A DNA stretch of 64,000 nucleotides from Capsulimonadaceae bacterium. Its GTDB lineage: Bacteria > Armatimonadota > Armatimonadia > Armatimonadales > Capsulimonadaceae. The stretch spans positions 1,952,001-2,016,000 of the forward strand of contig OZ244065.1 in the NCBI GenBank assembly GCA_965215505.1. Reading direction: 5' to 3'. A model generated the notes under the pieces. The model made no database searches. It was not told the DNA's origin and saw only the letters and a list, made by a program, of their open reading frames with translations. Both the position numbers and the translations under genes were made by a program. Shown piece by piece: positions 1 through 64,000 of the stretch. Positions within the stretch are counted from its first letter, which is position 1. Every line of letters begins with the position of its first letter.

Positions 1-1
1 G

Positions 2-1594
2 CCACGCAATGCCCGCCTTTTCGTCGGCTTTATCGGTTCTTTAGGTCTTCTCTCCTTGCTGGACGCTTTGTGCTTCCCGGTCGCCGCTCGGCCGGGGCCG
101 CACTGGGAGAAGGGAATATTTCTGGCCCTGAGCATCCTCGCGGGGGGGGCTAAAATCCGGCTAACGCCGCGCGGATCGGCAGAAAACATCGGCTCTTTGT
201 CGCTCTTGTTTGCGTTGACGTATGTGACCCTGCTTCGGTTCGGCCCAAGTTTGGCCATGCTGGTAGGCTGCCTGAGCACCCTCTCAGCCTGCTTCTACCC
301 TAAGCGCCAGCGGGTCCACCAAGTCATCTTCAATCTCGGCCTCATAGCCGTCTCGACGTTCACTGCGGGCCGGGTCTTCCTTTGGGTCAGCGGCGGCTCA
401 TTTCCAGCCGAGTTGTTTCCTCTATTCACCACCGTGATGGCGTCTTGCCTCGCGTTCTTCTTGATTAATAGCTTGGGGGTGGCTTCCATTATTGCCCTAT
501 CCACGGGCAAGAACCTGGGTCACATCTGGCGTGACTCGTTCCTGTGGACTGCGCCGTCTTACTTCGCTGCGGCTAGCGCGGGGACGCTTGCCATCCTGCT
601 CCTGGGTAATCAGGTCGGGGCGGTGCTGCTGTTCTTCACGCCCGTGGCCGCGCTTACCCACCTCGCCTATGCGCTATCGCAGCGTCGGGCGGAGGAAAAC
701 CAGGAGAGTCAGCAGCGCATCCAGGAGCTTCAGACGCACGAGGCGCAGCTCGCGGAGGACTTGCGGCACGAACACCAGATCGCCGAGACGCTCCAGCGGT
801 CTCTGCTGTCCGCGCCCGCCGAGGACGCCTTCGCCGGCCTGTGCGTCCACACGGAGTACGAGCCGGCCTGGAAAGAGGCGCTGGTCGGCGGCGATTTCTA
901 CGACGTCCTGGCTTTGGGCGAGGGCCGTGTGGCTTTCGTGGTCGGCGACGTGACCGGCAAGGGTCTGGCGGCGGCGACGCACACGGCGGAAGTCAAGTTC
1001 GCGCTGCGGGCGATCCTGCACGAGCATCCGGAGCCGGCGCGGGCACTGACGCGCTTGAACCGGTTCCTGATGCAGCCGCAGCCGGGCGGCCCCGAGCTGC
1101 CGCTGGTTGCGGTCGCTTTGGCGGTGGTGGACGCGCGGACGGGCGAGGCGGCGGTTGCCTCAGCGGGGGCAGAGTACCCACTGCTGCTGCGGGCGGGCGG
1201 CGGGGCGGAGGCGCTCCGGGCGGGCGGGATGCTGCTGGGGACCTTGCGGGATGCCGAGTACGAGGCGCAGACGCTGCGCCTGCTGCCGGGCGACAGCCTG
1301 CTGCTGGTGACGGACGGGCTGACGGAGGCGCGCGGCGGGAGTCAGTTCTTCGGCTACGAGGGCCTGAAGTGGGCCGCGCAGCGGGCGCAGGCGGCGGGCG
1401 TGGTCCGGCTCGGGCAGGAGATCATCGCGGACGCCAAGCGGTTCACCGGGGGCGCGCTGCACGACGATGTCTGCCTGTTGGTGGTGCGGCGCGAGCCGGA
1501 GGCGGCCCGCGTGCCGTCCGTCCCGCTCACCTTCTCGACGGGTGGGCGCACCGTTACCGCCGCTCCAGTGCCTTTGACGACCGGGCGGCAGTGA
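2..1594 (+). CDS. Membrane-bound PP2C/SpoIIE (RsbU-like) Ser/Thr phosphatase; 5' end lies outside the window
   Basis: Frame is open from the window edge. Several N-terminal TM helices, a coiled coil, then SpoIIE motifs VGGDFYD, GDVTGKG, TDGLTEA and HDDVCLL. Confidence 0.85.
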   Translation, partial: PRNARLFVGFIGSLGLLSLLDALCFPVAARPGPHWEKGIFLALSILAGGAKIRLTPRGSAENIGSLSLLFALTYVTLLRFGPSLAMLVGCLSTLSACFYPKRQRVHQVIFNLGLIAVSTFTAGRVFLWVSGGSFPAELFPLFTTVMASCLAFFLINSLGVASIIALSTGKNLGHIWRDSFLWTAPSYFAAASAGTLAILLLGNQVGAVLLFFTPVAALTHLAYALSQRRAEENQESQQRIQELQTHEAQLAEDLRHEHQIAETLQRSLLSAPAEDAFAGLCVHTEYEPAWKEALVGGDFYDVLALGEGRVAFVVGDVTGKGLAAATHTAEVKFALRAILHEHPEPARALTRLNRFLMQPQPGGPELPLVAVALAVVDARTGEAAVASAGAEYPLLLRAGGGAEALRAGGMLLGTLRDAEYEAQTLRLLPGDSLLLVTDGLTEARGGSQFFGYEGLKWAAQRAQAAGVVRLGQEIIADAKRFTGGALHDDVCLLVVRREPEAARVPSVPLTFSTGGRTVTAAPVPLTTGRQ

Positions 1595-1885
1595 CGCCGT
1601 CATGTTGCGGGGCGTAGGGGGTCGGACGCCTGCGCCGCCTGATATCCGTACCACCCCCTCCTTCCCCTCTTTAGTCCCCTCTCTGGCTTTCGCCGCCGGG
1701 CCGCTCTCCGGCGGCCTGTTCTTCCGGCGGCGGCTGAACAACCCGATCATGCTCCGCGTCAGTCCGCATGATTTTTGCTCGTCCGTGGCTCTCTGGCGAA
1801 CAGAATCGATACGGCTCGCCCCCGCTGGACCTGATGGCGGCGGGGCACATGTTCCTGATGATCCAGGACTGCAAGAGGCGCTACG

Positions 1886-2482
1886 ATGCTAAATCCATTC
1901 TCAAAATCCAAGACTTCTGTGGAACACCAGCTAGACAAGCTGGGGAGTGTTGGTCTGCGGCTGACAGAGGGTGTCAAGGTTGATGACCTGTTTCTGTATG
2001 ACAGTCGTGAAAACATGGAGAGAGAGCCATACAGCGCGCTCATCGCAGCACTCGGCTACAGCACGGAAGACGGTGAGGATACGGCCTTTTGCCGGAGCCT
2101 ATGGATGTGTGACTATGAAGGCATTGAAGACAGCGGGGACTATGTTGTCCTTATGAAGCATCTGCAAGTATTGAGCGAGGAGCGGCCAGCGTTGTCCGAC
2201 ATTCAAGACCATGTGGAGATCGGGGATAATAAAGCGTGGATTGAATTCGATCTTAATGCTCATAGGGTTCATTGGGACCTTGAAGTCGATGACGATTGGC
2301 TTGACCCCTTCCTGTTCGTAAAATATGATCAGCTACTTGCCGAACACACAGATGTACGCATCTACTCTAATCATACAGATTTTGGCCAATTGGCACTACT
2401 CGGCTGCTTCACCAGTAACCAGTTCGACAAGTTCAAGAGATCATCAAAGGTAAAGTTTATGCTGATCGCCGATCAACTCTGA
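1886..2482 (+). CDS. Hypothetical protein (acidic, lower GC)
   Basis: 198-aa ORF with protein-like composition in a lower-GC patch, ending just before trpG. Confidence 0.7.
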   Translation: MLNPFSKSKTSVEHQLDKLGSVGLRLTEGVKVDDLFLYDSRENMEREPYSALIAALGYSTEDGEDTAFCRSLWMCDYEGIEDSGDYVVLMKHLQVLSEERPALSDIQDHVEIGDNKAWIEFDLNAHRVHWDLEVDDDWLDPFLFVKYDQLLAEHTDVRIYSNHTDFGQLALLGCFTSNQFDKFKRSSKVKFMLIADQL

Positions 2483-2503
2483 GGTCCCAGGAAAGAAGCA
2501 TCA

Positions 2504-3073
2504 ATGACCAAAGTTCTTGTCATAGATAATTACGACTCGTTCACCTACAACCTCGTGCAGTATTTGGGCGAGATGGGGGCGGAACTGGACGTGCGGCGCA
2601 ACGACACCCTGACGCTGACGGACGTGGCGGCGCTCGCCCCCGAGAAGATACTGATCTCGCCGGGGCCGGGCACGCCGGACGACGCGGGCATCACGCTGGA
2701 CCTGATCCGCGAGTTCGGGCCGCGTACCCCCATCTTCGGCGTCTGCCTGGGGCAGCAGGCCATCGGGCAGGCGTTGGGGGGGCGAGTGATCCGGGCGGAC
2801 AAGCTGATGCATGGCAAGACTTCCCTGGTCAACCATCGTGGGCAGGGCGTTTTCCAGGGCCTCCCCACCCCGCTCGAAGCCACACGCTATCATTCGCTGG
2901 TGGTGGAGCGGGCGACTTTGCCCGACTGCCTGGAGATCACGGCGGAGTCGGACGACGGCGAGATCATGGGGCTGCGGCATCGGTCGTGGCCGCTGGAGGG
3001 GGTGCAGTTCCATCCGGAATCGGTGCTGACCGAACACGGCAAGCAGATGGTGCGAAACTTCCTAGAACGATGA
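2504..3073 (+). CDS. trpG: Anthranilate/aminodeoxychorismate synthase component II (glutamine amidotransferase)
   Basis: [21 protein letters not shown] and VQFHPES motifs; near trpD and trpC. Confidence 0.92.
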
Positions 3074-3106
3074 CTCTTAGCGCGGCCTGTGTGTCATAAT
3101 AGACGC

Positions 3107-4210
3107 ATGAACCTTTACGAAAAGCGCCTCAGCCGGGTGCGGACGGCGATGCACGAGAACGGGCTGGATACGCTCATCCTGACGCCGGGCGCGGCCATGC
3201 AGTACCTCACCGGCTTCTCGGAACACGGCTCGCGGTTCCTGGCACTGGTCGTGCCGGACGATCAGCCGTGGCTGTTCGTGACGCCCGCCTTGAACGCCGG
3301 GCAGGCGCGTCAGAATCCCGCCGAGGTGATAGACATCCGCGTCTGGGACGACGCACAGGGCTGGGAAACTCTGCTTGCCACGTTAAGCAAAGACCTGATG
3401 CTGGACATCGGCATCGTCGGCCTGGACGATGACATGCCGGCCCGGTTCGCCTTGAAGATCCAGGAGCTGATGCCGACCGCGCTGCTGAAGCTCGCGGGCG
3501 CGGCCCTCGCCCCCCTGCGGGCCATCAAAGACGCTTCAGAGCTGGCCGCCTTGCAGCGCGCGGGTGAGGCGACGGACGCGCTCATCCCCATCGCCTATGA
3601 AGCCTGCCAAGTCGGCGCGAGCGAGAGGGAGATCAGCCTCGCGATCGGGCAGAGCATCGCACGAGCCGGGTATCAGGACTCATTCGCGCCGATCATCGGG
3701 GCGGGGGCGAACGGGGCCTCGCCGCACCACAACACGGGCCGAACGAAGGTGAAGCGGGGCGACGTCGTCATTCTGGACTTCGGCGCGATGGCGGACGGCT
3801 ACCACGGCGACATCACCCGGACGGTCGCCGTCGGCGAAGCGTCGGACGAGGCCCGGCACGTTTACGACGTGGTTTACCGCGCCTATTCGGCGGGGGTGGA
3901 CGCCGTCGTGCCGGGCGCGACCGCGCATGACGTGGACGCCGCCGCCCGTCAGGTCATCACGGACGCGGGCTACGGCGAGTTCTTCATCCACCGGACGGGC
4001 CACGGCATCGGGCTGGACGACCACGAGGCCCCGTACATGCTGTCCGGCAACTACACGAAGCTGCTGCCGGGCCACTGCTTCTCGGTCGAGCCGGGCATCT
4101 ACCTCCCCGGCAAGTTCGGCGTCCGCCTGGAAAACATCCTGACCGTGAAGGACGATGGCACCGCCCACGTCTTCAACGAGGCTATCTCGCCGGAGATGCC
4201 GGTGCTGTAG
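3107..4210 (+). CDS. Xaa-Pro peptidase, M24B family
   Basis: Creatinase-like N domain plus DFGA..DITRT, HRTGHGIG..HE, EPGIY and GVRLEN motifs. Start set at ATG 3107, 6 nt after CATAAT. Confidence 0.9.
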   Translation: MNLYEKRLSRVRTAMHENGLDTLILTPGAAMQYLTGFSEHGSRFLALVVPDDQPWLFVTPALNAGQARQNPAEVIDIRVWDDAQGWETLLATLSKDLMLDIGIVGLDDDMPARFALKIQELMPTALLKLAGAALAPLRAIKDASELAALQRAGEATDALIPIAYEACQVGASEREISLAIGQSIARAGYQDSFAPIIGAGANGASPHHNTGRTKVKRGDVVILDFGAMADGYHGDITRTVAVGEASDEARHVYDVVYRAYSAGVDAVVPGATAHDVDAAARQVITDAGYGEFFIHRTGHGIGLDDHEAPYMLSGNYTKLLPGHCFSVEPGIYLPGKFGVRLENILTVKDDGTAHVFNEAISPEMPVL

Positions 4211-4235
4211 ACACGCCGTTGCGGGTAGACCCATA

Positions 4236-4298
4236 GAGGGCGGGGACAAGCCCCTACCCTATAGGCGTACCGTAGGGGTACGGCTTGCCCCTGCCCTC
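4236..4298. repeat. GTAG-type REP doublet (inverted pair of short palindromes)
   Basis: GAGGGCGGGGACAAGCCCCTAC...GTAGGGGTACGGCTTGCCCCTGCCCTC; similar copies at 25845-25914 and 39431-39456. Confidence 0.65.
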
Positions 4299-4332
4299 TT
4301 TTGCCACCGTTATCCGCTAGAAAGCCATCCCC

Positions 4333-4950
4333 TTGAAACTCATCGCCGACGCCCTGATTGACCTGCCGTTCACCCTCGACTTCTGCGCGCGGGGGCCGGA
4401 CGTGGACCCGCTGGTCTGCACCGTGAACGGCATGGATGCGACGCTCTTCTTCCCGCCCTCTCTGTCCGAAGGCACCGACGGCAAGGGCATCTTTGGAGAC
4501 TGGGCCTGGTGGACCGGCAAGACACTGCGCCTGGTCCTGGAACAGACCTTGGAAGGCGGCGAAGACACGGAAGCCTTGCGCGACACCGCCTTGGCGACGG
4601 GCCAGGAGGTTTTCCGCCGCTTCCTGAACGCCTACCGCTGGCGCTTCGGCCGGCCGGACGTCCACCCCATCACCCTGGACCCGCGCGTCCTGTCGCTCTC
4701 CGTGCAGCACGATGACGGCATCGTGGAGGCGCTGTCGGAACCGATGGCGGCCTTCTTCTACCAGAACATGCCGACCAAGCCGCCCCTGGAAACCTCGGTC
4801 AACACGACGACGCTGGACACATTGCGCGGCGACGTTCAGGCGGGTGTCGCGCCGCCGCTGGCTGGGCAGTTGCGGCTAGACGCCGAGGCGTTAGAGGCCC
4901 AGGGAGAGGCGGAGCGGGCGGAAATGGTGCGCGGGCTGATTCATTCGTGA
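4333..4950 (+). CDS. Hypothetical protein
   Basis: 205-aa ORF with host-like codon usage; stop overlaps the next start (GTGA). The TTG start is uncertain. Confidence 0.7.
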   Translation: MKLIADALIDLPFTLDFCARGPDVDPLVCTVNGMDATLFFPPSLSEGTDGKGIFGDWAWWTGKTLRLVLEQTLEGGEDTEALRDTALATGQEVFRRFLNAYRWRFGRPDVHPITLDPRVLSLSVQHDDGIVEALSEPMAAFFYQNMPTKPPLETSVNTTTLDTLRGDVQAGVAPPLAGQLRLDAEALEAQGEAERAEMVRGLIHS

Positions 4951-5321
4951 ACGCAGAGCCAACAGATTTCATCGAAGACGCGGCGGGGGTCATTGAGCAT
5001 TACGGGGGATGGCCTACGTTGCACGACGGCCAAATCCTAAACGTGAGCATTGACAGCCATGAGGGGACGATAGACGCATTGGTTGGCTTGTGCGATGCAG
5101 AGTTCCCGTCTGAGAGAGCAACGATTATGGCCTTACGGTGGGAAGGTGTTACTGATTTCCAACTGGCTTCGGCAAATCTTGACGGTGTTCTCTATGAAGT
5201 GGCGTTTGCCAGGACCAAAGGCGGAGCGGAAACGCGGTTCATATCAAAAACAGGCGGCATCACGGGGCGGATACGCGCCGCCCGCATCAAAGTCACCCGC
5301 TACGAACCGGGGGAAGAATGA
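4947..5321 (+). CDS. Imm50-like immunity protein
   Basis: N-terminal HYGGWPTLHDGQILNVSID resembles the Imm50 pattern (f/yG.WP.fHDa.i). Lower GC; coupled to trpD by ATGA overlap. Confidence 0.55.
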   Translation: MNAEPTDFIEDAAGVIEHYGGWPTLHDGQILNVSIDSHEGTIDALVGLCDAEFPSERATIMALRWEGVTDFQLASANLDGVLYEVAFARTKGGAETRFISKTGGITGRIRAARIKVTRYEPGEE

Positions 5322-6340
5322 AGCAAGCAATACAGCATCTGATTGACGGCAACCATCTGACCGAGGCGGAGGCGTCCGACGTGATGCGGCAGATCATGGA
5401 GGGGAAGGCGACGGACGCGCAGATCGCCGCCCTCGCCGTGGCCCTGCGGATGAAGGGGGAGACGGTAGAGGAGATCACCGGCTTCGCCCGCGTCATGCGC
5501 GAGTATGCCGTTCCTGTCCCCGTCAGCACCGACAAGGTCATCGTGGACACTTGCGGGACGGGCGGCGACTCGCTGAAGACGTTCAACGTCTCAACAGCGG
5601 CGGCCTTAGTCGTGGCCGCCGATGGCCGGCTCGCCGTCGCCAAGCACGGGAACCGGGCGGCGACCTCTAAGTGCGGCAGCGCGGATGTTTTGGAGGCGTT
5701 GGGTGTCAAGCTGGACCTGCCGCCGGACCAGCTTGGGAAATGCATCGAAGAGGTCGGCATCGGGTTCTTGTTCGCGCCCTCCATGCACCCGTCGTTCCGG
5801 TATGCCGCCGGGCCGCGCAAGGAGATCGGCATCCGCACCGTCTTCAACCTGCTGGGACCATTGACGAACCCCGCCGGTGCGCCGGTGCAGCTTATCGGCG
5901 TATATGACGGCGCGGTCTGCGAGACTCTGGCCCATGTGCTCCGCAATCTAGGCAGCCACCGCGCTCTGCTCGTGCATGGCGTGGATGGATTGGATGAGCT
6001 GTCAACACTAGGTCTGACGGCAGTAAGCGAACTGAAGGATGGGCAGGTGACATCGTACACGCTGGACCCGGAGTGGGATTTGGGCATTGCGCGGGCGACC
6101 ATCGAACACATCGGGGGCTGTGAAAGCCCGGCCGAGAACGCCGACATCCTGCTGCACATCCTGAAGGGGAAGGACCGGGGGCCGCACCGGGACATCGTCC
6201 TGCTGAACGCGGCGGGGGTGCTGATGGTCGCGGGCGTGGAAGAGGATTTGGAGGCGGGCATGGAGCGCGCCGCCGCGCTGATCGACAGCGGTGCGTCGCT
6301 GGCGGCGCTGGAACGGCTGAAGGAGTTCACGAATGCCTGA
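5318..6340 (+). CDS. trpD: Anthranilate phosphoribosyltransferase
   Basis: DTCGTGGD, FNVST, KHGNR, GSADVLEALG and RTVFNLLGPLTNP motifs. Confidence 0.97.
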   Translation: MKQAIQHLIDGNHLTEAEASDVMRQIMEGKATDAQIAALAVALRMKGETVEEITGFARVMREYAVPVPVSTDKVIVDTCGTGGDSLKTFNVSTAAALVVAADGRLAVAKHGNRAATSKCGSADVLEALGVKLDLPPDQLGKCIEEVGIGFLFAPSMHPSFRYAAGPRKEIGIRTVFNLLGPLTNPAGAPVQLIGVYDGAVCETLAHVLRNLGSHRALLVHGVDGLDELSTLGLTAVSELKDGQVTSYTLDPEWDLGIARATIEHIGGCESPAENADILLHILKGKDRGPHRDIVLLNAAGVLMVAGVEEDLEAGMERAAALIDSGASLAALERLKEFTNA

Positions 6341-7139
6341 GCCGACGATCCTGGATACCATCCTGGCGCACAAGCGGGAGGAGGTGGCGGCGCGCAAGGC
6401 TAAGACGCCGTACATCGAGGAGGCCGCGCGAAACATCGGCTGGGTGTGCCGGGACTTCCTGCGCGCCCTGCAAGCGCCGCCGGTCGGTCTGCTCGCGCTG
6501 ATCGCCGAAGTCAAGAAAGCCTCGCCCTCGGCGGGCGTCATCCGGCCCGGTTTCGACCCGGTGCAGATCGCCCGCGTCTACGAGCAGAGCGGCGCGGCGT
6601 GCCTGTCCGTGCTGACCGATGAGCAGTTCTTTCAGGGCCATGACGCTTACCTGACGACGATCCGCACGGCGGTGGATGTGCCATTGCTGCGGAAAGACTT
6701 TGTTATAGACGCCTTCCAGATCTATGAGGCGCGCGTCATCGGGGCGGATGCGGTTCTCTTGATCGCGGCGGCCCTCAGCCCCACTCAGCTTGCCGACTAC
6801 CGCGCCCTGGCGGGAGAGATCGGGATGACGGCCTTGGTGGAGGTCCACACGGAGGCGGAGATGCAGGTCGCCTTGGGCGCGGGATCCAAGCTAATCGGCA
6901 TCAACAGTCGGGACTTGAACACATTCGTGACCGATCTGGGGACGGTGGAGCGGCTGGCAGCCCCGGTGCCGGACGGCGTGACATTAGTGGCGGAGAGCGG
7001 CATCAAGACGGTGGCCGATGTCAGACGCGTGGCGGAGGCGGGGGCGAAGGCGGTTCTGGTGGGCGAGACGTTCATGCGCGCGCCGGACATCGGGGCAGCG
7101 GTGCGGGGATTGCTGAGTTGGGAGGAGAAGCGACAATGA
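6333..7139 (+). CDS. trpC: Indole-3-glycerol phosphate synthase
   Basis: IAEVKKASPS, LSVLTD, LRKDF, LVEVH, GINSRDL and VAESGI motifs. Confidence 0.97.
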   Translation: MPEPTILDTILAHKREEVAARKAKTPYIEEAARNIGWVCRDFLRALQAPPVGLLALIAEVKKASPSAGVIRPGFDPVQIARVYEQSGAACLSVLTDEQFFQGHDAYLTTIRTAVDVPLLRKDFVIDAFQIYEARVIGADAVLLIAAALSPTQLADYRALAGEIGMTALVEVHTEAEMQVALGAGSKLIGINSRDLNTFVTDLGTVERLAAPVPDGVTLVAESGIKTVADVRRVAEAGAKAVLVGETFMRAPDIGAAVRGLLSWEEKRQ

Positions 7140-7552
7140 ACCCTGACGAAAACAAACAGATCATCCGCGACTCTATCCAGGCGGTCTGGATAGAGCAGAA
7201 CATTGATGCGCTCCCGGACTTCTGGACGGCGGACTGCATCAACCATGCCATGCCGGATGGCGCGGACAACCGCGGGCTGGCCGTTCTTCGGGCTTACCAT
7301 GAGCAGTTCGGCGCCTTTCTTTCCGCCTTCTCGGACGTGCATATTGAGATCCTGCAACAGATCGCGGAGACGGATCGGGTCGTTACTCAACTGCTGACAC
7401 GCGCCCGGCATACAGAACCGTTCATGGGCATCTCCCCGACGGGGAAAGACGTCTCACTCGCAACCATCCGCATTGATCGTTTACAGGGCGGCAAGATCGC
7501 GGAACATTGGTCGGTCGCAGACATGGCCGGCTTCATGCAGCAGCTAACGTGA
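7136..7552 (+). CDS. SnoaL-like ester cyclase (NTF2 fold)
   Basis: AFSDVHIEI..IAETDRVV, PFMGISPTGK and GKIAEHW motifs; ATGA overlap with trpC. Confidence 0.85.
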   Translation: MNPDENKQIIRDSIQAVWIEQNIDALPDFWTADCINHAMPDGADNRGLAVLRAYHEQFGAFLSAFSDVHIEILQQIAETDRVVTQLLTRARHTEPFMGISPTGKDVSLATIRIDRLQGGKIAEHWSVADMAGFMQQLT

Positions 7553-7564
7553 CACCCCGCGTCT

Positions 7565-8551
7565 TCAAAGCGCTTCCCGGACGGCCTTGACGACCGTTTC
7601 TTCCGCCTCAGCCAGCGGCACGTTCAGGGTGCAGCCGGAGGCCATCCGGTGGCCGCCGCCGCCGAAGCGGGCGGCGATCTCGGCGACGTTCACGCTCTCG
7701 CGGGCGCGCAGGGAGACGCGGATGGGGCCGGCCTCCATCTCGCGGAACAGGATGCCGACCTCCGCGCCGCGCACGCCGCGCACATAGTTGACGACGCCCT
7801 CGGTGTCCTGATCGGTCGCGCCGAGGGTGCGGAAGTCGTGGGCCGTGATGCGGGTCCAGACGACCTGACCGTCGGGGGTCTGCGACAGGGCGGCGAGGGC
7901 GGCCCCGAGCAGGCGGGTGGCGGCGAAGGTGCGGTTGTCGAAGACGTGTTCGGAGACGTGCGCGGGCGGCGCACCGGCTTCAAGCAACTTTGCGGCGACG
8001 CGCAGGGTGTTGGGGGTGACGTTCTGGAAGCGGAACGAGCCGGTATCGGTGATGATGCCGGTGAAGAGGCAGGTGGCGATTTGGGGCGTGACGGGCACGT
8101 CGAGCGTCTGGAGCAGGGCGTAGACGATCTCCGCCGTCGAAGCCGCCAAGGCATCGAGGACGCGGATGTCACCGAAAGCACCCGCCGTGACGTGGTGGTC
8201 AATGTCCACGACGCGCCGGGCGCGGGCGATGAGCGGCTTGACCATCTCGCCGACACGGGCCAGCTCGCCGCTGTCCACGACGAGTGCCAGGTCGAACGTG
8301 GGAACGTCCGTCGCCATGACGATCATTTCCGCACCCGGCAGGAAGCGCAGGATGTCGGGGACACCGTCTTGGGAAAGGCAGACGAGGTCTTTGCCCAAGG
8401 GGATCAAGGCCAGGGCCAGCCCGAGCAGAGAGCCGAGCGCATCGCCGTCGGGATTGACGTGGCAGGCCATAACGATGGTTTGGCTTTCACCGATGGCCGC
8501 GACCGTTTCGGCGAGAGGCCGCATCAGGGCGTTGGCTTCGGCGGTGTTCAT
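7565..8551 (-). CDS. nrnA: DHH/DHHA1 phosphoesterase (NanoRNase/pAp phosphatase)
   Basis: HVNPDGDALGS, IDHH, TDTGSF and GGGH motifs; typical position after rbfA. Confidence 0.92.
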   Translation of the reverse strand: MNTAEANALMRPLAETVAAIGESQTIVMACHVNPDGDALGSLLGLALALIPLGKDLVCLSQDGVPDILRFLPGAEMIVMATDVPTFDLALVVDSGELARVGEMVKPLIARARRVVDIDHHVTAGAFGDIRVLDALAASTAEIVYALLQTLDVPVTPQIATCLFTGIITDTGSFRFQNVTPNTLRVAAKLLEAGAPPAHVSEHVFDNRTFAATRLLGAALAALSQTPDGQVVWTRITAHDFRTLGATDQDTEGVVNYVRGVRGAEVGILFREMEAGPIRVSLRARESVNVAEIAARFGGGGHRMASGCTLNVPLAEAEETVVKAVREAL

Positions 8552-8967
8552 TCTGCCGCTCCGGCTTCTTCCAGAGGCGCTTCGGCTTCTTCGGCGGGCG
8601 GCTTGGGCCGGGCGTCGTCCTCGCGTTTGACCTGTTCCAGCACTTCAAAGATGTGGCTGCCGCGCTCGATGGCCTCGTCATACTTGAAGGTCAGAGACGG
8701 GACGTTGATGAACGCCTTGGACTTCTTGAGCTGCTCGCGCAGGACGCCGGTCGCGCCGCGCAGCAGGTTCAGCTTGTCGCGCCGGGCTTCTTCGGTCCCG
8801 AGGACGCTGACGTAGACCGTCGCCTGCTTGTAGTCGGCCGTCACATCCACGTCGGTGATGGACAGCAGGCCCTCCTGGAAGCGCGGGTCGCGCATCTCGC
8901 GCCGGATGATCTCGGACAGCACTTCGCGGAGCTGGTCCTGCAACCTCTGTTTACGGGTCGCTGGCAT
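8548..8967 (-). CDS. rbfA: Ribosome-binding factor A
   Basis: MRDPR...ITDVDVTAD...A.VYVS...P.L.FKYD pattern; operon context. Confidence 0.95.
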   Translation of the reverse strand: MPATRKQRLQDQLREVLSEIIRREMRDPRFQEGLLSITDVDVTADYKQATVYVSVLGTEEARRDKLNLLRGATGVLREQLKKSKAFINVPSLTFKYDEAIERGSHIFEVLEQVKREDDARPKPPAEEAEAPLEEAGAAE

Positions 8968-8978
8968 GGTAGTCTCTT

Positions 8979-9260
8979 TCAGAGCATCTCGATCTCGCTG
9001 TGGCCTAGATCCACGCGCGGGTTGCTCTCGATGTGGTCAATCACTTTGTCTAGCACTTGGTGGGCGAACGAGGCGTCCGTGGCGACAAGGGCGATGCCGA
9101 TGGTCGCCTTGCGCCAGATGTCGTGGTCGCCCACTTCCGTGGCCGAGATGTTGAACTCGCTCCGCAGGTGGGCGAGCAGGCTTTTCAAAACCTGCCGCTT
9201 GTCCTTGAGCGAGTTCGCCTCCTCGATGTGCAGTTCCGCCGTCAGAAGGCCGATGGTCAT
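8979..9260 (-). CDS. DUF503 (YlxP-like) protein
   Basis: SLKDKRQVLKS...FNISATEV motif between infB and rbfA; start ATG at 9260. Confidence 0.9.
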   Translation of the reverse strand: MTIGLLTAELHIEEANSLKDKRQVLKSLLAHLRSEFNISATEVGDHDIWRKATIGIALVATDASFAHQVLDKVIDHIESNPRVDLGHSEIEML

Positions 9261-9295
9261 AGGAAAAGAGGGCGGGTTTCCCCGGCCCCCGTGGG

Positions 9296-11431
<2,136 letters not shown>

Positions 11432-11465
11432 AGAATCAATTCACCTCTCGTTTGCATCGTTTAAT

Positions 11466-11819
11466 TCATTCGGTCGCTCCTGTGGGCTGCACGGCGGCCC
11501 CAGTTTTTTCCGTTACTTCTTTGGCTGCTTCTTCCTTCGTGACCTTTGCCGCGAGGCTTTTCAGGGCCTCCGCCAGTGCAGGCGGCACCGAGCCGGCGGA
11601 CAGGGAGCGCTCAAAACGCTTCTGCTTGATGGCCTTGTCAATGCAGTCGGCGGAGGCGCAGATATACGCGCCCCGCCCGTTGGCCTTCCCGGTGGGGTCC
11701 ACGGCGACGCCGCCGCCATCCTTCTGCGGGGCGCGGACGACCCGGAGCAGGGTCTTCTTCTCCGACGGCTGCCGGCAGACCACGCAGGTCCGTATCGGGA
11801 TGTGGCGCGTTTTCATCAT
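11466..11819 (-). CDS. ylxR: YlxR/RnpM family RNA-binding protein (DUF448)
   Basis: HIPIRTCVVCR, GRGAYIC motifs; lies between nusA and infB. Confidence 0.92.
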   Translation of the reverse strand: MMKTRHIPIRTCVVCRQPSEKKTLLRVVRAPQKDGGGVAVDPTGKANGRGAYICASADCIDKAIKQKRFERSLSAGSVPPALAEALKSLAAKVTKEEAAKEVTEKTGAAVQPTGATE

Positions 11820-11880
11820 CGTTATGGGTCGTCAGGCGGCCCCGACAGCCTCACGGCAGGTCCAAGCCACCCGACCAACT

Positions 11881-13116
11881 CTAGCCCTCATCGTCCTCTT
11901 CGTCCAGCATCTTCAGCATGTCGGCCGTGATGGTCACTTCGTCGCCGTAGGCGACGGCGTCGCCGCTCTCGTCGGTCGGCAGGACGACGGCACCCTCGCC
12001 GGCCAGGGCGGAAGCCGCCGTGCGGCCCGCGCCGCGCTCCTCGGCCTCGACCTCCTCGGCGGCCCGCGTGAAGGCGGCCTTGGCCTCCTGCGACTCGGAG
12101 CGGATGTCGATGCGCCAGCCGGTCAGGCGGGCGGCCAGCCGGACGTTCTGGCCGGACTTGCCGATGGCGAGCGAGAGCATGCTGTCCGGGACGAGGACGA
12201 AGCAGGACTTCTTCTCCTCGTTGACGCGCACCTGGACGCTCTTGGCGGGCGACAGGCTCTCCTGGACGAACTGCTTGACGTCGGCGCTCCAGCGGACGAT
12301 GTCTATCTTCTCGTCGTAAAGCTCCGAGACGACCGCCTGGACGCGCGCTCCCCGGTGGCCGACGCACGCGCCGACCGGGTCAATCCGATCCTCCTCGGAG
12401 GCGACGGCGATCTTGGAGCGCGCGCCGGCCTCGCGGGCGACGCTCTTGATCAGCACGGAGCCGTCGGCGATCTCGGGGACTTCCAGCTCGAACAGCCTTC
12501 GGATCAGGCTGGGGTGCGAGCGCGAAACGATCACCTGCGGGCCGCGCGTGGACTTACGCACTTCCAGCAAGTATACCTTAATCCGGTCGTTAAACCGGTA
12601 AGGCTCGGTGGGCACCTGCTCCTGCTTGGGCAGCAAAGCCTCCAGCTTGCCGATGTTGATGTAGACGTTGCCCATCTCGGTGCGCTGCACGATGCCCGTG
12701 GCGACCTCGCCGATCTTGGCATTGTACTCGTCGAAGACCTTCTCCCGCTCGGTCTCGCGGAACTCCTGCATCATCACCTGCCGGGCGGTCTGGGCGGCGA
12801 TGCGGCCGAAGTTCTCGGGCGTGACCATGATCGGGATCATGTCGCCGAGGACGGCGTCGGCCTTGATCTTGTGGGCGGAGTCGAGCGTCATTTCGGCGTG
12901 TTCGTTGGTGACGGCCTCGACCACCATCTTCTCGGCGGAGAACTTGAAGGCGTTCTTGGCCGTGGTGTCGATGTGGACGGCAACGTCCCCGGCGATGCCG
13001 TAGTGCTTCTTGTAGGCCTTGCCGAGTGCTATTTCCAGAGTCTTGAGCAGCGTGGCGAAAGGGATGTCTTTTTCCTTTTCGATCTGCCGCAGGGCTTCAA
13101 TAAAATCGCCGTTCAT
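11881..13116 (-). CDS. nusA: Transcription termination/antitermination factor NusA
   Basis: [32 protein letters not shown] and [24 protein letters not shown] motifs; start MNGDFIEAL at 13116. Confidence 0.97.
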
Positions 13117-13197
13117 AAAGTTTTTCCATGCTCCCCAGTGCGGACGCAAAAAACGGATGCAAAAAGACGGACGCGGAACAGACAGGCGAACAGACAG

Positions 13198-13224
13198 AAA
13201 GAGCGGGCGCAATGCCCGCTCTTT
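13198..13224 (-). promoter_or_regulatory. Terminator-like leader hairpin upstream of nusA
   Basis: Minus strand AAAGAGCGGGC-ATTGC-GCCCGCTCTTT, between the promoter and the nusA start. Confidence 0.65.
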
Positions 13225-13255
13225 TCAGAAGTGTGTTCTCTGAAACTGATGTACC

Positions 13256-13284
13256 ATTATAGCACACCGCCCGTGGTTTTGCAA
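13256..13284 (-). promoter_or_regulatory. Sigma70 promoter of the nusA operon
   Basis: TTGCAA-17 nt-TATAAT on the minus strand with an extended TGn. Confidence 0.75.
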
Positions 13285-13415
13285 GGCCGCCCCGCGGCGC
13301 GCACCGTGACCGGGGATACAGACCGGCGGTTCAACCCCCGATACTACGGTTGCTATGGACGTATAACACTGGGGGCGAGGGCCGGGTTCCTGTGAGGCTT
13401 CGCTGCGGGGACTTG

Positions 13416-13763
13416 CTACAGGGTCCCGCCGAGGCTGCCGTCCTCGCCGAAGACGAGGGTGCGGTCGGAGACGTCGGTGCCCACGGTGTCGCCGCTCACG
13501 CCGGCGGGTGTGAGGAGGCCGTCGAAGTCCTCGGCCGTCGGCTTCCGGCCCTTGGCGCCGCGCAGGCCGTTCGCGGCGTCTATCTCCTTCTCGTGCGGCG
13601 TCTCGGTGACGGACGCGACGTAGTCGCCCAGGCTGTGGTCAACGGGTGCGCCGGCGAGGATGGCCCTGTCGGCGGTCTCCTGCGCGGCGTCGCGGAAGGC
13701 GGGCTTGTCGGGCTGGGCGCTCGTCAGGGCGTCCGTGGCGCGCGGGGTGGCATCGGTTGCCAT
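13416..13763 (-). CDS. Hypothetical acidic protein
   Basis: MATDATPRATD..., preceded by an AAAGGA RBS; host-like codon usage. Confidence 0.7.
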   Translation of the reverse strand: MATDATPRATDALTSAQPDKPAFRDAAQETADRAILAGAPVDHSLGDYVASVTETPHEKEIDAANGLRGAKGRKPTAEDFDGLLTPAGVSGDTVGTDVSDRTLVFGEDGSLGGTL

Positions 13764-13876
13764 GGGTGTTAGGTCCTTTCTCTCGGCGGCTTGCTGTCGG
13801 CGGCGTACTGTCGGTTGTCCCCGGCCCGTGGCGGGGGTAAACCCCCGGCGCGAGGGCCTTTGTTTACAGTGTACGC

Positions 13877-13905
13877 TTGACAACGGAACAAAAGTGCCGG
13901 ATAAT
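13877..13905 (+). promoter_or_regulatory. Sigma70 promoter of the kinase/activator operon
   Basis: TTGACA-17 nt-GATAAT upstream of ATG 13922. Confidence 0.6.
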
Positions 13906-13921
13906 GAAGTCGGAATCACTC

Positions 13922-16900
13922 ATGAACACCTACCCAGACAGTGACGGGAGCGGGGCGACACAGGGCGGGGGCGGCGAGGCGCTGCTGCGGCAGTCGGCGC
14001 TGATCGTGGCGGACGACACCCGCTCGCCGCTCCCCCTGTTGCTGGCTTTGGCCTCTCGGGCACTCGGGACCGCGCAGGCCGCCCTCTTCCGCGTGGGGCC
14101 GGGGGACGCCCTCCAGCTCCTCGAAGGGGACGCTGCGGCGGCGCTCCGTGCCAGCGCCGCCGGCCTCCTCGCCTCGCACCGGCTTGACGACGTGCGGCGG
14201 AACGGGCGGGCGGCGGACTGCGGCGAGGGCGCGGCCCTGCTGTTCGGGGCATCGGGGGAGCCGCTGGGCGTGTGGGCAGCAGTCCTGCCCCCGGAGGGCC
14301 TGGAGCGGTGGCACCGGCTTTCCCCAGCATTGGCCCCATTCTTCCTCATCGGCCTGCGGCAGACGCTCTGGCGGGACGAGATCGAGGCCGCACGGACACA
14401 GGTAGAGCGGCGCATCCGCGAGGTCGCCACGGTGTACGACATCGGCCAGGCGATGGACAAGGTGGAGATAGACCGGCTGCTGGACATGGTCACGGAGAAG
14501 GCGGCGGCCGTCATGGAGGCGCAGGCTTGCTCGCTCCTGCTGAAGCTGCCCGAGTCCGACTCGCTGGTCATCGCCGCCTCGCACGGCCTGCCCGACGATG
14601 TGGTGGAGAACGCCCGCATTTTCGTCGGCAGCAGCATCGCGGGCCGCGTGGTCGAGACGGGCGAGCCGCTGCTGCTGAACTCGCTGGCCGATGACCCCCG
14701 GTTCCACGGGTCCTCGGTCCACAGCGTCCCCGACGTCTCCTCCTCGATCTGCATGCCGATGAAGAACGAGGACGGCGCGGTCCAGGGGGTGCTGTGCATC
14801 CGCCGCCGGGCCGCCGCGCCCGTCTTCACCGAGGAAGACCTGCGTTTGTTCTCCATCTTCGCGACTCAGGCGGGGCTTGCGATCAACAACGCGCAGCTCT
14901 ATGCCCGGCTCAACCACAAGCTCCAGGAGTTGTCCACGCTGGCCGCTTTGACCGAGACGATCACGTCCACGCTGGACCTGGACCAGGTGCTGAATCAGGT
15001 GGCCGACAACATCGTGGACGTCGTCCACTTCGACCGCTGCCGGATCTATCTGCTGGACATGGAGACGGGCCGGTTCTCGCCGCGCATCGTGCGCGGCTTC
15101 CGCCGGGCCTCCTCCGACGACCCGGACGCCGAAGTCGGGATCGGCGAGGGCGTAGTCGGGATGGTCGCCCAGCGGCAGTCGCCGCTGCTGGTGGAACACG
15201 TCGCACAGGCGAGGCCGGGCGAGCGGGAGTATGGGCTGGCCCTGGAGATGGAGGCGTTCTACGCCCAGCCGATCGTCGCACGCGGGCGGTGCATCGGGGT
15301 CATCGTGGTCAGCAACACCGGCCCGCAGCGGCCCATCGCGCGCGGGGACATCGAGCTGCTCTCGACGTTCGTCCACCAGGCGGGCATCGCCATCGAGAAC
15401 GCCCGGATCATCGCCGGGCAGGAGAAGCGGTACGCCGAGCTGACCACGCTCTACGAGGTGAGTAAGACCCTGGCGGCCACCTCGGGGGTGCAGAAGGCGG
15501 CCCAGACGGTCAACGACCTGGCGACCCAGATCACCGACAGCGATGCCGGCCTGCTGCTGCTGTTCGACGGGACGCAGGAGGGCCTGAGCGCGCTGCACTG
15601 GCGGGGTGTCTCGGACGTGCTGGGCAAGCGGCTCCGCTCGTTCATCACGCCGGTCCCGGTGTCTGCCCCCGCCCGCGCCCTGCGCGCGCCGCGGCTGCTG
15701 ACGCCGGAGGGGGCGGAGCAGGTCTTCGGGCCGGAGTGGCGGCCCGTCTTCGAGTCCTTCCTGACCCACCACCGCGCGACCGCGCTGGTGCCGCTGGTGG
15801 TGGACGACGCCGCCGTGGGCTTCCTGATCCTCGGCAAGCACGGCACGGACTACGGGGACCAGGAGCTGAAGCTGATCGCGGTCGCCTCCTCGCAGGCGGC
15901 CACCGTCCTCCGCAGCGCGTCCTCCTATGAGCGCCGCATCGGGCAGCGCGACCTGGAGCTGTCGGCGGTCTACGAGCTGATGCAGAAGGTCCGGGCGGCG
16001 ACGACGCTGGAGGAGGCGCTGTCGTCCATCCTGGACATCGTCGCAAGCCTCGTCTGGAGCGACGAGTCCTCGCTGCTGACGGTGGACGAGGGCGGGCAGA
16101 CCATGACGGTCCGGGCGGCGCGGGGCGAGCGGGCCGAGGAGATCGTCGGGCGCGGGACGCTGCCGATGGGCGGGGACAGCATCGCCGCGCGCGCCCTGCG
16201 CGCCCGAACCGGGCTGATCGCGTCGGACATCCTGGACGGCGGCGAGACGCCCCGCTCGCGCTCGCGCATGGCGATTCCGCTGGTGGTCGCCGAGGAGCTG
16301 ATCGGCGTCCTGATGATGGAGAGCCGGACACCGGACCTCTACACCGAGGACAGCGTCATGATGCTGCACCTGGTCGCCTCGCAGGCGGCCACGATCTACC
16401 GGGAGATGACCTCGCTCCGGAACCTGACCCGGTACACCGACAACATCCTGCGCTCGATCGCGGCGGGCGTCATCACCGTGGACAAGCATGGCTACGTCGT
16501 CACCTGGAACAAGCGGGCCGAGGAGATCGTCCGGCTGAACGCGGGCCAGGTCATCGGCCGGCACTACCGCCAGTTCATCAAGATGCTCCAGCTCGACCGG
16601 GCCGTGCGCGAGGAGACCATGCACATGGTCGAGCTGACGGCCCAGACGGGCAAGGTCTTCACCCGCAACCAGCTCTGCTACCCGGACGCGCGGGGCGAGG
16701 AGACCTACATCAACCTGAGCGCCTCCCAGCTCCGCAGCGAGTCGGGGGACTCGCTTGGCGTCGTGGTCATCTTTGAAGACGTCACCAACGAGGTCCAGAT
16801 GAAGGAGGAGGTGGAGCGGGTTTCCAAGCTGGCCGAGACCGGCCAGCTCGCGGCGAACATCGCCCACGAGCTGCGTAACCCTTTGTCCTCCATCAAGGGT

Positions 16901-17593
16901 GCGGCCCAGCTCCTGCGCCGGGGCCTGCCCGAAGCCGTCATCGCCGAACACGGCGAGTTCCTGGACATGATCGTCCAGGAGGTCAACGGCCTGGACCGGA
17001 TCGCGACCGAGTTCCTGGAGTTTTCGCGCGTGACGCCGCCGGAGATGCGCCCGGTGGACGTCAACGCCATGCTGTCCCGGATGCTGCTGTTCATGAGCGC
17101 CTACCTCGCCGACCAGGAAGTCCGGATCGTTCAGGCCTTCGGGGCGGACCTGCCGGAACTCCCGCTGGACCGCTCGCAGATCGAGCAGGTGGTCAAGAAC
17201 ATCGTCATCAACGCCGTCCAAGCCATGCCGCACGGCGGGACGCTGTCGGTCACCACGCGCCGTCAGATGCAGACGGACACGGTTGAGATGGAGTTCGCCG
17301 ACACGGGCGTCGGCATCCCGGCGAGCAAGATGGACAAGATCTGCGCCCCGTTCTTCACGACCAAGACCAAGGGGACAGGGCTGGGCCTTGCAATCGTCCG
17401 CAAGATCGTCGAGACGCACGGGGGCCGGCTGGTGATTCGCAGCACGCCGGGCGAGGGGTCCGCGTTCGCGATCCAGCTCCCGGTACGGCCCACGCACACC
17501 GGCATGATGCCGCCGTCGCGGACGGAAATCACCGACCAGCGCAGCGACCAGCCGGGCCAGATTTACGAGTCAGAGACTGACTATTCAGACTAA
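13922..17593 (+). CDS. Cytoplasmic sensor histidine kinase (tandem GAF domains, PAS, HisKA, HATPase)
   Basis: Four repeated GAF-like blocks ending in A.QA..AI.NA-type helices; PAS (VITVDKHGYVVTWNKRAE); H-box AHELRNPL; N box; DTGVGI; PFFTTK; GTGLGL. No clear TM segments. Confidence 0.93.
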   Translation: MNTYPDSDGSGATQGGGGEALLRQSALIVADDTRSPLPLLLALASRALGTAQAALFRVGPGDALQLLEGDAAAALRASAAGLLASHRLDDVRRNGRAADCGEGAALLFGASGEPLGVWAAVLPPEGLERWHRLSPALAPFFLIGLRQTLWRDEIEAARTQVERRIREVATVYDIGQAMDKVEIDRLLDMVTEKAAAVMEAQACSLLLKLPESDSLVIAASHGLPDDVVENARIFVGSSIAGRVVETGEPLLLNSLADDPRFHGSSVHSVPDVSSSICMPMKNEDGAVQGVLCIRRRAAAPVFTEEDLRLFSIFATQAGLAINNAQLYARLNHKLQELSTLAALTETITSTLDLDQVLNQVADNIVDVVHFDRCRIYLLDMETGRFSPRIVRGFRRASSDDPDAEVGIGEGVVGMVAQRQSPLLVEHVAQARPGEREYGLALEMEAFYAQPIVARGRCIGVIVVSNTGPQRPIARGDIELLSTFVHQAGIAIENARIIAGQEKRYAELTTLYEVSKTLAATSGVQKAAQTVNDLATQITDSDAGLLLLFDGTQEGLSALHWRGVSDVLGKRLRSFITPVPVSAPARALRAPRLLTPEGAEQVFGPEWRPVFESFLTHHRATALVPLVVDDAAVGFLILGKHGTDYGDQELKLIAVASSQAATVLRSASSYERRIGQRDLELSAVYELMQKVRAATTLEEALSSILDIVASLVWSDESSLLTVDEGGQTMTVRAARGERAEEIVGRGTLPMGGDSIAARALRARTGLIASDILDGGETPRSRSRMAIPLVVAEELIGVLMMESRTPDLYTEDSVMMLHLVASQAATIYREMTSLRNLTRYTDNILRSIAAGVITVDKHGYVVTWNKRAEEIVRLNAGQVIGRHYRQFIKMLQLDRAVREETMHMVELTAQTGKVFTRNQLCYPDARGEETYINLSASQLRSESGDSLGVVVIFEDVTNEVQMKEEVERVSKLAETGQLAANIAHELRNPLSSIKGAAQLLRRGLPEAVIAEHGEFLDMIVQEVNGLDRIATEFLEFSRVTPPEMRPVDVNAMLSRMLLFMSAYLADQEVRIVQAFGADLPELPLDRSQIEQVVKNIVINAVQAMPHGGTLSVTTRRQMQTDTVEMEFADTGVGIPASKMDKICAPFFTTKTKGTGLGLAIVRKIVETHGGRLVIRSTPGEGSAFAIQLPVRPTHTGMMPPSRTEITDQRSDQPGQIYESETDYSD

Positions 17594-17632
17594 AAGACGA
17601 CCGGACTGAGAGACGGAAGGATTCCACGCAGT

Positions 17633-18862
17633 ATGGCCGCAGACACCGCCGCGCCCGCATCGCCGAAGACCAAGACACTGCTGATCGCCGACGATGAGCC
17701 AAACATTCGCCGCGTATTGCAGGCGATCTTCATTAAAGACGGTTACGAGGTCCACGTCGCCGAAAACGGCGTCAAGGCCCTGGAATGGGCGTCCGCAAAC
17801 CCGGTCACGCTGCTGATCACCGACCTGATCATGCCGGACATGAACGGCGTGGAGCTGATCCAGAAGGTCAAGCAGCGCCACCCCGGCGCGGTCGCCATCG
17901 TGATCACGGCCTACGCGACGATCAAGACGTGCGTGGACGCGATGCGCTACGGTGCCTCGGACTATATCACCAAGCCCTTCGACATGGACGAGATCCGGGC
18001 CGTCGTCAAGCGGGCGGTGACGCGGGCGGCCGAGTCGCAGGCGGCGGCGACGGGCGGGGTCAAGCCGGGCGGCGCGGGGGCCGCCCCGTCGCTGCTCGCG
18101 AACGCCGTCAGCCCGGCCATGCAGGAGATACTGACCACGGTGGGCCGGGCGGCCGCGTCGCGCGCCACGGTCCTGATCCGGGGCGAGAGCGGGACGGGGA
18201 AAGAGCTGGTCGCCCGCGCGCTGCACGAGCAGTCGGACCGGGCGGGCGGGCCGTTCGTCCCGATCTCCTGCGCCGCCCTGTCGGAGACTCTGCTGGAGAG
18301 CGAGCTGTTCGGCCACGAGAAGAACGCCTTCACGGGGGCGGCGGCGGAGAAGAAGGGGCGGTTCGAGCTGGCGCACGGCGGGACGCTGTTTTTGGATGAG
18401 ATCGGGGACATTTCGGGGGCGGTGCAGGTGAAGCTGCTGCGCGTCTTGCAGCAGCGCGAGTTCGAGCGGGTCGGCGGGATGAAGACGATCAAGGTGGACG
18501 TGCGGGTCGTCGCCGCCACGAACGGGGATCTGGAACAGCTCATCAAGGACAACAAGTTCCGCGAGGATTTATACTACCGTTTGCAGGTCATCCAGATCAC
18601 GATGCCGCCGCTCCGCAAGCGCGCCGAGGACATCCCGCTGCTGGTTTCGCAGTTCCTGCACAAGTTCAACGGCGAGAACCTGACGGCGGTGGAGGCGTTC
18701 TCGGCCGAGGCCATGATGCACCTGCTGTCGTATCCGTGGCCGGGCAACGTGCGCGAACTGGAGAACGTCGTGGAGCGGTGCGTCGTCATGGCTGACCACA
18801 ACACGAGCGTCGTGGACGCCGCCCTGCTGCCTTCAGTCATCCGGGACGGGAGCATGCGGTAG
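17633..18862 (+). CDS. Sigma54-dependent response regulator (REC + AAA+) without a C-terminal HTH
   Basis: REC (ADDEP, TDLIMP, TKPF), [30 protein letters not shown] and [10 protein letters not shown] motifs; the ORF ends about 30 aa later. Confidence 0.92.
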
Positions 18863-18866
18863 GACC

Positions 18867-19027
18867 GGCCCCCACCCCCGGCGCGGACGCCGACCCCTCC
18901 CCCGCAAGCGGGAGAGGGGTACAAGAAAAGAAGTCAAGAGCGCACGCGCTACGGCTCCCTTCCCTGTTCCTCACCCCTCTCCCGCTTGCGGGGGCAGGGG
19001 TCGGCGTCCGCGCCGGGGGTGGGGGCC
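18867..19027. repeat. Long inverted repeat (about 54-bp arms), REP/MITE-like, between convergent genes
   Basis: 18867-18920 is the reverse complement of 18973-19027 apart from one extra base; the arms contain internal palindromes. Confidence 0.85.
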
Positions 19028-19034
19028 TCCCCTT

Positions 19035-19766
19035 CTACAGCGCCACCGTCTTGCTCGGCCCCGCCCCTAATACCTCGGCGGGGTCGCGCCAGCCCATGCT
19101 CTCCCCGTCGCGCATCATCAGGACCGCGTCGGCCCCTTGCAGCATCTCAGGGTCGTGCGTGACCACGACCACGGTCCCCTGATCCCGGTAGGCCGAGAGC
19201 AGGTCCACGACGAGATGCCCGTTGGCGTGGTCGAGCGAGGCGGTTGGCTCGTCCGCGAAGATCACCTCGGGGTCGTTCATCATCGCCCGCGCCACGCAGA
19301 CGCGCTGCTTCTCGCCGCCCGAGAGCTGCGAGGGCAGCTTGTCGGCCATGCCGGCGATGCCGAGCTGCTCGAAGTAGCCGGCGGCCTTGCGGCGGGCGGC
19401 GGCGTCCAGATTGGGCGCCCCCATCAGGACGTTCTCCATCGCCGTCTGCCAGACCAGCAGGTAGGGCTGCTGGAAGACGAACCCGAACCGCTGCCGGCGC
19501 AGGTCGATCAGGTCGAGGTCGGAATGCTTCCCGTAGAGGTAGTCGCCGATCTGCACGTCGCCGCCGGTCGGGCGCTTCAGGCCGCTCAGGATGTAGAGTA
19601 GGGAGGACTTGCCGGACCCGGACGGCCCCATGATGCCGACGAACCGCTTGTTCGGGATCTCGATGCTGACTTCGCGCAGGGCAAAAGTGCGCCGCGCGCC
19701 GTCATCGTAAACCAGCGAAATTTTGTCGGTTGACAGAATGGAAGTTGACGGAATGGACTCGGGCAC
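19035..19766 (-). CDS. ABC transporter ATP-binding protein (LolD/MacB-like)
   Basis: GPSGSGKS, LSGGEKQRV, ADEPT and VTHD motifs. Confidence 0.93.
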   Translation of the reverse strand: MPESIPSTSILSTDKISLVYDDGARRTFALREVSIEIPNKRFVGIMGPSGSGKSSLLYILSGLKRPTGGDVQIGDYLYGKHSDLDLIDLRRQRFGFVFQQPYLLVWQTAMENVLMGAPNLDAAARRKAAGYFEQLGIAGMADKLPSQLSGGEKQRVCVARAMMNDPEVIFADEPTASLDHANGHLVVDLLSAYRDQGTVVVVTHDPEMLQGADAVLMMRDGESMGWRDPAEVLGAGPSKTVAL

Positions 19767-19768
19767 TC

Positions 19769-20932
19769 TTAGCGTCTTTCTATGATGGTCACGGGATCGA
19801 GCCGGGCCAGCTTAACACTGATGGTGACGACGGCGAACAGCGTGATGAAGACCGGGATGGGCAGCGTGTTGATGTACGAGAGCGGATCAGCCGGATTGAT
19901 CAGCATCCCGCGCGGCTCGAAGACACTCCCCTTCATGGCGCTGAGGGCACCGAAGTTGACCGCGACGCCCACCAGCCAGCCGAGGGTCGTCAGGATGACC
20001 GTTTCGGAAACGGCGTGCCAGACCAGGATGCTGCGGCGTAGGCCGATGGCGGCCAGCACGGCGAACTCGCTGATGCGCTGCGTGAAGTAGATGTTGGACA
20101 GCATCCCGGCCATGAGCGCGACCACGAAGATGACCGCCCCGTTGACCAGGTGCATGATCAGGTACATGGAGGCCAGCGAGTTCCGCAGCGTCTTCACCAG
20201 GTTGTTGAACGAAAGCACCTGCACCTGGAACTTGTCCAGCGAGTCGAACAGGGCGTCCCCCACCCGCCCCTGGTCGGCGGGGTCCGTGGTGGTCACCAGC
20301 AGGGAGCGCGGCACGGCGGCGAGGCTCTCATCGGTGAACTGCTTGGAGGTGAAGGCCATCCAGGTGGGGCCGCGCAGGATGCCGACCAGGACGATCTTGG
20401 CGGGCGCGGCGACCAGGGTGCCGGTGTCCAGCGGCGAGGCGATGACGTCGCCGACCTTGACCTTCTTGTTGCGCGCCAGCCCCTCGGAGATGACGGCCTC
20501 GGGCTTGCCGGGCAGGGGCATCCGGCCGCCGGGCAGGAGCGAGTCGCCCGCGCGTTTGAGCAGATAATCGCGGTTCTCGTCGGTCACGCCGAAGCAGACG
20601 AAGGGGAACGGGCCGAAGACGGTGTTGATGTTGAAGAAGAACCCTGAAGTTTCGATGGTCCGTTCCACGCCGGGCGTCTTCTTGATCTGCGCCTGGATGT
20701 CGGCGGGCACGCGCACGACGGCCTCGCCGGGCAGGGCGGCGGCGATGCGCGGCAGGACCGGCGTGAAGACCTTGGTGTAGTTGTAGATGGTCAGGACGGT
20801 CAGGTCAATCGAGTTGACGATGGTGACGACCGAGGCGATCAGGAACACCGACAGGACGATGACGAAGGCCAGGGGGAGGGTGCGCCCCAGGTTGCGCCGG
20901 AAGTAGGTGATGGGGTTGAGCGGGCGTGCGAT
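19769..20932 (-). CDS. FtsX/MacB-like ABC permease; probable non-canonical ATC start
   Basis: C-terminal QRISEFAVLAAIG FtsX motif. The frame continues 84 nt above the GTG at 20848 to an ATC that follows an AAGGA RBS. Confidence 0.8.
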   Translation of the reverse strand: MARPLNPITYFRRNLGRTLPLAFVIVLSVFLIASVVTIVNSIDLTVLTIYNYTKVFTPVLPRIAAALPGEAVVRVPADIQAQIKKTPGVERTIETSGFFFNINTVFGPFPFVCFGVTDENRDYLLKRAGDSLLPGGRMPLPGKPEAVISEGLARNKKVKVGDVIASPLDTGTLVAAPAKIVLVGILRGPTWMAFTSKQFTDESLAAVPRSLLVTTTDPADQGRVGDALFDSLDKFQVQVLSFNNLVKTLRNSLASMYLIMHLVNGAVIFVVALMAGMLSNIYFTQRISEFAVLAAIGLRRSILVWHAVSETVILTTLGWLVGVAVNFGALSAMKGSVFEPRGMLINPADPLSYINTLPIPVFITLFAVVTISVKLARLDPVTIIERR

Positions 20933-21005
20933 GGCCGTGGTTCCTTGCTAATGCCGACAGGTGTTGTTCCTCTGTTGTTTTATCGTGAAATGTTTCACGG
21001 GAGCA

Positions 21006-21419
21006 TTATACCCCCGATGGGTGCTTCTCCGCATAGAAGCCCAGCGCCATCAGCGCGATGAAGGCGACGACGACCAGACCGGTCAGGACGGTCGCCACGA
21101 TGCCGCAGATGCGTCCGGCCTGCACGGTGCCGCGCTGGTCCAGGGGATCGCCGGCGGTATCCAGTGTCCGCAGGGCGCTGTTGCCCATGATCCAGGCGGT
21201 GACCCCGAAGACGCCGCCGATGCCGCATGCGACGGCCAGGACGATCCCCAGGATGCCGAAGACCAGAATCAGGGTCGCGTTGACCGAAGGCGGGGGGTAG
21301 TAGCCGCCCGGCGCGGCGTAGTACCCGCCGGGCGGGGGCGGCCAGGCCTGGGGCGCATTGTAACGCGGCGGCGGCTGGCTATAGGGCGGCGGGGGCGGCT
21401 GATACTCCTCGTCGGGCAT
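21006..21419 (-). CDS. Pro/Tyr-rich DUF4190-like membrane protein
   Basis: Pro-rich N-terminus, LVFGILG..., AGRICGIV two-TM pattern; AAGGAG RBS. Confidence 0.8.
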   Translation of the reverse strand: MPDEEYQPPPPPYSQPPPRYNAPQAWPPPPGGYYAAPGGYYPPPSVNATLILVFGILGIVLAVACGIGGVFGVTAWIMGNSALRTLDTAGDPLDQRGTVQAGRICGIVATVLTGLVVVAFIALMALGFYAEKHPSGV

Positions 21420-21521
21420 GTCTGTCTCCTTCCTCTCCCAAAGATACCCACTTACCGGGCAGGAAAGCGGGTACATATCAAGGTATTCTAGCTAAACCAC
21501 GCCTCAGAAGGAGCAGCAGCC

Positions 21522-22637
21522 ATGAAAATCGGAGTCGTCCGGGAGATCAAGAACAACGAGAACCGCGTGGCGGCCGTGCCGTCCGGCGTGGAGACTCTGA
21601 CGCGGGCCGGGCACCGGGTCTTCGTCGAGACACACGCGGGCATGGGGACCAGCCTGCCGGACGCGGCCTACGAGGCCGCCGGGGCGACGGTCGTCGCCCG
21701 CGCCGCCGACGTTTGGGGCGAGTCGGACATCGTCTGCAAGGTCAAGGAGCCGCAGGCGGAAGAGTACCCGCACATCCGGGCCGACCAGACCGTGTTCACC
21801 TACTTCCACTTCGCCGCCTCGCGCGGCCTGTCCGAAGGCATGCGGGACACGCAGGCCACCTGCATCGCCTATGAGACGGTGGAAGCGCCCGACCGGACTT
21901 TGCCCCTGCTGACGCCGATGTCCGAGATCGCGGGCAAGATGGCGATGCAGGAGGCGGCCAAGTATCTGGAGAAGCCACAGGGCGGGCGCGGCATCATGCT
22001 CGGCGGCATCCCCGGCGTGCCGGCCGCCCATGTCGTCATTTTAGGCGGGGGGGTGGTCGGCATCAACGCCGCCAAGATCGCGGCGGGCATGGGGGCGAAG
22101 GTCACCATCATGGACGTCAACCTGGAGCGCCTGCGCTACCTCGACGACGTGCTGCCCGCGAACGTCACGACGTATTTTTCCAATCCGCTCCACATCCGCG
22201 AGATCCTGCCGAGCGCGGACGTCGTGATCGGGGCGGTCCTCATCAAAGGCGCGCGCGCGCCTATCCTGGTGTCCCAGGCCGACCTGAAGCGGATGAAGCC
22301 CGGCTCGGTGATCGTGGATGTGGCCGTGGACCAGGGCGGCTGCATCGAGACGATGCACCCGACCACCCACGCTGTCCCGGTCTTCACGGTGGACGAGGTC
22401 ATCCACTACGGCGTCGCCAACATCCCCGGCGCGGTCCCGGCGACCTCCACCTACGGCCTGACCAATGCCACCTTCCCGTACCTGCTGGCCATCGCGAACA
22501 AGGGGGTCAAGCAGGCATTGCGCGACGACGCCGGGCTGGCGAAGGGCCTGAACGTCGCCGGGGGCGTGTTCTTCCTGTCGGAAGTCTCTGACGAGTTCGG
22601 CCTGCCGCTGTCCATGGTCGCCGAGTGGCTGGCCTAA
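21522..22637 (+). CDS. ald: Alanine dehydrogenase
   Basis: EIKNNENRV, KVKEP, AYETV, LPLLTPMSEIAG, GGGVVG and DVAVDQGGC motifs. Confidence 0.95.
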   Translation: MKIGVVREIKNNENRVAAVPSGVETLTRAGHRVFVETHAGMGTSLPDAAYEAAGATVVARAADVWGESDIVCKVKEPQAEEYPHIRADQTVFTYFHFAASRGLSEGMRDTQATCIAYETVEAPDRTLPLLTPMSEIAGKMAMQEAAKYLEKPQGGRGIMLGGIPGVPAAHVVILGGGVVGINAAKIAAGMGAKVTIMDVNLERLRYLDDVLPANVTTYFSNPLHIREILPSADVVIGAVLIKGARAPILVSQADLKRMKPGSVIVDVAVDQGGCIETMHPTTHAVPVFTVDEVIHYGVANIPGAVPATSTYGLTNATFPYLLAIANKGVKQALRDDAGLAKGLNVAGGVFFLSEVSDEFGLPLSMVAEWLA

Positions 22638-22641
22638 ACCA

Positions 22642-24039
22642 ATGCGCCTCAAGCCCGTCCTCGCCGCCGTCGCCGCGCTGGTCGTCCTTGCCCTCATCAT
22701 ACGGCAGGTGACGCAGGCCGTCCACCGCACGTTTGGGGGTCGGCCCGGCATCGCGCGGCTGGCGCGGGCGACGCCCACCTACCAGAACGGGCTGACGCTG
22801 ATGGAGATCGTCAATGTCAGCCCGCAGCATCAATACAGTTTCTCGGACAAAGGCTCGGAAGACAACGGCGGCTCTTCCCCCTCCAGCGAAGCCGACACGG
22901 GTTTGTGGGTCAAACTGCCGCAAAGTGTCCAGATCCCGATGGGATGCTCGGGCGAGGACTACAGCCCCTGTCGGAACCAGATAACGGCCACGGCCCGTGC
23001 CTCCGATGGCCACGTCATACCTCTGCGCTGGCACACGTCCGCTTCCCGCAGCAGCGACGGCCCGACCTACATCCTCGCCTCCATCCCCGCCGGCTATCCT
23101 AGTGCGGTTCGCTGGGCTGATGTGACCTTAAACGATCACCACGGCGACAGCGCCACCTGGCGCATTCTGGACCTGCCGCCGATGCTGCACGTCCTGGCGA
23201 CGCCGGTCACTCCACAGGCAATGTTCCATCAAGCAAACATTTCGGTGACTGCGAGCGCTTACCGTGGGACTCAGTCGAGTTACAACCACACAAACCCGAT
23301 GATTCTGTTTGATCTGCATGGGACGATCACGGGTGCCTCAAACCATTGGGAAGCAGGGCATTTCACGGAGACGGATGAATGGGAACCGCCACGCTTCGCG
23401 CCGCAGGATGCGGGCTACACGCTGGGGATTAACAACACAGCCAACATAGACGGCAGCATCAAGCTGGAACTGACGCGGCTGCAAGCCGCGGGGGATCGGC
23501 CCGAGCCGTACATCGCCGACGACCACTGGGTCCGGCTGGGCGCGCAGATTCAGGAGTTCGAGACACACGACGAGACGGTGGCATTCCACAATGTTTCGGT
23601 CGTCACGGCATCCAACGGGGGGTTTTATATCGCCGCCTTGGGGCCGCAGACCGTCACGACGCCGAGCGGCATCAGCCTCACTCTGGTAGACGTTCAGCAC
23701 CAGCAGCGGTTGTCGCACGATTGGGGCGGCAGCGGATTCAGCCTGCTCATTCACTACCCGCAGGGGATCAAGTACCCGTCCCTGCCCCGATCCCCGCTCT
23801 GGCGCAGGCACAAAGGCATCATCAGCGTCTCCGTGGAGGTGCCGAAGCCTTACGACTCTTACGGCTCCAGCACCTATGACTCCAGCGCCGGCGGCCAGGA
23901 AGCCATCTACAGTTTCCACGCCAACAAGCCGCTGCCAAAGACTTTCGCCAGTTTCCCGGTCATCATCCGGCAACGGGTTGACCTGCGGGCGGTGCCCATG
24001 ACGTTCACATTGCCGGTGCTGGATAAGGAGCCAACCTAA
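22642..24039 (+). CDS. Hypothetical exported or membrane-anchored protein
   Basis: 465-aa ORF with an N-terminal hydrophobic segment and beta-rich body. Confidence 0.7.
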   Translation: MRLKPVLAAVAALVVLALIIRQVTQAVHRTFGGRPGIARLARATPTYQNGLTLMEIVNVSPQHQYSFSDKGSEDNGGSSPSSEADTGLWVKLPQSVQIPMGCSGEDYSPCRNQITATARASDGHVIPLRWHTSASRSSDGPTYILASIPAGYPSAVRWADVTLNDHHGDSATWRILDLPPMLHVLATPVTPQAMFHQANISVTASAYRGTQSSYNHTNPMILFDLHGTITGASNHWEAGHFTETDEWEPPRFAPQDAGYTLGINNTANIDGSIKLELTRLQAAGDRPEPYIADDHWVRLGAQIQEFETHDETVAFHNVSVVTASNGGFYIAALGPQTVTTPSGISLTLVDVQHQQRLSHDWGGSGFSLLIHYPQGIKYPSLPRSPLWRRHKGIISVSVEVPKPYDSYGSSTYDSSAGGQEAIYSFHANKPLPKTFASFPVIIRQRVDLRAVPMTFTLPVLDKEPT

Positions 24040-24063
24040 CCCCGGCGCGCGCCGGGGTTAGGT
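24034..24063. repeat. Perfect 30-bp palindrome between convergent genes
   Basis: ACCTAACCCCGGCGCGCGCCGGGGTTAGGT; shares CCCCGGCGC with the repeats at 18867 and 31493. Confidence 0.8.
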
Positions 24064-24065
24064 CC

Positions 24066-25031
24066 CTACAGCCCCCGCGTCGGCGCGGGCGCGCTGCTCC
24101 CCTGGCCGTCGCTTCCCTGGTCCCGGTGCAGCACGTCTACCCGGTCGGCTTTGAAGTCGGGGCCGTCGAAGCTGCCGGTGACGCGCACGTCGTCGCCGCC
24201 GCGCAGGTCGTGGACGGAGATCGCCTGGCCCTCCCGGCGGACCAGCAGGCCGCGCTGGACCTTGACCTTGATCTCACGGGCGTCGGCCAAGCGTATCTTG
24301 ATGTCGCGGCTGAGGAACCGGCTGCTGACGGACGTGATCCGCCCGAACAGCACACGGTCGGGAATGGGAACGGCGGCGGGGAGTGTGACCGTCTTGCTCA
24401 GGCTGACCGCGCCCGCCAGGACGCCGCCGTCCGGCTGCAAGCGGCCCGCCACGGTGACACGGTCGCCGGGCTTCACCGGGAAGCGGTTAGGGTCACGCAG
24501 GGCCATCCCGGAGAGGTCGGTGGCTCCTGCCAAATAGATGGTGCGCGTGTGGTTCGCCACGCGCACCACGAACGCCCCGCGCCGCGTGTCAATCGTCTCT
24601 ACAGTGCCACGCAGCTCGATGGCTTCCCCGGCTGCCGCCGCCGCATCCGGTCCCGACGGGACGACCGGCCCGCGCGGGCGGATTGGCGCAGTCTGGGCCG
24701 GTTTTAGGACTTGTAGCTGCGTGACTTCCACCAGCCCGGATGAGACCTGCCGGCCGGTGACGTGAACGCGCATTCCCGGCGAAAGTGTTCCACCCTGGCT
24801 GCCGTCCGGCAGCGTGATGTCCGCCTGCGAGGTGTCAAGCAGGCAAGGCTGCCCGTTGTCACGGTTGACGATCAGCCGGTCGTGGGTGCTGTCCACATGC
24901 GCGACCACGCCGTCGGTCACGAACGGGCGCGACCCGAAAGGTGCCCCGGTCACCTGCGCGGCGCACGGCGCGGATGGGCTGCCGCCCAGACCTACGGCCA
25001 GCAGCGCGAAGCAGAGGAGATGAGTTCGCAT
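24066..25031 (-). CDS. Secreted protein with three DUF5666-like OB-fold repeats
   Basis: Signal peptide; repeated G.V..V/ID...G.RV.V.G...A..V units. Confidence 0.7.
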   Translation of the reverse strand: MRTHLLCFALLAVGLGGSPSAPCAAQVTGAPFGSRPFVTDGVVAHVDSTHDRLIVNRDNGQPCLLDTSQADITLPDGSQGGTLSPGMRVHVTGRQVSSGLVEVTQLQVLKPAQTAPIRPRGPVVPSGPDAAAAAGEAIELRGTVETIDTRRGAFVVRVANHTRTIYLAGATDLSGMALRDPNRFPVKPGDRVTVAGRLQPDGGVLAGAVSLSKTVTLPAAVPIPDRVLFGRITSVSSRFLSRDIKIRLADAREIKVKVQRGLLVRREGQAISVHDLRGGDDVRVTGSFDGPDFKADRVDVLHRDQGSDGQGSSAPAPTRGL

Positions 25032-25040
25032 GGCTTCTTC

Positions 25041-25769
25041 CTATGAGGCCGCCGTCTCCGCGTTGATGCTGCGGGCGGCCTGAGCGGGGTCGGGGGCGGC
25101 GGTGATGGGGCGTCCCACGACGATATAATCCGCCCCGGCCCGGACCGCCTCGCCGGGCGTCATGACGCGCTTCTGGTCGCCCGCGTCGGCCCCGGCGGGG
25201 CGGACGCCGGGGATGACCAGCAGGAAGTCCGGCCCGCAGGCGGCGCGGATCGCGCCGATCTCGTGGGGGGAGGCGACCAGCCCGTCACAGCCCGCGTCCT
25301 GGGCGAGCCGGGCCAGCGCGACCACCTGCTCGGAGAGCGGGCGCGTCACGCCAAGCTCCTCGCGCAGCGCCTCGGGGCTGAGGCTCGTCAGGACCGAAAC
25401 CGCGATGACCAGCGGCTTGACGACGTTGGCCTGCTCCGCACCCTCTGCCGCGCCCGACACGGCGGCTTTGAGCATGGCGCTCCCGCCGGAGGCATGGACG
25501 TTGAACATCCACACGCCGCGCCGGGCGGCGGCGCGCGAGGCCCCCGCGACAGTGTTAGGGATGTCGTGAAACTTGCAGTCGTAGAACAGCTTGACGTCCG
25601 GCCCCGCCAATGCCTTCAGGTCGTCGAACAGCCCAAAGCCCGCCGCATTGACCAGCTCCAGCCCGACTTTGAACCCCGCCACCTCGCCGCCGACTCGTTC
25701 GGCCAGGCGCAGGGCTTTGTCCGCCGTGTCCGTGTCCAGGGCGACCAGTGTTTTGCTTGCTGCATTCAT
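25041..25769 (-). CDS. pyrF: Orotidine-5'-phosphate decarboxylase
   Basis: VALD, FKVG, DCKFHDIPNTV, PGVRP, DQKRV and VVGRPIT motifs. Confidence 0.96.
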   Translation of the reverse strand: MNAASKTLVALDTDTADKALRLAERVGGEVAGFKVGLELVNAAGFGLFDDLKALAGPDVKLFYDCKFHDIPNTVAGASRAAARRGVWMFNVHASGGSAMLKAAVSGAAEGAEQANVVKPLVIAVSVLTSLSPEALREELGVTRPLSEQVVALARLAQDAGCDGLVASPHEIGAIRAACGPDFLLVIPGVRPAGADAGDQKRVMTPGEAVRAGADYIVVGRPITAAPDPAQAARSINAETAAS

Positions 25770-25844
25770 GGCGCTAGGTTCACCGGGGAGCCGCCCGGCT
25801 CCTGCCTATCAAGAAGCAAAAAAAGAAGGGCGGGGGAGGAAAAG

Positions 25845-25914
25845 GAGGGCGGGGGGACCCCGCCCCTACAGGTCCATGAAACGCATGGCGTAGGGGCGGG
25901 GTCCCCCCGCCCTC
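25845..25914. repeat. GTAG-type REP doublet
   Basis: GAGGGCGGGGGGACCCCGCCCCTAC...GTAGGGGCGGGGTCCCCCCGCCCTC, an exact inverted pair. Confidence 0.75.
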
Positions 25915-25951
25915 TTGATCCCCGGCATTCTACCGCCGGGTATATCATGTT

Positions 25952-26662
25952 CTAGTTCCGGCGCGAGGAGCCGCCGCCGGAGAGCGACAGCAGGATCTGC
26001 ACCAGGAACCAGAACAGGTTGATAAAGTCCAGGTACAGCGCGACCGTCGCGAGGACGTAGTCGTCCGGGCCGTAGCGGAACTTGATGTTCGAAAAGTCGT
26101 ACAGCGTGAAGCCGACGAAGATGGCCGCGCCGACGAACGCATACAGCAGGTTGACTCCGGGGCTGAAGGCGACGAAGAAGCGGACCAGTCCGACGACCAG
26201 CAGGCCGATCAGGGCGAAGACCAGGAACTTGCCGATGCCGCCGAAGTCCTTGCCGGAGATCCAGACGTAGGACCCCAGACCGGCCACAATCACGGCGGAC
26301 AGCAGGGCGGCCTCGCCGATTACGGCGGCACCGAACGGGTACCCGCGGGCGATGGACATCAGCAGCGGCCCCATCAGCAGGCCTTCCAGGACGCTGAGGC
26401 CATACAGCAGGCCGAGGCTGAGGCCGGGCTTGGTCCGGGTGAACGACAGGGCGATGACGCAGCCGATGGTGCCGATGGACAGCGGCAGGAACAGGGCTGG
26501 CGACAGGCCCGCGTTCCCCGCCCACCAGGCGGTCGCCGCCGTCACCAGCAGGGTCGTGCAGAGGAGGTACGAGACGCGCTGGATCAGCGAGTTCTGCCCC
26601 GCGACGGACTGCGCGCCTCCCGCGTAAGGGTTGTTATAGGGGCTGGACGAAAAGTTGTTCAT
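25952..26662 (-). CDS. Bax inhibitor-1/YccA family membrane protein
   Basis: About seven TMs; TLYDFSNI and LYLDFINLF motifs. Confidence 0.92.
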   Translation of the reverse strand: MNNFSSSPYNNPYAGGAQSVAGQNSLIQRVSYLLCTTLLVTAATAWWAGNAGLSPALFLPLSIGTIGCVIALSFTRTKPGLSLGLLYGLSVLEGLLMGPLLMSIARGYPFGAAVIGEAALLSAVIVAGLGSYVWISGKDFGGIGKFLVFALIGLLVVGLVRFFVAFSPGVNLLYAFVGAAIFVGFTLYDFSNIKFRYGPDDYVLATVALYLDFINLFWFLVQILLSLSGGGSSRRN

Positions 26663-26840
26663 TTTGTTGGATTCTCCAAAGGTGAGACGCACCACGACCG
26701 GACGCCATCACCTAACTCTATAACGTGTGCGGACACACGTTCGTTCCAAATCAAAATTTCCCGGCACCGGACCTATCCAAACGGCTTGCTCAGGTCTCTA
26801 TCAATCGGGAGCAACAAACGAGGTGCGAGAAGAGACGCGG

Positions 26841-27389
26841 ATGGGTTCGGCGGAGGACGGACAGTTGGTATGCTGGGCGCGGGGCGGATGCCGGGAGGCG
26901 TTCGACGAACTCGTGCGCCGCTACCGCCCCGGCGTATTCCTGATCGCCCGGCAGGCCGTGGGCGATGCATCACGGGCCGAGGACGTGGCGCAGGAGGCGC
27001 TGGTGACGGCATTCCATGCGCTGCCGACTCTGGCCGACCCGGCGCGCTTCGGGGCCTGGCTTGGGGCTATCACGCGCCACCGGGCGCGGCGGGTGGCGCG
27101 TCAGGAGAGCCGATTCCTTCCGCTGGAGCCGGCCCACCTGGACAGCCTACAGGCCCCCAAGCCTGCGGCCTCGGACGCGCTGACCGACGCCTTTGAGGCA
27201 CTCGGCGACGATTACCGGACCGTGCTGCGCCTGCGCTACTGGGAGGAATGGTCGGTCGGACAGATCGCCTCGTTCCTGTCGCTCCCCATCACCACCATCA
27301 AGTGGCGGCTGCATTACGGCCGCGAGGTCCTGCGCCGTCATTTGAGCCGACCGAGAGAGGAAGAAGACCATGGGGAACTCCCCGTTTGA
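26841..27389 (+). CDS. ECF RNA polymerase sigma factor
   Basis: AFDELVRRY, AEDVAQEA, FGAWL motifs and region 4 (LRYWEEWSVGQIA...TIKWRLHYGR). Confidence 0.9.
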   Translation: MGSAEDGQLVCWARGGCREAFDELVRRYRPGVFLIARQAVGDASRAEDVAQEALVTAFHALPTLADPARFGAWLGAITRHRARRVARQESRFLPLEPAHLDSLQAPKPAASDALTDAFEALGDDYRTVLRLRYWEEWSVGQIASFLSLPITTIKWRLHYGREVLRRHLSRPREEEDHGELPV

Positions 27390-27771
27390 CCAAGTCAATA
27401 TGAAGCAGGCCAAGCGCCTGCTGCGCGCCATGAGCGATCTGGCCCGCGAGTCCAGCCTGACCGGCAGCCTGGAAGACGGCTCGAAAGCGGCCGTCCGCCA
27501 GTATAACGGCCTGCTGGGCCACCTCAGCGAGAACGGGGCCGTCCCTAGGGGCTTGTTCACGCAGCTCGACGAGGACGAGGACAGCTTTGATGAGCTGGGC
27601 GTCGCCTGCATCCTGCTGAACGCCTACCTGGACGAAGACGACGCGCCGGCCCCCGTGCCGCCACCGCCGCCGAACATGGTCGTCCACACCACGGCCCAGG
27701 CGGACTCGGCGGAGCTGCGCGAACTGCGGGAGCTGCGCGACCTGCTGCGCGAGCGGGTGCCGATCCAGTGA
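27370..27771 (+). CDS. Hypothetical protein coupled to the ECF sigma factor
   Basis: Overlaps the ECF stop; GAGGAAG RBS; helical body with a C-terminal coiled coil. Confidence 0.75.
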   Translation: MGNSPFDQVNMKQAKRLLRAMSDLARESSLTGSLEDGSKAAVRQYNGLLGHLSENGAVPRGLFTQLDEDEDSFDELGVACILLNAYLDEDDAPAPVPPPPPNMVVHTTAQADSAELRELRELRDLLRERVPIQ

Positions 27772-27786
27772 CGACTGGCGCGAGTT

Positions 27787-27937
27787 AGGACGAGTGAATG
27801 AATTCACTCGCTCCGGTCGGATTTGTCCAAGGGACAAGCCGCAAGGGGAAGGACGAGCCGGGAGGGCAGAAAGCGAGGCGCTCTTCTGTCCCCTGGACAG
27901 GTCTGAAATCAGCGAGTGAATTCATTCACTCGTCCGA
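27787..27937. repeat. Inverted pair of CGAGTGAA..TTCACTCG palindromes enclosing a long hairpin
   Basis: GACGAGTGAATGAATTCACTCGCT ... AGCGAGTGAATTCATTCACTCGTC; inner TGTCCAAGGGACA/TGTCCCCTGGACA pairing. Confidence 0.7.
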
Positions 27938-27998
27938 ATCGTGCGGCTCGTTCCGGTTCATTTGAGGCAGCCGCTGTGTGCCATCAGTCAGTGACGCG

Positions 27999-28027
27999 AG
28001 GGCGGCCCGAGAGGGCCGCCCTTTTTC
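27999..28027 (+). terminator. Intrinsic terminator
   Basis: AGGGCGGCCC-GAGA-GGGCCGCCCT followed by a T run. Confidence 0.8.
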
Positions 28028-28056
28028 TTGCCCCCAGCTCCCCGACGTGCTATAAT
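28028..28056 (+). promoter_or_regulatory. Sigma70 promoter
   Basis: TTGCCC-17 nt-TATAAT with an extended TGn; AGGAG RBS downstream. Confidence 0.65.
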
Positions 28057-28072
28057 GGGGCAGGAGAAACTT

Positions 28073-28507
28073 ATGCCCGAACGTACAAACTGGCTGCTGG
28101 TGTCATCGGCGGACAACTTCGAGACTTCACGGGCGCGCGGCTTCGACATCGCGGGCATGAAGAGTCGGCACCGCCGGAAGGCGGAGCGGGTGGCGGCGGG
28201 CGACCGGGTGCTGTATTACTGCACCGTGGTCAAGTCCATCGGCGGCGTGGCCGAGGTGACGGGGCCATATTTCGAGGACCATGCCCCGGTCTGGGAGAGC
28301 AACCGGCCCGGCGAAGTGTACCCTTACCGGTTCCCGGTCCGCATCGTCAAGGCGCGGCCCGCCGGTGATTATCTGCCGCTGGACGGGCTGGTCCACTCCT
28401 TAGAGTACCCCAAGCGGTGGCCCGCCGCGAACTGGACACTGGCGTTCCAGGGCAACGTCCATGTCCTGAGCGACGCCGACTATGACAAGATCGTGGGGCA
28501 GCTCTAG
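28073..28507 (+). CDS. EVE domain (PUA-like) protein
   Basis: NWLLVSSADNF, GDRVLYY, GGVAEVTG, YPYRFPV motifs. Confidence 0.8.
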   Translation: MPERTNWLLVSSADNFETSRARGFDIAGMKSRHRRKAERVAAGDRVLYYCTVVKSIGGVAEVTGPYFEDHAPVWESNRPGEVYPYRFPVRIVKARPAGDYLPLDGLVHSLEYPKRWPAANWTLAFQGNVHVLSDADYDKIVGQL

Positions 28508-28509
28508 CC

Positions 28510-28848
28510 ATGTCTCAGGCCCCGCGCGTCCGCGTCCATTTCCTGATCTGCACCAACAAGCGCGCCGACGGCCACCCGCTGCCCTCCTGCGGGGCGCGCG
28601 GCAGTGCCGGGGTGTTCGAGGCGTTCACACAGGGGTTGGCGTGGCGCGGCTTCCCTGTGGGTGTCAAGGCGACGGCGGCGGGCTGCCTGACCCCATGCCA
28701 GGAGGGGCCGAACGTCGTGGTCTACCCGGAAGGCGTCTGGTATGCCGGGGTGACGCCCGCCGACGTCCCCGCGCTGCTGGCGGCGCATCTGGACGGCGTT
28801 GGAAATGTTGACCGGCTCCTGCTGCCTGCGGAGGTGCGCGTGTCATGA
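28510..28848 (+). CDS. Thioredoxin-like [2Fe-2S] ferredoxin
   Basis: ICTNKR...SC...GCLTPCQEGPNVVVYPEGVWY. Confidence 0.9.
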   Translation: MSQAPRVRVHFLICTNKRADGHPLPSCGARGSAGVFEAFTQGLAWRGFPVGVKATAAGCLTPCQEGPNVVVYPEGVWYAGVTPADVPALLAAHLDGVGNVDRLLLPAEVRVS

Positions 28849-30179
28849 CGGTCACGACGGAGACGCCGACGCGCGGGCTGCTGGGGATGAACGGCTACCA
28901 GTGGACGGTCCTCCTGGCCGCCTGGCTCGGCTGGGGCTTCGACGTTTTCGACGGCCTGCTGTTCAACTACGTCGCCCCGAACTGCGTCCCCACCCTGCTG
29001 CACATCCCCCTCGGCACGTTGGCCGCGAAGCAGGCCTATCAGCTCTGGACGGGCCTGCTGGCCGCCCTGCTGCTGCTGACCTGGGCGGCGGGCGGCATCA
29101 TTTTTGGGCGGGTCGCCGACCGCATCGGCCGGACGAAGACCCTCCTGCTGACGATGCTGCTGTATGCCTCGGGGACGGCTTGTTGTGCTTTAGCGCCGAA
29201 CATGGCCGCGCTGATCGCCTTCCGCATCATCGCGGGCCTGGGCATCGGGGGCGAGTGGGCGGCGGGTGCGTCCATGGTCGCCGAAGTCGTCCCCGAGAAG
29301 CGGCGCGTCGAGGCGGGCGCTTTGCTCTACACCTCGGCCCCGTTCGGCCTGTTCCTGGCGACCTTCGCGAACCACCAGATCGCCGGGGTCTGGTTCAAAA
29401 ATGCGCCCGAAGTCTCCTGGCGCTACGTCTTCGCCTGCGGCCTGTTCGCGGCCCTGGTCGCGTTCGTGGTGCGCGCCTTCGTCCGCGAGCCGGAGCGCTG
29501 GCGTCGGGCTGCCGCTGCCTCCGCCCCGCCCCGGCTCCGCGAGCTGTTCACGGCGGACAACCGCGCCCTGACCCTCAGCGGGCTGCTTCCCGCCCTGGTC
29601 ACACTGCTGACGTGGTGGAGTTGCAGCACCTTCATCCCCGGTTTCGCCACGGGGCTGGCCCAAGCCGCCGCGACGGGGGAACACCTGGCGAAAGCGGCGA
29701 CTCAGGCCCGCATCGAGGACTGGAAGGCGCTCGCCACCTATAGCTTCAACTGGGGCGGGCTGCTGGGAACCCTGCTGACCATCCCCGCCGCCAAGTTTCT
29801 GGGCCGCCGGACGATGTTCGGCGTCTACTTCGTCCTGTCCGCCGCCGCCCTGTTCGCGACCTTCGGCCTAGACCTGCCCCCGCAGACCCGCCTCTCCCTC
29901 TACTTCTTCATCGGGCTGACCGTCTTCGGCGTCCTGGGCAGCTTCACCTTCTACCTGCCGGAACTGTTCCCCACCCGCCTGCGCGCGACCGGCGCGGGCT
30001 TCTGCTACAATTTCGGCCGCATCGTCACCGCCGCCGGGCCGTTCATCGTCGGCACGGTCGCCGCGCACGGGACATACAGCATCCAGCACACCTTGTTCTG
30101 GATCGGCGTCGTGCCGCTTGTGGGGCTGCTGTTCCTGCCGCTCATCATCGAGACGAAGGGGCGGACGCTGAGGGATTAG
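28845..30179 (+). CDS. MFS transporter
   Basis: GWGFDVFD, GRVADRIGR, GLGIGGEW and ELFPTRLRATG motifs; about 12 TMs. Confidence 0.92.
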   Translation: MTVTTETPTRGLLGMNGYQWTVLLAAWLGWGFDVFDGLLFNYVAPNCVPTLLHIPLGTLAAKQAYQLWTGLLAALLLLTWAAGGIIFGRVADRIGRTKTLLLTMLLYASGTACCALAPNMAALIAFRIIAGLGIGGEWAAGASMVAEVVPEKRRVEAGALLYTSAPFGLFLATFANHQIAGVWFKNAPEVSWRYVFACGLFAALVAFVVRAFVREPERWRRAAAASAPPRLRELFTADNRALTLSGLLPALVTLLTWWSCSTFIPGFATGLAQAAATGEHLAKAATQARIEDWKALATYSFNWGGLLGTLLTIPAAKFLGRRTMFGVYFVLSAAALFATFGLDLPPQTRLSLYFFIGLTVFGVLGSFTFYLPELFPTRLRATGAGFCYNFGRIVTAAGPFIVGTVAAHGTYSIQHTLFWIGVVPLVGLLFLPLIIETKGRTLRD

Positions 30180-30187
30180 GAGACACC

Positions 30188-30562
30188 ATGACGACACCGA
30201 CAAAAGCCGAAGTCAAAGAGTTTGTGGAGGCCGCGCACGGCGACCTGCCCAAGCTCCAGCGGATGCTGGCGGAGAAGCCGGACCTGCTCTTGATGCCGAA
30301 CGGAAACGAGACCGCGCTGGGCGCGGCCTGCCAGATGCGCCGCCCGGACGTCATCGAGTTCCTGCTGGGACAGGGGGAGACGCTAGACATCGCGGCAGCC
30401 TGCGTGCTGGGGCTTACCGATCGGGTAACGGCCTTTCTGGATGCCGACCCGGCCCTGCTCAACAAGGGCAACAAGAAGGCGCACAACAAGCACCCTTTGT
30501 ATTTTGCCGAGGGCCAGCCGGAAGTGACGGAGTTGCTGAAAGCGCGTGGGGCCAAGGGGTGA
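30188..30562 (+). CDS. Small ankyrin-repeat protein
   Basis: ETALGAA, HPLYFA and ELLKARGA ankyrin-like motifs. Confidence 0.75.
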   Translation: MTTPTKAEVKEFVEAAHGDLPKLQRMLAEKPDLLLMPNGNETALGAACQMRRPDVIEFLLGQGETLDIAAACVLGLTDRVTAFLDADPALLNKGNKKAHNKHPLYFAEGQPEVTELLKARGAKG

Positions 30563-30575
30563 AAGGACAGGAAGA

Positions 30576-31484
30576 ATGATCGTGATCGCAAGTGCGAACG
30601 GCAGCGTCGGCATGGAAGCGGCAATGGCCGCGCTCAGAGCGGGCGGGTCGGCCCTAGACGCCGTGGAGGCCGGGACGAAGATGGTGGAACTCAACCTGGA
30701 GGACCATTCCGTGGGGGTGGGCGGCTACCCGAACCTGCTGGGGGAGGTGGAACTGGACGCCTCCGTCATGGAAGGGACGACGCGCCGGGCGGGGGCCGTG
30801 GCCGCGCTGCGCGAGTACCCCCACCCGGTTTCGGTGGCGCGGGCCGTCCTGGAACACCTGCCGCAGCATCTTCTCTTGGCGGGCGAAGGCGCGGGCCGCT
30901 TCGCCGCCGAGCGTGGATTCGGAAAGATGCCGCTACTGACGCTGGAGGCGGAGGAGGCCTGGCGGCGGACCATCGCGGGCGGCATCATCGAGGACGCCGC
31001 CAATCTGTCGTTCCGGGTCAAGCTGGCGCAGGACCCGGAGCGGACGGTCGGGACGGTCAACTTCGTTGCACAGGACGCGCAAGGCCGCGTCGCCTCCGCC
31101 GTCAGCACGTCCGGCTGGGCCTTCAAGTATCCGGGCCGCGTCGGGGACAGTCCCATCATCGGCGCGGGCAATTATTGCGACGACCGTTACGGGGCCTGCG
31201 CGTGTACGGGCCTGGGCGAGTGGGCGATGCGCGCCGGCACCGCCCGCGTCGTGGTTTCCGGTTTGCAGCACGGGCTGTCGCTGTCCGAGGCTTGCGAGGG
31301 GGCCATCAGGGACCTGGCCGATATCCCCCTACCCCCGGACATCGAGCCGGTGATGAACCTGATCGCGCTGGACAAAGACGGACGCCACACAGCCTACACG
31401 ACGGCAGAGGGCCGGGCCTATGTCTGGCAGACGGCAGACATGGCGGCCTATGAGACGACGCCGCGGGTGCGGGTGAGGCTATAG
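30576..31484 (+). CDS. Type 2 asparaginase (isoaspartyl peptidase/glycosylasparaginase, Ntn hydrolase)
   Basis: SALDAVEAG, SVGVGG.P, ELDASVM, G|TV nucleophile site, STSG, PGRVGDSPIIGAG and TGLGE motifs. Confidence 0.9.
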   Translation: MIVIASANGSVGMEAAMAALRAGGSALDAVEAGTKMVELNLEDHSVGVGGYPNLLGEVELDASVMEGTTRRAGAVAALREYPHPVSVARAVLEHLPQHLLLAGEGAGRFAAERGFGKMPLLTLEAEEAWRRTIAGGIIEDAANLSFRVKLAQDPERTVGTVNFVAQDAQGRVASAVSTSGWAFKYPGRVGDSPIIGAGNYCDDRYGACACTGLGEWAMRAGTARVVVSGLQHGLSLSEACEGAIRDLADIPLPPDIEPVMNLIALDKDGRHTAYTTAEGRAYVWQTADMAAYETTPRVRVRL

Positions 31485-31492
31485 GAAGAAGA

Positions 31493-31524
31493 CCCCACCC
31501 CCGGCGCGGGCGCCGGGGGTGGGG
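31493..31524. repeat. Short palindrome matching the outer ends of the 18867-19027 element
   Basis: CCCCACCCCCGGCGCGGGCGCCGGGGGTGGGG. Confidence 0.75.
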
Positions 31525-31538
31525 GCCGCCCCGCGACA

Positions 31539-31572
31539 GAAAGCCCGCCCCTCATGCGAGGAGCGGGCTTTC
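31539..31572 (-). terminator. Terminator downstream of rpmA
   Basis: GAAAGCCCGC...GCGGGCTTTC hairpin. Confidence 0.6.
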
Positions 31573-31598
31573 ATTCGATACCTACAGCGGTTCGCGGA

Positions 31599-31892
31599 CT
31601 AATCCAGCGCGTCCAGGCCCGTCGGGGCGACGGGGGGCGGCGTGGGGTAGACGCTGATGCGGCGGGTCTCGCGGCTCTTGCCTTCGAACTTGACGTAGCC
31701 CTCGATCAGCGAATACAGGGTGTGGTCGCGGCCCATGCCGACGTTGACGCCCGGATCGAACTGCGTGCCGCGCTGGCGGATGAGGATGTTGCCGGCCTTG
31801 ACCTTCTCGCCGGCGAACTCTTTGACGCCCAGCATCTTGGGGTTGCTATCGCGGCCGTTGCGGGTCGAGCCGACCCCTTTTTTGTGTGCCAT
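31599..31892 (-). CDS. rpmA: 50S ribosomal protein L27
   Basis: [21 protein letters not shown] and GRDHTL motifs. Confidence 0.98.
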
Positions 31893-31913
31893 TTCGTTTA
31901 CTCCTGAAGGGGA

Positions 31914-32225
31914 CTAGCCCGCCGAGATGGACTCGACGCGGACGCGGGTGAGCTGCTGGCGGTGGCCCCAGTGCTTGTGGATGTTCTTCTTGGGCTTGAA
32001 GGTGAAGGCGTTGATCTTCTTGCCCTTCGTCTGCTCCATGATGGTGACGGTGACGCTGGCCCCTTCAACGGTCGGCTTGCCCCACTGCGGGTTGTCGCCG
32101 CCGATGTAAAGCACTTCGCCCAGGGTCGTCGTCGCGCCCGCCTCGCCCTCGAACTTATCCACGGTGAGGATGTTCTTCTCTTCGACTCGGTATTGCTTGC
32201 CGCCGGCCCGAACGATTGCGTACAT
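31914..32225 (-). CDS. rplU: 50S ribosomal protein L21
   Basis: [18 protein letters not shown] motifs. Confidence 0.97.
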
Positions 32226-32366
32226 GAAAATGCGTATCCTTTCGCGTGTGCGAACTTCTTCAAGATTTTTAAAGCATTTGCCCGAAGACAACGGGAGTTA
32301 GTATGACACAACGGCGGGCGGTTTGTCAAGGGTAGTATTGACAGTAGAACCGGGGATACGGCGGGC

Positions 32367-32882
32367 CTACAGAGTCCTCACCAAGTCCACGATCGTCTCG
32401 TCACCCTGGTGGTGACTGCCGTCGGAGGATGTGAACTGCCAATGCTTCAGGTGGGGTTCGGATTGGAGTTGTCGGTAGCCTAATCTGAGGTAGAGCGCCT
32501 GTGCCTCAGCATTGCCGGGAACATCCACGGCGATGTACAGGCTGTCACTGCCGCCGTCCTTCGCGATCGTCTCCATGCCACGGATGAAGAACGAGCCGTA
32601 ACCCTTACGTCGCTGTTCCGGCAGGACGAGGAGGTCAACGATCTGCGGCAGGTGCAGCGTGTCCCCTGCATCCGACCAGTGGGAAGGGCGCGAAAAGACC
32701 AGGCAGGCGAAGCCGATGACCGCTTCCGCTTTGGTCAGCACAAGGTATCGGAAGCCGCGCGGAGTGGCGGCGTCCCGGAGGCGGTCGCGGTGAATCGCCT
32801 CGGGGGATTTGAGTACCGTAAGGATCGGTAGGTCCTCAGCCCGCGCATCGCGGACGGCAAGAGTGTCACTCGGGTGCTGCAT
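32367..32882 (-). CDS. GNAT family N-acetyltransferase
   Basis: LLVLPEQRRKGYGS and N..AQALY.RLGY motifs. Confidence 0.88.
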   Translation of the reverse strand: MQHPSDTLAVRDARAEDLPILTVLKSPEAIHRDRLRDAATPRGFRYLVLTKAEAVIGFACLVFSRPSHWSDAGDTLHLPQIVDLLVLPEQRRKGYGSFFIRGMETIAKDGGSDSLYIAVDVPGNAEAQALYLRLGYRQLQSEPHLKHWQFTSSDGSHHQGDETIVDLVRTL

Positions 32883-32883
32883 T

Positions 32884-34203
32884 TTAGCGCAGCACAAGCC
32901 GGGCAGGAAGGTCTTTCCCAATGCCCGCATCCTGGCCGATCACGGAGACGGCATCGCCGGGCTTTAGGGAGGTCTGCGAGAAGCCCGCCGCGTCCGACTC
33001 CAGGAGCGCGCGGTAGCTGGTCTGGGCGTCCAGGCGGATGACCTTGGGGCGGGCCTGCGGCAGCGTCACGACCTTGCCGTCGGGCTGGACGATCTGGCGG
33101 GCCAGCAGGGTGAAGCCGGTCGGGCCGAAGCCGTCCGGCGCGATGACGCCTTCGATGCGGAGTTCGCCGACGCGGGGCAGCAGGAGCGGCACGTCGGGGG
33201 CCGCCGGGGCGGGGGCTGGAGGGGCCTCAGTGTCCGTGCCCGCATCGTCCGAAGAGGTGACGCGGAGATGGTCAATCCAGACGGTGCCGGTCTGTTTGCC
33301 GAGCAGGAACTGCGGGAAGCCGACCGGATGGCCGGTGGAGCCGTGGGGGATGATGCGGAAGGCGTAGTCACGCCAGGAGGTGTTCAGGGCGACATACTGC
33401 TGGTCGCAGATCGGGTGGTAGTCGCCGTCCGAGACGCCCCCCATGAGCATCATGTCGCGCGGCGCGTTCGCCTTCGCGCGGAACCGGACGGTGATGGGGA
33501 CGCCGTCTTTGACTGAGGCGTTCAGCCGGCCGAGCTGGACGTGCCACGCTTCGCCGTCCGTCCTCGTGATCGTCGTCACCTGCGCCGTGTCCTCGGTCGT
33601 CAGAGTGGCCTCGGCAGGGTCGAAGTGCTGGAGGTTCCAGAAGGGCGGGTCGGAAGGGCGCGTGACGACCGCTCCTTCGGCGGCCCGCGTCAAAGAAACA
33701 TCGGCAAGGTAGGTGGTGCCGACCGCGTTTCCGATGGTGAACTGCGGGCAGATGATCGCGCCGTCGCTTCGGTCGCTGACGAGGAACGTGTATTCGAATG
33801 TGCGCCACTCGGGGCGGAGATCAGCGACCTGACGTAATCCGATGCCGTGGTAGTCGCCGCCCGCCGTCAGGGCATAGACGGGGAGGGTGCGCCGAGCGTC
33901 GGCCTTGGCGCGGAAGCGGAGGGTGTAAAGCTGGCCTTCTTCCAGGGCGGGGCCGGAGTACTGGAACAGGCCGTGATAGGGCACGGAGTCCACGGCGGTC
34001 GTCGTGATGATGTCCGCGCCGCCCGCGCGTTTGAGGGTCGCCTTCGCCTTGCCGCCGACCTTGAGGCGCCAGTGTTTGGCGTCGGCGAGCGGCGTAAGAA
34101 GGTTAGGAGTGGGCGCGGACATGGCCGGGGGCGGCAGGAGAGGCCCGGCGAGGACGGAAAGCAGGCCGAGCAGGGCGGCGGAGGTGCGAACCGAAAAAGA
34201 CAT
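32884..34203 (-). CDS. Secreted protein with two CBM4/9-like carbohydrate-binding domains
   Basis: Signal peptide; two repeats of Y/ITLRFRAKA..R...W..Y...F...G.VW/YLD.V. Confidence 0.7.
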   Translation of the reverse strand: MSFSVRTSAALLGLLSVLAGPLLPPPAMSAPTPNLLTPLADAKHWRLKVGGKAKATLKRAGGADIITTTAVDSVPYHGLFQYSGPALEEGQLYTLRFRAKADARRTLPVYALTAGGDYHGIGLRQVADLRPEWRTFEYTFLVSDRSDGAIICPQFTIGNAVGTTYLADVSLTRAAEGAVVTRPSDPPFWNLQHFDPAEATLTTEDTAQVTTITRTDGEAWHVQLGRLNASVKDGVPITVRFRAKANAPRDMMLMGGVSDGDYHPICDQQYVALNTSWRDYAFRIIPHGSTGHPVGFPQFLLGKQTGTVWIDHLRVTSSDDAGTDTEAPPAPAPAAPDVPLLLPRVGELRIEGVIAPDGFGPTGFTLLARQIVQPDGKVVTLPQARPKVIRLDAQTSYRALLESDAAGFSQTSLKPGDAVSVIGQDAGIGKDLPARLVLR

Positions 34204-34263
34204 GATAATCCCTCATAATCCTTCCGGGCGCAGGCCGCCGCCCTGTTCTGTTGATGTTTGCGG

Positions 34264-36054
34264 TTACGCCGCCGCCCGCTCCCGGCCCCCGCGCCCGTTG
34301 TCGCCGCCCTGGCGCTCCCCGCCCGAGCGGTCGCCGCTAACGGGCTTGCCGCCGCTGGTCGTGACGACCTCGGCGATGGCGACGGAGCGGCGGACGTCGG
34401 TCAGGCGGACCTTGACGATCTGGCCGCCGAAGCGCGCGCCGTTGGACAGCTCCACCTGGAAGGCGCGCTGCGGCAGCAGGTGGGCGGTCGCCCACGGGGC
34501 GCGGTCGCCGTGCGGGTCGTCGCGGCCCACCTGCACCTCGACGGTCTGGCCGCGCCGGGGCGGGGTCAGCGCACCCTCGAACTTCTGGAGGCCGCCCTGG
34601 TCGATGTCGAACTTCTCGATGTGGTGCCAGGACGGGACCGAGCGGACATAGATCGAGCGGCGCAGGGCGCGCTCCAATTCCTCGATGTCTTCGCCCTGCG
34701 CGCCGATGAGGTGGGCGCAGACGTCCGGGTGGGCGCTGACGACGAACGCCTCGTGCGGGGTGGTGGCGGCCAGCTTCCGCAGCTCGCGCTCGATAGACAG
34801 GGAGACAGTCTCGGCGGAGTCGATGCGCCCCAATCCGTGGCAGTAGGGGCAGATCTCGGTCATGGCCGTGTCCACGGTTTCGCCGGTCCGCTTGCGGGTC
34901 ATCTCGATCAGGCCGAGCGCGGAGATGCTGGAGATCTTGGTGCGCGAGCGGTCGTCTTTGAGCGCCTTGACGAAGGCGTCCATGACGGCCTTCTTGTCGC
35001 GGGCGCTGTCCATGTCGATGAAGTCCAGGACGATCATGCCACCCAGGTCGCGCAGGCGGAGCTGGCGGGCGATCTCGTCGGTCGCCTCCAGGTTGGTCTT
35101 CAGGATGGTGTCGGACAGGCCGACGGTGCCGGTGAACTTGCCGGAGTTGACGTCAATGGAAACCAGGGCCTCGGTCTGGTCGATGACGAGCGAGCCGCCC
35201 GAGGGCAGCGGGACCTTGCGCTGCAAGAGTCGCTCGACGTCGGCTTCGATCTTGAAGTGTTCGAAGATGGGCTTGTCGCCGTCATACAGCTCGATCCGGT
35301 CTTGGAGGTCCGGCGACAGACGCGCGATGATCTCGTGCGCCTGCGCGTAGTCGGTCGGCGAGTCAATGACGAGCCGGCTGACGTCGGAGCCGAAGGCGTC
35401 TCGGAGGATCTTCAGGACGAGGCCCATGTCCTGATGGATCAGGGCGGGCGCGGGGGTCGTCTTGGCCTTCTGCTGGATGCCCTTCCAGGTTTCCAAAAGC
35501 ATCAAATAGTCCAGGCGAAGCTCGGCGGCGCTGCGGCCCTCCGACTCGGTGCGGACGATGACGCCCGTGCCCTGCTCCCGGAACTTCTGGACGATCTTTT
35601 TGAGCCGGTCCCGCTCTTTGCCTTCCTCGATCTTGCGCGAGACGCCGAGGTTGTTGGCGTCGGGCATCAGGACCAGGAAGCGGCCGGGCAGGGAGACGCG
35701 CGAGGAGACGCGCGACCCTTTGGTGCTGCGCGGGCCTTTGACGACCTGGACGAGAAGCTGGTCGCCGCGCCGCACCAAGTCGGTGATGTGGAGGTCGCGC
35801 CGGTTGCGGCGCGGGCCGCCGTCCTCGTCGTCTTCGGGCAGAATGTCGGCCACATAGAGGAAGGCGTTGCGCTCCAGGCCGATCTCGACGAAGGCCGCGT
35901 CCATGCCGGGCAGGACATTGTCCACTTTCGCTTTATACAGGTTGCCGACGACGCGCTGTTCGCGCTCGACGTGCAGTTCGGTCAACTGCTTGTCCAGCAG
36001 GACCGCGATGCGCGTCTCCCGGTGGTCCACGTTGACGATGATTTCTTTTGCCAT
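34264..36054 (-). CDS. Rne/Rng family ribonuclease with a C-terminal TRAM-like region
   Basis: S1 domain (VLPGMDAAFV), IDVNSG, TNLEA, RQLRLRDLGGMIVLDFIDM and CPYCHG motifs. Confidence 0.95.
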   Translation of the reverse strand: MAKEIIVNVDHRETRIAVLLDKQLTELHVEREQRVVGNLYKAKVDNVLPGMDAAFVEIGLERNAFLYVADILPEDDEDGGPRRNRRDLHITDLVRRGDQLLVQVVKGPRSTKGSRVSSRVSLPGRFLVLMPDANNLGVSRKIEEGKERDRLKKIVQKFREQGTGVIVRTESEGRSAAELRLDYLMLLETWKGIQQKAKTTPAPALIHQDMGLVLKILRDAFGSDVSRLVIDSPTDYAQAHEIIARLSPDLQDRIELYDGDKPIFEHFKIEADVERLLQRKVPLPSGGSLVIDQTEALVSIDVNSGKFTGTVGLSDTILKTNLEATDEIARQLRLRDLGGMIVLDFIDMDSARDKKAVMDAFVKALKDDRSRTKISSISALGLIEMTRKRTGETVDTAMTEICPYCHGLGRIDSAETVSLSIERELRKLAATTPHEAFVVSAHPDVCAHLIGAQGEDIEELERALRRSIYVRSVPSWHHIEKFDIDQGGLQKFEGALTPPRRGQTVEVQVGRDDPHGDRAPWATAHLLPQRAFQVELSNGARFGGQIVKVRLTDVRRSVAIAEVVTTSGGKPVSGDRSGGERQGGDNGRGGRERAAA

Positions 36055-36105
36055 TCCCTTACTCTTTCAGGTTGCTACCGGCGCTTCCAGCGCCGGTTAA
36101 AAATG

Positions 36106-36615
36106 CTAACGCCCGGTCAGGTGGTGCCAGAAGCGTCCTGCCGCGCCGCCACCGTCCCGCGCCGCCGGGGGGGCGGCCTCGGGGGGGGCGGAGGGCGCGA
36201 CGGGGGCGGTCAGGCCCTTCACCATGATGGGGCGCTCGCCGGGGCGGAGGTAGCCGTAGCTGCGGGCTTCGGAGGCGATCCCGTCGGTCGTCTGCAAATA
36301 GCGGATGCGGCGCGTGAGGTCCGCGTTCTGGGCCACGAGCGCGGCGCTCTCGCGCCGCGTGGCGGCGAGCTGGTCGCTCTGGACGCCGACCTCCCGGTAG
36401 GGCCGGGCGGCTTTGGCGACCAGACCGATGGCGAAGAAGACCAGGACCACGATCACTCCCAGCAGCAGGGCCAGGCGAGCCCAGAGGCCGAGGATGCGCC
36501 GGGGCCGTTTCCAGCCGGACTTGCCGCGCCGGGACCGGCGGCGGCTTTCCAGTTCGTCCGCCTCGATATGCGTGTTCCGGCGGGAGGGCCGGGCGTCTTG
36601 CGTGTCGCTGTCCAT
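36106..36615 (-). CDS. FtsB/DivIC-like septum formation initiator
   Basis: Single TM, coiled coil and EAR..GYLRPGE motif. Confidence 0.8.
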   Translation of the reverse strand: MDSDTQDARPSRRNTHIEADELESRRRSRRGKSGWKRPRRILGLWARLALLLGVIVVLVFFAIGLVAKAARPYREVGVQSDQLAATRRESAALVAQNADLTRRIRYLQTTDGIASEARSYGYLRPGERPIMVKGLTAPVAPSAPPEAAPPAARDGGGAAGRFWHHLTGR

Positions 36616-36653
36616 GATGACTTAGAATTACTCCGGGCCACTATTCCGGGTGA

Positions 36654-38090
36654 TTATTCCGGGCGCAGGGGCTGGCCGATGCGGTGGATCTTGATGAAAT
36701 TGGTGCTGCCGGGCCGGCCCACGGGGACGCCGCCGGTCAGGACCACCACGTCGTCGTTTTTGACCAGTCCGGTCTGCTCGGCGGCATCAATGCTGGCCTG
36801 CATCATGCTGTCCGAGTCGTCGGCGATCTCGACCAGGACCGGATGGACGCCCCAGACGAGGGCCAGCCGCTGGTACGTCTCGGGCAGGTTCGTGGCGCAG
36901 ATGATGGGCGCGCGGGGCCGGTAGCGCGAGACGACGCGGGCCGTCCTCCCGGTGGCCGAGGCGGTCAGGATGGCCGTACAGTTCAGGTCGTGCGCGATGT
37001 CGCAGGTGGCCTGTCCGACCGCGCCGGTGATGGACTGCCCGGTCTCGAGGTGCGTCTTCTCGTCGAGTATCTTGCCGTAGTCCAGCGACCCCTCGGTGTG
37101 GGTGGCGATCTTCGCCATCATGCGGACGGCCTCGAACGGGTACAGGCCGACCGCCGTCTCGCCCGAGAGCATGACGGCGTCGGTGCCGTCGAAGATGGCA
37201 TTCGCCACGTCGGACACCTCGGCGCGGGTCGGGCGGGGGTTGCGGATCATCGAGTCCAGCATCTGGGTGGCCGTGATGACCGGCTTGCCGGCCCGGTTGG
37301 CCTTGCGGATCAGCATCTTCTGGATGACCGGCACCTCGTCAATCGGCACCTCGACGCCGAGGTCGCCGCGCGCCACCATGATGCCGTCCACGGCCTCCAT
37401 GATGGCGTCAATGTTCTGGACCGCCTCATGCTTCTCGATCTTGGCGATCAGCGGGATCTTGGCGCGGGCGGCCTCGCAGACCCCGCGCAGCACGGCGATG
37501 TCGCTGGCCGTCCGGACGAACGAGGCGGCGACGTAGTCCACCTTCTGCGCGATGCCGAAGCGCAGGTCGTCCAGGTCCTTGTCGGTGACGGCGGCGATGG
37601 GCAGCGAGACGCCCGGCACGTTGACGCCCTTGTTGGACGACAGCAGGCCGCCGACGACCACCTCGCAGACGAGGGCGCTGGACCGCTTGGATTTGACCCG
37701 CAGCTCCAGCAGCCCGTCGTCGAGCATCAGGTGTGTCCCCGGCTTGACCGCCTCGAAGATCTCGGGGATGGGCAGGTTGACCTGGTTCTCGTCTCCCGGC
37801 ACGTCGTCCAGGGTCAGCGTGATCTCCGCGCCGGGCCTCAGCAGGACGCCCTCGCCGGCGATGGTGCCGACGCGCACCTTGGGGCCGGACAGGTCTTGCA
37901 GGAGTGCGAGCGGCGTGTTCAGGTCGCGGGCGATGGTACGGAGGTGGCCGATGACCTCGGCGTGCTGCTCGTGGGAGCCGTGGGAGAAGTTGAGGCGCGC
38001 GACGTTCATCCCCGCTTCCACGAGGTGGCGCAGGTTTTCGGGGCTGCGGGAGGCAGGCCCAATGGTGCAGACAATTTTGGTTCGGCGCAT
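36654..38090 (-). CDS. pyk: Pyruvate kinase
   Basis: RTKIVCTIGPAS, ARLNFSHG, AKIE, MVARGDLGVE, ATQML and MLSGETA motifs. Confidence 0.98.
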   Translation of the reverse strand: MRRTKIVCTIGPASRSPENLRHLVEAGMNVARLNFSHGSHEQHAEVIGHLRTIARDLNTPLALLQDLSGPKVRVGTIAGEGVLLRPGAEITLTLDDVPGDENQVNLPIPEIFEAVKPGTHLMLDDGLLELRVKSKRSSALVCEVVVGGLLSSNKGVNVPGVSLPIAAVTDKDLDDLRFGIAQKVDYVAASFVRTASDIAVLRGVCEAARAKIPLIAKIEKHEAVQNIDAIMEAVDGIMVARGDLGVEVPIDEVPVIQKMLIRKANRAGKPVITATQMLDSMIRNPRPTRAEVSDVANAIFDGTDAVMLSGETAVGLYPFEAVRMMAKIATHTEGSLDYGKILDEKTHLETGQSITGAVGQATCDIAHDLNCTAILTASATGRTARVVSRYRPRAPIICATNLPETYQRLALVWGVHPVLVEIADDSDSMMQASIDAAEQTGLVKNDDVVVLTGGVPVGRPGSTNFIKIHRIGQPLRPE

Positions 38091-38138
38091 CAGTGTGGGG
38101 GCCTTCGCGTGGGCGGCGTGTCGGGACGCTGCTTGATT

Positions 38139-38198
38139 ATTATAACCGATTACATCTCGTTCGTCAACATTGACGCGCATTCGGAACTATGTTACCAT
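38139..38198. promoter_or_regulatory. Back-to-back divergent sigma70 promoters (pyk and aspartyl protease)
   Basis: Minus: TTGACG(38167-38162)-17-TATAAT(38144-38139). Plus: TTGACG(38170)-17-TACCAT(38193), then 6 nt to ATG. Confidence 0.75.
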
Positions 38199-38204
38199 AA
38201 AGGC

Positions 38205-39347
38205 ATGAAAACGCTGCTGCTTCTATGTGTTCTGTGGGCGGCGGGGCTGGGCCGCGTCTGCGCCCAGGACGCTGTGACTGTGCCGTTCCAGTTCACAGGC
38301 GGTCATATTTTCGTACCCATCAGCATCAACGGGCAGGGACCGTTCACGGCGCTCTTTGACACCGGCAGTTCTTTGTTTCTGGTGACGCCCGCTCTCGCGA
38401 AGAGCCTGCATCTGGTGACGAACGGGGCGGCACGTGTGAACGGGCTGGGAGGGAAGACATTCGGAGCGGAAACGGCCGAGGCTGAAACCGTACAGATCGG
38501 CGGCGTCACGCTTCCCCATCCCGCCTTCGTCGTGGTTGACTTGGGGGAGGTCAGGGTCAATGCCGTCATCGGCGCTGAGATGCTGCGCCGTTTCGTCGTC
38601 CGGATAGATTACGACGCGCGCCTCCTGACCCTGACGCGCCCCGACAGGTTCGTCTACCGGGGCGGCGGAGTCGTGCTGCCCCTCCGACTGCACGGCGACA
38701 CTCCCGCCGTAGACGGGGCGGTGGACGGCGTCCGGGGCCGGTTCACCCTGGATACGGGGGCGGTGGGTGCCCTGGACCTGTTCGCCCCGTTCGTCCGGGC
38801 ACATGACCTGCGCCACAAGTACGCGGCGGGCTTCACCGGTACGACGGGGGTGGGCCTCGGCGGGGTCATGCAGGCGCAGTCCGTCCGCGTGGGAACCCTG
38901 ACGCTGGGTGCCGCCGAGGTGCCGGACGTCGCGACGGGCCTGTCTGCCGATCAGGGAGGGGCGTCTTCGGCGGCGGACATCGCGGGGAACATCGGGGAGG
39001 CCGTGCTGCGGCGGTTCAACCTGACCTTTGACTATGCGCACGGGCAGGTGATCTTGGAGAAGAACACCGGCTACGGCAGGCCCGAAGACGGCCACGCGGG
39101 GCTTGGGCTGGAGCCGCAGGGGCGGGCGTGGCGCGTGGTCAGCGTCACCCCGGACGGTGCGGCGGCGCAGGCGGGAATCAGGGAGAGCGACTGGGTTATT
39201 CAGATTGCGGGGAAGGATGCCGGGCAACTGTCCCCCGCCGCGCTCTCGGACGTCTTCCACCGGCCCGTCGGCAGGAAGGTTTGGCTGCTGCTCCAAGGGG
39301 GCGGGCAGAGACGGCTCGTGGCGGTGACGCTGGGGAGAGTGCCGTGA
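38205..39347 (+). CDS. Secreted double retropepsin-like aspartyl protease with C-terminal PDZ
   Basis: Signal peptide MKTLLLLC; two DTG motifs (FDTGSS, LDTGAV); PDZ-like tail (AAQAGI..D). Confidence 0.88.
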   Translation: MKTLLLLCVLWAAGLGRVCAQDAVTVPFQFTGGHIFVPISINGQGPFTALFDTGSSLFLVTPALAKSLHLVTNGAARVNGLGGKTFGAETAEAETVQIGGVTLPHPAFVVVDLGEVRVNAVIGAEMLRRFVVRIDYDARLLTLTRPDRFVYRGGGVVLPLRLHGDTPAVDGAVDGVRGRFTLDTGAVGALDLFAPFVRAHDLRHKYAAGFTGTTGVGLGGVMQAQSVRVGTLTLGAAEVPDVATGLSADQGGASSAADIAGNIGEAVLRRFNLTFDYAHGQVILEKNTGYGRPEDGHAGLGLEPQGRAWRVVSVTPDGAAAQAGIRESDWVIQIAGKDAGQLSPAALSDVFHRPVGRKVWLLLQGGGQRRLVAVTLGRVP

Positions 39348-39358
39348 TGGGGGCGGGG

Positions 39359-39456
39359 GAGGGCGCGGAGGGGAAAGAGGGCGCGGAGGGGAAAGAGGGC
39401 GCGGAGGGGAAAGAGGGCGCGGAGGGGAAAGAGGGCGCGATGAATCGCGCCCCTAC
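39359..39456 (+). repeat. 18-bp tandem repeat (4 units) running into a GTAG REP
   Basis: (GAGGGCGCGGAGGGGAAA)x4 followed by GAGGGCGCGATGAATCGCGCCCCTAC. Confidence 0.9.
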
Positions 39457-39482
39457 ATGGCCCGCATGGGCAGAGAGCGGGA

Positions 39483-39559
39483 TAGCCCATCGGGGATTTG
39501 AACCACCGGTTTCCGCGCCGAGAAGCGCGGCGTCCTGGGCCGGGCTAGACGAATGGGCC
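39483..39559 (-). tRNA. Non-canonical tRNA-Glu-like gene (8-nt anticodon loop, bulged T-stem, no encoded CCA)
   Basis: Minus strand GGCCCAT TC GTCT AGCCCGGCCCA GGAC G CCGCG CTTCTCGG CGCGG AAAC CGG(T)GG TTCAAAT CCCCG ATGGGCT A folds as a cloverleaf with a Glu-type D arm. Confidence 0.8.
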
Positions 39560-39602
39560 GTCTCGGGAGGGAGTATACCTGAGAAGATGTCAAGAAGCCG
39601 AT

Positions 39603-39718
39603 GCGGGCGGTTGAAACCGCGCCAACAAAAGCACAAAGTCTGCCTCCGCAGACTAAGACCGGTCCTGAACCTGCGAAGGCAGGTTTCGTGAACTCGTTGC
39701 CGCGACTTCAGTCGCCCG
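39603..39718. repeat. Composite palindromic repeat (GGCGGTTGAAACCGC / CCTGCGAAGGCAGG type)
   Basis: Outer arms GGGCGGTTGAAACCGCG / CGCGACTTCAGTCGCCC with inner hairpins GTCTGCCTCCGCAGAC and AACCTGCGAAGGCAGGTT. Confidence 0.65.
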
Positions 39719-39736
39719 ATCTACTCTTGATGGTCC

Positions 39737-41074
39737 CTAAGAAAAGCGCGGCAGGAGCAGGGCGAAGAGCGTGTACAGGTTGAGCGCGACAAGGCCCGCC
39801 GCCAGCACGCCGACGAGGATGGGGAACCAGGCGGGGCGGGGCAGCAGGCCGCGCAGGCCGAGGACGAAGAAGAGGGCCAGCGGGAGCAGAGCGGGATACC
39901 AGTAGCGGCCCTGGGCCTGGAAGAAGGTCAGGATGAAGCGCAGGAAGACGAACCCGGTGAGGGCGGTCAGGACGGCGAAGGCGGCCAGTAAAACCCGCTG
40001 GGGCGGCGTCAGCGCCGCGCGACGGCCCAGGGCGCGGAACAGGCCGGAGGCGGCTGCCAGGCACAGCAGGGCGAGGAGGGTGTAGGGGAGGGGGGGCGGG
40101 TGCGCGAGGAACGACATCGCGCCGCGATCACTCGCGTGCCGGTGGGCGCGCGGGTCCTGGCCCCAGAAGAGGAGCAGGGAGTCGAAGCCGCCCCAGAAGG
40201 ACGCGAAGGTCCACTGCGCGACGCCGCCGAGGTAGCTGAAGATGGAGCCGCCGTAGAGCATCCGCGCGATGTAGTCGGCCTGGGCGGTGCTGGAGAAGGC
40301 GGAGAGGAAGATGTGCTGGGCCAGCGGGTCGTGGTAGAGGTGTTGGTTGCGCCCCAGCCAGGGCGAGCCGATCAGGAGGCCCAGCCCACAGGCGATGGCC
40401 GCCGCCCGCCCGGCCTGTGTCCCTGTCGTCAGGCCGCGGGAGGCCAGCAGGTAGCAGGCCAGCAGGACGACCGGGAACAGGAGGAGCGCGCTGGTCTTGG
40501 TCAGGATGCCCGCGCCCAGCGTAATGCCAAGCCAGACCGCCCACCGCTGCCTTTCGCCCGGCTCTGAGGCCACGACGAGTTTTGCCAGCAAACCCAGCCC
40601 GATCACAAGCACGAGGTTCGTCAGGGCGTCGTTCGTGACGGAGGCCGAGAGCGCGACATTGCCGGGCAGCAGGCCAACGGCGGCGGCCGCGCCCAGGGCC
40701 AGCCACGGGGCATCGGGGAACAGCACGCGGATGCACCGGTAGGAGGCCAGGAGGAGCAGAGCGCCGAGCAGGATGGAGACGGCGCGAACCGCCCGCATCG
40801 CCGCCGCCTCCCCGGCCCCGTGCGCCGCGAGGTAGACCGGCGCGGCCAGGACGTAGTACAGGGGAGGCTGGTGGTTCTCGTAGCCGTGCATGGCGTCGGT
40901 GAAGACCGGCAGGTGGCCCGAGGCGATGGTCTGGACGTACTGCATGTGCGCGTTCTCGTCCGGGTTGTGCTGCTCCGGCGTGCCGGCGGGCGTGACGGCG
41001 CAGTAGGCCCCGGCCAGGAGCAGGTAGACGAGGACAAGACCGGCCAGGAGCCGCCGCGAAAGTCGCTCGGTCAT
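39737..41074 (-). CDS. GT-C (ArnT/PMT-like, DUF2142-type) membrane glycosyltransferase
   Basis: PDENAH..Y, HQPPLYY, NDAL, LTK and QAQGRY motifs; multiple TMs; TGATG coupling to the upstream gene. Confidence 0.85.
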   Translation of the reverse strand: MTERLSRRLLAGLVLVYLLLAGAYCAVTPAGTPEQHNPDENAHMQYVQTIASGHLPVFTDAMHGYENHQPPLYYVLAAPVYLAAHGAGEAAAMRAVRAVSILLGALLLLASYRCIRVLFPDAPWLALGAAAAVGLLPGNVALSASVTNDALTNLVLVIGLGLLAKLVVASEPGERQRWAVWLGITLGAGILTKTSALLLFPVVLLACYLLASRGLTTGTQAGRAAAIACGLGLLIGSPWLGRNQHLYHDPLAQHIFLSAFSSTAQADYIARMLYGGSIFSYLGGVAQWTFASFWGGFDSLLLFWGQDPRAHRHASDRGAMSFLAHPPPLPYTLLALLCLAAASGLFRALGRRAALTPPQRVLLAAFAVLTALTGFVFLRFILTFFQAQGRYWYPALLPLALFFVLGLRGLLPRPAWFPILVGVLAAGLVALNLYTLFALLLPRFS

Positions 41075-42996
41075 CACGGCTTCGCCTCCGGCAAGGCGAA
41101 AACGGCCACGCCATGTGCCTCGAAGAGCGGCGGCCCGGCCCCGTCGGTCAGCGCGAAGACCCATTGGGTGTAGCCGGGCGCGTCCGGGGGGGGCAGGTTG
41201 CGGCGGTTGATGAGGATGTGCGTCACGCCGATCTTTTGCAGGCACGCGCGCAGGTCTTCGGCATTGTGGAACGTGTCATAGGGAATGAACGTGCTGTGCT
41301 GGGCGTCGCCCCACAGGTAGGCGCGGTCGCAGTAGAAGCCGAACGGGTGGCCGTAGAAAACCACCTTCGCGTCGGCGGGGAGATGCGCGTTGATGAACTG
41401 CATGACCGGGTAGCCGGACTGGTCATGCTCAAGGAACTGGGCGCGGGACTGTCCCCCGAAGACGACCGGCGCTTGCAGCCGTATCAGGGACGCGCCGATG
41501 AAAAGCGTGAAGGCCACTGAGCCGGCCCCTAGCCCGGCAAAGGCATAGCGCGAACGCCAGCGCCCCTCCCAGGCACTCACGACGACCCACGCGGCCAGTA
41601 GGCACAGGACAGGCAGGGTCGGCAGCAGGTAGCGGACGTACTCCACGGTCGCGAACCACAGGCCGAGGGAACACAGCGCGTACAGCGCGAGTGCCCTGGC
41701 CGCCGCCGGTGCGCGCCCCAGAAAGGCGGGGAAGAACAGCGCGGCCAGCAGCAGCGGCGACAGCGTTTCCAAAGGCGTCTGGAACTCGTTGAACGGGTGC
41801 GGGCTTGTCGTCGGGTGGCCAGGCAGCAGGTACATCGTCAGGTTCCACGGTGCCAGGACGGCCTGGGTGGGGCTGTGGATCTCCTTGGAGGTCTGGCCCA
41901 CCCCGAAGCCCGCGTTGGAGGCGTCGTAAGCGTCGCCAAGGCCCGTGTTCCAGTACCGGCTCGGGAAGAGGTGGGAGTAGAAGGGGTAGACGGGGTTGCC
42001 CGTGTAGGCCGCCGACTTGATGTACCAGGGCGAGCCGACGGCCAGGGCGAGCAGGCACCACACGGCGACCTTCCCAATTGCCCTCGGCAGCGTCCGCCCT
42101 TGCACGCGCACCCACCAGAACAGCAGGCCGAGGGCCAGCAGGGCGACCGTCCCCAGTGCGGTCGCTTTCGTGCTGAGGGTCAGGCCCATCAGGACCGCAC
42201 CGAGCCGCAGCCAGCGTCCATCCCGGCTCGCCATGCCGTTTGCTACCGCCAGCAGCGTCAGGGTGGCGAAGAAGGTCCCGGCGAGGTCCGCGTAAGCCGT
42301 CCCCGCCTCCCACAGCACGAGGGGCGTTGAGGCCAGGATGCCCGCAGCGGTCAGCCCGACGCGCGGCGACAGGTGGCGCGCGCCGAAGGCGTGGACCGCC
42401 AGGCAGGCCCCGACGCCGCAGGTGAAGTGGAACAGCTTTGCGAGCGGGATGCCGCCCTCCATCAGCCCGAAAAGATACCACATCTCGGCGGTGAAGGCGA
42501 AGTTGGAATGGCTCTCCCAGGGGATGTAATGGATGCGGTGGACTTGCAGGTACATCTTCGGGTCGGCCAGGTGGTAGGAAAGGCTGTCCCATTCGGTGTC
42601 GCCGATGCCGCCCAGCCCAACGACCGGCGGGGTCCAAACGCCGACGAGGGGGATCAAGGCCAGCAGGAGGAAAACAACGGCCACGGCCCAGACCCAGGGC
42701 GACAGCCGGAGGCCACGCCGGAGAGTGTCTTGGAGTTCCCACGCCATTACCTGATGCTGCTGGGACCCGGCGGCAACGAGAAGAAGCAGAAGGCCAATGC
42801 CCACCGGGCGGTACAGGCCACCCAGCAGCCCCAGGGCGAGCATGGCGTAGGCGAGCATCCCCAGACCGAGTGCCAGGCCGAACAGGCTGCGCTCAAGCCG
42901 CGTGGGGCCGTCGTCGAGGCGCAGGAGGCGCAGGACGTTCCGGCCCGCCGCCGCCGCTGCCCAGGCCGTTATCAGAAATAGCAAAAGGTCCAGCAC
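41074..42996 (-). CDS. GT-C (ArnT-like) membrane glycosyltransferase
   Basis: WDSLSYHL..P, AYAD, STK, PWY...TGNPVYP and RYLLP motifs; multiple TMs. Confidence 0.85.
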   Translation of the reverse strand: MLDLLLFLITAWAAAAAGRNVLRLLRLDDGPTRLERSLFGLALGLGMLAYAMLALGLLGGLYRPVGIGLLLLLVAAGSQQHQVMAWELQDTLRRGLRLSPWVWAVAVVFLLLALIPLVGVWTPPVVGLGGIGDTEWDSLSYHLADPKMYLQVHRIHYIPWESHSNFAFTAEMWYLFGLMEGGIPLAKLFHFTCGVGACLAVHAFGARHLSPRVGLTAAGILASTPLVLWEAGTAYADLAGTFFATLTLLAVANGMASRDGRWLRLGAVLMGLTLSTKATALGTVALLALGLLFWWVRVQGRTLPRAIGKVAVWCLLALAVGSPWYIKSAAYTGNPVYPFYSHLFPSRYWNTGLGDAYDASNAGFGVGQTSKEIHSPTQAVLAPWNLTMYLLPGHPTTSPHPFNEFQTPLETLSPLLLAALFFPAFLGRAPAAARALALYALCSLGLWFATVEYVRYLLPTLPVLCLLAAWVVVSAWEGRWRSRYAFAGLGAGSVAFTLFIGASLIRLQAPVVFGGQSRAQFLEHDQSGYPVMQFINAHLPADAKVVFYGHPFGFYCDRAYLWGDAQHSTFIPYDTFHNAEDLRACLQKIGVTHILINRRNLPPPDAPGYTQWVFALTDGAGPPLFEAHGVAVFALPEAKP

Positions 42997-43005
42997 GCAT
43001 CATCC

Positions 43006-43773
43006 TTACCGTCGGGCAGGCTCCGCTCCCGGAAGGTCCACCAGCCGCCCGGTCACGCGGGGCCGGGTGCCGGGCGCGTCCCAGGCCATCTCAGTCTCGC
43101 CCAGCAAGTGCCCGAACCAGCCCGCCTGCACGATGGGCACGCCGCCCACGATCTTCGGTTCTCCCAGCTTGTTGTGGCTGTGGCCGCCGACAATGAGGTC
43201 TATTTCGGGGCAGGCGGCGGCCAGCCGCTCGTCTTCGCGCAGGCCGATGTGGGTCAGGGCGACCAGGGCATCCACCGAAGGCCGCAGCGTCTCGATTTGC
43301 CGCCGGGCCACGACGACGGGGTCGTCAAAGACGAACGCGCTGACCAGTCGGGCCGTCATGCGGGGCGTCACCATCGGCACCGTCAGGCCGAAGACGCCGA
43401 CCCTCAGGCCGTTCGGCAGCGTCTTCGTGAAAGACGGGACGACGGGCAGCGTCTCGCCCTGATCCTCGCGCCAGCGGATGTTGGCACAGAGGATGGGGAA
43501 GGCGGCCTTACCGATCTTGAGTCGTAGCAGGGCGTCGGCGACGTGGAACTCGCGGTTGCCCAGCGTCATGGCGTCGTAACCGGTCTCAGACATCAGGGTC
43601 AGGATCGGCTCGCCGCCGGGCCGGACGCCGACATTGCCCGCCGAAACCGCATCCCCGGCGTCCAGCAGCAGGACATTGGCCCGCGTGGCCTTGGCCTGCT
43701 GGATGAACTCGGCCTGGCGCGCGCTCAGGTGGTTATGGAAGTCGTTCGTGTGCAGCAGGGCGAATTGGGGCAT
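43006..43773 (-). CDS. Calcineurin-like metallophosphoesterase (5'-nucleotidase N-terminal domain only)
   Basis: HTNDFH, DAGD, GNRE, THIG and GGHSH motifs. Confidence 0.88.
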   Translation of the reverse strand: MPQFALLHTNDFHNHLSARQAEFIQQAKATRANVLLLDAGDAVSAGNVGVRPGGEPILTLMSETGYDAMTLGNREFHVADALLRLKIGKAAFPILCANIRWREDQGETLPVVPSFTKTLPNGLRVGVFGLTVPMVTPRMTARLVSAFVFDDPVVVARRQIETLRPSVDALVALTHIGLREDERLAAACPEIDLIVGGHSHNKLGEPKIVGGVPIVQAGWFGHLLGETEMAWDAPGTRPRVTGRLVDLPGAEPARR

Positions 43774-44011
43774 GGGTTATTATTCCGGGGGAGGCCCCCC
43801 GCCCCCAATTCTGGGGGTGTCAGAGGGGAACCCCTCCCATCTCGTTCCTCGCCACCCTCCCCGAAACGGAGAGGGGAAGAGTTTGGGGAGAAAAGGCCCG
43901 CCCTGCTGTCCGAGACTCCTCGCCCACCCGTTGTACCCGCTGCCGAAGCTCTGTGAGCAGGGGCGGGAGGGCCGCCGCTTGTGGCGGGGTGGGTTCCGGG
44001 GGTGCGCTGAT

Positions 44012-44548
44012 CTATTGCCGCGCCGTCGCCTCCGCCGGTTTGATATGCGCGAGGTAGGCGGCGACCGCCTCGTCCAGCCGCCCCTGCCGCCGCAGGATCT
44101 CCTCGATGGCGTCCCGCACGGCCCCCGCCCCGCCCGCGCGGGGCGTCACCCAGTCCGCCCGCGCCTTCAGGTGCGCGGAGGCGTCGGCGACCGCGATCTT
44201 GACCCCGGCGGCCTCGAAGGCGGGCAGATCGTTGATGTCGTCGCCGACGTAAGCGGCTTCCTTGGACCGCAGGTGGTACTTCTCCAGCAGCCCGTTCAGT
44301 GCCTCCGCCTTGTCGCCGCAGTTCTGGATCACGTCCTCGACGCCGAGTTCCGCCATGCGCGTCTCGACCACGCGGCTGGTCCGGCCCGACAGGACGGCCA
44401 CGCGCAGGCCGACCGCCTGCGCCATGACGATGCCCAGCCCGTCGGCCACATGGAAGGCTTTGGACTGCCCGCCGCCGTCGCCGTAGAGCAAGGTGCCGTC
44501 GGTGAGCGTGCCGTCTACGTCAAGGACGATGAGTTTGACGTTCTGCAC
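44012..44548 (-). CDS. kdsC: Kdo-8-phosphate phosphatase (HAD)
   Basis: DVDGTLTDG, F...DGLGI, GDDIND and GGAGAVR motifs. Confidence 0.9.
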   Translation of the reverse strand: MQNVKLIVLDVDGTLTDGTLLYGDGGGQSKAFHVADGLGIVMAQAVGLRVAVLSGRTSRVVETRMAELGVEDVIQNCGDKAEALNGLLEKYHLRSKEAAYVGDDINDLPAFEAAGVKIAVADASAHLKARADWVTPRAGGAGAVRDAIEEILRRQGRLDEAVAAYLAHIKPAEATARQ

Positions 44549-44899
44549 TCAGGCCACCCCCTCATCGGGGGATTTCGCTCTGCTGCTTCTCCACCAGCCA
44601 TAGATACCGCTTGCGATTCCAACTGCCATCACGGCAAGGCTAGGCATTTGCCATGACTCAGGCCCGAGGCCGATCAAATGACCTACGAGAACCAAAACCG
44701 CAGGTATAAAAAGGTTGCTGCCCAAAAAAATGAGAGCGAGGCCGGCGAATACGAGAGCACTATCTACGCCATGTGGTAACAAATGGCGCAGTGTGGTGAC
44801 CTGTAGTACGACCCCGCTTGCCACCAGCAACAACGCAAGTCCGTCTTTGACGCGAGACATGGGCGACAACTTCTCAGACATGGGTTTGCCAATTTTCAT
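44549..44899 (-). CDS. Small hypothetical membrane protein (lower GC)
   Basis: 116-aa hydrophobic ORF filling the kdsD-kdsC gap with overlapping or abutting codons. Confidence 0.6.
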   Translation of the reverse strand: MKIGKPMSEKLSPMSRVKDGLALLLVASGVVLQVTTLRHLLPHGVDSALVFAGLALIFLGSNLFIPAVLVLVGHLIGLGPESWQMPSLAVMAVGIASGIYGWWRSSRAKSPDEGVA

Positions 44900-45912
44900 A
44901 CTATCCCCGCCTTCACTAAGTCCTTCAGCATCAGCATCCCGACGGGGCGGCCTTCGGCGTCCACGACGGGGGCGTCGCCGGCCTTCTGGCCGGGGAGGGG
45001 GTGAAAGTCATCCAGGCGGCGCAGGCCCTCGGTCGCGAGAAGATTAGCGGTGACGAGGCCGGGGCGGCGGGTCATCGCCTCCGAGGCGGGGCGGGTGAGG
45101 AGCTGCGGGTCATCCAAGAGGTGCCGGCGGATGTCGCCGTCGGTGATGAGGCCCGACACGCGGCCCTCGGCGTCGGTGACGATGGCCGCGCCGGCATTGG
45201 CACGGGTGATAGCGAACATGGCATTCAGGACGGTGCCCGACTCGGGGACGATGGCGACGGCCTCGCCGGTCCGCATGAGGTCGGAGACGCGCAGGGTCAG
45301 GCGGCGGCCCAGGGTGCCCGCCGGGTGCAGGCGGCTGTACTGCTCGGGGGTGAACCGGCGCGCGCCCATGACGGCCACGGCCAGGGCGTCCCCCAGGGCG
45401 ATCATCGCCGTCGTGCTGGTGGTCGGGGCGAGGTTCATGGTGCAGGCTTCTTTCTCCACCGACACGTCCAGGACGACCGAGGCCGCCCGGCCCAGGCTGG
45501 AGCGCGGGCTGCTGGTGAGGGCGATGAGCGGGGTCTGGAGTTGGCTGATGGCGGGCAGGATGGCCTTGACCTCGTCCGTCTCGCCGCTGTAGGAGAGGGC
45601 GACGACCACGTCGCCCGGTTGGATCATGCCCAGGTCGCCGTGGACGCCCTCGGCGGGGTGCAGGAACAATGCGGGCGTGCCGGTGCTGGCAAGGGTGACG
45701 GCCAGCTTGTCGGCGACCTTGCCGCTCTTGCCCATGCCGGTCACGACGACGCGGCCCTTCGTTTCTAAAAGCAGCCGGATGGCCTCGGCCCAGGCCGCGC
45801 CGTCCAGGGTTTCAGCCAGCCGGTCCAGGGCGCGGGCCGCCTCGGACAGCACCCGCCGCCCCTCGGACAGCCATTCCGCTCGTTCGGCCTCAGTTGGTTG
45901 GTCGTCCATCAT
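44896..45912 (-). CDS. kdsD: Arabinose-5-phosphate isomerase (KpsF/GutQ; SIS + CBS)
   Basis: GMGKSG, STGTPA, HGDLG, SYSGET, APTTST and HPAG.LG motifs; CBS pair. Confidence 0.93.
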   Translation of the reverse strand: MMDDQPTEAERAEWLSEGRRVLSEAARALDRLAETLDGAAWAEAIRLLLETKGRVVVTGMGKSGKVADKLAVTLASTGTPALFLHPAEGVHGDLGMIQPGDVVVALSYSGETDEVKAILPAISQLQTPLIALTSSPRSSLGRAASVVLDVSVEKEACTMNLAPTTSTTAMIALGDALAVAVMGARRFTPEQYSRLHPAGTLGRRLTLRVSDLMRTGEAVAIVPESGTVLNAMFAITRANAGAAIVTDAEGRVSGLITDGDIRRHLLDDPQLLTRPASEAMTRRPGLVTANLLATEGLRRLDDFHPLPGQKAGDAPVVDAEGRPVGMLMLKDLVKAGIV

Positions 45913-46040
45913 TGCGCTCATTATACAGAGTCATGCGCGGATTATGCAAGCGGGCGGCTCGGCCTAAGCAGGAAAACCGGCTCGCGGTCGCCAACTATTG
46001 CGTGTCGGTTCGCTTCCGAAAGGTCAACGGTCATCGTCCT

Positions 46041-47381
46041 ATGAAGAGAAGTCTCTATCCTCTTGCCCTCCTGCTGTCCGCTTCGCTGCTCCCGGTACGC
46101 GCGTGGGCGCAGACATCGGCACCCGATCCGGCTACGGCCCAGTTCCGGGCGGGGGTCGCGGCGTTCCAGCAGCATCAATATGAGGCGTCCATCGCCGACT
46201 TCCGGGAGGCGGTCCGGCTCCGGCCCGAGTACGCGGACGCGCACAACGCCCTTGCCATCGCGCTGGAAGCGCGGGGCCAGCACGCGGACTCGCTGAAAGA
46301 GTTCCAGGAGACGGTCCGCCTGAAACCGGACAATCCGGACGCGCGCTACAACCTGGGAATCGCGCTGGACCGTCAGGGGCAGACCGGGCCGGCCGTGAAC
46401 CAGCTCCAGGCGGCGGTCAAGCTGCGGCCCGCCTTCGCGGCGGCGCACTACATGCTGGGGCGTCTGCTGGAGAAGCAGGGGACGCGCGAGGAGGCCATCG
46501 CCGAGTACCGGGAGGCCATCCGCCTCCGCCCCGACGGGGCCGCGCCGCACTACAGCCTCGCCAATGCGCTGGACGACAGCGGGCGGCACGACGACGCCAT
46601 CGCCGAGTATCACGAGGCGATCCGCCTGGACCCGGCCAACGCGGACGCGCACAACGCCTTGGGGAACGTGCTGGATGTCCAGGGCAAGCACGCGGAGGCG
46701 ATCACGGAGTACCGCGAGGCCCTGCGGCTGAACCCGGACCTCGCGCTGGCCCACTACAACCTCGGCCTGGCCCTGGACGCGCTTGGGCACACGGGGGAGG
46801 CAGTTTCGGAATACCGGGCGGCGCTGAAGAACAAGCCGAACCTCGTAATCGCGCGGCAGTACCTCGCGAAAGCACTGGCCCGACAGAAGAGAGTGGCGCA
46901 AGTCGCCCGGACCGACCGGGCGGCGGCGAAGGCGCAAGCCGACCAGGCGGCCCGAGCCGCGCGCGTCGCCGAGATGACGGCCGCCACCCAGACCCCGCCG
47001 CCGGCACCGACCCCCGCCCCGCCCCGCCCTGCGACGGCCGTGCTGCTCCAGCGCGGCAAGGCGCTTTACAATCAGGGCAGCCTCGTCGGTGCGATCACGG
47101 TGCTGAGGCAGGCGGTCGGTGCCGATCCCGGCAGCGCCGAGGGGCATTACCGCCTGGCGGTGGCCCTGGACGACCGGGGGGACCACACCGCCGCCGTCCA
47201 GGAGTACAGGAGGGCACTCCGCTTGAAGCCAGACTACGCGGCGGCATATTCCGGCCTCGGCACGTCGCTGTATCTTGCCGGCGACCGCGCCGAGGCCCGG
47301 CGCGCGTGGCACCAGGCCATCAGTCAGGGGGACCCGCAGGAAGCGCAGAATGCCGCAGGGCTGCTGAAGGCGTATCCGTAG
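46041..47381 (+). CDS. Secreted TPR-repeat protein
   Basis: Signal peptide; many TPR units (AHYNLG..L...G...EA...YR.A.RL.P). Confidence 0.9.
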   Translation: MKRSLYPLALLLSASLLPVRAWAQTSAPDPATAQFRAGVAAFQQHQYEASIADFREAVRLRPEYADAHNALAIALEARGQHADSLKEFQETVRLKPDNPDARYNLGIALDRQGQTGPAVNQLQAAVKLRPAFAAAHYMLGRLLEKQGTREEAIAEYREAIRLRPDGAAPHYSLANALDDSGRHDDAIAEYHEAIRLDPANADAHNALGNVLDVQGKHAEAITEYREALRLNPDLALAHYNLGLALDALGHTGEAVSEYRAALKNKPNLVIARQYLAKALARQKRVAQVARTDRAAAKAQADQAARAARVAEMTAATQTPPPAPTPAPPRPATAVLLQRGKALYNQGSLVGAITVLRQAVGADPGSAEGHYRLAVALDDRGDHTAAVQEYRRALRLKPDYAAAYSGLGTSLYLAGDRAEARRAWHQAISQGDPQEAQNAAGLLKAYP

Positions 47382-47389
47382 GCGCGTCC

Positions 47390-47596
47390 CTAATGGGTGA
47401 ACAGCAGGTAGAAGCCCATCACGATGAAGAGGGCATCAATGACAAGCGCCCGCTGCTTGCGCCCGGCAAACACGCGGCGGGCCTTCGGATCGTCCGGCAG
47501 CGTCTTGGCGCGCAGGTTGAAGTAGGCGAGGCTGATCGCGCGGAAGATGAAGCCGAGAGCGACCAGTACGCCGCCGATGATCTTGAACGGGTCCAA
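47390..47596 (-). CDS. Small two-TM hypothetical protein
   Basis: 68-aa ORF with two hydrophobic segments directly after yajQ. Confidence 0.6.
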   Translation of the reverse strand: MDPFKIIGGVLVALGFIFRAISLAYFNLRAKTLPDDPKARRVFAGRKQRALVIDALFIVMGFYLLFTH

Positions 47597-47610
47597 AGGC
47601 TGTCTCGCGC

Positions 47611-48105
47611 TTACCGGTAATTCGTGAACTGGAGCGGGACGTCCAGGTCCTCGCCCTTGAGCATCGCCATCACCGCCTGCAAATCGTCCTTGGCTTTGGC
47701 CGTGACGCGCACCTGCTGGTCCTGGATCTGCGCCGTCACTTTCAGCCCCTTGTCTTTAATGAGCTTGGTGATCTTCTTGGCGGTCTCGGTCGGCAGGCCG
47801 CTCTTGATGGTCACCACCTGCCGGAGCGTCCCCTTACTGGCTTGCTCCATCTTGCCGTATTCCAGAAACTTGACGTCCACGCCGCGCTTGATCAGCTTGG
47901 ACTGGAGTACGTCGGTGAGCGCACTCATCCGCGCCTCGTCGTCCGAATGGAGCGTCAGCTTGTCCTTGTCGTCGTGCTCGATGGCGCTGATGCTGCCCCG
48001 GAAATCGAAGCGCGTCTCGATCTCGCGCTGCGCCTGCCCGACGGCGTTCTTGACCTCCTGCGGGTCCGCCTTCGAGACGATGTCGAAACTGTATTCCGTT
48101 GCCAT
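47611..48105 (-). CDS. yajQ: YajQ family nucleotide/c-di-GMP-binding protein
   Basis: SFDIVS, RFDFRG, AQIQ...VRVT.K.KDDLQ and LQFTNYR motifs. Confidence 0.95.
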   Translation of the reverse strand: MATEYSFDIVSKADPQEVKNAVGQAQREIETRFDFRGSISAIEHDDKDKLTLHSDDEARMSALTDVLQSKLIKRGVDVKFLEYGKMEQASKGTLRQVVTIKSGLPTETAKKITKLIKDKGLKVTAQIQDQQVRVTAKAKDDLQAVMAMLKGEDLDVPLQFTNYR

Positions 48106-48153
48106 GATGTGAGTCCCCTATCCTTACGCCGGTGTCAGTGGCCTATGTGCCCT

Positions 48154-49110
48154 CTATGATACCCGCCCCGCTCCCGATTCCCACCCGATCCGCTCCGCCG
48201 CACTCGGGGCGGCGACGCCCGGATTGCGCCCCAGCCCCGCCACGGCGGCCAGCAGCAAGGCGAGGCCGAGCCATTGTCCGAGCAGGACGGGCGTGTGCAG
48301 GACGACTAGCCCGATGAAGAGGGAGGTCAGCGGGTAGCAGAGTTCGGCCAGTGTCGCCACCGAGGCCGGCGTCCCACGCAGGCCGAGGTAATACAGGCCC
48401 ATGCCGGCGAGGTCCGGCAGCAGGACGATGAGCAGCAGGAACAGACCCGCGTAGTGCGCCGAGTGGGTGGGAGGCGCGGCCGTCCCGGTCGGGACCAGCG
48501 TCAGCAGGGCGAGGACCGGGACGGCCAGCGCGAACCGCGCCCCGGCCAGCAGGCCGGGCGAGAGGGCGGCGGTCAGCGACCGGCCCGCCACCGTCGCCGC
48601 GCCCCAGAGGGCGGCAGCGCCCAGGGCGAGCAGGGCCTGCTGCGCGTGGATGTCGCCTATAGACGGCGGCTGTTGGAAGCCGATGAGCAGGTACGCGCCC
48701 GTCATGGCCGCCGCGCCCCAGCCCCAGAACAGCCAGGACCGCCGCTCCCCCAGCAGCCAGCCCGCCAGCAGGATGGCGACCAGCGGCTGCGTCTTCTGGA
48801 GCAGCACGACAGTCAGGGCGTGCGAAAAGTCGAGGGTGAAAGCCTTGGTGTAAATCCAGGTTGCAAGAGCGGACCCGCCCCAGCCGACGAACAGCAGCGC
48901 CCCCCACTGCCGCCGGGCCAGCCAGGAGAGCTGACGGCGCTCGCGCCACAGGATAGGCGCGAACAGGAGGGAGAGGGCGAGGTGTTCCCCCAGCACGACG
49001 CGGGCCGGGGACCAGCCCGCGCTGAGGGCGGCGGGGCGCAGCAGCAGGTCCGCCCCCCAGAGCATGGCGGCGAGGGCAATCAGGAGCGGGGACAGGAGGC
49101 GTGACGGCAT
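48154..49110 (-). CDS. EamA/DMT family transporter
   Basis: AAMLWG, LLQKTQP, LLGER, YYLGL..TPASVATLAEL motifs; about ten TMs. Confidence 0.9.
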   Translation of the reverse strand: MPSRLLSPLLIALAAMLWGADLLLRPAALSAGWSPARVVLGEHLALSLLFAPILWRERRQLSWLARRQWGALLFVGWGGSALATWIYTKAFTLDFSHALTVVLLQKTQPLVAILLAGWLLGERRSWLFWGWGAAAMTGAYLLIGFQQPPSIGDIHAQQALLALGAAALWGAATVAGRSLTAALSPGLLAGARFALAVPVLALLTLVPTGTAAPPTHSAHYAGLFLLLIVLLPDLAGMGLYYLGLRGTPASVATLAELCYPLTSLFIGLVVLHTPVLLGQWLGLALLLAAVAGLGRNPGVAAPSAAERIGWESGAGRVS

Positions 49111-49127
49111 GACGGGTATGATACCCG

Positions 49128-49310
49128 ATCCTCTCCCCCGGCGCTGCGCGCCGACCCCTCCCCTCGGAGGGAAGGGGGTGTGAATAGAGGTTAATCTGTA
49201 TTCTTGGGTGGTTTTTCGGTCACGGTTAGCCTCCAAGAAGAGGCACCCTAGCACCATTCACCCGCCCTTCCCTCCGAGGGGAGGGTCGGCGCTTGCGCCG
49301 GGGAGAGGAT
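49128..49310. repeat. Long imperfect inverted repeat of the same family as 18867-19027
   Basis: ATCCTCTCCCCCGGCGCTGCGCGCCGACCCCTCCCCTCGGAGGGAAGGG ... CCCTTCCCTCCGAGGGGAGGGTCGGCGCTTGCGCCGGGGAGAGGAT. Confidence 0.75.
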
Positions 49311-49355
49311 AATCCTCCACTTATCTGTTATAATAGTGGACAGGAGAACATCTGT

Positions 49356-51758
49356 ATGGCCGTCAAGACGCCGCCCAACAAGCCCGCCGCGCGGCAGCCG
49401 CGCGCCTCGCAGCCCTCGCGGGCGAAAGATAGCCGCCCGGCGCGGAACAACGAACGCTTCGCCCAGGACATCTGGGGGCTGACTCTGGTCGCCCTGGGAC
49501 TGATCCTGCTGGTCAGCCTGATCGTCGGCGCGCGGGCGGGGCTGCTCGGCGGGGCGCTGGTCCACGGCCTGCGGTCGCTGGTCGGGGTCGGGGCGTGGCT
49601 GTTCCCGTTCTTCCTGAGCGCCATCGGGCTGATGCTGATTCAGGGCCGGGCGCAGCACACGCGGACGAACTTCGCGGGCGGGGCGGCCCTGCTGTTCGTC
49701 ATCGGCATCGCCTGGTGGCACCTGGCCCATACGCCGGACGGCAAGCCGCTGTTTAACGACCTGGAAATGGGCGGCGGGCTGGTCGGGGCGGTCGTCTCGG
49801 CGGGCCTGCGGCGGCTGGTGGGCGACGTGTCCAGCCACATCCTTTTGTTCCTCTTCACCTTGGGTGCGGTCGTCTGGGCCACGGACATGCGCCTGCTGCA
49901 CCTGTTCGACCATGCGGTCGAGGGCGGGCGGCGCGTCGCCGCGCCGGTGACGCAGGGCGCGAAGGCCGGGGCTGCTGCGGCGAAGCAGGGCGCGGCGGCC
50001 TTCCGGGAGCGGTCGGACAGCCGCCGGGAGGAGAAATTAGCCGCCGCAGAGCGCGTCTTCACCCGCCCCACCCTGCCCGCCGAGGCTACCCCCGCTGAGA
50101 CGGCCAAGCTGACGACCAAGGCGAAGCCCGCCGCACTCCCCGCGCCGCTGAAGCCGTTCAAGCCGCTCGTCCCGGCCCTGGACGACGACATGCCGACGGT
50201 GCCGAAGGCGATGCCGCCGCTGGTGACGATGACGGTCCTGCCCGCCGAGAAGCCGAAGGCACCGGAAGGGCCGCTGGTCATCCCGCCATCGCTGGCCGAT
50301 GACGGCACCAAGCATGAGTACATCCTGCCGCCCCTGGAACTGCTGAACGAGGCACCGCCCAAGCCCATCCACCACGAGTCCGCCGCGCTGGAAAAACAGG
50401 CCATCCTGATGCAGACCTTGAACGACTTCAAGATCGGCGCGAACGTCGCCCAGGTCGCGATGGGGCCGACCGTCACGCGCTACGAGGTCCAACTAGAGCC
50501 GGGCATCCTGGTCAAGAAGATCGTCGCGCTGGCCGACAACCTCGCCATGTCGCTCGCCGCCATTGATGTCCGCGTCGAGGCTCCCATCCCCGGCAAAGCG
50601 GCCATCGGCATCGAGGTCCCGAATGATGTCTGCCAGATGGTGTCCCTGCGCGAGTGCCTGGCGACAAACGAGTTCATGTCCGCGCCGTCCAAACTGACCT
50701 TTGCTCTGGGCAAGGACGTGTCCGGGGAGTTCAAGTACGCCGACCTGACCCGGATGCCGCACCTGCTGGTCGGCGGCAGCACCAACAGTGGCAAGAGCGT
50801 CTGCCTGAACACCATCATCAGCTCCATCCTGTACCGCGCAACACCCCGCGAAGTCAAGTTCGTGATGATTGATCCCAAGCGGGTCGAGCTGTCGCTGTAC
50901 GACGGCATCCCGCACCTGCTGGCCCCGGTCATCAAGGACGTCAAGCAGGCGGCGGGCATTTTCCGTTCTGTCCTGAAGGAGATGGAGGAGCGCTACGACC
51001 GCTTCGCCCGCATCGGGACGCGCAACATTGACGGCTTCAACGGCCGCGTCCCGCCCGACGAGCGCCTGCCCTACATCGTGGTCGTCGTGGACGAATTGGC
51101 CGACCTGATGATGCAGCAGGGGCCGGAAGTGGAAACGTCTATCTGCCGCCTCGCCCAGCTCGCCCGCGCAACGGGAATCCATCTGGTCATCGCCACCCAA
51201 AGGCCCTCCGTGGACGTCATCACAGGAACAATCAAAGCCAACATCTCCAGCCGCATCGCCTTCGCCGTGGCGACCCAGGTGGACAGCCGGACCATCATTG
51301 ACATGCCCGGCGCGGACCGCCTGATCGGGCGTGGCGACATGCTGTTCATGCCGATTGACGCCGCCAAACCCGTCCGCGTCCAGGGCTGCTACGTCGGCGA
51401 GCGGGAGACAGAGGAACTGGTCAAGTACCTGCGCGAGCAGGAAGAGGCCGTCTACACCATGATCCCGAGTGAGACCAGCAGCGGCGGCTACGGCGCGGAC
51501 GGGGACGACGACGGCTCCTCAGACGAACTGTTCGAACCCTGCGTCCGCTGGCTCGTCTTGCAGGGCCAGTGCTCCACATCCAGCTTGCAGCGCAAGTTCA
51601 AGATCGGCTACACCCGCGCCGCCCGCCTGGTGGAAGTGATGGAGGCCAAAGGCATCGTCGGCTCCCAGGACGGCGTCAAGCCCCGCGAGATCATGTTGCA
51701 ACGCGAGAACGTGGAAGCGTTCTTTGCGGGGGTGGGGCAGGGCGATGTGGGGCAGTGA
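49356..51758 (+). CDS. ftsK: DNA translocase FtsK/SpoIIIE
   Basis: N-terminal TM domain, GPTVTRYE, APIPGK, PHLLV..GKS, IDPK, DELADLMM, ATQRPSVDV and gamma domain (LQRKFKIGYTRAARL). Confidence 0.97.
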   Translation: MAVKTPPNKPAARQPRASQPSRAKDSRPARNNERFAQDIWGLTLVALGLILLVSLIVGARAGLLGGALVHGLRSLVGVGAWLFPFFLSAIGLMLIQGRAQHTRTNFAGGAALLFVIGIAWWHLAHTPDGKPLFNDLEMGGGLVGAVVSAGLRRLVGDVSSHILLFLFTLGAVVWATDMRLLHLFDHAVEGGRRVAAPVTQGAKAGAAAAKQGAAAFRERSDSRREEKLAAAERVFTRPTLPAEATPAETAKLTTKAKPAALPAPLKPFKPLVPALDDDMPTVPKAMPPLVTMTVLPAEKPKAPEGPLVIPPSLADDGTKHEYILPPLELLNEAPPKPIHHESAALEKQAILMQTLNDFKIGANVAQVAMGPTVTRYEVQLEPGILVKKIVALADNLAMSLAAIDVRVEAPIPGKAAIGIEVPNDVCQMVSLRECLATNEFMSAPSKLTFALGKDVSGEFKYADLTRMPHLLVGGSTNSGKSVCLNTIISSILYRATPREVKFVMIDPKRVELSLYDGIPHLLAPVIKDVKQAAGIFRSVLKEMEERYDRFARIGTRNIDGFNGRVPPDERLPYIVVVVDELADLMMQQGPEVETSICRLAQLARATGIHLVIATQRPSVDVITGTIKANISSRIAFAVATQVDSRTIIDMPGADRLIGRGDMLFMPIDAAKPVRVQGCYVGERETEELVKYLREQEEAVYTMIPSETSSGGYGADGDDDGSSDELFEPCVRWLVLQGQCSTSSLQRKFKIGYTRAARLVEVMEAKGIVGSQDGVKPREIMLQRENVEAFFAGVGQGDVGQ

Positions 51759-51979
51759 AGACAACCGCCTACTTCGAGGAGCAGGTTCTCCGCAAGCGCC
51801 CCTACATCAAGCCGGAGTGGTGTGAGCAGGCTCTAAAGACACCGGAACGCCTTGAAGTTCAGGAGGATGGCCGTTACCGCTACTGGATATACATCGCCGA
51901 ACAAGACAAGCATCTTCGCGTGGTGACATTGGCAGATGGTGAAACCATCCATAATGCCTTTTTCGACCGCGATTTCTGA
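51755..51979 (+). CDS. Small putative toxin (RelE/BrnT-like, DUF4258-type) of a DUF2283 TA pair
   Basis: GTG overlapping the ftsK stop; 74 aa with DGRYRYW...LRVV...TIHNAFFDR; directly upstream of a DUF2283 gene. Confidence 0.65.
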   Translation: MKTTAYFEEQVLRKRPYIKPEWCEQALKTPERLEVQEDGRYRYWIYIAEQDKHLRVVTLADGETIHNAFFDRDF

Positions 51980-51992
51980 GGGAACAATCAAG

Positions 51993-52214
51993 ATGAAGCT
52001 TCACTATTATGCCGACACCGACTCACTTTATATTGATCTCAGTGAGAAAACAAGTGTAGAGTCGCGGGAAGTTTCTCCAGGCGTCGTTCTGGACTTCGAC
52101 GACGCGGGCCATCTCTGCGGCATTGATGTTGACCATGCCAGCCAGAACCTTGATCTGTCTCGTCTCGAAGCTGTCTCTCTGCCCGTCGAGATGACCCGAA
52201 TGGTTCATGCCTGA
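51993..52214 (+). CDS. DUF2283 family putative antitoxin
   Basis: MKLHYYADTDSLYIDL...S.EV..GVVLDFD..G.L.GIDV..AS. Confidence 0.85.
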   Translation: MKLHYYADTDSLYIDLSEKTSVESREVSPGVVLDFDDAGHLCGIDVDHASQNLDLSRLEAVSLPVEMTRMVHA

Positions 52215-52246
52215 CCACGGAGCACCGTTAGCAAGCAGAGTGGCAT

Positions 52247-52327
52247 AAGCCCCGCGAGACCATGTTGCAGCGCAAGAATGCGGAAGCGTTCTTCGCGGGG
52301 GTGGGGCAAGGAGATTTAGGACAGTAA
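52247..52327 (+). repeat. Diverged direct repeat of the last 81 bp of ftsK (51678-51758)
   Basis: 69 of 81 positions identical by manual alignment; encodes KPRETMLQRKNAEAFFAGVGQGDLGQ* versus KPREIMLQRENVEAFFAGVGQGDVGQ*. Confidence 0.9.
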
Positions 52328-52410
52328 ATAGGGTATATTATGCCAGCGCCGAGCGGCAAGGGAAGAGAGTCAAAGAAACATAGGGCGGTAAAACCCAGAA
52401 AGAAGGATGT

Positions 52411-52602
52411 ATGAAAAAAGGCAGAAGAGGAATTGACCATCCGCTAGCGAAACTGGATGACGATAAAGTAAGAATGATTAGGAGAGATCATGTTCGCAGT
52501 GGAGGCGGAAAAACTTCCGCTCAGTTTGCTGAAGATTACGACGTGACACAGGGTACGATAGATTCGGCATTTAGCGGTCGGACTTGGAAACATGTGATCT
52601 AG
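52411..52602 (+). CDS. Small HTH protein resembling the C-terminal DNA-binding tail of phage HNH endonucleases
   Basis: G.DHP.AKL....V..IR...A..Y.V.Q.TI....G.TWKHV pattern; AAGGA RBS. Confidence 0.6.
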   Translation: MKKGRRGIDHPLAKLDDDKVRMIRRDHVRSGGGKTSAQFAEDYDVTQGTIDSAFSGRTWKHVI

Positions 52603-52795
52603 GGATCTAAGCCTTGGAGTGCAAACCCCGCCCTTGCAGGCGAAGAACCGTTCGGCACGTTCTTCTTCGATTTGCAAAGGTGGGGTTTTCTCTTGTTTAG
52701 CCCAGCCGTTTAGGGTGAGGTACTGAAGTGAAAAGTTTCTGCTCGTCCTACAGCCACTCTCCACTCACTTCATTGGGGCTTGTATCTTATTGCCA

Positions 52796-53182
52796 TCACC
52801 TTTCGGTGATGGCAATGTCATCAAGATGGAAAGAATTCTTGTCAACGTTATCCCTATGCATCTTGATTGTCCAATTCGACCGAATCAAAGCGCCAAAATT
52901 GTTCTGCGAGTCAACGAAGCTAGTGACTGAGTAGTTGTTTGCTGAAGTGATTGTTACGAAAGAGGCGTCAAAATCCGGGTATTTAGCACTTCCTGGTGAC
53001 TTTAAATGGTCATTCACCATTTCTTGTGCTGCTCCGAACACATCATCTTTCTCCTTCTTTTCATTAGCAGCGGCAGCATCTGCTGTCTCCTTTGCCTGCT
53101 CTTCGGGAGAATTGTCCGAACATCCGGTTACAGCAATGGAGAAAGCCGTTAGCAAAAACAGTCGGCGTGTGATAGATAACAT
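52796..53182 (-). CDS. Hypothetical lipoprotein
   Basis: Lipobox AVTGC; LKSPGSAKYP and VDSQNNFGA motifs; AT-rich. Confidence 0.75.
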   Translation of the reverse strand: MLSITRRLFLLTAFSIAVTGCSDNSPEEQAKETADAAAANEKKEKDDVFGAAQEMVNDHLKSPGSAKYPDFDASFVTITSANNYSVTSFVDSQNNFGALIRSNWTIKMHRDNVDKNSFHLDDIAITER

Positions 53183-53302
53183 ATAAAGCTCCCAGGTGAA
53201 TTTTCTGTATATTCGCCTATCTCTATGCAGAATCCTTCCACAACTGACGCACAGTGGGAGCTCACTCGCAAAGCATCGAAAGATTTGAACAGGAGCAATA
53301 AC

Positions 53303-53611
53303 ATGACCGTGACGCTCAACCTGAAACCCGAAGTGGAAGCACAGATCGCGCAAAAGGCCGCCGCCGAGGGAACGGAAGTCTCCGACTACTTGGAGAAGAT
53401 GATAGAGCATACCATCAAGCCGGGGCCTCGAGTCGTCTACTCACAGGAACAGCTTGCTAAGAACCAGGCGGCTTTGGCAATGCTGGAGGAGTGGGACAAG
53501 GAAGATAAGACGGACGATCCCGAAGAGATCGCCCGCCGCCAGGCGGACTGGGAGGAGTTCAAGAAGGGCATGAACGAGAACCACACATCCGATAGGATTA
53601 TCTATCCATGA
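53303..53611 (+). CDS. Putative antitoxin (RHH-like N-terminus)
   Basis: AGGAG RBS; MTVTLNLKPEVEAQIAQKAAAEG; ATGA overlap with the PIN gene. Confidence 0.75.
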   Translation: MTVTLNLKPEVEAQIAQKAAAEGTEVSDYLEKMIEHTIKPGPRVVYSQEQLAKNQAALAMLEEWDKEDKTDDPEEIARRQADWEEFKKGMNENHTSDRIIYP

Positions 53612-54054
53612 GCGCCGTCGTCATTCTGGATAGCGGCCCAGTGGGGCTGCTGGCACAGCGCAGAGGTGTCGCGCCTGCGTAGGCTTGCCGTCAGTGGCAG
53701 AAGGATTTGCTTGCTGCCGGCGTCCGCGTCATTCTGCCCGAAATTACCGACTATGAGGTGCGCCGGGAGCTTCTGCGGATCAATAGCTTATCCGGCATCA
53801 TGCGCTTGGATCGTCTAGCGGCAGCCGTTGAGTATTTGCCGCTCACCACGGCAGCGATGCGGAAGGCGGCGGAGTTGTGGGCGCTGGTTCGGCAGCAGGG
53901 TAAGCCGACAGCAGACCCGAAAGAGCTTGACGGGGACGTGATTCTAGCGGCTCAGGCCATACTGCTCGGCGCACCGGATTTGGTTGTGGCAACAACAAAC
54001 GTCGGGCATCTATCGCGGTATGTCAACGCGAAGAACTGGCAGGATGTGACATGA
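53608..54054 (+). pseudogene. PIN-domain (VapC-like) toxin interrupted by an in-frame TAG at codon 25
   Basis: MSAVVILDSGPVGLL...APA*ACRQWQ...PEITDYEVRRELLR...LDGDVILAAQA...ATTNVGHL; TAG at 53680-53682. Confidence 0.85.
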
Positions 54055-54353
54055 ATGAAGGTGACAGCGGCGAGGCGACAACCCCGCCTTCTGACGACAG
54101 GGTGCCCGAAGGTTTAGAGACTTACCTACTGAGCGAGTCGGCTCTTGCCAAAGACTGGCTTTCTCCTGAAGAAGACGAGGCGTGGGAACATTTGCAGGAG
54201 CAGGAAGCCGGGACGGGAGAAGGCTCGGCTTACGATCTGTTCAAGGGACTCATCGGGCGCTTTCGGAGCGGCGGTGACGGTGACTGGTCCCAGGATACCG
54301 GCCGTAAGTCCGCCGAGGGAATGGCGGAGAAGCGGCGGCAGGGCCACCTCTAA
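54051..54353 (+). CDS. Small acidic antitoxin-like protein (DUF2281-like SE..LAKDW...EED.AW motif)
   Basis: LLSESALAKDWLSPEEDEAWEHL; ATGA overlap with the PIN gene. Confidence 0.55.
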   Translation: MNEGDSGEATTPPSDDRVPEGLETYLLSESALAKDWLSPEEDEAWEHLQEQEAGTGEGSAYDLFKGLIGRFRSGGDGDWSQDTGRKSAEGMAEKRRQGHL

Positions 54354-54367
54354 AGAGCGGCGAGAAC

Positions 54368-54398
54368 GGGAGGCGAATACCAATCGCCTCCCATTTTT
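54368..54398 (+). terminator. Intrinsic terminator closing the TA patch
   Basis: GGGAGGCGA-loop-TCGCCTCCC-ATTTTT. Confidence 0.75.
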
Positions 54399-54497
54399 GA
54401 TTCTGAACGTACACGGCAAGCCTAATGCCCCTCGCCGCGCCTGCCGATAATGACACGGAAGAGTAGTGAGTGCGGGCAGAGCGCAGGAGGTAACGCC

Positions 54498-55709
54498 GTG
54501 GCGACATTCGTGTATGAGGCCGTTGATCCGTCGGGCCGGATCGTGAAAAACAAGGTGGAAGGGGACAACGAGCAGGCGGTACTCGCCAGGCTCCACGACC
54601 AGCAGTTCCACATCGTCTCGCTGTCCGAGTCTAAGGGCGGCGTGAAGATGCGGATGGCAGCCGGCAAAGGGCAAAAGATCAAGCTGCAAACGCTGGTCGT
54701 CTTCTCGCGGCAGTTCGCGACGATGATTGACGCGGGCATCCCCATCATCAAGTGCCTGGACATTTTGGAGAGCCAGACCAAAGAAGACGCCATGAAGGCG
54801 GTCATCAACGCCACCCGCAAGGACGTCAAAGGCGGGCTGTCGCTGACCGACGCCATCGCGAAGCACCCGAACGCTTTTTCCAAGCTGTACGTCAACATGA
54901 TCCGGGCGGCGGAGATCGGCGGAATCCTGGACGTGATTTTGGACCGGCTTGCAGGATTCTTGGAGAAGGAAATGGAAATACGCGGCAAGATCAAGTCGGC
55001 GATGATGTACCCCATCATCGTCCTGAACTTCGCCGGCGTCATGGTCCTGGCCTTGTTCATGTTCGTGCTGCCGCGTTTCAAGGAGATATTCCTCTCAATG
55101 AACGTGGAGATGCCGGTCGTGACGCTGGCGCTGTTCTCAATCGGCGACTGGCTGCAAAAGTTTTGGTGGGTCGTCCTGATCCTGGGCGTCGCGGGCTACA
55201 TCGGGTTCAAGCAGTACGACAAGACGACCAAGGGCCACTACAACATTGACAAACTGAAGCTGCGTATCCCGATCTTCGGCGACCTGTCGCTGAAGATGAG
55301 CGTCGCGCGCTTCTGCCGCACCTTCGGCACCCTGATCGCCTCGGGCGTTCCGATGATGCGTTCGCTGGAGATCATCGGCGAGACATCCGGCAACGCGGTC
55401 CTGGCCGAGTCCATCGTCAACGCGCGGGCCTCGATCCGGGAGGGCGCGAAGATCAGCTCGCCGCTGGCGGCCTCGGGCCTGTTCCCTTCCATGGTCACGC
55501 ACATGATCGACGTGGGCGAGGAGACGGGGCGGCTGTCCGAGATGCTGTGCAAGGTCGCCGACTTCTATGACGACGAGGTGGACTCGCTGGTGAAGGGGCT
55601 GACGTCGCTCATTGAGCCGATGCTGATCGTGTTCATGGGCGTCCTGGTCGGCTTCATCGCGGTCTCGGTCATGTCGCCGATCTTCAAACTGGTCAGCTCG
55701 ATTCACTAA
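54498..55709 (+). CDS. pilC: Type IV pilus/T2SS inner-membrane platform protein (PilC/GspF)
   Basis: FSRQFATMIDAG, AEIGG.L, SAMMYP, GEETG.L..ML and SLIEP motifs; AGGAGG RBS before the GTG at 54498. Confidence 0.93.
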   Translation: MATFVYEAVDPSGRIVKNKVEGDNEQAVLARLHDQQFHIVSLSESKGGVKMRMAAGKGQKIKLQTLVVFSRQFATMIDAGIPIIKCLDILESQTKEDAMKAVINATRKDVKGGLSLTDAIAKHPNAFSKLYVNMIRAAEIGGILDVILDRLAGFLEKEMEIRGKIKSAMMYPIIVLNFAGVMVLALFMFVLPRFKEIFLSMNVEMPVVTLALFSIGDWLQKFWWVVLILGVAGYIGFKQYDKTTKGHYNIDKLKLRIPIFGDLSLKMSVARFCRTFGTLIASGVPMMRSLEIIGETSGNAVLAESIVNARASIREGAKISSPLAASGLFPSMVTHMIDVGEETGRLSEMLCKVADFYDDEVDSLVKGLTSLIEPMLIVFMGVLVGFIAVSVMSPIFKLVSSIH

Positions 55710-55770
55710 GAGACCCCGCCCCGTCCGCCCACGCAATGGGGCGGCGGACGGGGCGCGGGGTTCTTCAGGC

Positions 55771-57111
55771 ATGGCAGACACAACGAGTTCCGGCACAACA
55801 AGTTCCGGAGAGAAGTCGGGCTGGGACGGGCGCGACCGGCGCGGGCCGAGCCGGCAGGACGACGAGACGCGGGCGCGCAAACTGCTCACCGAGTACAAGG
55901 CCGGCGGGGCGGGCGCGCAGGCCGCCCGCCAGGCGCTCGTCCTCCAATTCCGGCCCCTGGTCCAGAAGCAGGCGCGGCAGTTCCTTTCACCCTCCATTCC
56001 ACTGGAGGACTTGATCCAGGAAGGCTTTTTGGGCTTGATCCACGGCATCGACCAGTACGACCCGACGCGCGGGGTCAAGCTGATCACCTATGCCACCCAC
56101 CACATTGACGGGCACTTGCGCCACTTCCTGCGCGACCGGACCCAGATCATTAAGGAGCCGGCGTGGCTCCAGGAGATGGCCCAGAAGGTGCGGCGCGAGG
56201 CCGAGACGCTGACGCAGGAGATGGGGCGCGAGCCGACCGACGGGGAACTGGCGACGGCTTTGGGGCTGGCCGAGGCGGAGATCGCCCGCATCCGGGCGAC
56301 GCGGGTCATCTTCAACCCGGAGTCACTCGACCAGATGCAGGAGAGCGGGGCGGCTCGCATCCAGGTCGCCGAGAGCAACATGCAGGCCGCCCGGACCGAG
56401 CTGCCCATCGAGGACAAGGTCGTCCTGACGGAAGCCCTGAAGCGGCTGAAGGAGATCGAGCAGAAGGTGCTGTACTCGTTCTACTACGAGGACCGCAGCC
56501 AGACGGACATCGCCAAGTCCCTCGGCGTCTCCAACAACTACGTCTCCCACATCCTCAAAAACTCCGCCCGCAAGTTGCAGCAGATGTTCCGCAGCGACGC
56601 CGTCCGCGAGGCCGCCTTGCAGCACGAGCGCAAGCGCCGCCGTCTAGCCGCGCACGGCCCGGCCGCCCTTGCCGAGGAGGCGGCGGACGACACGCCGCCG
56701 ACCGTCGTTGACCCAGTGACCGGGCTGTACACCCGCCCGTACTTCGAGAGCCGCCTGGACGAAGAGCTGTCCCGCGCCATCCGGCACCAACTGGAGCTGA
56801 CCGTGATCCGCGTCCGGGTCGAGGGCGAGCTGCCCGAGGCAGTCCTGTTCGCCCAGATCGCCCAGACCGTCAAGGACTGCATGCGCCGCTCGGACCTCGT
56901 GGCCCGCTACGAGGAGCGCGAGCTGATCGCGCTGCTGCCGCACACCGGGGCGACGCGCGAGACGGTCGTCGGCCGCCTGCACACCCGGCTGGGCGCGCTG
57001 ACGGCCGGTTTCCCCCACCCCTGTCTTGTCAGCCTGGGTCGGGCCTCCTACCCCGCCCAGCGCCAGCGCGCCGCCCTGCTGACGGCGGCGGCCCCGGAGG
57101 AGCGGGTGTAG
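55771..57111 (+). CDS. SigB/SigF-family sigma factor fused to a degenerate GGDEF domain
   Basis: Region 2 EDLIQEGFLGL..YDPTRG...TYA; region 3 GREPT.GELA; region 4 SQTDIAKSLGVS; then DPVTGLY...RRSDLVARYEEREL. Confidence 0.88.
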   Translation: MADTTSSGTTSSGEKSGWDGRDRRGPSRQDDETRARKLLTEYKAGGAGAQAARQALVLQFRPLVQKQARQFLSPSIPLEDLIQEGFLGLIHGIDQYDPTRGVKLITYATHHIDGHLRHFLRDRTQIIKEPAWLQEMAQKVRREAETLTQEMGREPTDGELATALGLAEAEIARIRATRVIFNPESLDQMQESGAARIQVAESNMQAARTELPIEDKVVLTEALKRLKEIEQKVLYSFYYEDRSQTDIAKSLGVSNNYVSHILKNSARKLQQMFRSDAVREAALQHERKRRRLAAHGPAALAEEAADDTPPTVVDPVTGLYTRPYFESRLDEELSRAIRHQLELTVIRVRVEGELPEAVLFAQIAQTVKDCMRRSDLVARYEERELIALLPHTGATRETVVGRLHTRLGALTAGFPHPCLVSLGRASYPAQRQRAALLTAAAPEERV

Positions 57112-57137
57112 CCGCGCCCCCAATTTCAAGACACAGA

Positions 57138-57173
57138 AGCGCCTGCCGCACCAGATGGTGCGGCGGGCGCTTT
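57138..57173 (+). terminator. Hairpin terminator after the sigma gene
   Basis: AGCGCCTGCCGCACCA-GA-TGGTGCGGCGGGCGCTTT. Confidence 0.6.
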
Positions 57174-57221
57174 CGGCTGGCCGGTCCGTCAAAGCCTTCG
57201 TCCACGGCTTGGCCCTCTGCC

Positions 57222-57929
57222 TTATCCCTGATTGGATCGTGACCGCCCGCCGGGAAGCCTCAGCGCAAAGTCGGCCCGGCGAGGACAATACCACTGACGC
57301 CGCCGATGTGCGCTTGCGAGGTAGGCCGCGCCGCAGCCCAGCGTCAGCCAGGAAGCAGGCCAAAGCATGACCGAGAACAGGTCGGGGATGTTCAGCCGGG
57401 TCATGGACACTGCACAGGCAGCCATCAGGGGGAGAAGGGGCCAAGCAGCAGCGGCGTAGAACAGGCCCGTGAGCGCCCGGTCTGGGAACCTCCTGCCGAC
57501 GGCGGCCCCCACGAGGGTCGGCACGACGACGAGGTATTCCAGCATGAACGTGGTCCCGGAGTTGTCGTATAGTCGGAAGGCCGCCATCACCAGGATGGTG
57601 CAGAAGATCAGGGCGGAGGCGATGACGATGTGTATCCCCAACCCGTACAGCACGGCGGCCATGTCCGGGCTGATCCGGCTCTGGCCACGCCGCCACTCCC
57701 AGGCCAGCCGCCGCCCGATGCGGGTGGGGTCGCCGAACTGCACCAGGGCGAGTTCCCACGCCTCCTGCGGCGAACTGCCTAGCTCCTCGTTCGCCGCCAC
57801 AAGGCTTTCTAGGTGTTGCCGGACCTCCTGATGCAGTTGCACGCGCTCCTCGACAGGGAGACGCTTCAGGGGCGCATTGAAGCGCTGGAACCACTGTTCC
57901 ATCCGGGGATCATCAAGCGGGCCGAGCAT
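57222..57929 (-). CDS. HAAS (permease-prefix/DUF1700-like) domain membrane protein, copy 2
   Basis: EER...EVRQHLE...G....A...AL.QFGDP..IG followed by about four TMs. Confidence 0.78.
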   Translation of the reverse strand: MLGPLDDPRMEQWFQRFNAPLKRLPVEERVQLHQEVRQHLESLVAANEELGSSPQEAWELALVQFGDPTRIGRRLAWEWRRGQSRISPDMAAVLYGLGIHIVIASALIFCTILVMAAFRLYDNSGTTFMLEYLVVVPTLVGAAVGRRFPDRALTGLFYAAAAWPLLPLMAACAVSMTRLNIPDLFSVMLWPASWLTLGCGAAYLASAHRRRQWYCPRRADFALRLPGGRSRSNQG

Positions 57930-57964
57930 GGTGAACGTGTCCTCTCTTGGGCGCTCCCGCCTAA

Positions 57965-58768
57965 TCAGTCGCGCATCAGTTTCGCGTAGAAGTCTTTGAA
58001 GCTGACTGTGCCTGGCGGAAGTCCGGCTTGTCCTGGGAAGCCCAGCCGTGTGGAGAGAACCGGTGTGCCGGGGCCAAGGTGATATTTCGCCCTCGTCCGC
58101 GACACTGTGGGATCGTTGACGGGCACTTGCAGCGTCTTGTCATAGGGGATTTTCTCGACACTGCCGTCGTCCCACAGCACTTCGTAGAACCCGACCGGCT
58201 TCATCGTGAAGGGTTTATTCGGATAGATGACCTGGTTCTGGTGGTAATACAGGCTGGTCTGACCGAGAACGTCTCGGGTCCCGGCGGCTCGCTGGGTGCC
58301 TATCTTTGTACCGTCGGAACGGGTGAGGGAGAAGCTGTAGGGGATCGCCCCCGGCGCGCGGCGCAGCCCCTCGAAGTCAGAAAAGCGGCTGTCGGGGTTG
58401 TTCATCTTTGCGAGAAAATCCTTGACGTCCCGGAAGCCGTATCCCTGCGGGGCGCGGACGATGTCCATGAACAGCGCCGTCTCATCCGCAGGATAGTGGC
58501 CGCCGTGTTTGCGGCGATATCCCAGCATGAGTTGATACATCCGTTTCAAGCCGTCCACCCCGTTTTGGGGGTCGCCGGGCACCTGCCCGTGCGTGTCATA
58601 CAACGCCAGCCCTGTCGGCGGCGCGGCCCGCGCGACGGAGATAATGCTGCTCATCGGCGCGGGAAGGCCATGCGACCGTAGGTACTGCCTGCTGATGCCG
58701 AGCGCCAGCAGCATTAGGATAAGGACGACCGCCGCTTGTCTGAAGCCGCGCTGTTGTGCGAGTTTCAC
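57965..58768 (-). CDS. Membrane-anchored hypothetical protein with pilin/DUF1559-like traits
   Basis: RGF then a hydrophobic helix; LK..Y...HGGHYP; VLWDDGSV. GTG start after an AGAC-preceded GGAG. Confidence 0.6.
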   Translation of the reverse strand: MKLAQQRGFRQAAVVLILMLLALGISRQYLRSHGLPAPMSSIISVARAAPPTGLALYDTHGQVPGDPQNGVDGLKRMYQLMLGYRRKHGGHYPADETALFMDIVRAPQGYGFRDVKDFLAKMNNPDSRFSDFEGLRRAPGAIPYSFSLTRSDGTKIGTQRAAGTRDVLGQTSLYYHQNQVIYPNKPFTMKPVGFYEVLWDDGSVEKIPYDKTLQVPVNDPTVSRTRAKYHLGPGTPVLSTRLGFPGQAGLPPGTVSFKDFYAKLMRD

Positions 58769-58791
58769 GGTCTGCTCCGATCAAAGGAGTG

Positions 58792-59541
58792 TCACCGGCT
58801 GATTTGCGGTCGTCGGCGCGGCAGGTTTAGCTTGAAGTCGGCCAACGAGGGCTTGTACCAGCCGCGCTTGGTCACGCTGGCAAGGTAGGCGATGAGCGAG
58901 TGACCCAGTGCCCAAAGGGGCAGCCACAATTGGCTACGCAGGATCATATACAGCACGGGCTGCGAAAGAGTCATTCTCGGATTGAAGACCTCCATGGCGA
59001 CTATCTCCAGGAACCCAATGAGACTCCACAAGAGGCTTGAGTAGAATGCCCCCTTGATGGCTTGAAGAGGATATTTGCGGCCAATGGCGAGACAGACTAA
59101 GAGTGTTCCGCCGAAGGCGAGGGATTGACAAACGGCAACAGGGAATGGGTGCGCGCTTCCGTCAAAATTGGCTCGGACGTGGGAGTCTCTCAGGAATTGC
59201 CAGGCAAGCAGGTAGAGGGGGGCGATAAGATTTTGGAGCCAGGCAAGTCCTATGCCAAAGAAGACGGCTCTTATGTCGGCACGGAAGCCGGTCCGGCCCT
59301 GTTGCCACTCCTGGTACATCTTCCGCCCGATTTGTGTGGGATCGCCGAACTGCGTCAAGGCGGACTTCCAGGCGACCTCGGCCGGCTGTCCCTGAGCCAC
59401 TTTCGCGGCGGCAAGCCCTTCGAGGTGCTGCCGGATCTCTTCGCGCTGGGCGGTGCGCTCCTCGGCGGGCAGGCGGCGGGAGGCGGCGTCGAAGCGCCGG
59501 AACCAGTCGTTGACGGCGGGACTGTCATGCGGGCTGAACAT
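58792..59541 (-). CDS. HAAS domain membrane protein, copy 1
   Basis: EERTAQREEIRQHLE...ALTQFGDPTQIG followed by about four TMs; GGAGG RBS; overlaps the PadR stop. Confidence 0.78.
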   Translation of the reverse strand: MFSPHDSPAVNDWFRRFDAASRRLPAEERTAQREEIRQHLEGLAAAKVAQGQPAEVAWKSALTQFGDPTQIGRKMYQEWQQGRTGFRADIRAVFFGIGLAWLQNLIAPLYLLAWQFLRDSHVRANFDGSAHPFPVAVCQSLAFGGTLLVCLAIGRKYPLQAIKGAFYSSLLWSLIGFLEIVAMEVFNPRMTLSQPVLYMILRSQLWLPLWALGHSLIAYLASVTKRGWYKPSLADFKLNLPRRRPQISR

Positions 59542-59884
59542 GGGGGGTTCCTCCATTGATGTCGCCGAGGATGTCGTTGACGGCTCGGGAGAAGCGGCTC
59601 CAGGCGCGCACCTGGGAGGCCAATTTGGCGTGGCCGACGTCGGTCAGGGTGTAGACGCGGCGGGCGGGGCCGCTGGGCTGGGTCTGCCACTCGCTTTGAA
59701 CTAGTTCCTCGCGTTCCAGGGCGCGCAGGGCGGGGTAGAGGGCACCCTCGCCGACGGAGAGGGCTTCGCGGCTGCGGCGCTCGATCTCGCGGGCGATGGC
59801 GTAGCCGTGGAGCGGGCCGCCGGACAGGACGGCAAGGATCAAGATCGGGGTGCTGCCTTTTTTTAGTTCCTGCTCTTCACTCAT
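59525..59884 (-). CDS. PadR family transcriptional regulator
   Basis: ILAVL..GPLHGY.I, GALYPAL..LE and RRVY.LT..G motifs. Confidence 0.95.
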   Translation of the reverse strand: MSEEQELKKGSTPILILAVLSGGPLHGYAIAREIERRSREALSVGEGALYPALRALEREELVQSEWQTQPSGPARRVYTLTDVGHAKLASQVRAWSRFSRAVNDILGDINGGTPHVQPA

Positions 59885-59890
59885 GTTTCA

Positions 59891-59919
59891 ATTATACATC
59901 GCAATCTAATGTATGTCAA
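59891..59919 (-). promoter_or_regulatory. Consensus leaderless sigma70 promoter of padR with an overlapping inverted repeat
   Basis: TTGACA-17-TATAAT-6 nt-ATG; ATACAT-N9-ATGTAT at 59894-59914. Confidence 0.8.
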
Positions 59920-59923
59920 GTGA

Positions 59924-60493
59924 TTATTTTTCAAGGCCGAGGTATCGGACGGCGCGGGCCAAGCCGATAATGGAAACGCCGTCGGTGATGCCTCCGTCCA
60001 TCGCCATGGCGTGGGCCTCCAGGAGCGGCAGGCGGCGAAGGGCGAGGACCTCATCGCCTTCGGGGGCGGCTTCGCCGAATGTCAGGTCTTGGGCCAGGAA
60101 TATCTGGCCGGCCTCATTGGTGACGGAGTTGGACAGGTGGAACGAGCTGAGGTCGGTCCAGGTGGCGGCCGTCAGGCCCGTCTCCTCGGCCAGCTCGCGT
60201 CTGGCACTGTCCAGGAGTGGGATGTGGAGGGGGCCGCCGCCTTCGGGGATCTCCCAGGAGTAGAGGCCGAGCGGGTAGCGCCACTGACCGATGAGGAACG
60301 TGTCGCCGTCGCCCGTGACCGGGACGATGCCCAGGGCATGGTTCTGGAACTCGACGACGCCGTAAATGCCGTCGCGGCCGTCGGCGCGGATGACGTGATC
60401 CTCGCGGACCCGTATCCAGGGGTTGACGTAGACCTCGCGGCTGCCGCGCGTGCGCCAGGGGTTGAGGGGACCGGAAGATAGTTCGTCTGCCAT
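59924..60493 (-). CDS. NUDIX hydrolase (ADP-ribose pyrophosphatase-like)
   Basis: QWRYP..WEIPEG...ARRELAEETG Nudix box; start ATG 60493 after TTGACA-18-TATGAT. Confidence 0.92.
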   Translation of the reverse strand: MADELSSGPLNPWRTRGSREVYVNPWIRVREDHVIRADGRDGIYGVVEFQNHALGIVPVTGDGDTFLIGQWRYPLGLYSWEIPEGGGPLHIPLLDSARRELAEETGLTAATWTDLSSFHLSNSVTNEAGQIFLAQDLTFGEAAPEGDEVLALRRLPLLEAHAMAMDGGITDGVSIIGLARAVRYLGLEK

Positions 60494-60604
60494 GCCGTTA
60501 TCATAGGGGCGCGGGCGGTATTTTGTCAAGAGGCGCGACCTTGTGATTTTTTTCACGAACAAAGTGGGTAGAATGCACCGGGACACACAGAAGGAACTCA
60601 AGCC

Positions 60605-61933
60605 ATGCCTAACACCCATATCGTCATCGTCGGCGGCGGCTTCGGCGGCCTCAAGGTGGCACAAACCTTAGAGAAACTGATCAAGCTCGGCGACGCGGTG
60701 GAAGTGACGCTGATCAGCCGTGACAACTTCCTGCTGTTCACGCCGTTTCTGACCGAGGCGCTGGGCGGGATGCTGGACGAGGCGGACGTCATCTCGCCAT
60801 TGCGGGCCTTCCTGAAGAAGACGCGCTTCGTCATGGGCGAAGTGACAGCGATAGACATGCGTGCAAAGTCTGTCACCTTCCGTCGGCCGCTGACGGACGA
60901 GACAGAGACGGTGCAGGCGGACCAGCTCGTCCTGAGCCTGGGCAGCACGACCTCGTTCCACGGGCAGGAGGATTTGGAGAAGCTGGCCTTCACGCTGAAG
61001 TCGCTGGACGACGCCACATTGCTGCGGAACCACCTGATGGCCTGCTTGGAGCAGGCGAACGAGGAGAGTGACGGGGTGGCCCGCCAGTCCTTCCTGACCG
61101 TCGCCGTGGTCGGCGCGGGCTATACAGGCGTCGAGGCGGCGGGGGCGATCCGTGACCTGATGAAAGACGCCGCCCGCGACTACCCGCACGTCCGGCCCGA
61201 CGAGATCCGGGTCGTCCTGATGGACATGGCTGAGGAGATCCTGCCGTCGATTGACCCGTCGCTCGCCAAGTACGCCCTGCGGCAGATCCAGAAGCGCGGG
61301 ATCGAGATACGGCTGGGCCAGAAGATCAAGCAGGCCGACGACCACTCGGTCACCCTGAGCAAAGGCGAATACATCCCCACCCGCACCCTGCTCTGGTCGG
61401 CGGGCGTCGTGCCCTCGCCGCTGACCCAGACCTTGCTCTGCGAGAAGGACAAAAAGGGTGCTATCATGACCGAGCCGACGATGGCTGTCAAGGGCATGGA
61501 CGGCGTCTGGGCGATGGGCGACGGCGCACACATCCCCAACCTGCTGGAAGAGGGCCGGCCCTACACGGGCACCGCGCAGAACGCCGAGCGGGAGGCCAAG
61601 CAGCTCGCGCAGAACGTCATGGCCACCCTACGGGGGCGGCAGCCCAAGCCGTTCCTGTTCCGCACCCTGGGCGAGTTCGTCAACCTCGGGCACCATGTGG
61701 CGGTGGCGCAGATCAAGTGGTTCAAGTTCTCCGGGTTCGTCGCCTGGTTCCTGTGGCGGGGCGTCTATCTGGTCAAGATCCCCCATTGGGGCCGCAAGGC
61801 GCGCGTCGTGTCCGGCTGGACTCTGGACCTGCTGTTCGGGCGCAACTCCGTGGAGAGCGAGACGCCTCGCCTGCTGCGGAACAACACGGAGCAGAAGCGG
61901 CGCACCGACGAAGCGGCGCGGGCGGTGAAGTAG
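60605..61933 (+). CDS. ndh: Type II NADH dehydrogenase-like FAD oxidoreductase
   Basis: GGGFGG, FTP.L, VGAGYTGVE, WSAG, GD and AQNA motifs. Confidence 0.85.
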   Translation: MPNTHIVIVGGGFGGLKVAQTLEKLIKLGDAVEVTLISRDNFLLFTPFLTEALGGMLDEADVISPLRAFLKKTRFVMGEVTAIDMRAKSVTFRRPLTDETETVQADQLVLSLGSTTSFHGQEDLEKLAFTLKSLDDATLLRNHLMACLEQANEESDGVARQSFLTVAVVGAGYTGVEAAGAIRDLMKDAARDYPHVRPDEIRVVLMDMAEEILPSIDPSLAKYALRQIQKRGIEIRLGQKIKQADDHSVTLSKGEYIPTRTLLWSAGVVPSPLTQTLLCEKDKKGAIMTEPTMAVKGMDGVWAMGDGAHIPNLLEEGRPYTGTAQNAEREAKQLAQNVMATLRGRQPKPFLFRTLGEFVNLGHHVAVAQIKWFKFSGFVAWFLWRGVYLVKIPHWGRKARVVSGWTLDLLFGRNSVESETPRLLRNNTEQKRRTDEAARAVK

Positions 61934-61943
61934 GGAAAGCAAG

Positions 61944-61980
61944 AAGGGGCGGGAGCATGATGCTCCCGCCCCTTTTGTTT
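61944..61980. terminator. Bidirectional terminator
   Basis: AAGGGGCGGGAGCA-TGA-TGCTCCCGCCCCTTTT. Confidence 0.8.
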
Positions 61981-61990
61981 GCTGCATAGC

Positions 61991-62593
61991 CTAAGCCGCC
62001 AGCCGCTGCTCCTCGCCCTGTCCCGCCGGTTCCGTATCGGCGGCGGGCGTGAAGGTCACGGTGCGGGCGTCCTGGCGCTTGCGGAAGTGGATCATCTCCC
62101 ACTGGTGGACATAATCCAGCACGGTCAGGGCCAACTTGCGCGCCTCGAACTCGGGCATCTGGATGGTCAGGCTATCAGTCGCCTTGACCATTTTCACTTG
62201 TCCCTGCCCGTAGACCTCGCCCTGGCCGTTGTCCACGCGCAGGACGTAGGGCTGGCGGTACTTGGCTTCCTTCTTGAAAGACAGCACGCGCGCCTCCGTG
62301 TAGTCGTCGTGTGCGCTGCCCTTCTGGTCCTCGAAGCTCGTGAAGGTGCCGGCCAGCAGGTCATGGCAGACCAGCTTCATGTCGTCCGCGTCCACATAGT
62401 GCCGGACGCGCTGGGTGGCCTTGTTGTGTTCGTCGAACTCGACGAGGGTGAAGGCGACCTTGCTGCGCTTCGGGTCGAAGGCGAGCAGGTCGGTGATGTC
62501 CAGGATCTTGTCTTTGGCGACGAACCGGAAGATCTGGATCTTCGTCACTTCGCGCCCGGCGCCGTCCGTGCCGTTCTTCTCATAGGTGTTCAT
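61991..62593 (-). CDS. Hypothetical protein (200 aa, ends in RLAA)
   Basis: AAGGAG RBS; strong host-like codon usage. Confidence 0.8.
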   Translation of the reverse strand: MNTYEKNGTDGAGREVTKIQIFRFVAKDKILDITDLLAFDPKRSKVAFTLVEFDEHNKATQRVRHYVDADDMKLVCHDLLAGTFTSFEDQKGSAHDDYTEARVLSFKKEAKYRQPYVLRVDNGQGEVYGQGQVKMVKATDSLTIQMPEFEARKLALTVLDYVHQWEMIHFRKRQDARTVTFTPAADTEPAGQGEEQRLAA

Positions 62594-62632
62594 GGTCAGT
62601 TCTCCTTAAACCAGGTCCAGTCTCGAAACTTG

Positions 62633-62746
62633 TTACTGGCCTGAGCGGTGGTCGGACCACCGCTCGGCTATATCAACGGAACTGCCGATGTATGTCTCGG
62701 CAGTCACCGTGTTCGTGATGATGTAAATGCCCTGCGTCCGTGGCAT
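62633..62746 (-). pseudogene. Truncated GIY-YIG endonuclease fragment (37 aa)
   Basis: MPRTQGIYIITNTVTAETYIGSSVDIAERWSDHRSGQ*; GAGG RBS. Below the ORF-track cutoff. Confidence 0.75.
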
Positions 62747-62771
62747 GGTGCCTCATCCTTGCTTCTGGTGA

Positions 62772-62999
62772 CTAAAGCACCTTGCGATAGCTACAATTGG
62801 GATTGTCTTGTAATGAGGCCCAACAGTCCCATATTACAACATAACCCCTCCCGCCAACATAATAACAGTTCGAGACGAGCTGCTCCCCGCATTGCGGGCA
62901 TGTGCCGCGCACCCACTCGGGCCGGGGGCGGTCGGATTTGCCGTCGTATGCCTGCCGGACGCTCTCGACGGCGGCGTTGGTTTCAAGTATCGTGTCCAT
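62772..62999 (-). CDS. Small Cys-rich (zinc-ribbon-like) protein
   Basis: GAGGAG RBS; CPQCG...C...C...C pattern; 75 aa. Confidence 0.7.
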   Translation of the reverse strand: MDTILETNAAVESVRQAYDGKSDRPRPEWVRGTCPQCGEQLVSNCYYVGGRGYVVIWDCWASLQDNPNCSYRKVL

Positions 63000-63226
63000 C
63001 TCGCGTTCTCCTCTCACTAAACCAGATCAGTCTTCGCGGTACAGATATATTATACTGTAAATGGCAGTGAGTATCAGCGAACGGGCATAAGAGGGCAGAA
63101 CGATCTATGGAAATTCTCATCAAGTGAGAATTTCGGGGGCTGTTTTGGGGGAGAAAAACACGGCAATTGTACCGTAACTAAAGGGGCAGAATGCGCCGAT
63201 AATACACTCAAAGGAGAGTGACACCC

Positions 63227-63388
63227 ATGTTCCTATGGATCGCAGCGGGCTATGTGCTGTCCGCCATCGTATTCTATTCGTATATCGTCAAGACCGCCCA
63301 GGAAGACCCGCATGAGGCGCTGGCGACCCTTGCAGAGACGACCGACCGGCAGTGGTCGCGTGACCAGAGCAGCCGCAGGGCGGCGTGA
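63227..63388 (+). CDS. Small single-TM protein (53 aa)
   Basis: AAAGGAG RBS; MFLWIAAGYVLSAIVFYSYIVKTAQEDPHE...RRAA*. Below the ORF-track cutoff. Confidence 0.7.
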   Translation: MFLWIAAGYVLSAIVFYSYIVKTAQEDPHEALATLAETTDRQWSRDQSSRRAA

Positions 63389-63410
63389 GGCGACTCCAGA
63401 GATAGGTTAG

Positions 63411-63462
63411 AAAGGCAGACGGCCCACCGATGATCTAGATCACCGGCGGGCCGTCTGCCTTT
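63411..63462. terminator. Bidirectional terminator
   Basis: AAAGGCAGACGGCCC...GGGCCGTCTGCCTTT. Confidence 0.7.
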
Positions 63463-63469
63463 GTTTCTG

Positions 63470-63718
63470 TTACCCGGTGTAGTTGCGGAAGGCGATGCCG
63501 ACCAGGATGCTGACGAGGAACCAAGCGACCCCAAGGTAGCGGGTGTAGGTTTGCAGCATCTCCTCGAAGCCCGGCTTGCCCTTGAAGTTGGCGCTGACGT
63601 TGCCGCCGATGGTGCCAGTCAGGCCCTCGTTCTTGGTCGTCTGGGACATGACGATGGCAACGAGGGCGATGCTGATGAGGCCCTGAAATACGAGGAGGAT
63701 GATCTGGAGGGCATTCAT
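63470..63718 (-). CDS. secG: Preprotein translocase subunit SecG
   Basis: Two TMs flanking Q..K.EGL.G.IGG...G.E..L...T. Confidence 0.88.
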   Translation of the reverse strand: MNALQIILLVFQGLISIALVAIVMSQTTKNEGLTGTIGGNVSANFKGKPGFEEMLQTYTRYLGVAWFLVSILVGIAFRNYTG

Positions 63719-63719
63719 G

Positions 63720-63980
63720 CTACAGCCTCTCCTCGGTCTTCGCGCCGACGGCCACGGGCGTTTCCTGAGTCGGGGCGGCAGGCGAAGCGCCGTAGACGGC
63801 CGCGCCGGTCGGCTGTTCCGGCTTGTCGTCCTCGGCGGTCGCCTTCTTGAATTCTTTAATGCCCTGGCCCATTGACTTGCCGAAGCCCGCAAGCTTGGAG
63901 CCGCCGAAGAGCAGGATGACCACGCCGGCGATGATCGCGATCTCCGTGGGGTTACCGAAGCCAAATGCTAGTGGAAGCAT
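63720..63980 (-). CDS. tatA: Twin-arginine translocase TatA/E
   Basis: EIAIIAGVVILLFGGSKL...GKSMGQGIKEFKKA. Confidence 0.93.
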   Translation of the reverse strand: MLPLAFGFGNPTEIAIIAGVVILLFGGSKLAGFGKSMGQGIKEFKKATAEDDKPEQPTGAAVYGASPAAPTQETPVAVGAKTEERL

Positions 63981-64000
63981 GTCAATGTCCTTTCACGTCT

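Follow-up and report, generated by a model that had tools for sequence, protein, structure and literature searches.

A conserved tRNA-Glu(CUC) paralogue with an eight-nucleotide anticodon loop and a bulged T stem in Capsulimonadaceae, possibly reserved for a non-ribosomal consumer of glutamate

The locus and its genes

The genome in which the tRNA described here was noticed is a single contig of 6.18 Mb with 66.5% G+C and belongs to the Capsulimonadaceae, a family of soil bacteria in the phylum Armatimonadota. We analyzed a stretch of 64,000 nucleotides of it (the window), to which the coordinates below refer unless genome positions are given. Between a gene for a GT-C glycosyltransferase and a gene for pyruvate kinase, and on the same strand as both, lies a tRNA gene of the glutamate type with two structural oddities. 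The features of the locus, with the evidence for each in brackets, are the following.

39737-41245, minus strand: upstream neighbor, a GT-C (PMT-family) glycosyltransferase (Pfam PF02366, 28.2 bits)
39637-39654, minus strand: terminator-like hairpin in the interval separating the GT-C gene from the tRNA, with a T-rich tail (scan; weak, 1 site as against 0.6 expected in shuffles)
39588-39593, minus strand: TTGACA hexamer, mis-spaced at 10 nt from the -10 element and absent from orthologous upstream regions (sequence)
39572-39579, minus strand: conserved -10-like element GGTATACT, 12 nt upstream of the mature 5' end (orthologous loci)
39483-39559, minus strand: odd tRNA-Glu-type gene of 77 nt, CCA not encoded, discriminator A (ARAGORN, Rfam, covariation)
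39518-39525, minus strand: anticodon loop of 8 nt, CUUCUCGG, with the Glu anticodon CUC at 39520-39522 (sequence, alignment to canonical homologues)
39505, minus strand: bulged pyrimidine, U here and C in other variants, between the T-stem pairs 51-63 and 52-62 (alignment)
39433-39452, minus strand: 8-bp GC hairpin GGGCGCGA-UUCA-UCGCGCCC, a REP-like repeat and possible terminator, 30 nt downstream of the tRNA
36654-38180, minus strand: downstream neighbor, pyruvate kinase (Pfam PF00224, 431 bits)

Here a plus-strand gene for an Asp-protease/PDZ protein, which ends at 39347, intervenes between the tRNA and the pyruvate kinase gene; in most relatives the two are adjacent. Comparison of 31 loci gave a one-strand order of metallophosphoesterase (Metallophos), one or more GT-C genes, the tRNA, pyruvate kinase, a small gene and RNase G, in which the 640-aa GT-C was counted 21 times, pyruvate kinase 22 times and RNase G 16 times. 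The original prediction had used the GT-C genes as a reason for regarding the tRNA as a Glu donor. This argument had to be given up: of 23 same-genus genomes only 8 were found to have the nearer GT-C gene, as compared with 22 of 23 for the tRNA, and in this genome the terminator-like hairpin stands between the two. A functional link to the GT-C gene was rejected on that occurrence, and only the synteny remains. The REP-like hairpin on the other side of the tRNA has 57 copies in the genome and lies 3' of the odd tRNA also in the loci L001 and L016; the contig depth at 39424-39456 was very high in all four runs compared.

Upstream of the tRNA, TTGACA (39593-39588) and TATACT (39577-39572) are separated by 10 nt, just as the original prediction had stated. 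Nearly all distinct orthologous loci have GGGTATACT, GGTATACT or GGGTATAAT 7-30 nt upstream of the tRNA and no -35 element, and the same type of -10 element also precedes two tRNA-Met genes of the genome. A scan for the sigma-70 consensus found no promoter for the odd tRNA; the housekeeping tRNA genes of the same genome carry TTGACA-17-TATAAT. Judged by these signals, the odd tRNA would be a separate, probably weakly expressed transcription unit. A complementarity of the anticodon loop to the tRNA's own 5' leader (CCGAGA) was considered and dropped, as it is not kept in the orthologues.

The position of the tRNA between the same two genes and on the same strand is fixed in most loci. This counts in favor of a role as a regulatory or structural RNA that has the shape of a tRNA without being charged, and which either titrates or stabilizes GluRS or another tRNA-binding protein or serves as an RNase P/Z signal splitting the GT-C and pyruvate kinase transcripts. 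We regard this as rather unlikely. For a processing signal the acceptor and T arms would suffice, yet conservation extends to the D loop, anticodon triplet and variable loop. The odd tRNA also has its own conserved -10 element, in this genome with a terminator-like hairpin upstream of it, and pyruvate kinase downstream has in many loci a strong promoter of its own (TTGACG-17-TATAAT), so that the tRNA is not needed to join or to split one transcript.

Structure of the odd tRNA

Read from the minus strand, the RNA has an acceptor stem of 7 bp including G1-U72, a D arm GUCU/GGAC, an anticodon stem of 5 bp (CCGCG/CGCGG) and a T arm with the stem CGG-U-GG/CCCCG and the loop UUCAAAU; all features of the cloverleaf as it was first drawn (G1-U72, the Glu-type D arm, the anticodon stem and the TTCAAAT T-loop) were thus found again. 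ARAGORN recognized the odd tRNA as the sole gene in the 64-kb window and left its isotype unassigned, labeling it "tRNA-???" with a two-base anticodon "ct". With Rfam default filters applied to the whole window it was not listed; a permissive search of 501 bases, and only this, yielded a match to RF00005 over model positions 1-71 of 71 (39.8 bits, E 5e-07), which exceeds the gathering score (29) and is some 15 bits short of the canonical tRNA-Glu genes of the same genome, with their 54.7 and 53.5 bits. The single-sequence folding energy was not significant (z = -1.19; 23 of 200 shuffles folded equally well), so the case for the structure is made by the score against the tRNA model and by covariation (see below) and not by thermodynamics alone.

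The unassigned isotype, the miss by default Rfam and the score about 15 bits below that of canonical tRNA-Glu are the points in favor of an assembly or base-calling artefact or of a decaying pseudo-tRNA. For the reasons given in the next two sections we consider this explanation already refuted.

A canonical elongator tRNA has a 7-nt anticodon loop with U33 and a continuous 5-bp T stem, and the odd tRNA has neither: its loop is of 8 nt in 24 of 24 sequence variants, and an unpaired pyrimidine interrupts its T stem in every one of the 24 variants and in all 23 copies from metagenomes. The original prediction was right about the size of the loop; alignment to canonical homologues now places the extra base 5' of the anticodon, CU-CUC-AC having become CUU-CUC-GG. 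It was also right that the T stem is bulged, but not in calling the bulged base an extra U, because the variable loop and the T arm are equally long in the canonical homologues. Aligned with the 74-nt canonical homologues, the odd tRNA is longer by three bases, of which the D loop holds two and the anticodon loop one; there are no other gaps. The bulge thus appears, from the alignment, to have arisen from substitutions that shifted the pairing register.

C32 and G38, which are invariant and complementary, together with a U-G pair inside them in most variants, can shrink the anticodon loop to 6 or 4 nt. RNAalifold, run on the alignment, gave the same cloverleaf including the bulge, with C32-G38 and U-G pairs that leave a 4-nt anticodon loop. 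An anticodon arm able to form a 7-bp stem with a 4-nt loop is a further point for a regulatory or structural RNA.

The elements that hold the L-shape together, U8-A14, G18 G19 and T54-A58, are all intact, and a decoder would need these too. They therefore count for the explanation that the odd tRNA works on the ribosome, either as an odd decoder of GAG or as a natural +1 frameshift or quadruplet (GAG-N) decoder at programmed sites; so does the 8-nt size of a loop in which the Glu anticodon is conserved and followed by a purine. SufJ-type suppressor tRNAs, in which a base is inserted 5' of the anticodon, shift the reading frame. Elsewhere tRNAs with 8-nt loops are active in translation (PMC7609411). 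We nevertheless find a ribosomal role unlikely, given the T-stem bulge and the observations on loop variation, coexistence with a canonical isoacceptor and frameshift sites that are described below.

Occurrence in genomes and metagenomes

BLAST searches in 61 related genomes, this one included, found the full-length odd tRNA with both oddities in 31 of them at 91-100% identity, so that the two features first seen in one genome recur in its relatives. Besides this genome the carriers are 22 of the 23 other genomes of the same genus and those of the genera labeled g2 (1/1), g4 (2/2), g5 (2/2), g7 (2/2) and g8 (1/1). Weaker matches (73-77%) in g6, g9, g10 and the sister family are canonical tRNA-Glu genes.

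An exact pattern of the bulged T arm and the 3' acceptor strand was used to scan 185,579 species genomes, one genome per species. It matched 30 contigs, 29 of which are labeled Armatimonadota or a subgroup thereof; the remaining one, labeled as a Janthinobacterium MAG, we take to be a mis-binned contig. The labels on the 29 read Armatimonadota, Armatimonadetes, Armatimonadales, Capsulimonadaceae or Capsulimonas, and many of the 30 contigs are from genomes that are also among the 31 assemblies. No match to the pattern was found in viral contigs, and a phage origin was rejected on this ground. Within the species genomes and viral contigs scanned, the odd tRNA is thus a lineage-restricted sequence cluster.

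For metagenomes a pattern was used that was limited to the last part of the D arm and the 8-nt loop, leaving the T arm unconstrained. Of the 29 stretches matched, 6 are chance matches in unrelated sequence and 23 are the odd tRNA. The T-stem bulge is present in 23 of these 23 copies although the pattern did not ask for it, and hence the 8-nt loop and the T-stem bulge always occur together.

Sequencing error at the two odd positions, against which the original prediction had itself cautioned, is not indicated by the contigs of four public runs, in which no indel or base difference is listed at either position. Two metatranscriptome runs contain the odd tRNA within contigs of up to 4.6 kb, which, DNA carry-over being possible, indicates presence only. 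An artefact is hard to reconcile with these four runs and with an identical architecture in 31 independent assemblies, 30 species-collection contigs and 23 metagenome contigs.

Sequence variation and constraint

The odd tRNA occurs at the 61 loci compared in 24 distinct variants, in every one of which both oddities are kept. When a cloverleaf allowing for the bulged base and the 8-nt loop was applied to the 24 variants, 504 of 504 cells were standard pairs and none was broken. [quoted passage not shown] None of 500 shuffles reached the observed covariation values, and controls in which the structure was slid gave 0-2 such pairs. The bulge column (55 of the alignment) varies between U and C, and the adjoining columns remain paired.

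Since all 24 variants keep the oddities and five pairs compensate, a decaying pseudo-tRNA, which the original prediction had listed as one of three options, and a base-calling error are both excluded, and the lean of that prediction toward selection is borne out. Relaxed constraint, as expected of a pseudogene, is not what was found: there is no broken pair, and the sequence identity is above that of the canonical CUC tRNA. Across the 14 genomes in which both were compared, copies of the odd tRNA are on average 94.1% identical in pairwise comparison and those of canonical tRNA-Glu(CUC) 83.4%; the odd tRNA is the more conserved one in 82 of 91 genome pairs, and its acceptor stem has no variable column versus 10 in the canonical tRNA. 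A constraint tighter than that on the canonical isoacceptor is a further argument against a decaying gene. It would fit a partner that reads the sequence of the odd tRNA and not merely its pairing.

The anticodon loop is CUUCUCGG in 21 of the 24 variants and CUGCUCGG, CGUCUCGG and CCCUUCAG in one variant each. Loop positions 4-6 are CUC in 23 variants and UUC in one, and the purine 3' of the triplet is always kept; in one lineage the Glu anticodon and the purine were retained through four loop substitutions. That the Glu anticodon outlasted these substitutions points to reading by a GluRS-type enzyme and speaks against an uncharged RNA. Immediately 5' of the anticodon the two bases differ among variants (UU, UG, GU, CC), one lineage having CCC, and U33 is therefore not conserved. 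Loss of U33, together with CCC 5' of the anticodon in that lineage, argues against a role on the ribosome, and so does the base that would be the fourth in quadruplet reading, which varies (U, G, C) and has no known matching site.

Canonical tRNA-Glu genes and the origin of the odd copy

The genome has canonical tRNA-Glu genes with the anticodon CUC at genome positions 32741-32812 and with UUC at 4993122-4993193; the separate tRNA-Glu(CUC), for which the original prediction had only asked, is thus present. These genes are of a 72-nt type and only about 60% identical to the odd tRNA. The 72-nt type was matched in 30 of 30 relatives with the odd tRNA, in 1 of 6 family genomes without it and in 1 of 24 sister-family genomes, and inspection of 20 of its loci showed 14 to be canonical CUC and 6 canonical UUC. 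The odd tRNA hence coexists with a proteogenic isoacceptor of the same anticodon class, canonical CUC being confirmed in 13 carriers in addition to this genome. Since a canonical CUC tRNA is always present, a plain decoder of GAG would be redundant, yet it is the odd tRNA that is the more conserved; this, too, weighs against a ribosomal role.

The nearest relatives of the odd tRNA are canonical 74-nt tRNA-Glu(CUC) genes in the sister genera and sister family (70-75% identity). From this we infer the following course of events. A second CUC isoacceptor, of the 72-nt type, would have arisen, by which the ancestral 74-nt tRNA-Glu(CUC) was relieved of decoding. The changes then fixed in the old 74-nt copy would be, in the anticodon loop, A37G, C38G and the additional base 5' of the triplet, and elsewhere the two extra D-loop bases and the register-shifted, bulged T stem. 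Thus a new isoacceptor may have freed the old one to change, although either event could have been the first.

Direct descent at the same locus was considered and rejected. It is contradicted by the canonical 74-nt genes of 9 more distant genomes, within about 1.5 kb of which none of 5 neighbor proteins was found, and by the pyruvate kinase loci of 5 family genomes without the odd tRNA, which have no tRNA there. A second unusual Glu-like tRNA of this genome was rejected as a partner of the odd one, matches to it being present in only 3 of 61 genomes.

Glutamate identity

The identity set of E. coli GluRS consists of U/C34-U35-C36, A37, U11-A24, U13-G22 with A46, and the lack of a residue 47 (PMC9976931). 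The odd tRNA has the anticodon U/C34-U35-C36 and the core of U11-A24, 13-22, A46 and no residue 47: every one of the 24 variants has U11-A24, pair 13-22 is U-G in 14 of them and C-G in the other 10, and the variable loop is of 4 nt (ARAC). Position 37 differs from this set, which is that of E. coli and may be another one for the GluRS of the host, in being G in 23 variants; the remaining one has A. With the exception of A37, the retained anticodon and the D-arm/variable-loop core therefore match the GluRS identity set described, as far as the sequence can tell.

A precedent that counts for a regulatory RNA is mascRNA, a tRNA-like RNA described in the same source as acting via binding to GlnRS (PMC9976931).

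Candidate partners and a search for frameshift sites

A single GluRS-type gene was found in the genome, and neither a second GluRS nor a GlnRS. Because of this the GluRS should be a non-discriminating one. Candidate consumers of Glu-tRNA encoded in the genome are glutamyl-tRNA reductase (GluTR) and the product of one FemAB-family gene; an LPG_synthase_C protein, an L/F-transferase and an RqcH-type NFACT protein are encoded as well. All 36 family genomes have FemAB, the 6 that lack the odd tRNA among them, as do 4 of 24 genomes of the sister family; GluTR is present in 57 and NFACT_N in 59 of 61 genomes. None of FemAB, GluTR and NFACT_N/RqcH follows the distribution of the tRNA in the 61 genomes, and none was retained as a partner by co-occurrence. 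LPG_synthase_C was ruled out, being missing from g2 and g7, both of which carry the tRNA. A partner gene linked to the tRNA was not found in the 31 loci compared, and FemAB is never linked to it. Searches with the N and C domains of LanB gave no match, and none in any control genome either.

The genome was also searched for an extra EF-Tu-like factor, and none was found beyond two tuf copies, SelB, CysN and the usual translational GTPases; one otherwise unexplained GTP_EFTU match is by its sequence presumably CysN.

A crude scan for +1 frameshift sites, in which junctions without a start codon were collected, turned up 13 candidate junctions; in 4 of these the shift window contains a GAG codon. 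According to Pfam the upstream protein is complete in two of the four (a metallo-beta-lactamase fold and a D-Tyr-tRNA deacylase) and belongs to no family in the other two, so that none of the GAG candidates is Pfam-supported. The scan demands 50 coding codons on each side, and a short upstream frame, as in prfB, would escape it. A natural frameshift suppressor, another of the options of the original prediction, thus obtained no support from this crude scan, and both the T-stem defect and the lack of a conserved U33 speak against it.

Proposed function

The surfaces that are altered in the odd tRNA are the two that are used in decoding, namely the geometry of the anticodon loop with U33 and the T stem, and GAG is covered by the canonical isoacceptor. 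We propose, with about even confidence, that the odd tRNA is a functional, lineage-specific tRNA-Glu(CUC) paralogue which is charged with Glu, excluded from translation and used by a non-ribosomal consumer.

The steps might be as follows. The odd tRNA would be transcribed from its own weak promoter, processed and provided with CCA. The single non-discriminating GluRS of the genome would then charge it with Glu by reading CUC or UUC and the core of U11-A24, U13-G22, A46 and no residue 47. EF-Tu and the ribosome would be kept away by the bulge, situated where EF-Tu binds the T stem, and by an anticodon loop that is distorted and in part closes on itself. Since both would be barred, the Glu would be reserved for a non-ribosomal consumer, which may recognize the invariant acceptor stem and the D and T loops. 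Candidates for this consumer are glutamyl-tRNA reductase of the C5 tetrapyrrole pathway and the single Fem-type aminoacyl-tRNA transferase.

More far-reaching, and in our estimate quite improbable, is a dedicated Glu carrier for a reaction independent of translation, with a partner that has co-evolved to recognize the odd arms and the invariant acceptor stem, which in its boldest forms would take part in an RqcH-type, mRNA-independent tailing of peptides or would decode GAG-N quadruplets or +1 sites without normal binding to EF-Tu. RqcH-type tailing or GAG-N decoding, if true, would be a new use for a chromosomal bacterial tRNA.

Glu-tRNA is the only aminoacyl-tRNA known to serve an essential cofactor pathway, that of tetrapyrroles via GluTR, as well as translation. 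The partitioning of the Glu-tRNA pool by cells has been called an open question (PMC4284751). The odd tRNA could be regarded as a natural experiment on what a tRNA has to keep once decoding is no longer required of it: the size of the anticodon loop, U33 and the continuity of the T stem would be changeable, and the anticodon triplet, the D-arm core and the acceptor stem would have to stay. A paralogue under tighter constraint than the working isoacceptor is unusual. The Capsulimonadaceae include a cultured type species, which would make experiments feasible; the family is also named in cultivation-related papers.

Comparison with known systems

SufB2, SufJ and similar +1 suppressors have an 8-nt anticodon loop and a normal T stem; they were selected in the laboratory as mutants of tRNAs that decode. 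The odd tRNA is like them in its 8-nt loop and unlike them in that its T stem is bulged and that no gene requiring a frameshift was found in the crude scan.

A natural and conserved 8-nt anticodon loop is present in the yeast mitochondrial tRNA-Thr(UAG), which derives from a tRNA of different function (PMC7609411; PMC3113583) and reads triplets normally (PMC7609411). It is, however, the sole decoder of the reassigned CUN codons and active on the ribosome, whereas the odd tRNA coexists with a canonical decoder and has a second defect in the T stem.

Bulges in the T stem occur in working tRNAs such as selC* tRNA-Cys (PMC7609411). This tRNA and a minor 8/4 tRNA-Sec have, like the odd tRNA, a single unpaired base in the 5' strand of the T stem, there at position 51a (PMC7609411). 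These tRNAs are described there as having an 8/4 architecture and a synthetase or factor of their own, and the odd tRNA differs in having 7/5 plus the bulge; a dedicated synthetase or elongation factor for it was not found in the genome.

With the canonical 74-nt tRNA-Glu(CUC) the odd tRNA has in common the type of acceptor stem, the D arm GUCUAG...CCCAGGAC, the anticodon CUC, the discriminator A and the T loop UUCAAAU or UUCGAAU. It differs by its location at another locus, the lower Rfam score, the extra loop bases, A37G/C38G and the bulge.

The closest analogy may be seen in the staphylococcal non-proteogenic tRNA-Gly, which bind poorly to EF-Tu and the ribosome and are preferred by the Fem transferases (PMC7826273). 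According to the same paper, non-proteogenic tRNAs have so far been detected only in S. aureus and S. epidermidis (PMC7826273). Like NP1-NP3 tRNA-Gly of these two species, the odd tRNA is an extra, lineage-restricted isoacceptor in genomes that also encode a Fem-family transferase, and the D arm, the T arm and the geometry of the anticodon stem-loop are altered in both with the synthetase identity kept. Unlike them, it is a tRNA for Glu instead of Gly and is found in another phylum. NP1-NP3 have a changed UUC triplet in the T loop and neither a bulge nor an 8-nt loop, whereas the odd tRNA keeps TTC and G18 G19. Weak binding to EF-Tu and use by a transferase were measured for NP1-NP3; for the odd tRNA both are predictions, weak binding being deduced from the position of the bulge and the geometry of the loop.

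A published description of the odd tRNA was not found in the literature searched, supplementary material aside. If the proposed function is correct, it would be a second independent case of a non-proteogenic tRNA, in a distant phylum and for glutamate, the earlier one being confined, as far as documented, to one genus and one amino acid. What would be new by comparison with these systems is thus a tRNA of the presumably non-proteogenic type for Glu, from another phylum and with a combination of structural changes that we have not found reported together.

Surroundings of the Odd tRNA Gene

In the genome holding the window, and in this genome only, an aspartyl-protease/PDZ gene separates the odd tRNA-Glu-type gene (odd tRNA) from pyruvate kinase; in most relatives pyruvate kinase follows the odd tRNA at 80-320 nt and has a strong promoter (TTGACG-17-TATAAT). 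Between the odd tRNA and the convergent aspartyl-protease/PDZ gene lies a tandem repeat, the unit of which is unique to this site within the genome and the start of which falls within the 3′ arm of a palindrome. The features concerned are, in window positions:

about 38200-39347, plus strand (opposite to the odd tRNA): aspartyl-protease gene with PDZ domain
39359-39439: perfect 18-nt tandem repeat, 4.5 copies
39433-39452: 20-nt GC-rich palindrome (8-bp stem, 4-nt loop) 3′ of the odd tRNA, also at 56 other places in the genome
39600-39645: high-depth stretch upstream of the odd tRNA promoter

The palindrome has 57 copies genome-wide, and its contig depth is very high in each of the four public sequencing runs that were compared with the window; it is therefore a REP-like dispersed repeat of the host lineage. 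It was found after the odd tRNA in two relatives, too. Three of the four runs cover the stretch upstream of the promoter at contig depths of thousands, but its 20-mers have only 1-5 copies in its own genome; it probably belongs to a repeat family that is widespread among related organisms.

Canonical tRNA-Glu(CUC) Genes in Relatives

The closest homologue of the odd tRNA is the canonical 74-nt tRNA-Glu(CUC). Two genomes of the family without the odd tRNA have the gene for this homologue convergent to an RqcH-type (NFACT_N) gene and at most about 200 nt from that gene's 3′ end:

G032:C1:1366568-1369641 (locus L033)
G028:C174:1-1690 (locus L037)

In a third genome the two genes are on one contig, 12.6 kb apart. 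The whole association may be chance synteny.

Other tRNA Genes of the Genome

Outside the window, the same genome (G000) contains:

C1:2219562-2221409: six tRNA genes (Arg, Asn, Met, Gly, Phe, Lys) within 1.9 kb
C1:1176009-1176100: 92-nt ARAGORN call, Gly(ccc)
C1:3525896-3525987: 92-nt ARAGORN call, Arg(ccg)
C1:4660474-4660547 (L075:175-248), minus strand: second unusual Glu-like tRNA, Rfam tRNA score 54.9 bits

A recognisable housekeeping promoter was found for none of the six clustered genes, and the length of the two ARAGORN calls is unusually large for tRNAs of these types. These may be tRNAs of mobile elements or spurious predictions.

The second Glu-like tRNA, matched in only 3 of the 61 related genomes (the window's own included), is accessory for this reason. 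Its gene adjoins one for tRNA-Cys. The anticodon loop reads ACUUCAU, with C at position 33, or in the other register has 8 nt (CACUUCAU); the acceptor stem has 8 bp or, alternatively, a G-1:C73 pair as in tRNA-His.

Follow-up and report, generated by a model that had tools for sequence, protein, structure and literature searches.

A predicted sigma factor joined to a degenerate diguanylate-cyclase domain, encoded beside pilC in Armatimonadota

Why would a sigma factor carry a domain of the kind that makes c-di-GMP, and why would that domain be kept once its catalytic site has gone? The question is raised by a gene that follows pilC in the window analysed here (the whole stretch of 64,000 nucleotides from a Capsulimonadaceae bacterium, contig OZ244065.1, in whose numbering positions are given). 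A preliminary description, made from the letters of the sequence, proposed that the gene encodes an alternative sigma factor gated by c-di-GMP. All of its sequence-level statements could be reproduced, and the computational checks that it had named as able to refute it all came out in its favour. We consider here what the protein is, what its altered domain may bind, how the gene is likely to be expressed and what this may mean for the regulation of pili and flagella.

The fusion protein and its spread

By its predicted protein, the gene is that of an RNA polymerase sigma factor joined to a catalytically dead diguanylate-cyclase domain. The open reading frame of 446 amino acids with sigma regions 2, 3 and 4 that had been read from the sequence was recovered at 55771..57111 of the forward strand, and all three regions lie above the Pfam cut-offs (Sigma70_r2, residues 56-124, E 9.7e-15; Sigma70_r3, residues 137-174; Sigma70_r4, residues 222-270). 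Pfam also detects a GGDEF domain (PF00990, E 2.3e-13, 50.7 bits against a gathering score of 23.8), the best stretch of which, residues 359-435, matches positions 58-141 of the 161 in the profile. The parts of the gene are these:

55771..57111, forward strand: sigma-GGDEF fusion gene, 446 amino acids plus stop
55936..56580, forward strand: sigma-70 regions 2 (55936-56142), 3 (56179-56292) and 4 (56434-56580), from Pfam
56581..56703, forward strand: helical linker that prolongs the last helix of region 4, from the AlphaFold2 model
56704..57108, forward strand: degenerate GGDEF-fold domain, residues 312-446, from the domain model and Foldseek

The assignment of the sigma part to the SigB/F/G group stands as a likeness and not as strict membership, since TIGR02980 (SigB/SigF/SigG) is the best NCBIfam match at 163.5 bits, under its cut-off of 234.35; the score against the FliA/WhiG (sigma-28) model TIGR02479 is 110.7 bits, under a cut-off of 189.6. 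On these scores we class the sigma part as group 3 and SigB/F/G-like, though below the family cut-off. Region 2.4 is SigB/F-like, and the recognition helix of region 4.2 reads SNNYVSH, unlike the corresponding helices of the genome's FliA (SESRVYQ) and of its SigB/F-like paralogs (SQMHVSR). Of the 78 family members compared, all have S254, N256, Y257, H260 and K268, and 77 have S259.

Whether the C-terminal part models as a GGDEF fold had been set beforehand as a check, and the isolated domain does so with confidence (pLDDT 91.3, pTM 0.84). A Foldseek search of this model against the PDB gave 97 matches at E<=0.001, and the top matches listed, with TMq of 0.63-0.78, are GGDEF domains or diguanylate cyclases without exception. 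The full-length AlphaFold2 model places the GGDEF domain relative to the sigma domains without confidence (pTM 0.38); its linker forms helices at residues 255-295 and 298-305, with pLDDT of 56-78 in that stretch. A two-chain prediction of the complex (sigma residues 30-296 with GGDEF residues 306-446 and two c-di-GMP) gave no usable score (0.00 in two runs made without controls).

The architecture is common to more than 120 protein clusters, and the 172 genome stretches that contain it come from many independent assemblies, some of them complete chromosomes. A match was present in 184 of 301 sampled Armatimonadota genomes (about 60%), in 153 of the 238 high-quality ones and in 18 of 18 from the organism's own family, and the sigma-GGDEF family is single-copy. 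Because so many independent assemblies (hundreds in all) hold the same uninterrupted frame, the reading of the fusion as an artefact of assembly or gene calling is refuted. That the gene is instead a decaying, functionless remnant is hardly credible either, given that the frame is intact throughout, that the domain models with a pLDDT of 91 and that 10 columns stay invariant over sequences of about 30% identity. Our search of the literature returned no paper on a sigma-GGDEF fusion family.

Loss of catalysis and retention of the I-site

The residues on which the argument for a c-di-GMP receptor depends are as follows:

56773..56775, forward strand: R335, invariant arginine in the first long helix of the GGDEF domain
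56884..56895, forward strand: RxxD I-site, R372-R-S-D375, aligned to RKSD of DgcR and invariant in the family
56911..56925, forward strand: EEREL, residues 381-385, in place of the catalytic GG[DE]EF, from the alignment to DgcR
56974..56976, forward strand: R402, invariant arginine in the helix after the degenerate motif

When the protein is aligned to the solved cyclase DgcR (6zxm), YEEREL of the fusion falls on FGGEEF, and a gap of 9 plus 1 residues stands opposite DIDKFKNINDTYGH. The two losses named in the preliminary description, of GGDEF to EEREL and of the DxDxFK/ND..GH metal-binding segment, are thus both confirmed. The 9-10 residues missing from the DxDxFKxxNDxxGH GTP/metal-binding segment are missing from all near-clade rows, and distant members of the family have the segment at full length. 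No GG[DE]EF was seen, by eye, in any aligned family row printed, and the position of the motif varies across the family. The fusion therefore has neither the GG[DE]EF nor the intact GTP/metal segment of an active diguanylate cyclase, and because EEREL replaces GGDEF and 9-10 residues of the segment are gone, we regard the A-site as dead. The clade-specific deletion could also have changed the domain in ways invisible to sequence.

The I-site has fared differently. The RRSD at canonical spacing that the preliminary description had pointed out lies on RKSD of DgcR, which reads AKSA in the deposited I-site mutant 6zxb, and sits five residues before the degenerate motif. The check proposed for it, conservation in homologues, came out in its favour: all 78 family members compared (35 near, 43 distant) have R372 and D375, and RxxD is also kept in 12 of 12 further sigma-GGDEF representatives, one of them named candidate division KD3-62. 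R335 and R402 are likewise invariant in 78/78, R402 in the 12 further representatives as well, and R379 is present in 75/78. We take R335 to occupy the position of the secondary I-site arginine of PleD, and R402 presumably lies one residue off the third primary I-site arginine in an ungapped count. Mean column identity over the GGDEF domain is 42%, just 10 columns are invariant in an alignment of 62 sequences, and the invariance of RxxD holds down to about 30% domain identity.

We note that the same genome has 26 other GGDEF domains, all with GG[DE]EF, from which we conclude that it makes c-di-GMP, and that 22 of the 26 have RxxD. The presence of RxxD in one sequence is thus unremarkable, and the motif gains weight only from its invariance across a family that is catalytically dead. 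We conclude from this pattern of conservation that selection has kept the I-site pocket while catalysis went. It is also conceivable that the dead domain is a protein-protein module that works independently of any nucleotide, as a dimerisation handle or as a docking site for an anti-sigma-like protein, a component of the pilus machine or an active cyclase, with the conserved arginines and aspartate serving the contact or the fold. Degenerate GGDEF domains reportedly act as scaffolds in local-signalling complexes of E. coli, and the linker helix after region 4, which is strongly conserved within the near clade, would fit a structural stalk. However, RxxD is dispensable for the fold, being absent from 4 of the 26 other GGDEF domains, and yet it is invariant in 90 of 90 sequences of the family, together with two arginines at I-site-like positions; we consider the docking role unlikely, though of some weight.

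A pocket that is kept need not be a pocket for c-di-GMP, and its conservation speaks for a ligand without naming it. Another cyclic dinucleotide, a linear product of the pGpG type or (p)ppGpp might be bound instead, and products to be sensed could come from the genome's many HD-GYP and EAL enzymes. Nevertheless, c-di-GMP is the named ligand in all I-site-occupied GGDEF structures from the fold search (4rnh, 5euh, 3ign, 4zmm, 6zxm and 6tts), and the 26 intact GG[DE]EF cyclases point the same way, so that we give a different nucleotide only a slim chance.

The pilus operon, its promoter and the hairpin

The sequence ahead of the fusion gene holds four features:

54368..54392, forward strand: terminator-like stem-loop with a T-run, closing the preceding small gene (9-pair stem, 7 GC pairs, tail ATTTTTGATT)
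54422..54451, forward strand: sigma-28 (FliA/WhiG)-type promoter-like element, from conservation and a position weight matrix (PWM)
54498..55709, forward strand: pilC, type IV pilus platform protein, 403 amino acids from GTG, from Pfam T2SSF and its conserved start
55714..55761, forward strand: G+C-rich hairpin in the gap between the pilC and sigma genes, with TTCTT after it, from folding and shuffles

PilC has two T2SSF domains (Pfam, E 1.6e-60). The ORF finder begins the gene at ATG 54450, a codon that falls within the -10 element of the promoter-like sequence; the 31 aligned orthologous upstream regions favour GTG/ATG at 54498, the coordinate given originally, and conserve a CAGGAGG Shine-Dalgarno ahead of it. 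That the sigma gene follows in the same direction (54498..55709, then 55771..57111, both forward) was likewise correct, and its tie to pilus genes has proved stronger than the sequence alone showed. In deep-branching relatives the gene order is pilQ-pilB-pilT-pilC-sigma, the sigma gene being ancestrally the last of the operon: Pfam identifies the secretin, PilB (with an MshEN domain), PilT, PilC and the sigma factor in all three of the distant loci that were checked, and pilB-pilT-pilC lies upstream of the fusion in 16 distant loci by tblastn. Among the 72 loci with enough flank, pilC lies no more than 2.5 kb upstream on the same strand in 47 (30 of 31 near, 17 of 41 distant). The pilC of the window shares 64-65% identity with its counterpart in the pilQBTC-sigma operons of distant relatives, as against 40-43% with the genome's other pilC, and the orthologous pilQ-pilB-pilT genes of its own genome lie at 6.085-6.091 Mb without a pilC. 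From gene order and identity we conclude that the ancestral operon is split in this genome and that the pilC-sigma pair remained joined.

The survival of this gene order through the split could be taken to favour a docking role of the GGDEF domain. We considered physical contact between PilC and the sigma factor and dropped it, as the pair was retained in a single event, in a single lineage, and the genes lie apart in another clade: in the Chthonomonadales-type clade the fusion gene stands apart from pilC (24 of 41 distant loci), which makes an obligatory contact with PilC unlikely.

The terminator-like stem-loop indicates that a new transcription unit begins with pilC, and the pilC-sigma unit appears to be driven by a sigma-28-type promoter, judging from a conserved element with -35 CTAATGC (54422-54428), a 13-nucleotide spacer and -10 TGCCGATAAT (54442-54451). 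Of 31 near-clade regions upstream of pilC, 30 have the element at fixed spacing, and it is the top match to its PWM in the organism's own genome (37.9 bits), where there are 9 sites at 20 bits or more against 1 in a reversed-sequence control, and 18 against 3 at 16 bits or more. The genes that follow these sites are fliL, a flgB-like gene, fliK and flgF/G, together with four GGDEF/HD-GYP/EAL genes, an HDOD gene, rpoN and a pilB-like gene. The motif matches the flagellar-type promoter consensus TAAA / GCCGATAA as given in PMC8325347. A scan of 54000-57500 for sigma-70-type promoters gave 0 sites, and no relaxed sigma-28 motif was found near the pilQ-pilB-pilT cluster of the same genome.

Which sigma factor would read this promoter is a separate question. 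The sigma-GGDEF protein might read its own promoter, TAAn-N16-GCCGAYAA / GGCAATAA, in positive autoregulation, with a regulon shared with or contested by FliA. The promoter does travel with the gene, standing before pilC in the near clade and directly before the stand-alone gene in the Chthonomonadales-type clade, where 17 of 24 loci have it in the fixed variant GGCAATAAT; the strict pattern has 35 forward matches and 1 on the reverse strand in 152,861 nt; and in two Chthonomonadales-type genomes the exact variant is nearly unique to the fusion gene (2 and 3 matches, one of them the fusion in each). However, the motif is the published flagellar consensus and precedes flagellar genes here, the SNNYVSH helix and the SigB/F-like region 2.4 set the fusion apart from FliA, and a bona fide FliA is present above the NCBIfam cut-off in all 11 genomes checked (241.1 bits against 189.6 for TIGR02479 in the organism's own). 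The conserved promoter is more simply read by FliA than by the fusion protein, and we hold self-reading to be improbable. An attempt to tell the two sigma factors apart through genomes without FliA failed, FliA being above cut-off in 10 of 10 distant genomes. In Chthonomonadales-type genomes the exact GGCAATAA pattern is rare (0-3 matches), no informative gene lies downstream of its other matches, and counts of the canonical pattern at fixed spacing do not clearly exceed those of the control (8 against 4, 5 against 3 and 1 against 1).

Between the two genes lies the strong hairpin noted at the outset, now placed at 55714-55761 with a folding energy of -44 kcal/mol (z = -4.07; none of 200 shuffled sequences folds as stably) and ending 10 nt ahead of the sigma start codon. 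Similar stems, some with T-runs, lie right after the pilC stop in many near-clade loci (these without a shuffle control). A search of Rfam with 53500-57600 at E<=1 found nothing, so that the hairpin belongs to none of the known riboswitches or RNA families; its probable role is that of a partial terminator, an attenuator or a stem that stabilises the RNA. In one study, four metatranscriptome runs contain short contigs that match parts of pilC and of the sigma gene at 90-99% and hence come from relatives; among them we saw none that bridges the hairpin, and the contigs, which carry no starts, ends or levels, may include DNA carry-over.

A possible direct link from c-di-GMP to promoter choice

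We judge the odds to be slightly better than even that the protein, as its sequence suggests, is a group-3 sigma factor whose GGDEF domain, dead in catalysis, keeps a c-di-GMP I-site and which belongs to a network of flagellum and pilus genes. The sigma gene would be expressed as the distal gene of the pilC-sigma unit, the remnant of an ancestral pilQ-pilB-pilT-pilC-sigma operon, by transcription from the sigma-28-type promoter that reads through the strong hairpin, and this expression would place it in a network with flagellar, pilus and c-di-GMP-turnover genes. c-di-GMP from the genome's many active cyclases would bind R372, D375 and R402, presumably as an intercalated dimer as in other I-sites, and could immobilise the GGDEF domain by fixing it to a second copy (through R335) or to the sigma domains, altering how well the sigma factor joins core RNA polymerase. 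Inhibition at high c-di-GMP seems somewhat likelier than activation, by analogy with product inhibition at I-sites and with the RsiG-(c-di-GMP)2-WhiG switch.

Receptor-type degenerate GGDEF domains are known in PopA (Caulobacter), PelD (Pseudomonas) and SgmT (Myxococcus), with outputs that include proteolysis adaptors, polysaccharide synthesis and a histidine kinase. As in these, the input of the fusion is putatively c-di-GMP at a dead GGDEF domain with RxxD; unlike them, the fusion family has lost part of the A-site half in one clade, and none of the three is known to be fused to a sigma factor. The fusion shares with PleD, WspR and DgcR (3bre, 3i5a, 6zxm) the fold (TMq 0.69-0.77), the position of RxxD and, presumably, the I-site-like arginines, but it is without the catalytic motif and the GTP/metal loop, and its N-terminal partner is a sigma factor rather than a receiver domain. 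ECF41- and ECF42-type sigma factors, which have two sigma domains and SnoaL-like or TPR C-terminal extensions, offer a parallel in that a fused domain is expected to control sigma activity in cis, with no separate anti-sigma factor; they are not known to have a second-messenger pocket, whereas the fusion combines regions 2, 3 and 4 with a GGDEF fold.

A further parallel is the RsiG-(c-di-GMP)2-WhiG switch of Actinomycetota (Streptomyces; Rubrobacter radiotolerans), as described in PMC8325347 and PMC12871210. There, too, an alternative group-3 sigma factor is under c-di-GMP, as we propose from sequence for the fusion. [quoted passage not shown] The two systems differ in that a separate anti-sigma factor holds the nucleotide together with the sigma factor through a coiled coil with the motif ExxxSxxRxxxQxxxD, a spacing that we did not find, by eye, in the linker helix of the fusion, where the I-site of the GGDEF domain would presumably serve in cis. 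They differ also in that WhiG belongs to the FliA/WhiG clade and the fusion is SigB/F/G-like.

In its fullest form, the proposal is that this is the first sigma factor to read c-di-GMP itself, with the fused dead cyclase acting as a ligand-armed anti-sigma factor (or activator) in a FliA-driven cascade conserved in most Armatimonadota, and we rate this a little short of an even chance. If it is true, FliA would induce the gene at the same time as flagella, pili and c-di-GMP enzymes, and motile cells would be pre-loaded with a sensor that rewires transcription once c-di-GMP rises, in a cascade from sigma-28 to sigma-GGDEF. c-di-GMP is known to act on transcription by way of repressors, activators, riboswitches and one anti-sigma factor. 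No path from the second messenger to promoter choice could be shorter than one through a sigma factor with a c-di-GMP pocket of its own, and the family in question is large, single-copy and linked with pilus and flagellar genes, in a phylum whose molecular genetics has hardly begun.

Sigma part and dead cyclase domain

Directly behind pilC, and in the same direction, lies an ORF in which Pfam finds all of the domains named in the preliminary description, sigma regions 2, 3 and 4 and a GGDEF domain.

Features of the fusion protein
55771-57111, plus strand, 446-aa ORF following pilC (ORF call)
Residues 56-124, Sigma70_r2 (Pfam)
Residues 137-174, Sigma70_r3 (Pfam)
Residues 222-270, Sigma70_r4 (Pfam)
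Residues 372-375, RRSD (RxxD I-site)
Residues 381-385, EEREL at the GGDEF position

The proposed placement of the sigma part in the SigB/F/G group held only in so far as this is the top NCBIfam model; it scores 163.5 bits where 234.35 are required, FliA/WhiG scoring 110.7 against 189.6, and the fusion is therefore a group-3 sigma factor that formally belongs to neither named subfamily. The GGDEF match exceeds its Pfam cut-off (50.7 against 23.8 bits), with the best stretch covering profile positions 58-141 of 161 only. The full-length AlphaFold2 model (28-row alignment; mean pLDDT 78.3, pTM 0.38) combines good local confidence with an undefined domain arrangement, and in it a long helix extends from region 4 as far as residue ~295. 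With 62 family sequences in the alignment, the model of the C-terminal 147 residues reaches pLDDT 91.3 and pTM 0.84, and Foldseek returned 97 PDB matches to this model at E<=0.001, the top matches listed all being GGDEF domains (MorA, WspR, PA0575, GcbC, DgcR and DosC among them; TMq 0.63-0.78), in agreement with the fold suggested earlier.

When aligned by phmmer with the solved cyclase DgcR, the domain places YEEREL on FGGEEF, leaves a gap of 9 + 1 residues opposite DgcR DIDKFKNINDTYGH, and places RRSD on the I-site RKSD, which reads AKSA in the deposited DgcR I-site mutant. The earlier sequence observations, that EEREL replaces GGDEF, that the metal-binding segment is missing and that RxxD is kept at the I-site position, thus all stand. 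For conservation we took the orthologue from all 80 loci of fusion relatives and the window, minus the truncated rows L028, L036 and L057, which gave 78 sequences, 35 from the near clade (window included) and 43 distant (37-45% identity). R372 and D375 are invariant in all 78, as are R335, R402, D314, Y324, R328, E331, E332 and P428; R379 is kept in 75. R335 and R402 probably correspond to secondary and primary I-site arginines of PleD, respectively, R402 being off by one residue in an ungapped count. By eye, GG[DE]EF is absent at the motif position from every printed family row. The 9-column deletion is common to the near clade (window and L001-L036), and the corresponding segment in distant members is full length, yet degenerate; RRxD occurs in 12/12 extra sigma-GGDEF representatives, several of which have deletions of other lengths. 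The other GGDEF domains of the same genome carry GG[DE]EF in 26/26 cases, so the c-di-GMP network of the organism is rich; 22/26 have RxxD, a motif that by this count is common but not obligatory for the fold. The receptor role is putative, and is proposed mainly because the pocket is invariant across a family whose members have lost catalysis.

That family, sought across Armatimonadota as the preliminary description had suggested, proved real and large. With the fusion as query, a word-indexed protein search reached 2315 proteins at E<=0.001. Of the top 120 clusters, which are 52-100% identical and mostly 430-450 aa long, nearly all have the sigma and GGDEF Pfam set, P0101 and P0111 listing no PF00990, and their named members are Armatimonadota, Capsulimonas or Capsulimonadaceae. 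A genome scan yielded 172 stretches encoding relatives, and the 80 loci kept are titled Armatimonadota where titled. At E<=1e-45, matches occur in 184 genomes of an even sample of 301 Armatimonadota (153/238 high-quality genomes, 113/159 genera, 18/18 of the own family), nearly always in single copy and mostly reaching into the GGDEF part. When the C-terminal domain was searched by itself with exhaustive HMMER, 2945 matches reached E<=0.001 and just 23 reached E<=1e-10; sigma and GGDEF recurred together in 11 of 29 sampled matches, and one such cluster includes a protein named by NCBI candidate division KD3-62.

Linkage to pilC and genomic surroundings

The link to pilC noted for the window is also seen in relatives: pilC lies no more than 2.5 kb upstream of the fusion gene, on the same strand, in 47 of the 72 loci whose upstream flank measures 1700 nt or more (30/31 near, 17/41 distant). 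Sixteen distant loci have pilB-pilT-pilC upstream of the fusion (tblastn). In the three distant loci checked by Pfam the order is secretin, PilB (T2SSE and MshEN domain), PilT, PilC, sigma-GGDEF. The own genome holds several T2SSF and T2SSE genes. By sequence comparison the window pilC is orthologous to the operon pilC of distant relatives, with 64-65% identity, the figure for the pilC of the own genome's other pilB-pilT-pilC cluster being 40-43%. Orthologous pilQ, pilB (68%) and pilT (68%) are found at 6.085-6.091 Mb, where no T2SSF gene adjoins them; the ancestral operon has therefore split, with pilC and the sigma gene kept as a unit. Where pilC is missing, in 24 distant loci whose titles are mostly Chthonomonadales or Chthonomonadaceae, the fusion gene has variable neighbours.

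Features around the pilC-sigma unit
51936-52214, DUF2283 gene in the low-GC stretch
53707-54054, weak PIN-domain ORF in the low-GC stretch
55714-55761, hairpin (-44 kcal/mol, z -4.07, 0/200 shuffles as good)
57222-57929, minus strand, second HAAS-like membrane paralogue
Between the two HAAS genes (block 57222-59884), minus strand, 267-aa ORF without assignment
58792-59556, minus strand, HAAS-domain membrane protein
59525-59884, minus strand, PadR regulator, overlapping the HAAS-domain gene

The hairpin between the two genes is as strong as first described, and the sigma start codon follows 10 nt past its end. This leaves too little space for a promoter behind the hairpin, so that the sigma gene must be read through it or from within pilC. 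The hairpin would act as a partial terminator or attenuator, holding the regulator below the structural protein, and it may also mask the weak ribosome site. Candidate G+C-rich stems, in some cases with a T-run behind them, begin immediately 3' of the pilC stop codon in many loci of the near clade.

The unit comes after ftsK and a low-GC stretch with the DUF2283 and PIN genes, and is convergent with the PadR/HAAS block, which is found again 3' of the sigma gene in many near-clade loci. The low-GC stretch (about 51800-54400; GC 0.52 against about 0.66), which also holds several ORFs without assignment, looks like inserted cargo of toxin-antitoxin type. We also note a DUF520/YajQ-family protein at 47614-48105 on the minus strand (PF04461, E 1.8e-65), members of which reportedly bind c-di-GMP in Xanthomonas, and two long overlapping plus-strand ORFs (888 and 887 aa; 34258-39347) with unusually high first-position GC (0.83-0.86) and third-position GC lower than that of their neighbours.

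The pilC promoter and its likely reader

When the sequences upstream of pilC from the window and from 30 near-clade loci are aligned, three conserved features stand out, in the order CTAAnGC-N13-TGCCGAyAAT, CAGGAGG and a GTG/ATG start; 30 of the 31 sequences have the promoter core. The conserved start is GTG at 54498; the ORF finder's ATG at 54450 falls inside the -10 element. By sequence, the motif is the published flagellar sigma-28 consensus (-35 TAAA, -10 GCCGATAA; PMC8325347), its spacer being longer by one base. Scanned with a PWM built from the pilC sites, the own genome gave 9 hits at 20 bits or more, where the reversed control gave 1; at 16 bits or more the counts were 18 and 3. Pfam annotation of 20 downstream ORFs identified flagellar genes (FliL, an FlgB-like rod protein, FliK at two sites, FlgF/G), c-di-GMP-related genes (HD-GYP-GAF-GGDEF, GGDEF-HD-GYP, PAS-GGDEF-EAL, REC-HD-GYP, HDOD), RpoN and a PilB-like ATPase with MshEN, while 8 had unrelated domains or none; a further site precedes an ORF containing a GGDEF match. 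The motif 54 nt upstream of rpoN (sigma-54; 23.4 bits, G000:C1 ~4304900 of the own genome) suggests a sigma cascade. At G000:C1 ~1571600 of the own genome, a flagellin-family (FlgL-like) gene is directly preceded by four tandem copies of the 12-nt unit CATCGAACTAAT.

In 17/24 loci of Chthonomonadales type, the stand-alone gene is directly preceded by the same promoter architecture, whose -10 is there a fixed variant (CTAAAG-N-GGCAATAAT). Over all 80 loci a strict pattern matched 35 times on the forward and once on the reverse strand, in 19/36 near loci, 15/30 distant loci without recognised pilC and 1/14 with it, three loci being misfiled through ORF extension and several flanks being short.

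Judged by its genes (FlhA, flagellin) the organism is flagellate, and it encodes a bona fide FliA. FliA is the presumed default reader of the pilC promoter, because it is present in all 11 genomes checked and the region 4.2 helix of the fusion (SNNYVSH) is unlike that of FliA (SESRVYQ). Both points weigh against autoregulation; nevertheless, the fusion may read its own promoter, since the fixed GGCAATAA variant is nearly unique to the sigma-GGDEF gene in two genomes. Two FliA copies score above the NCBIfam cut-off in 7/10 distant Armatimonadota genomes (G002-G006, G008, G009).

Predicted mechanism

In known I-sites (PleD, WspR, DgcR), c-di-GMP binds as an intercalated dimer and immobilises domains. 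Through the I-site-like pocket and two further invariant arginines, c-di-GMP could cross-link two fusion proteins; alternatively, c-di-GMP in the pocket could fix the GGDEF domain to the sigma part. A full-text literature search (main texts) found no paper on the fusion, nor do the examined passages of PMC9239204 treat it. Functionally, the nearest known system is RsiG-(c-di-GMP)2-WhiG; in Rubrobacter it controls type IV pili, in one regulon with DGC/PDE genes (PMC8325347). Unlike in that system, the predicted receptor of the fusion sits in cis and its sigma part lies outside the FliA/WhiG clade. The best-supported reading is that the fusion is a predicted one-component, c-di-GMP-sensing sigma factor.
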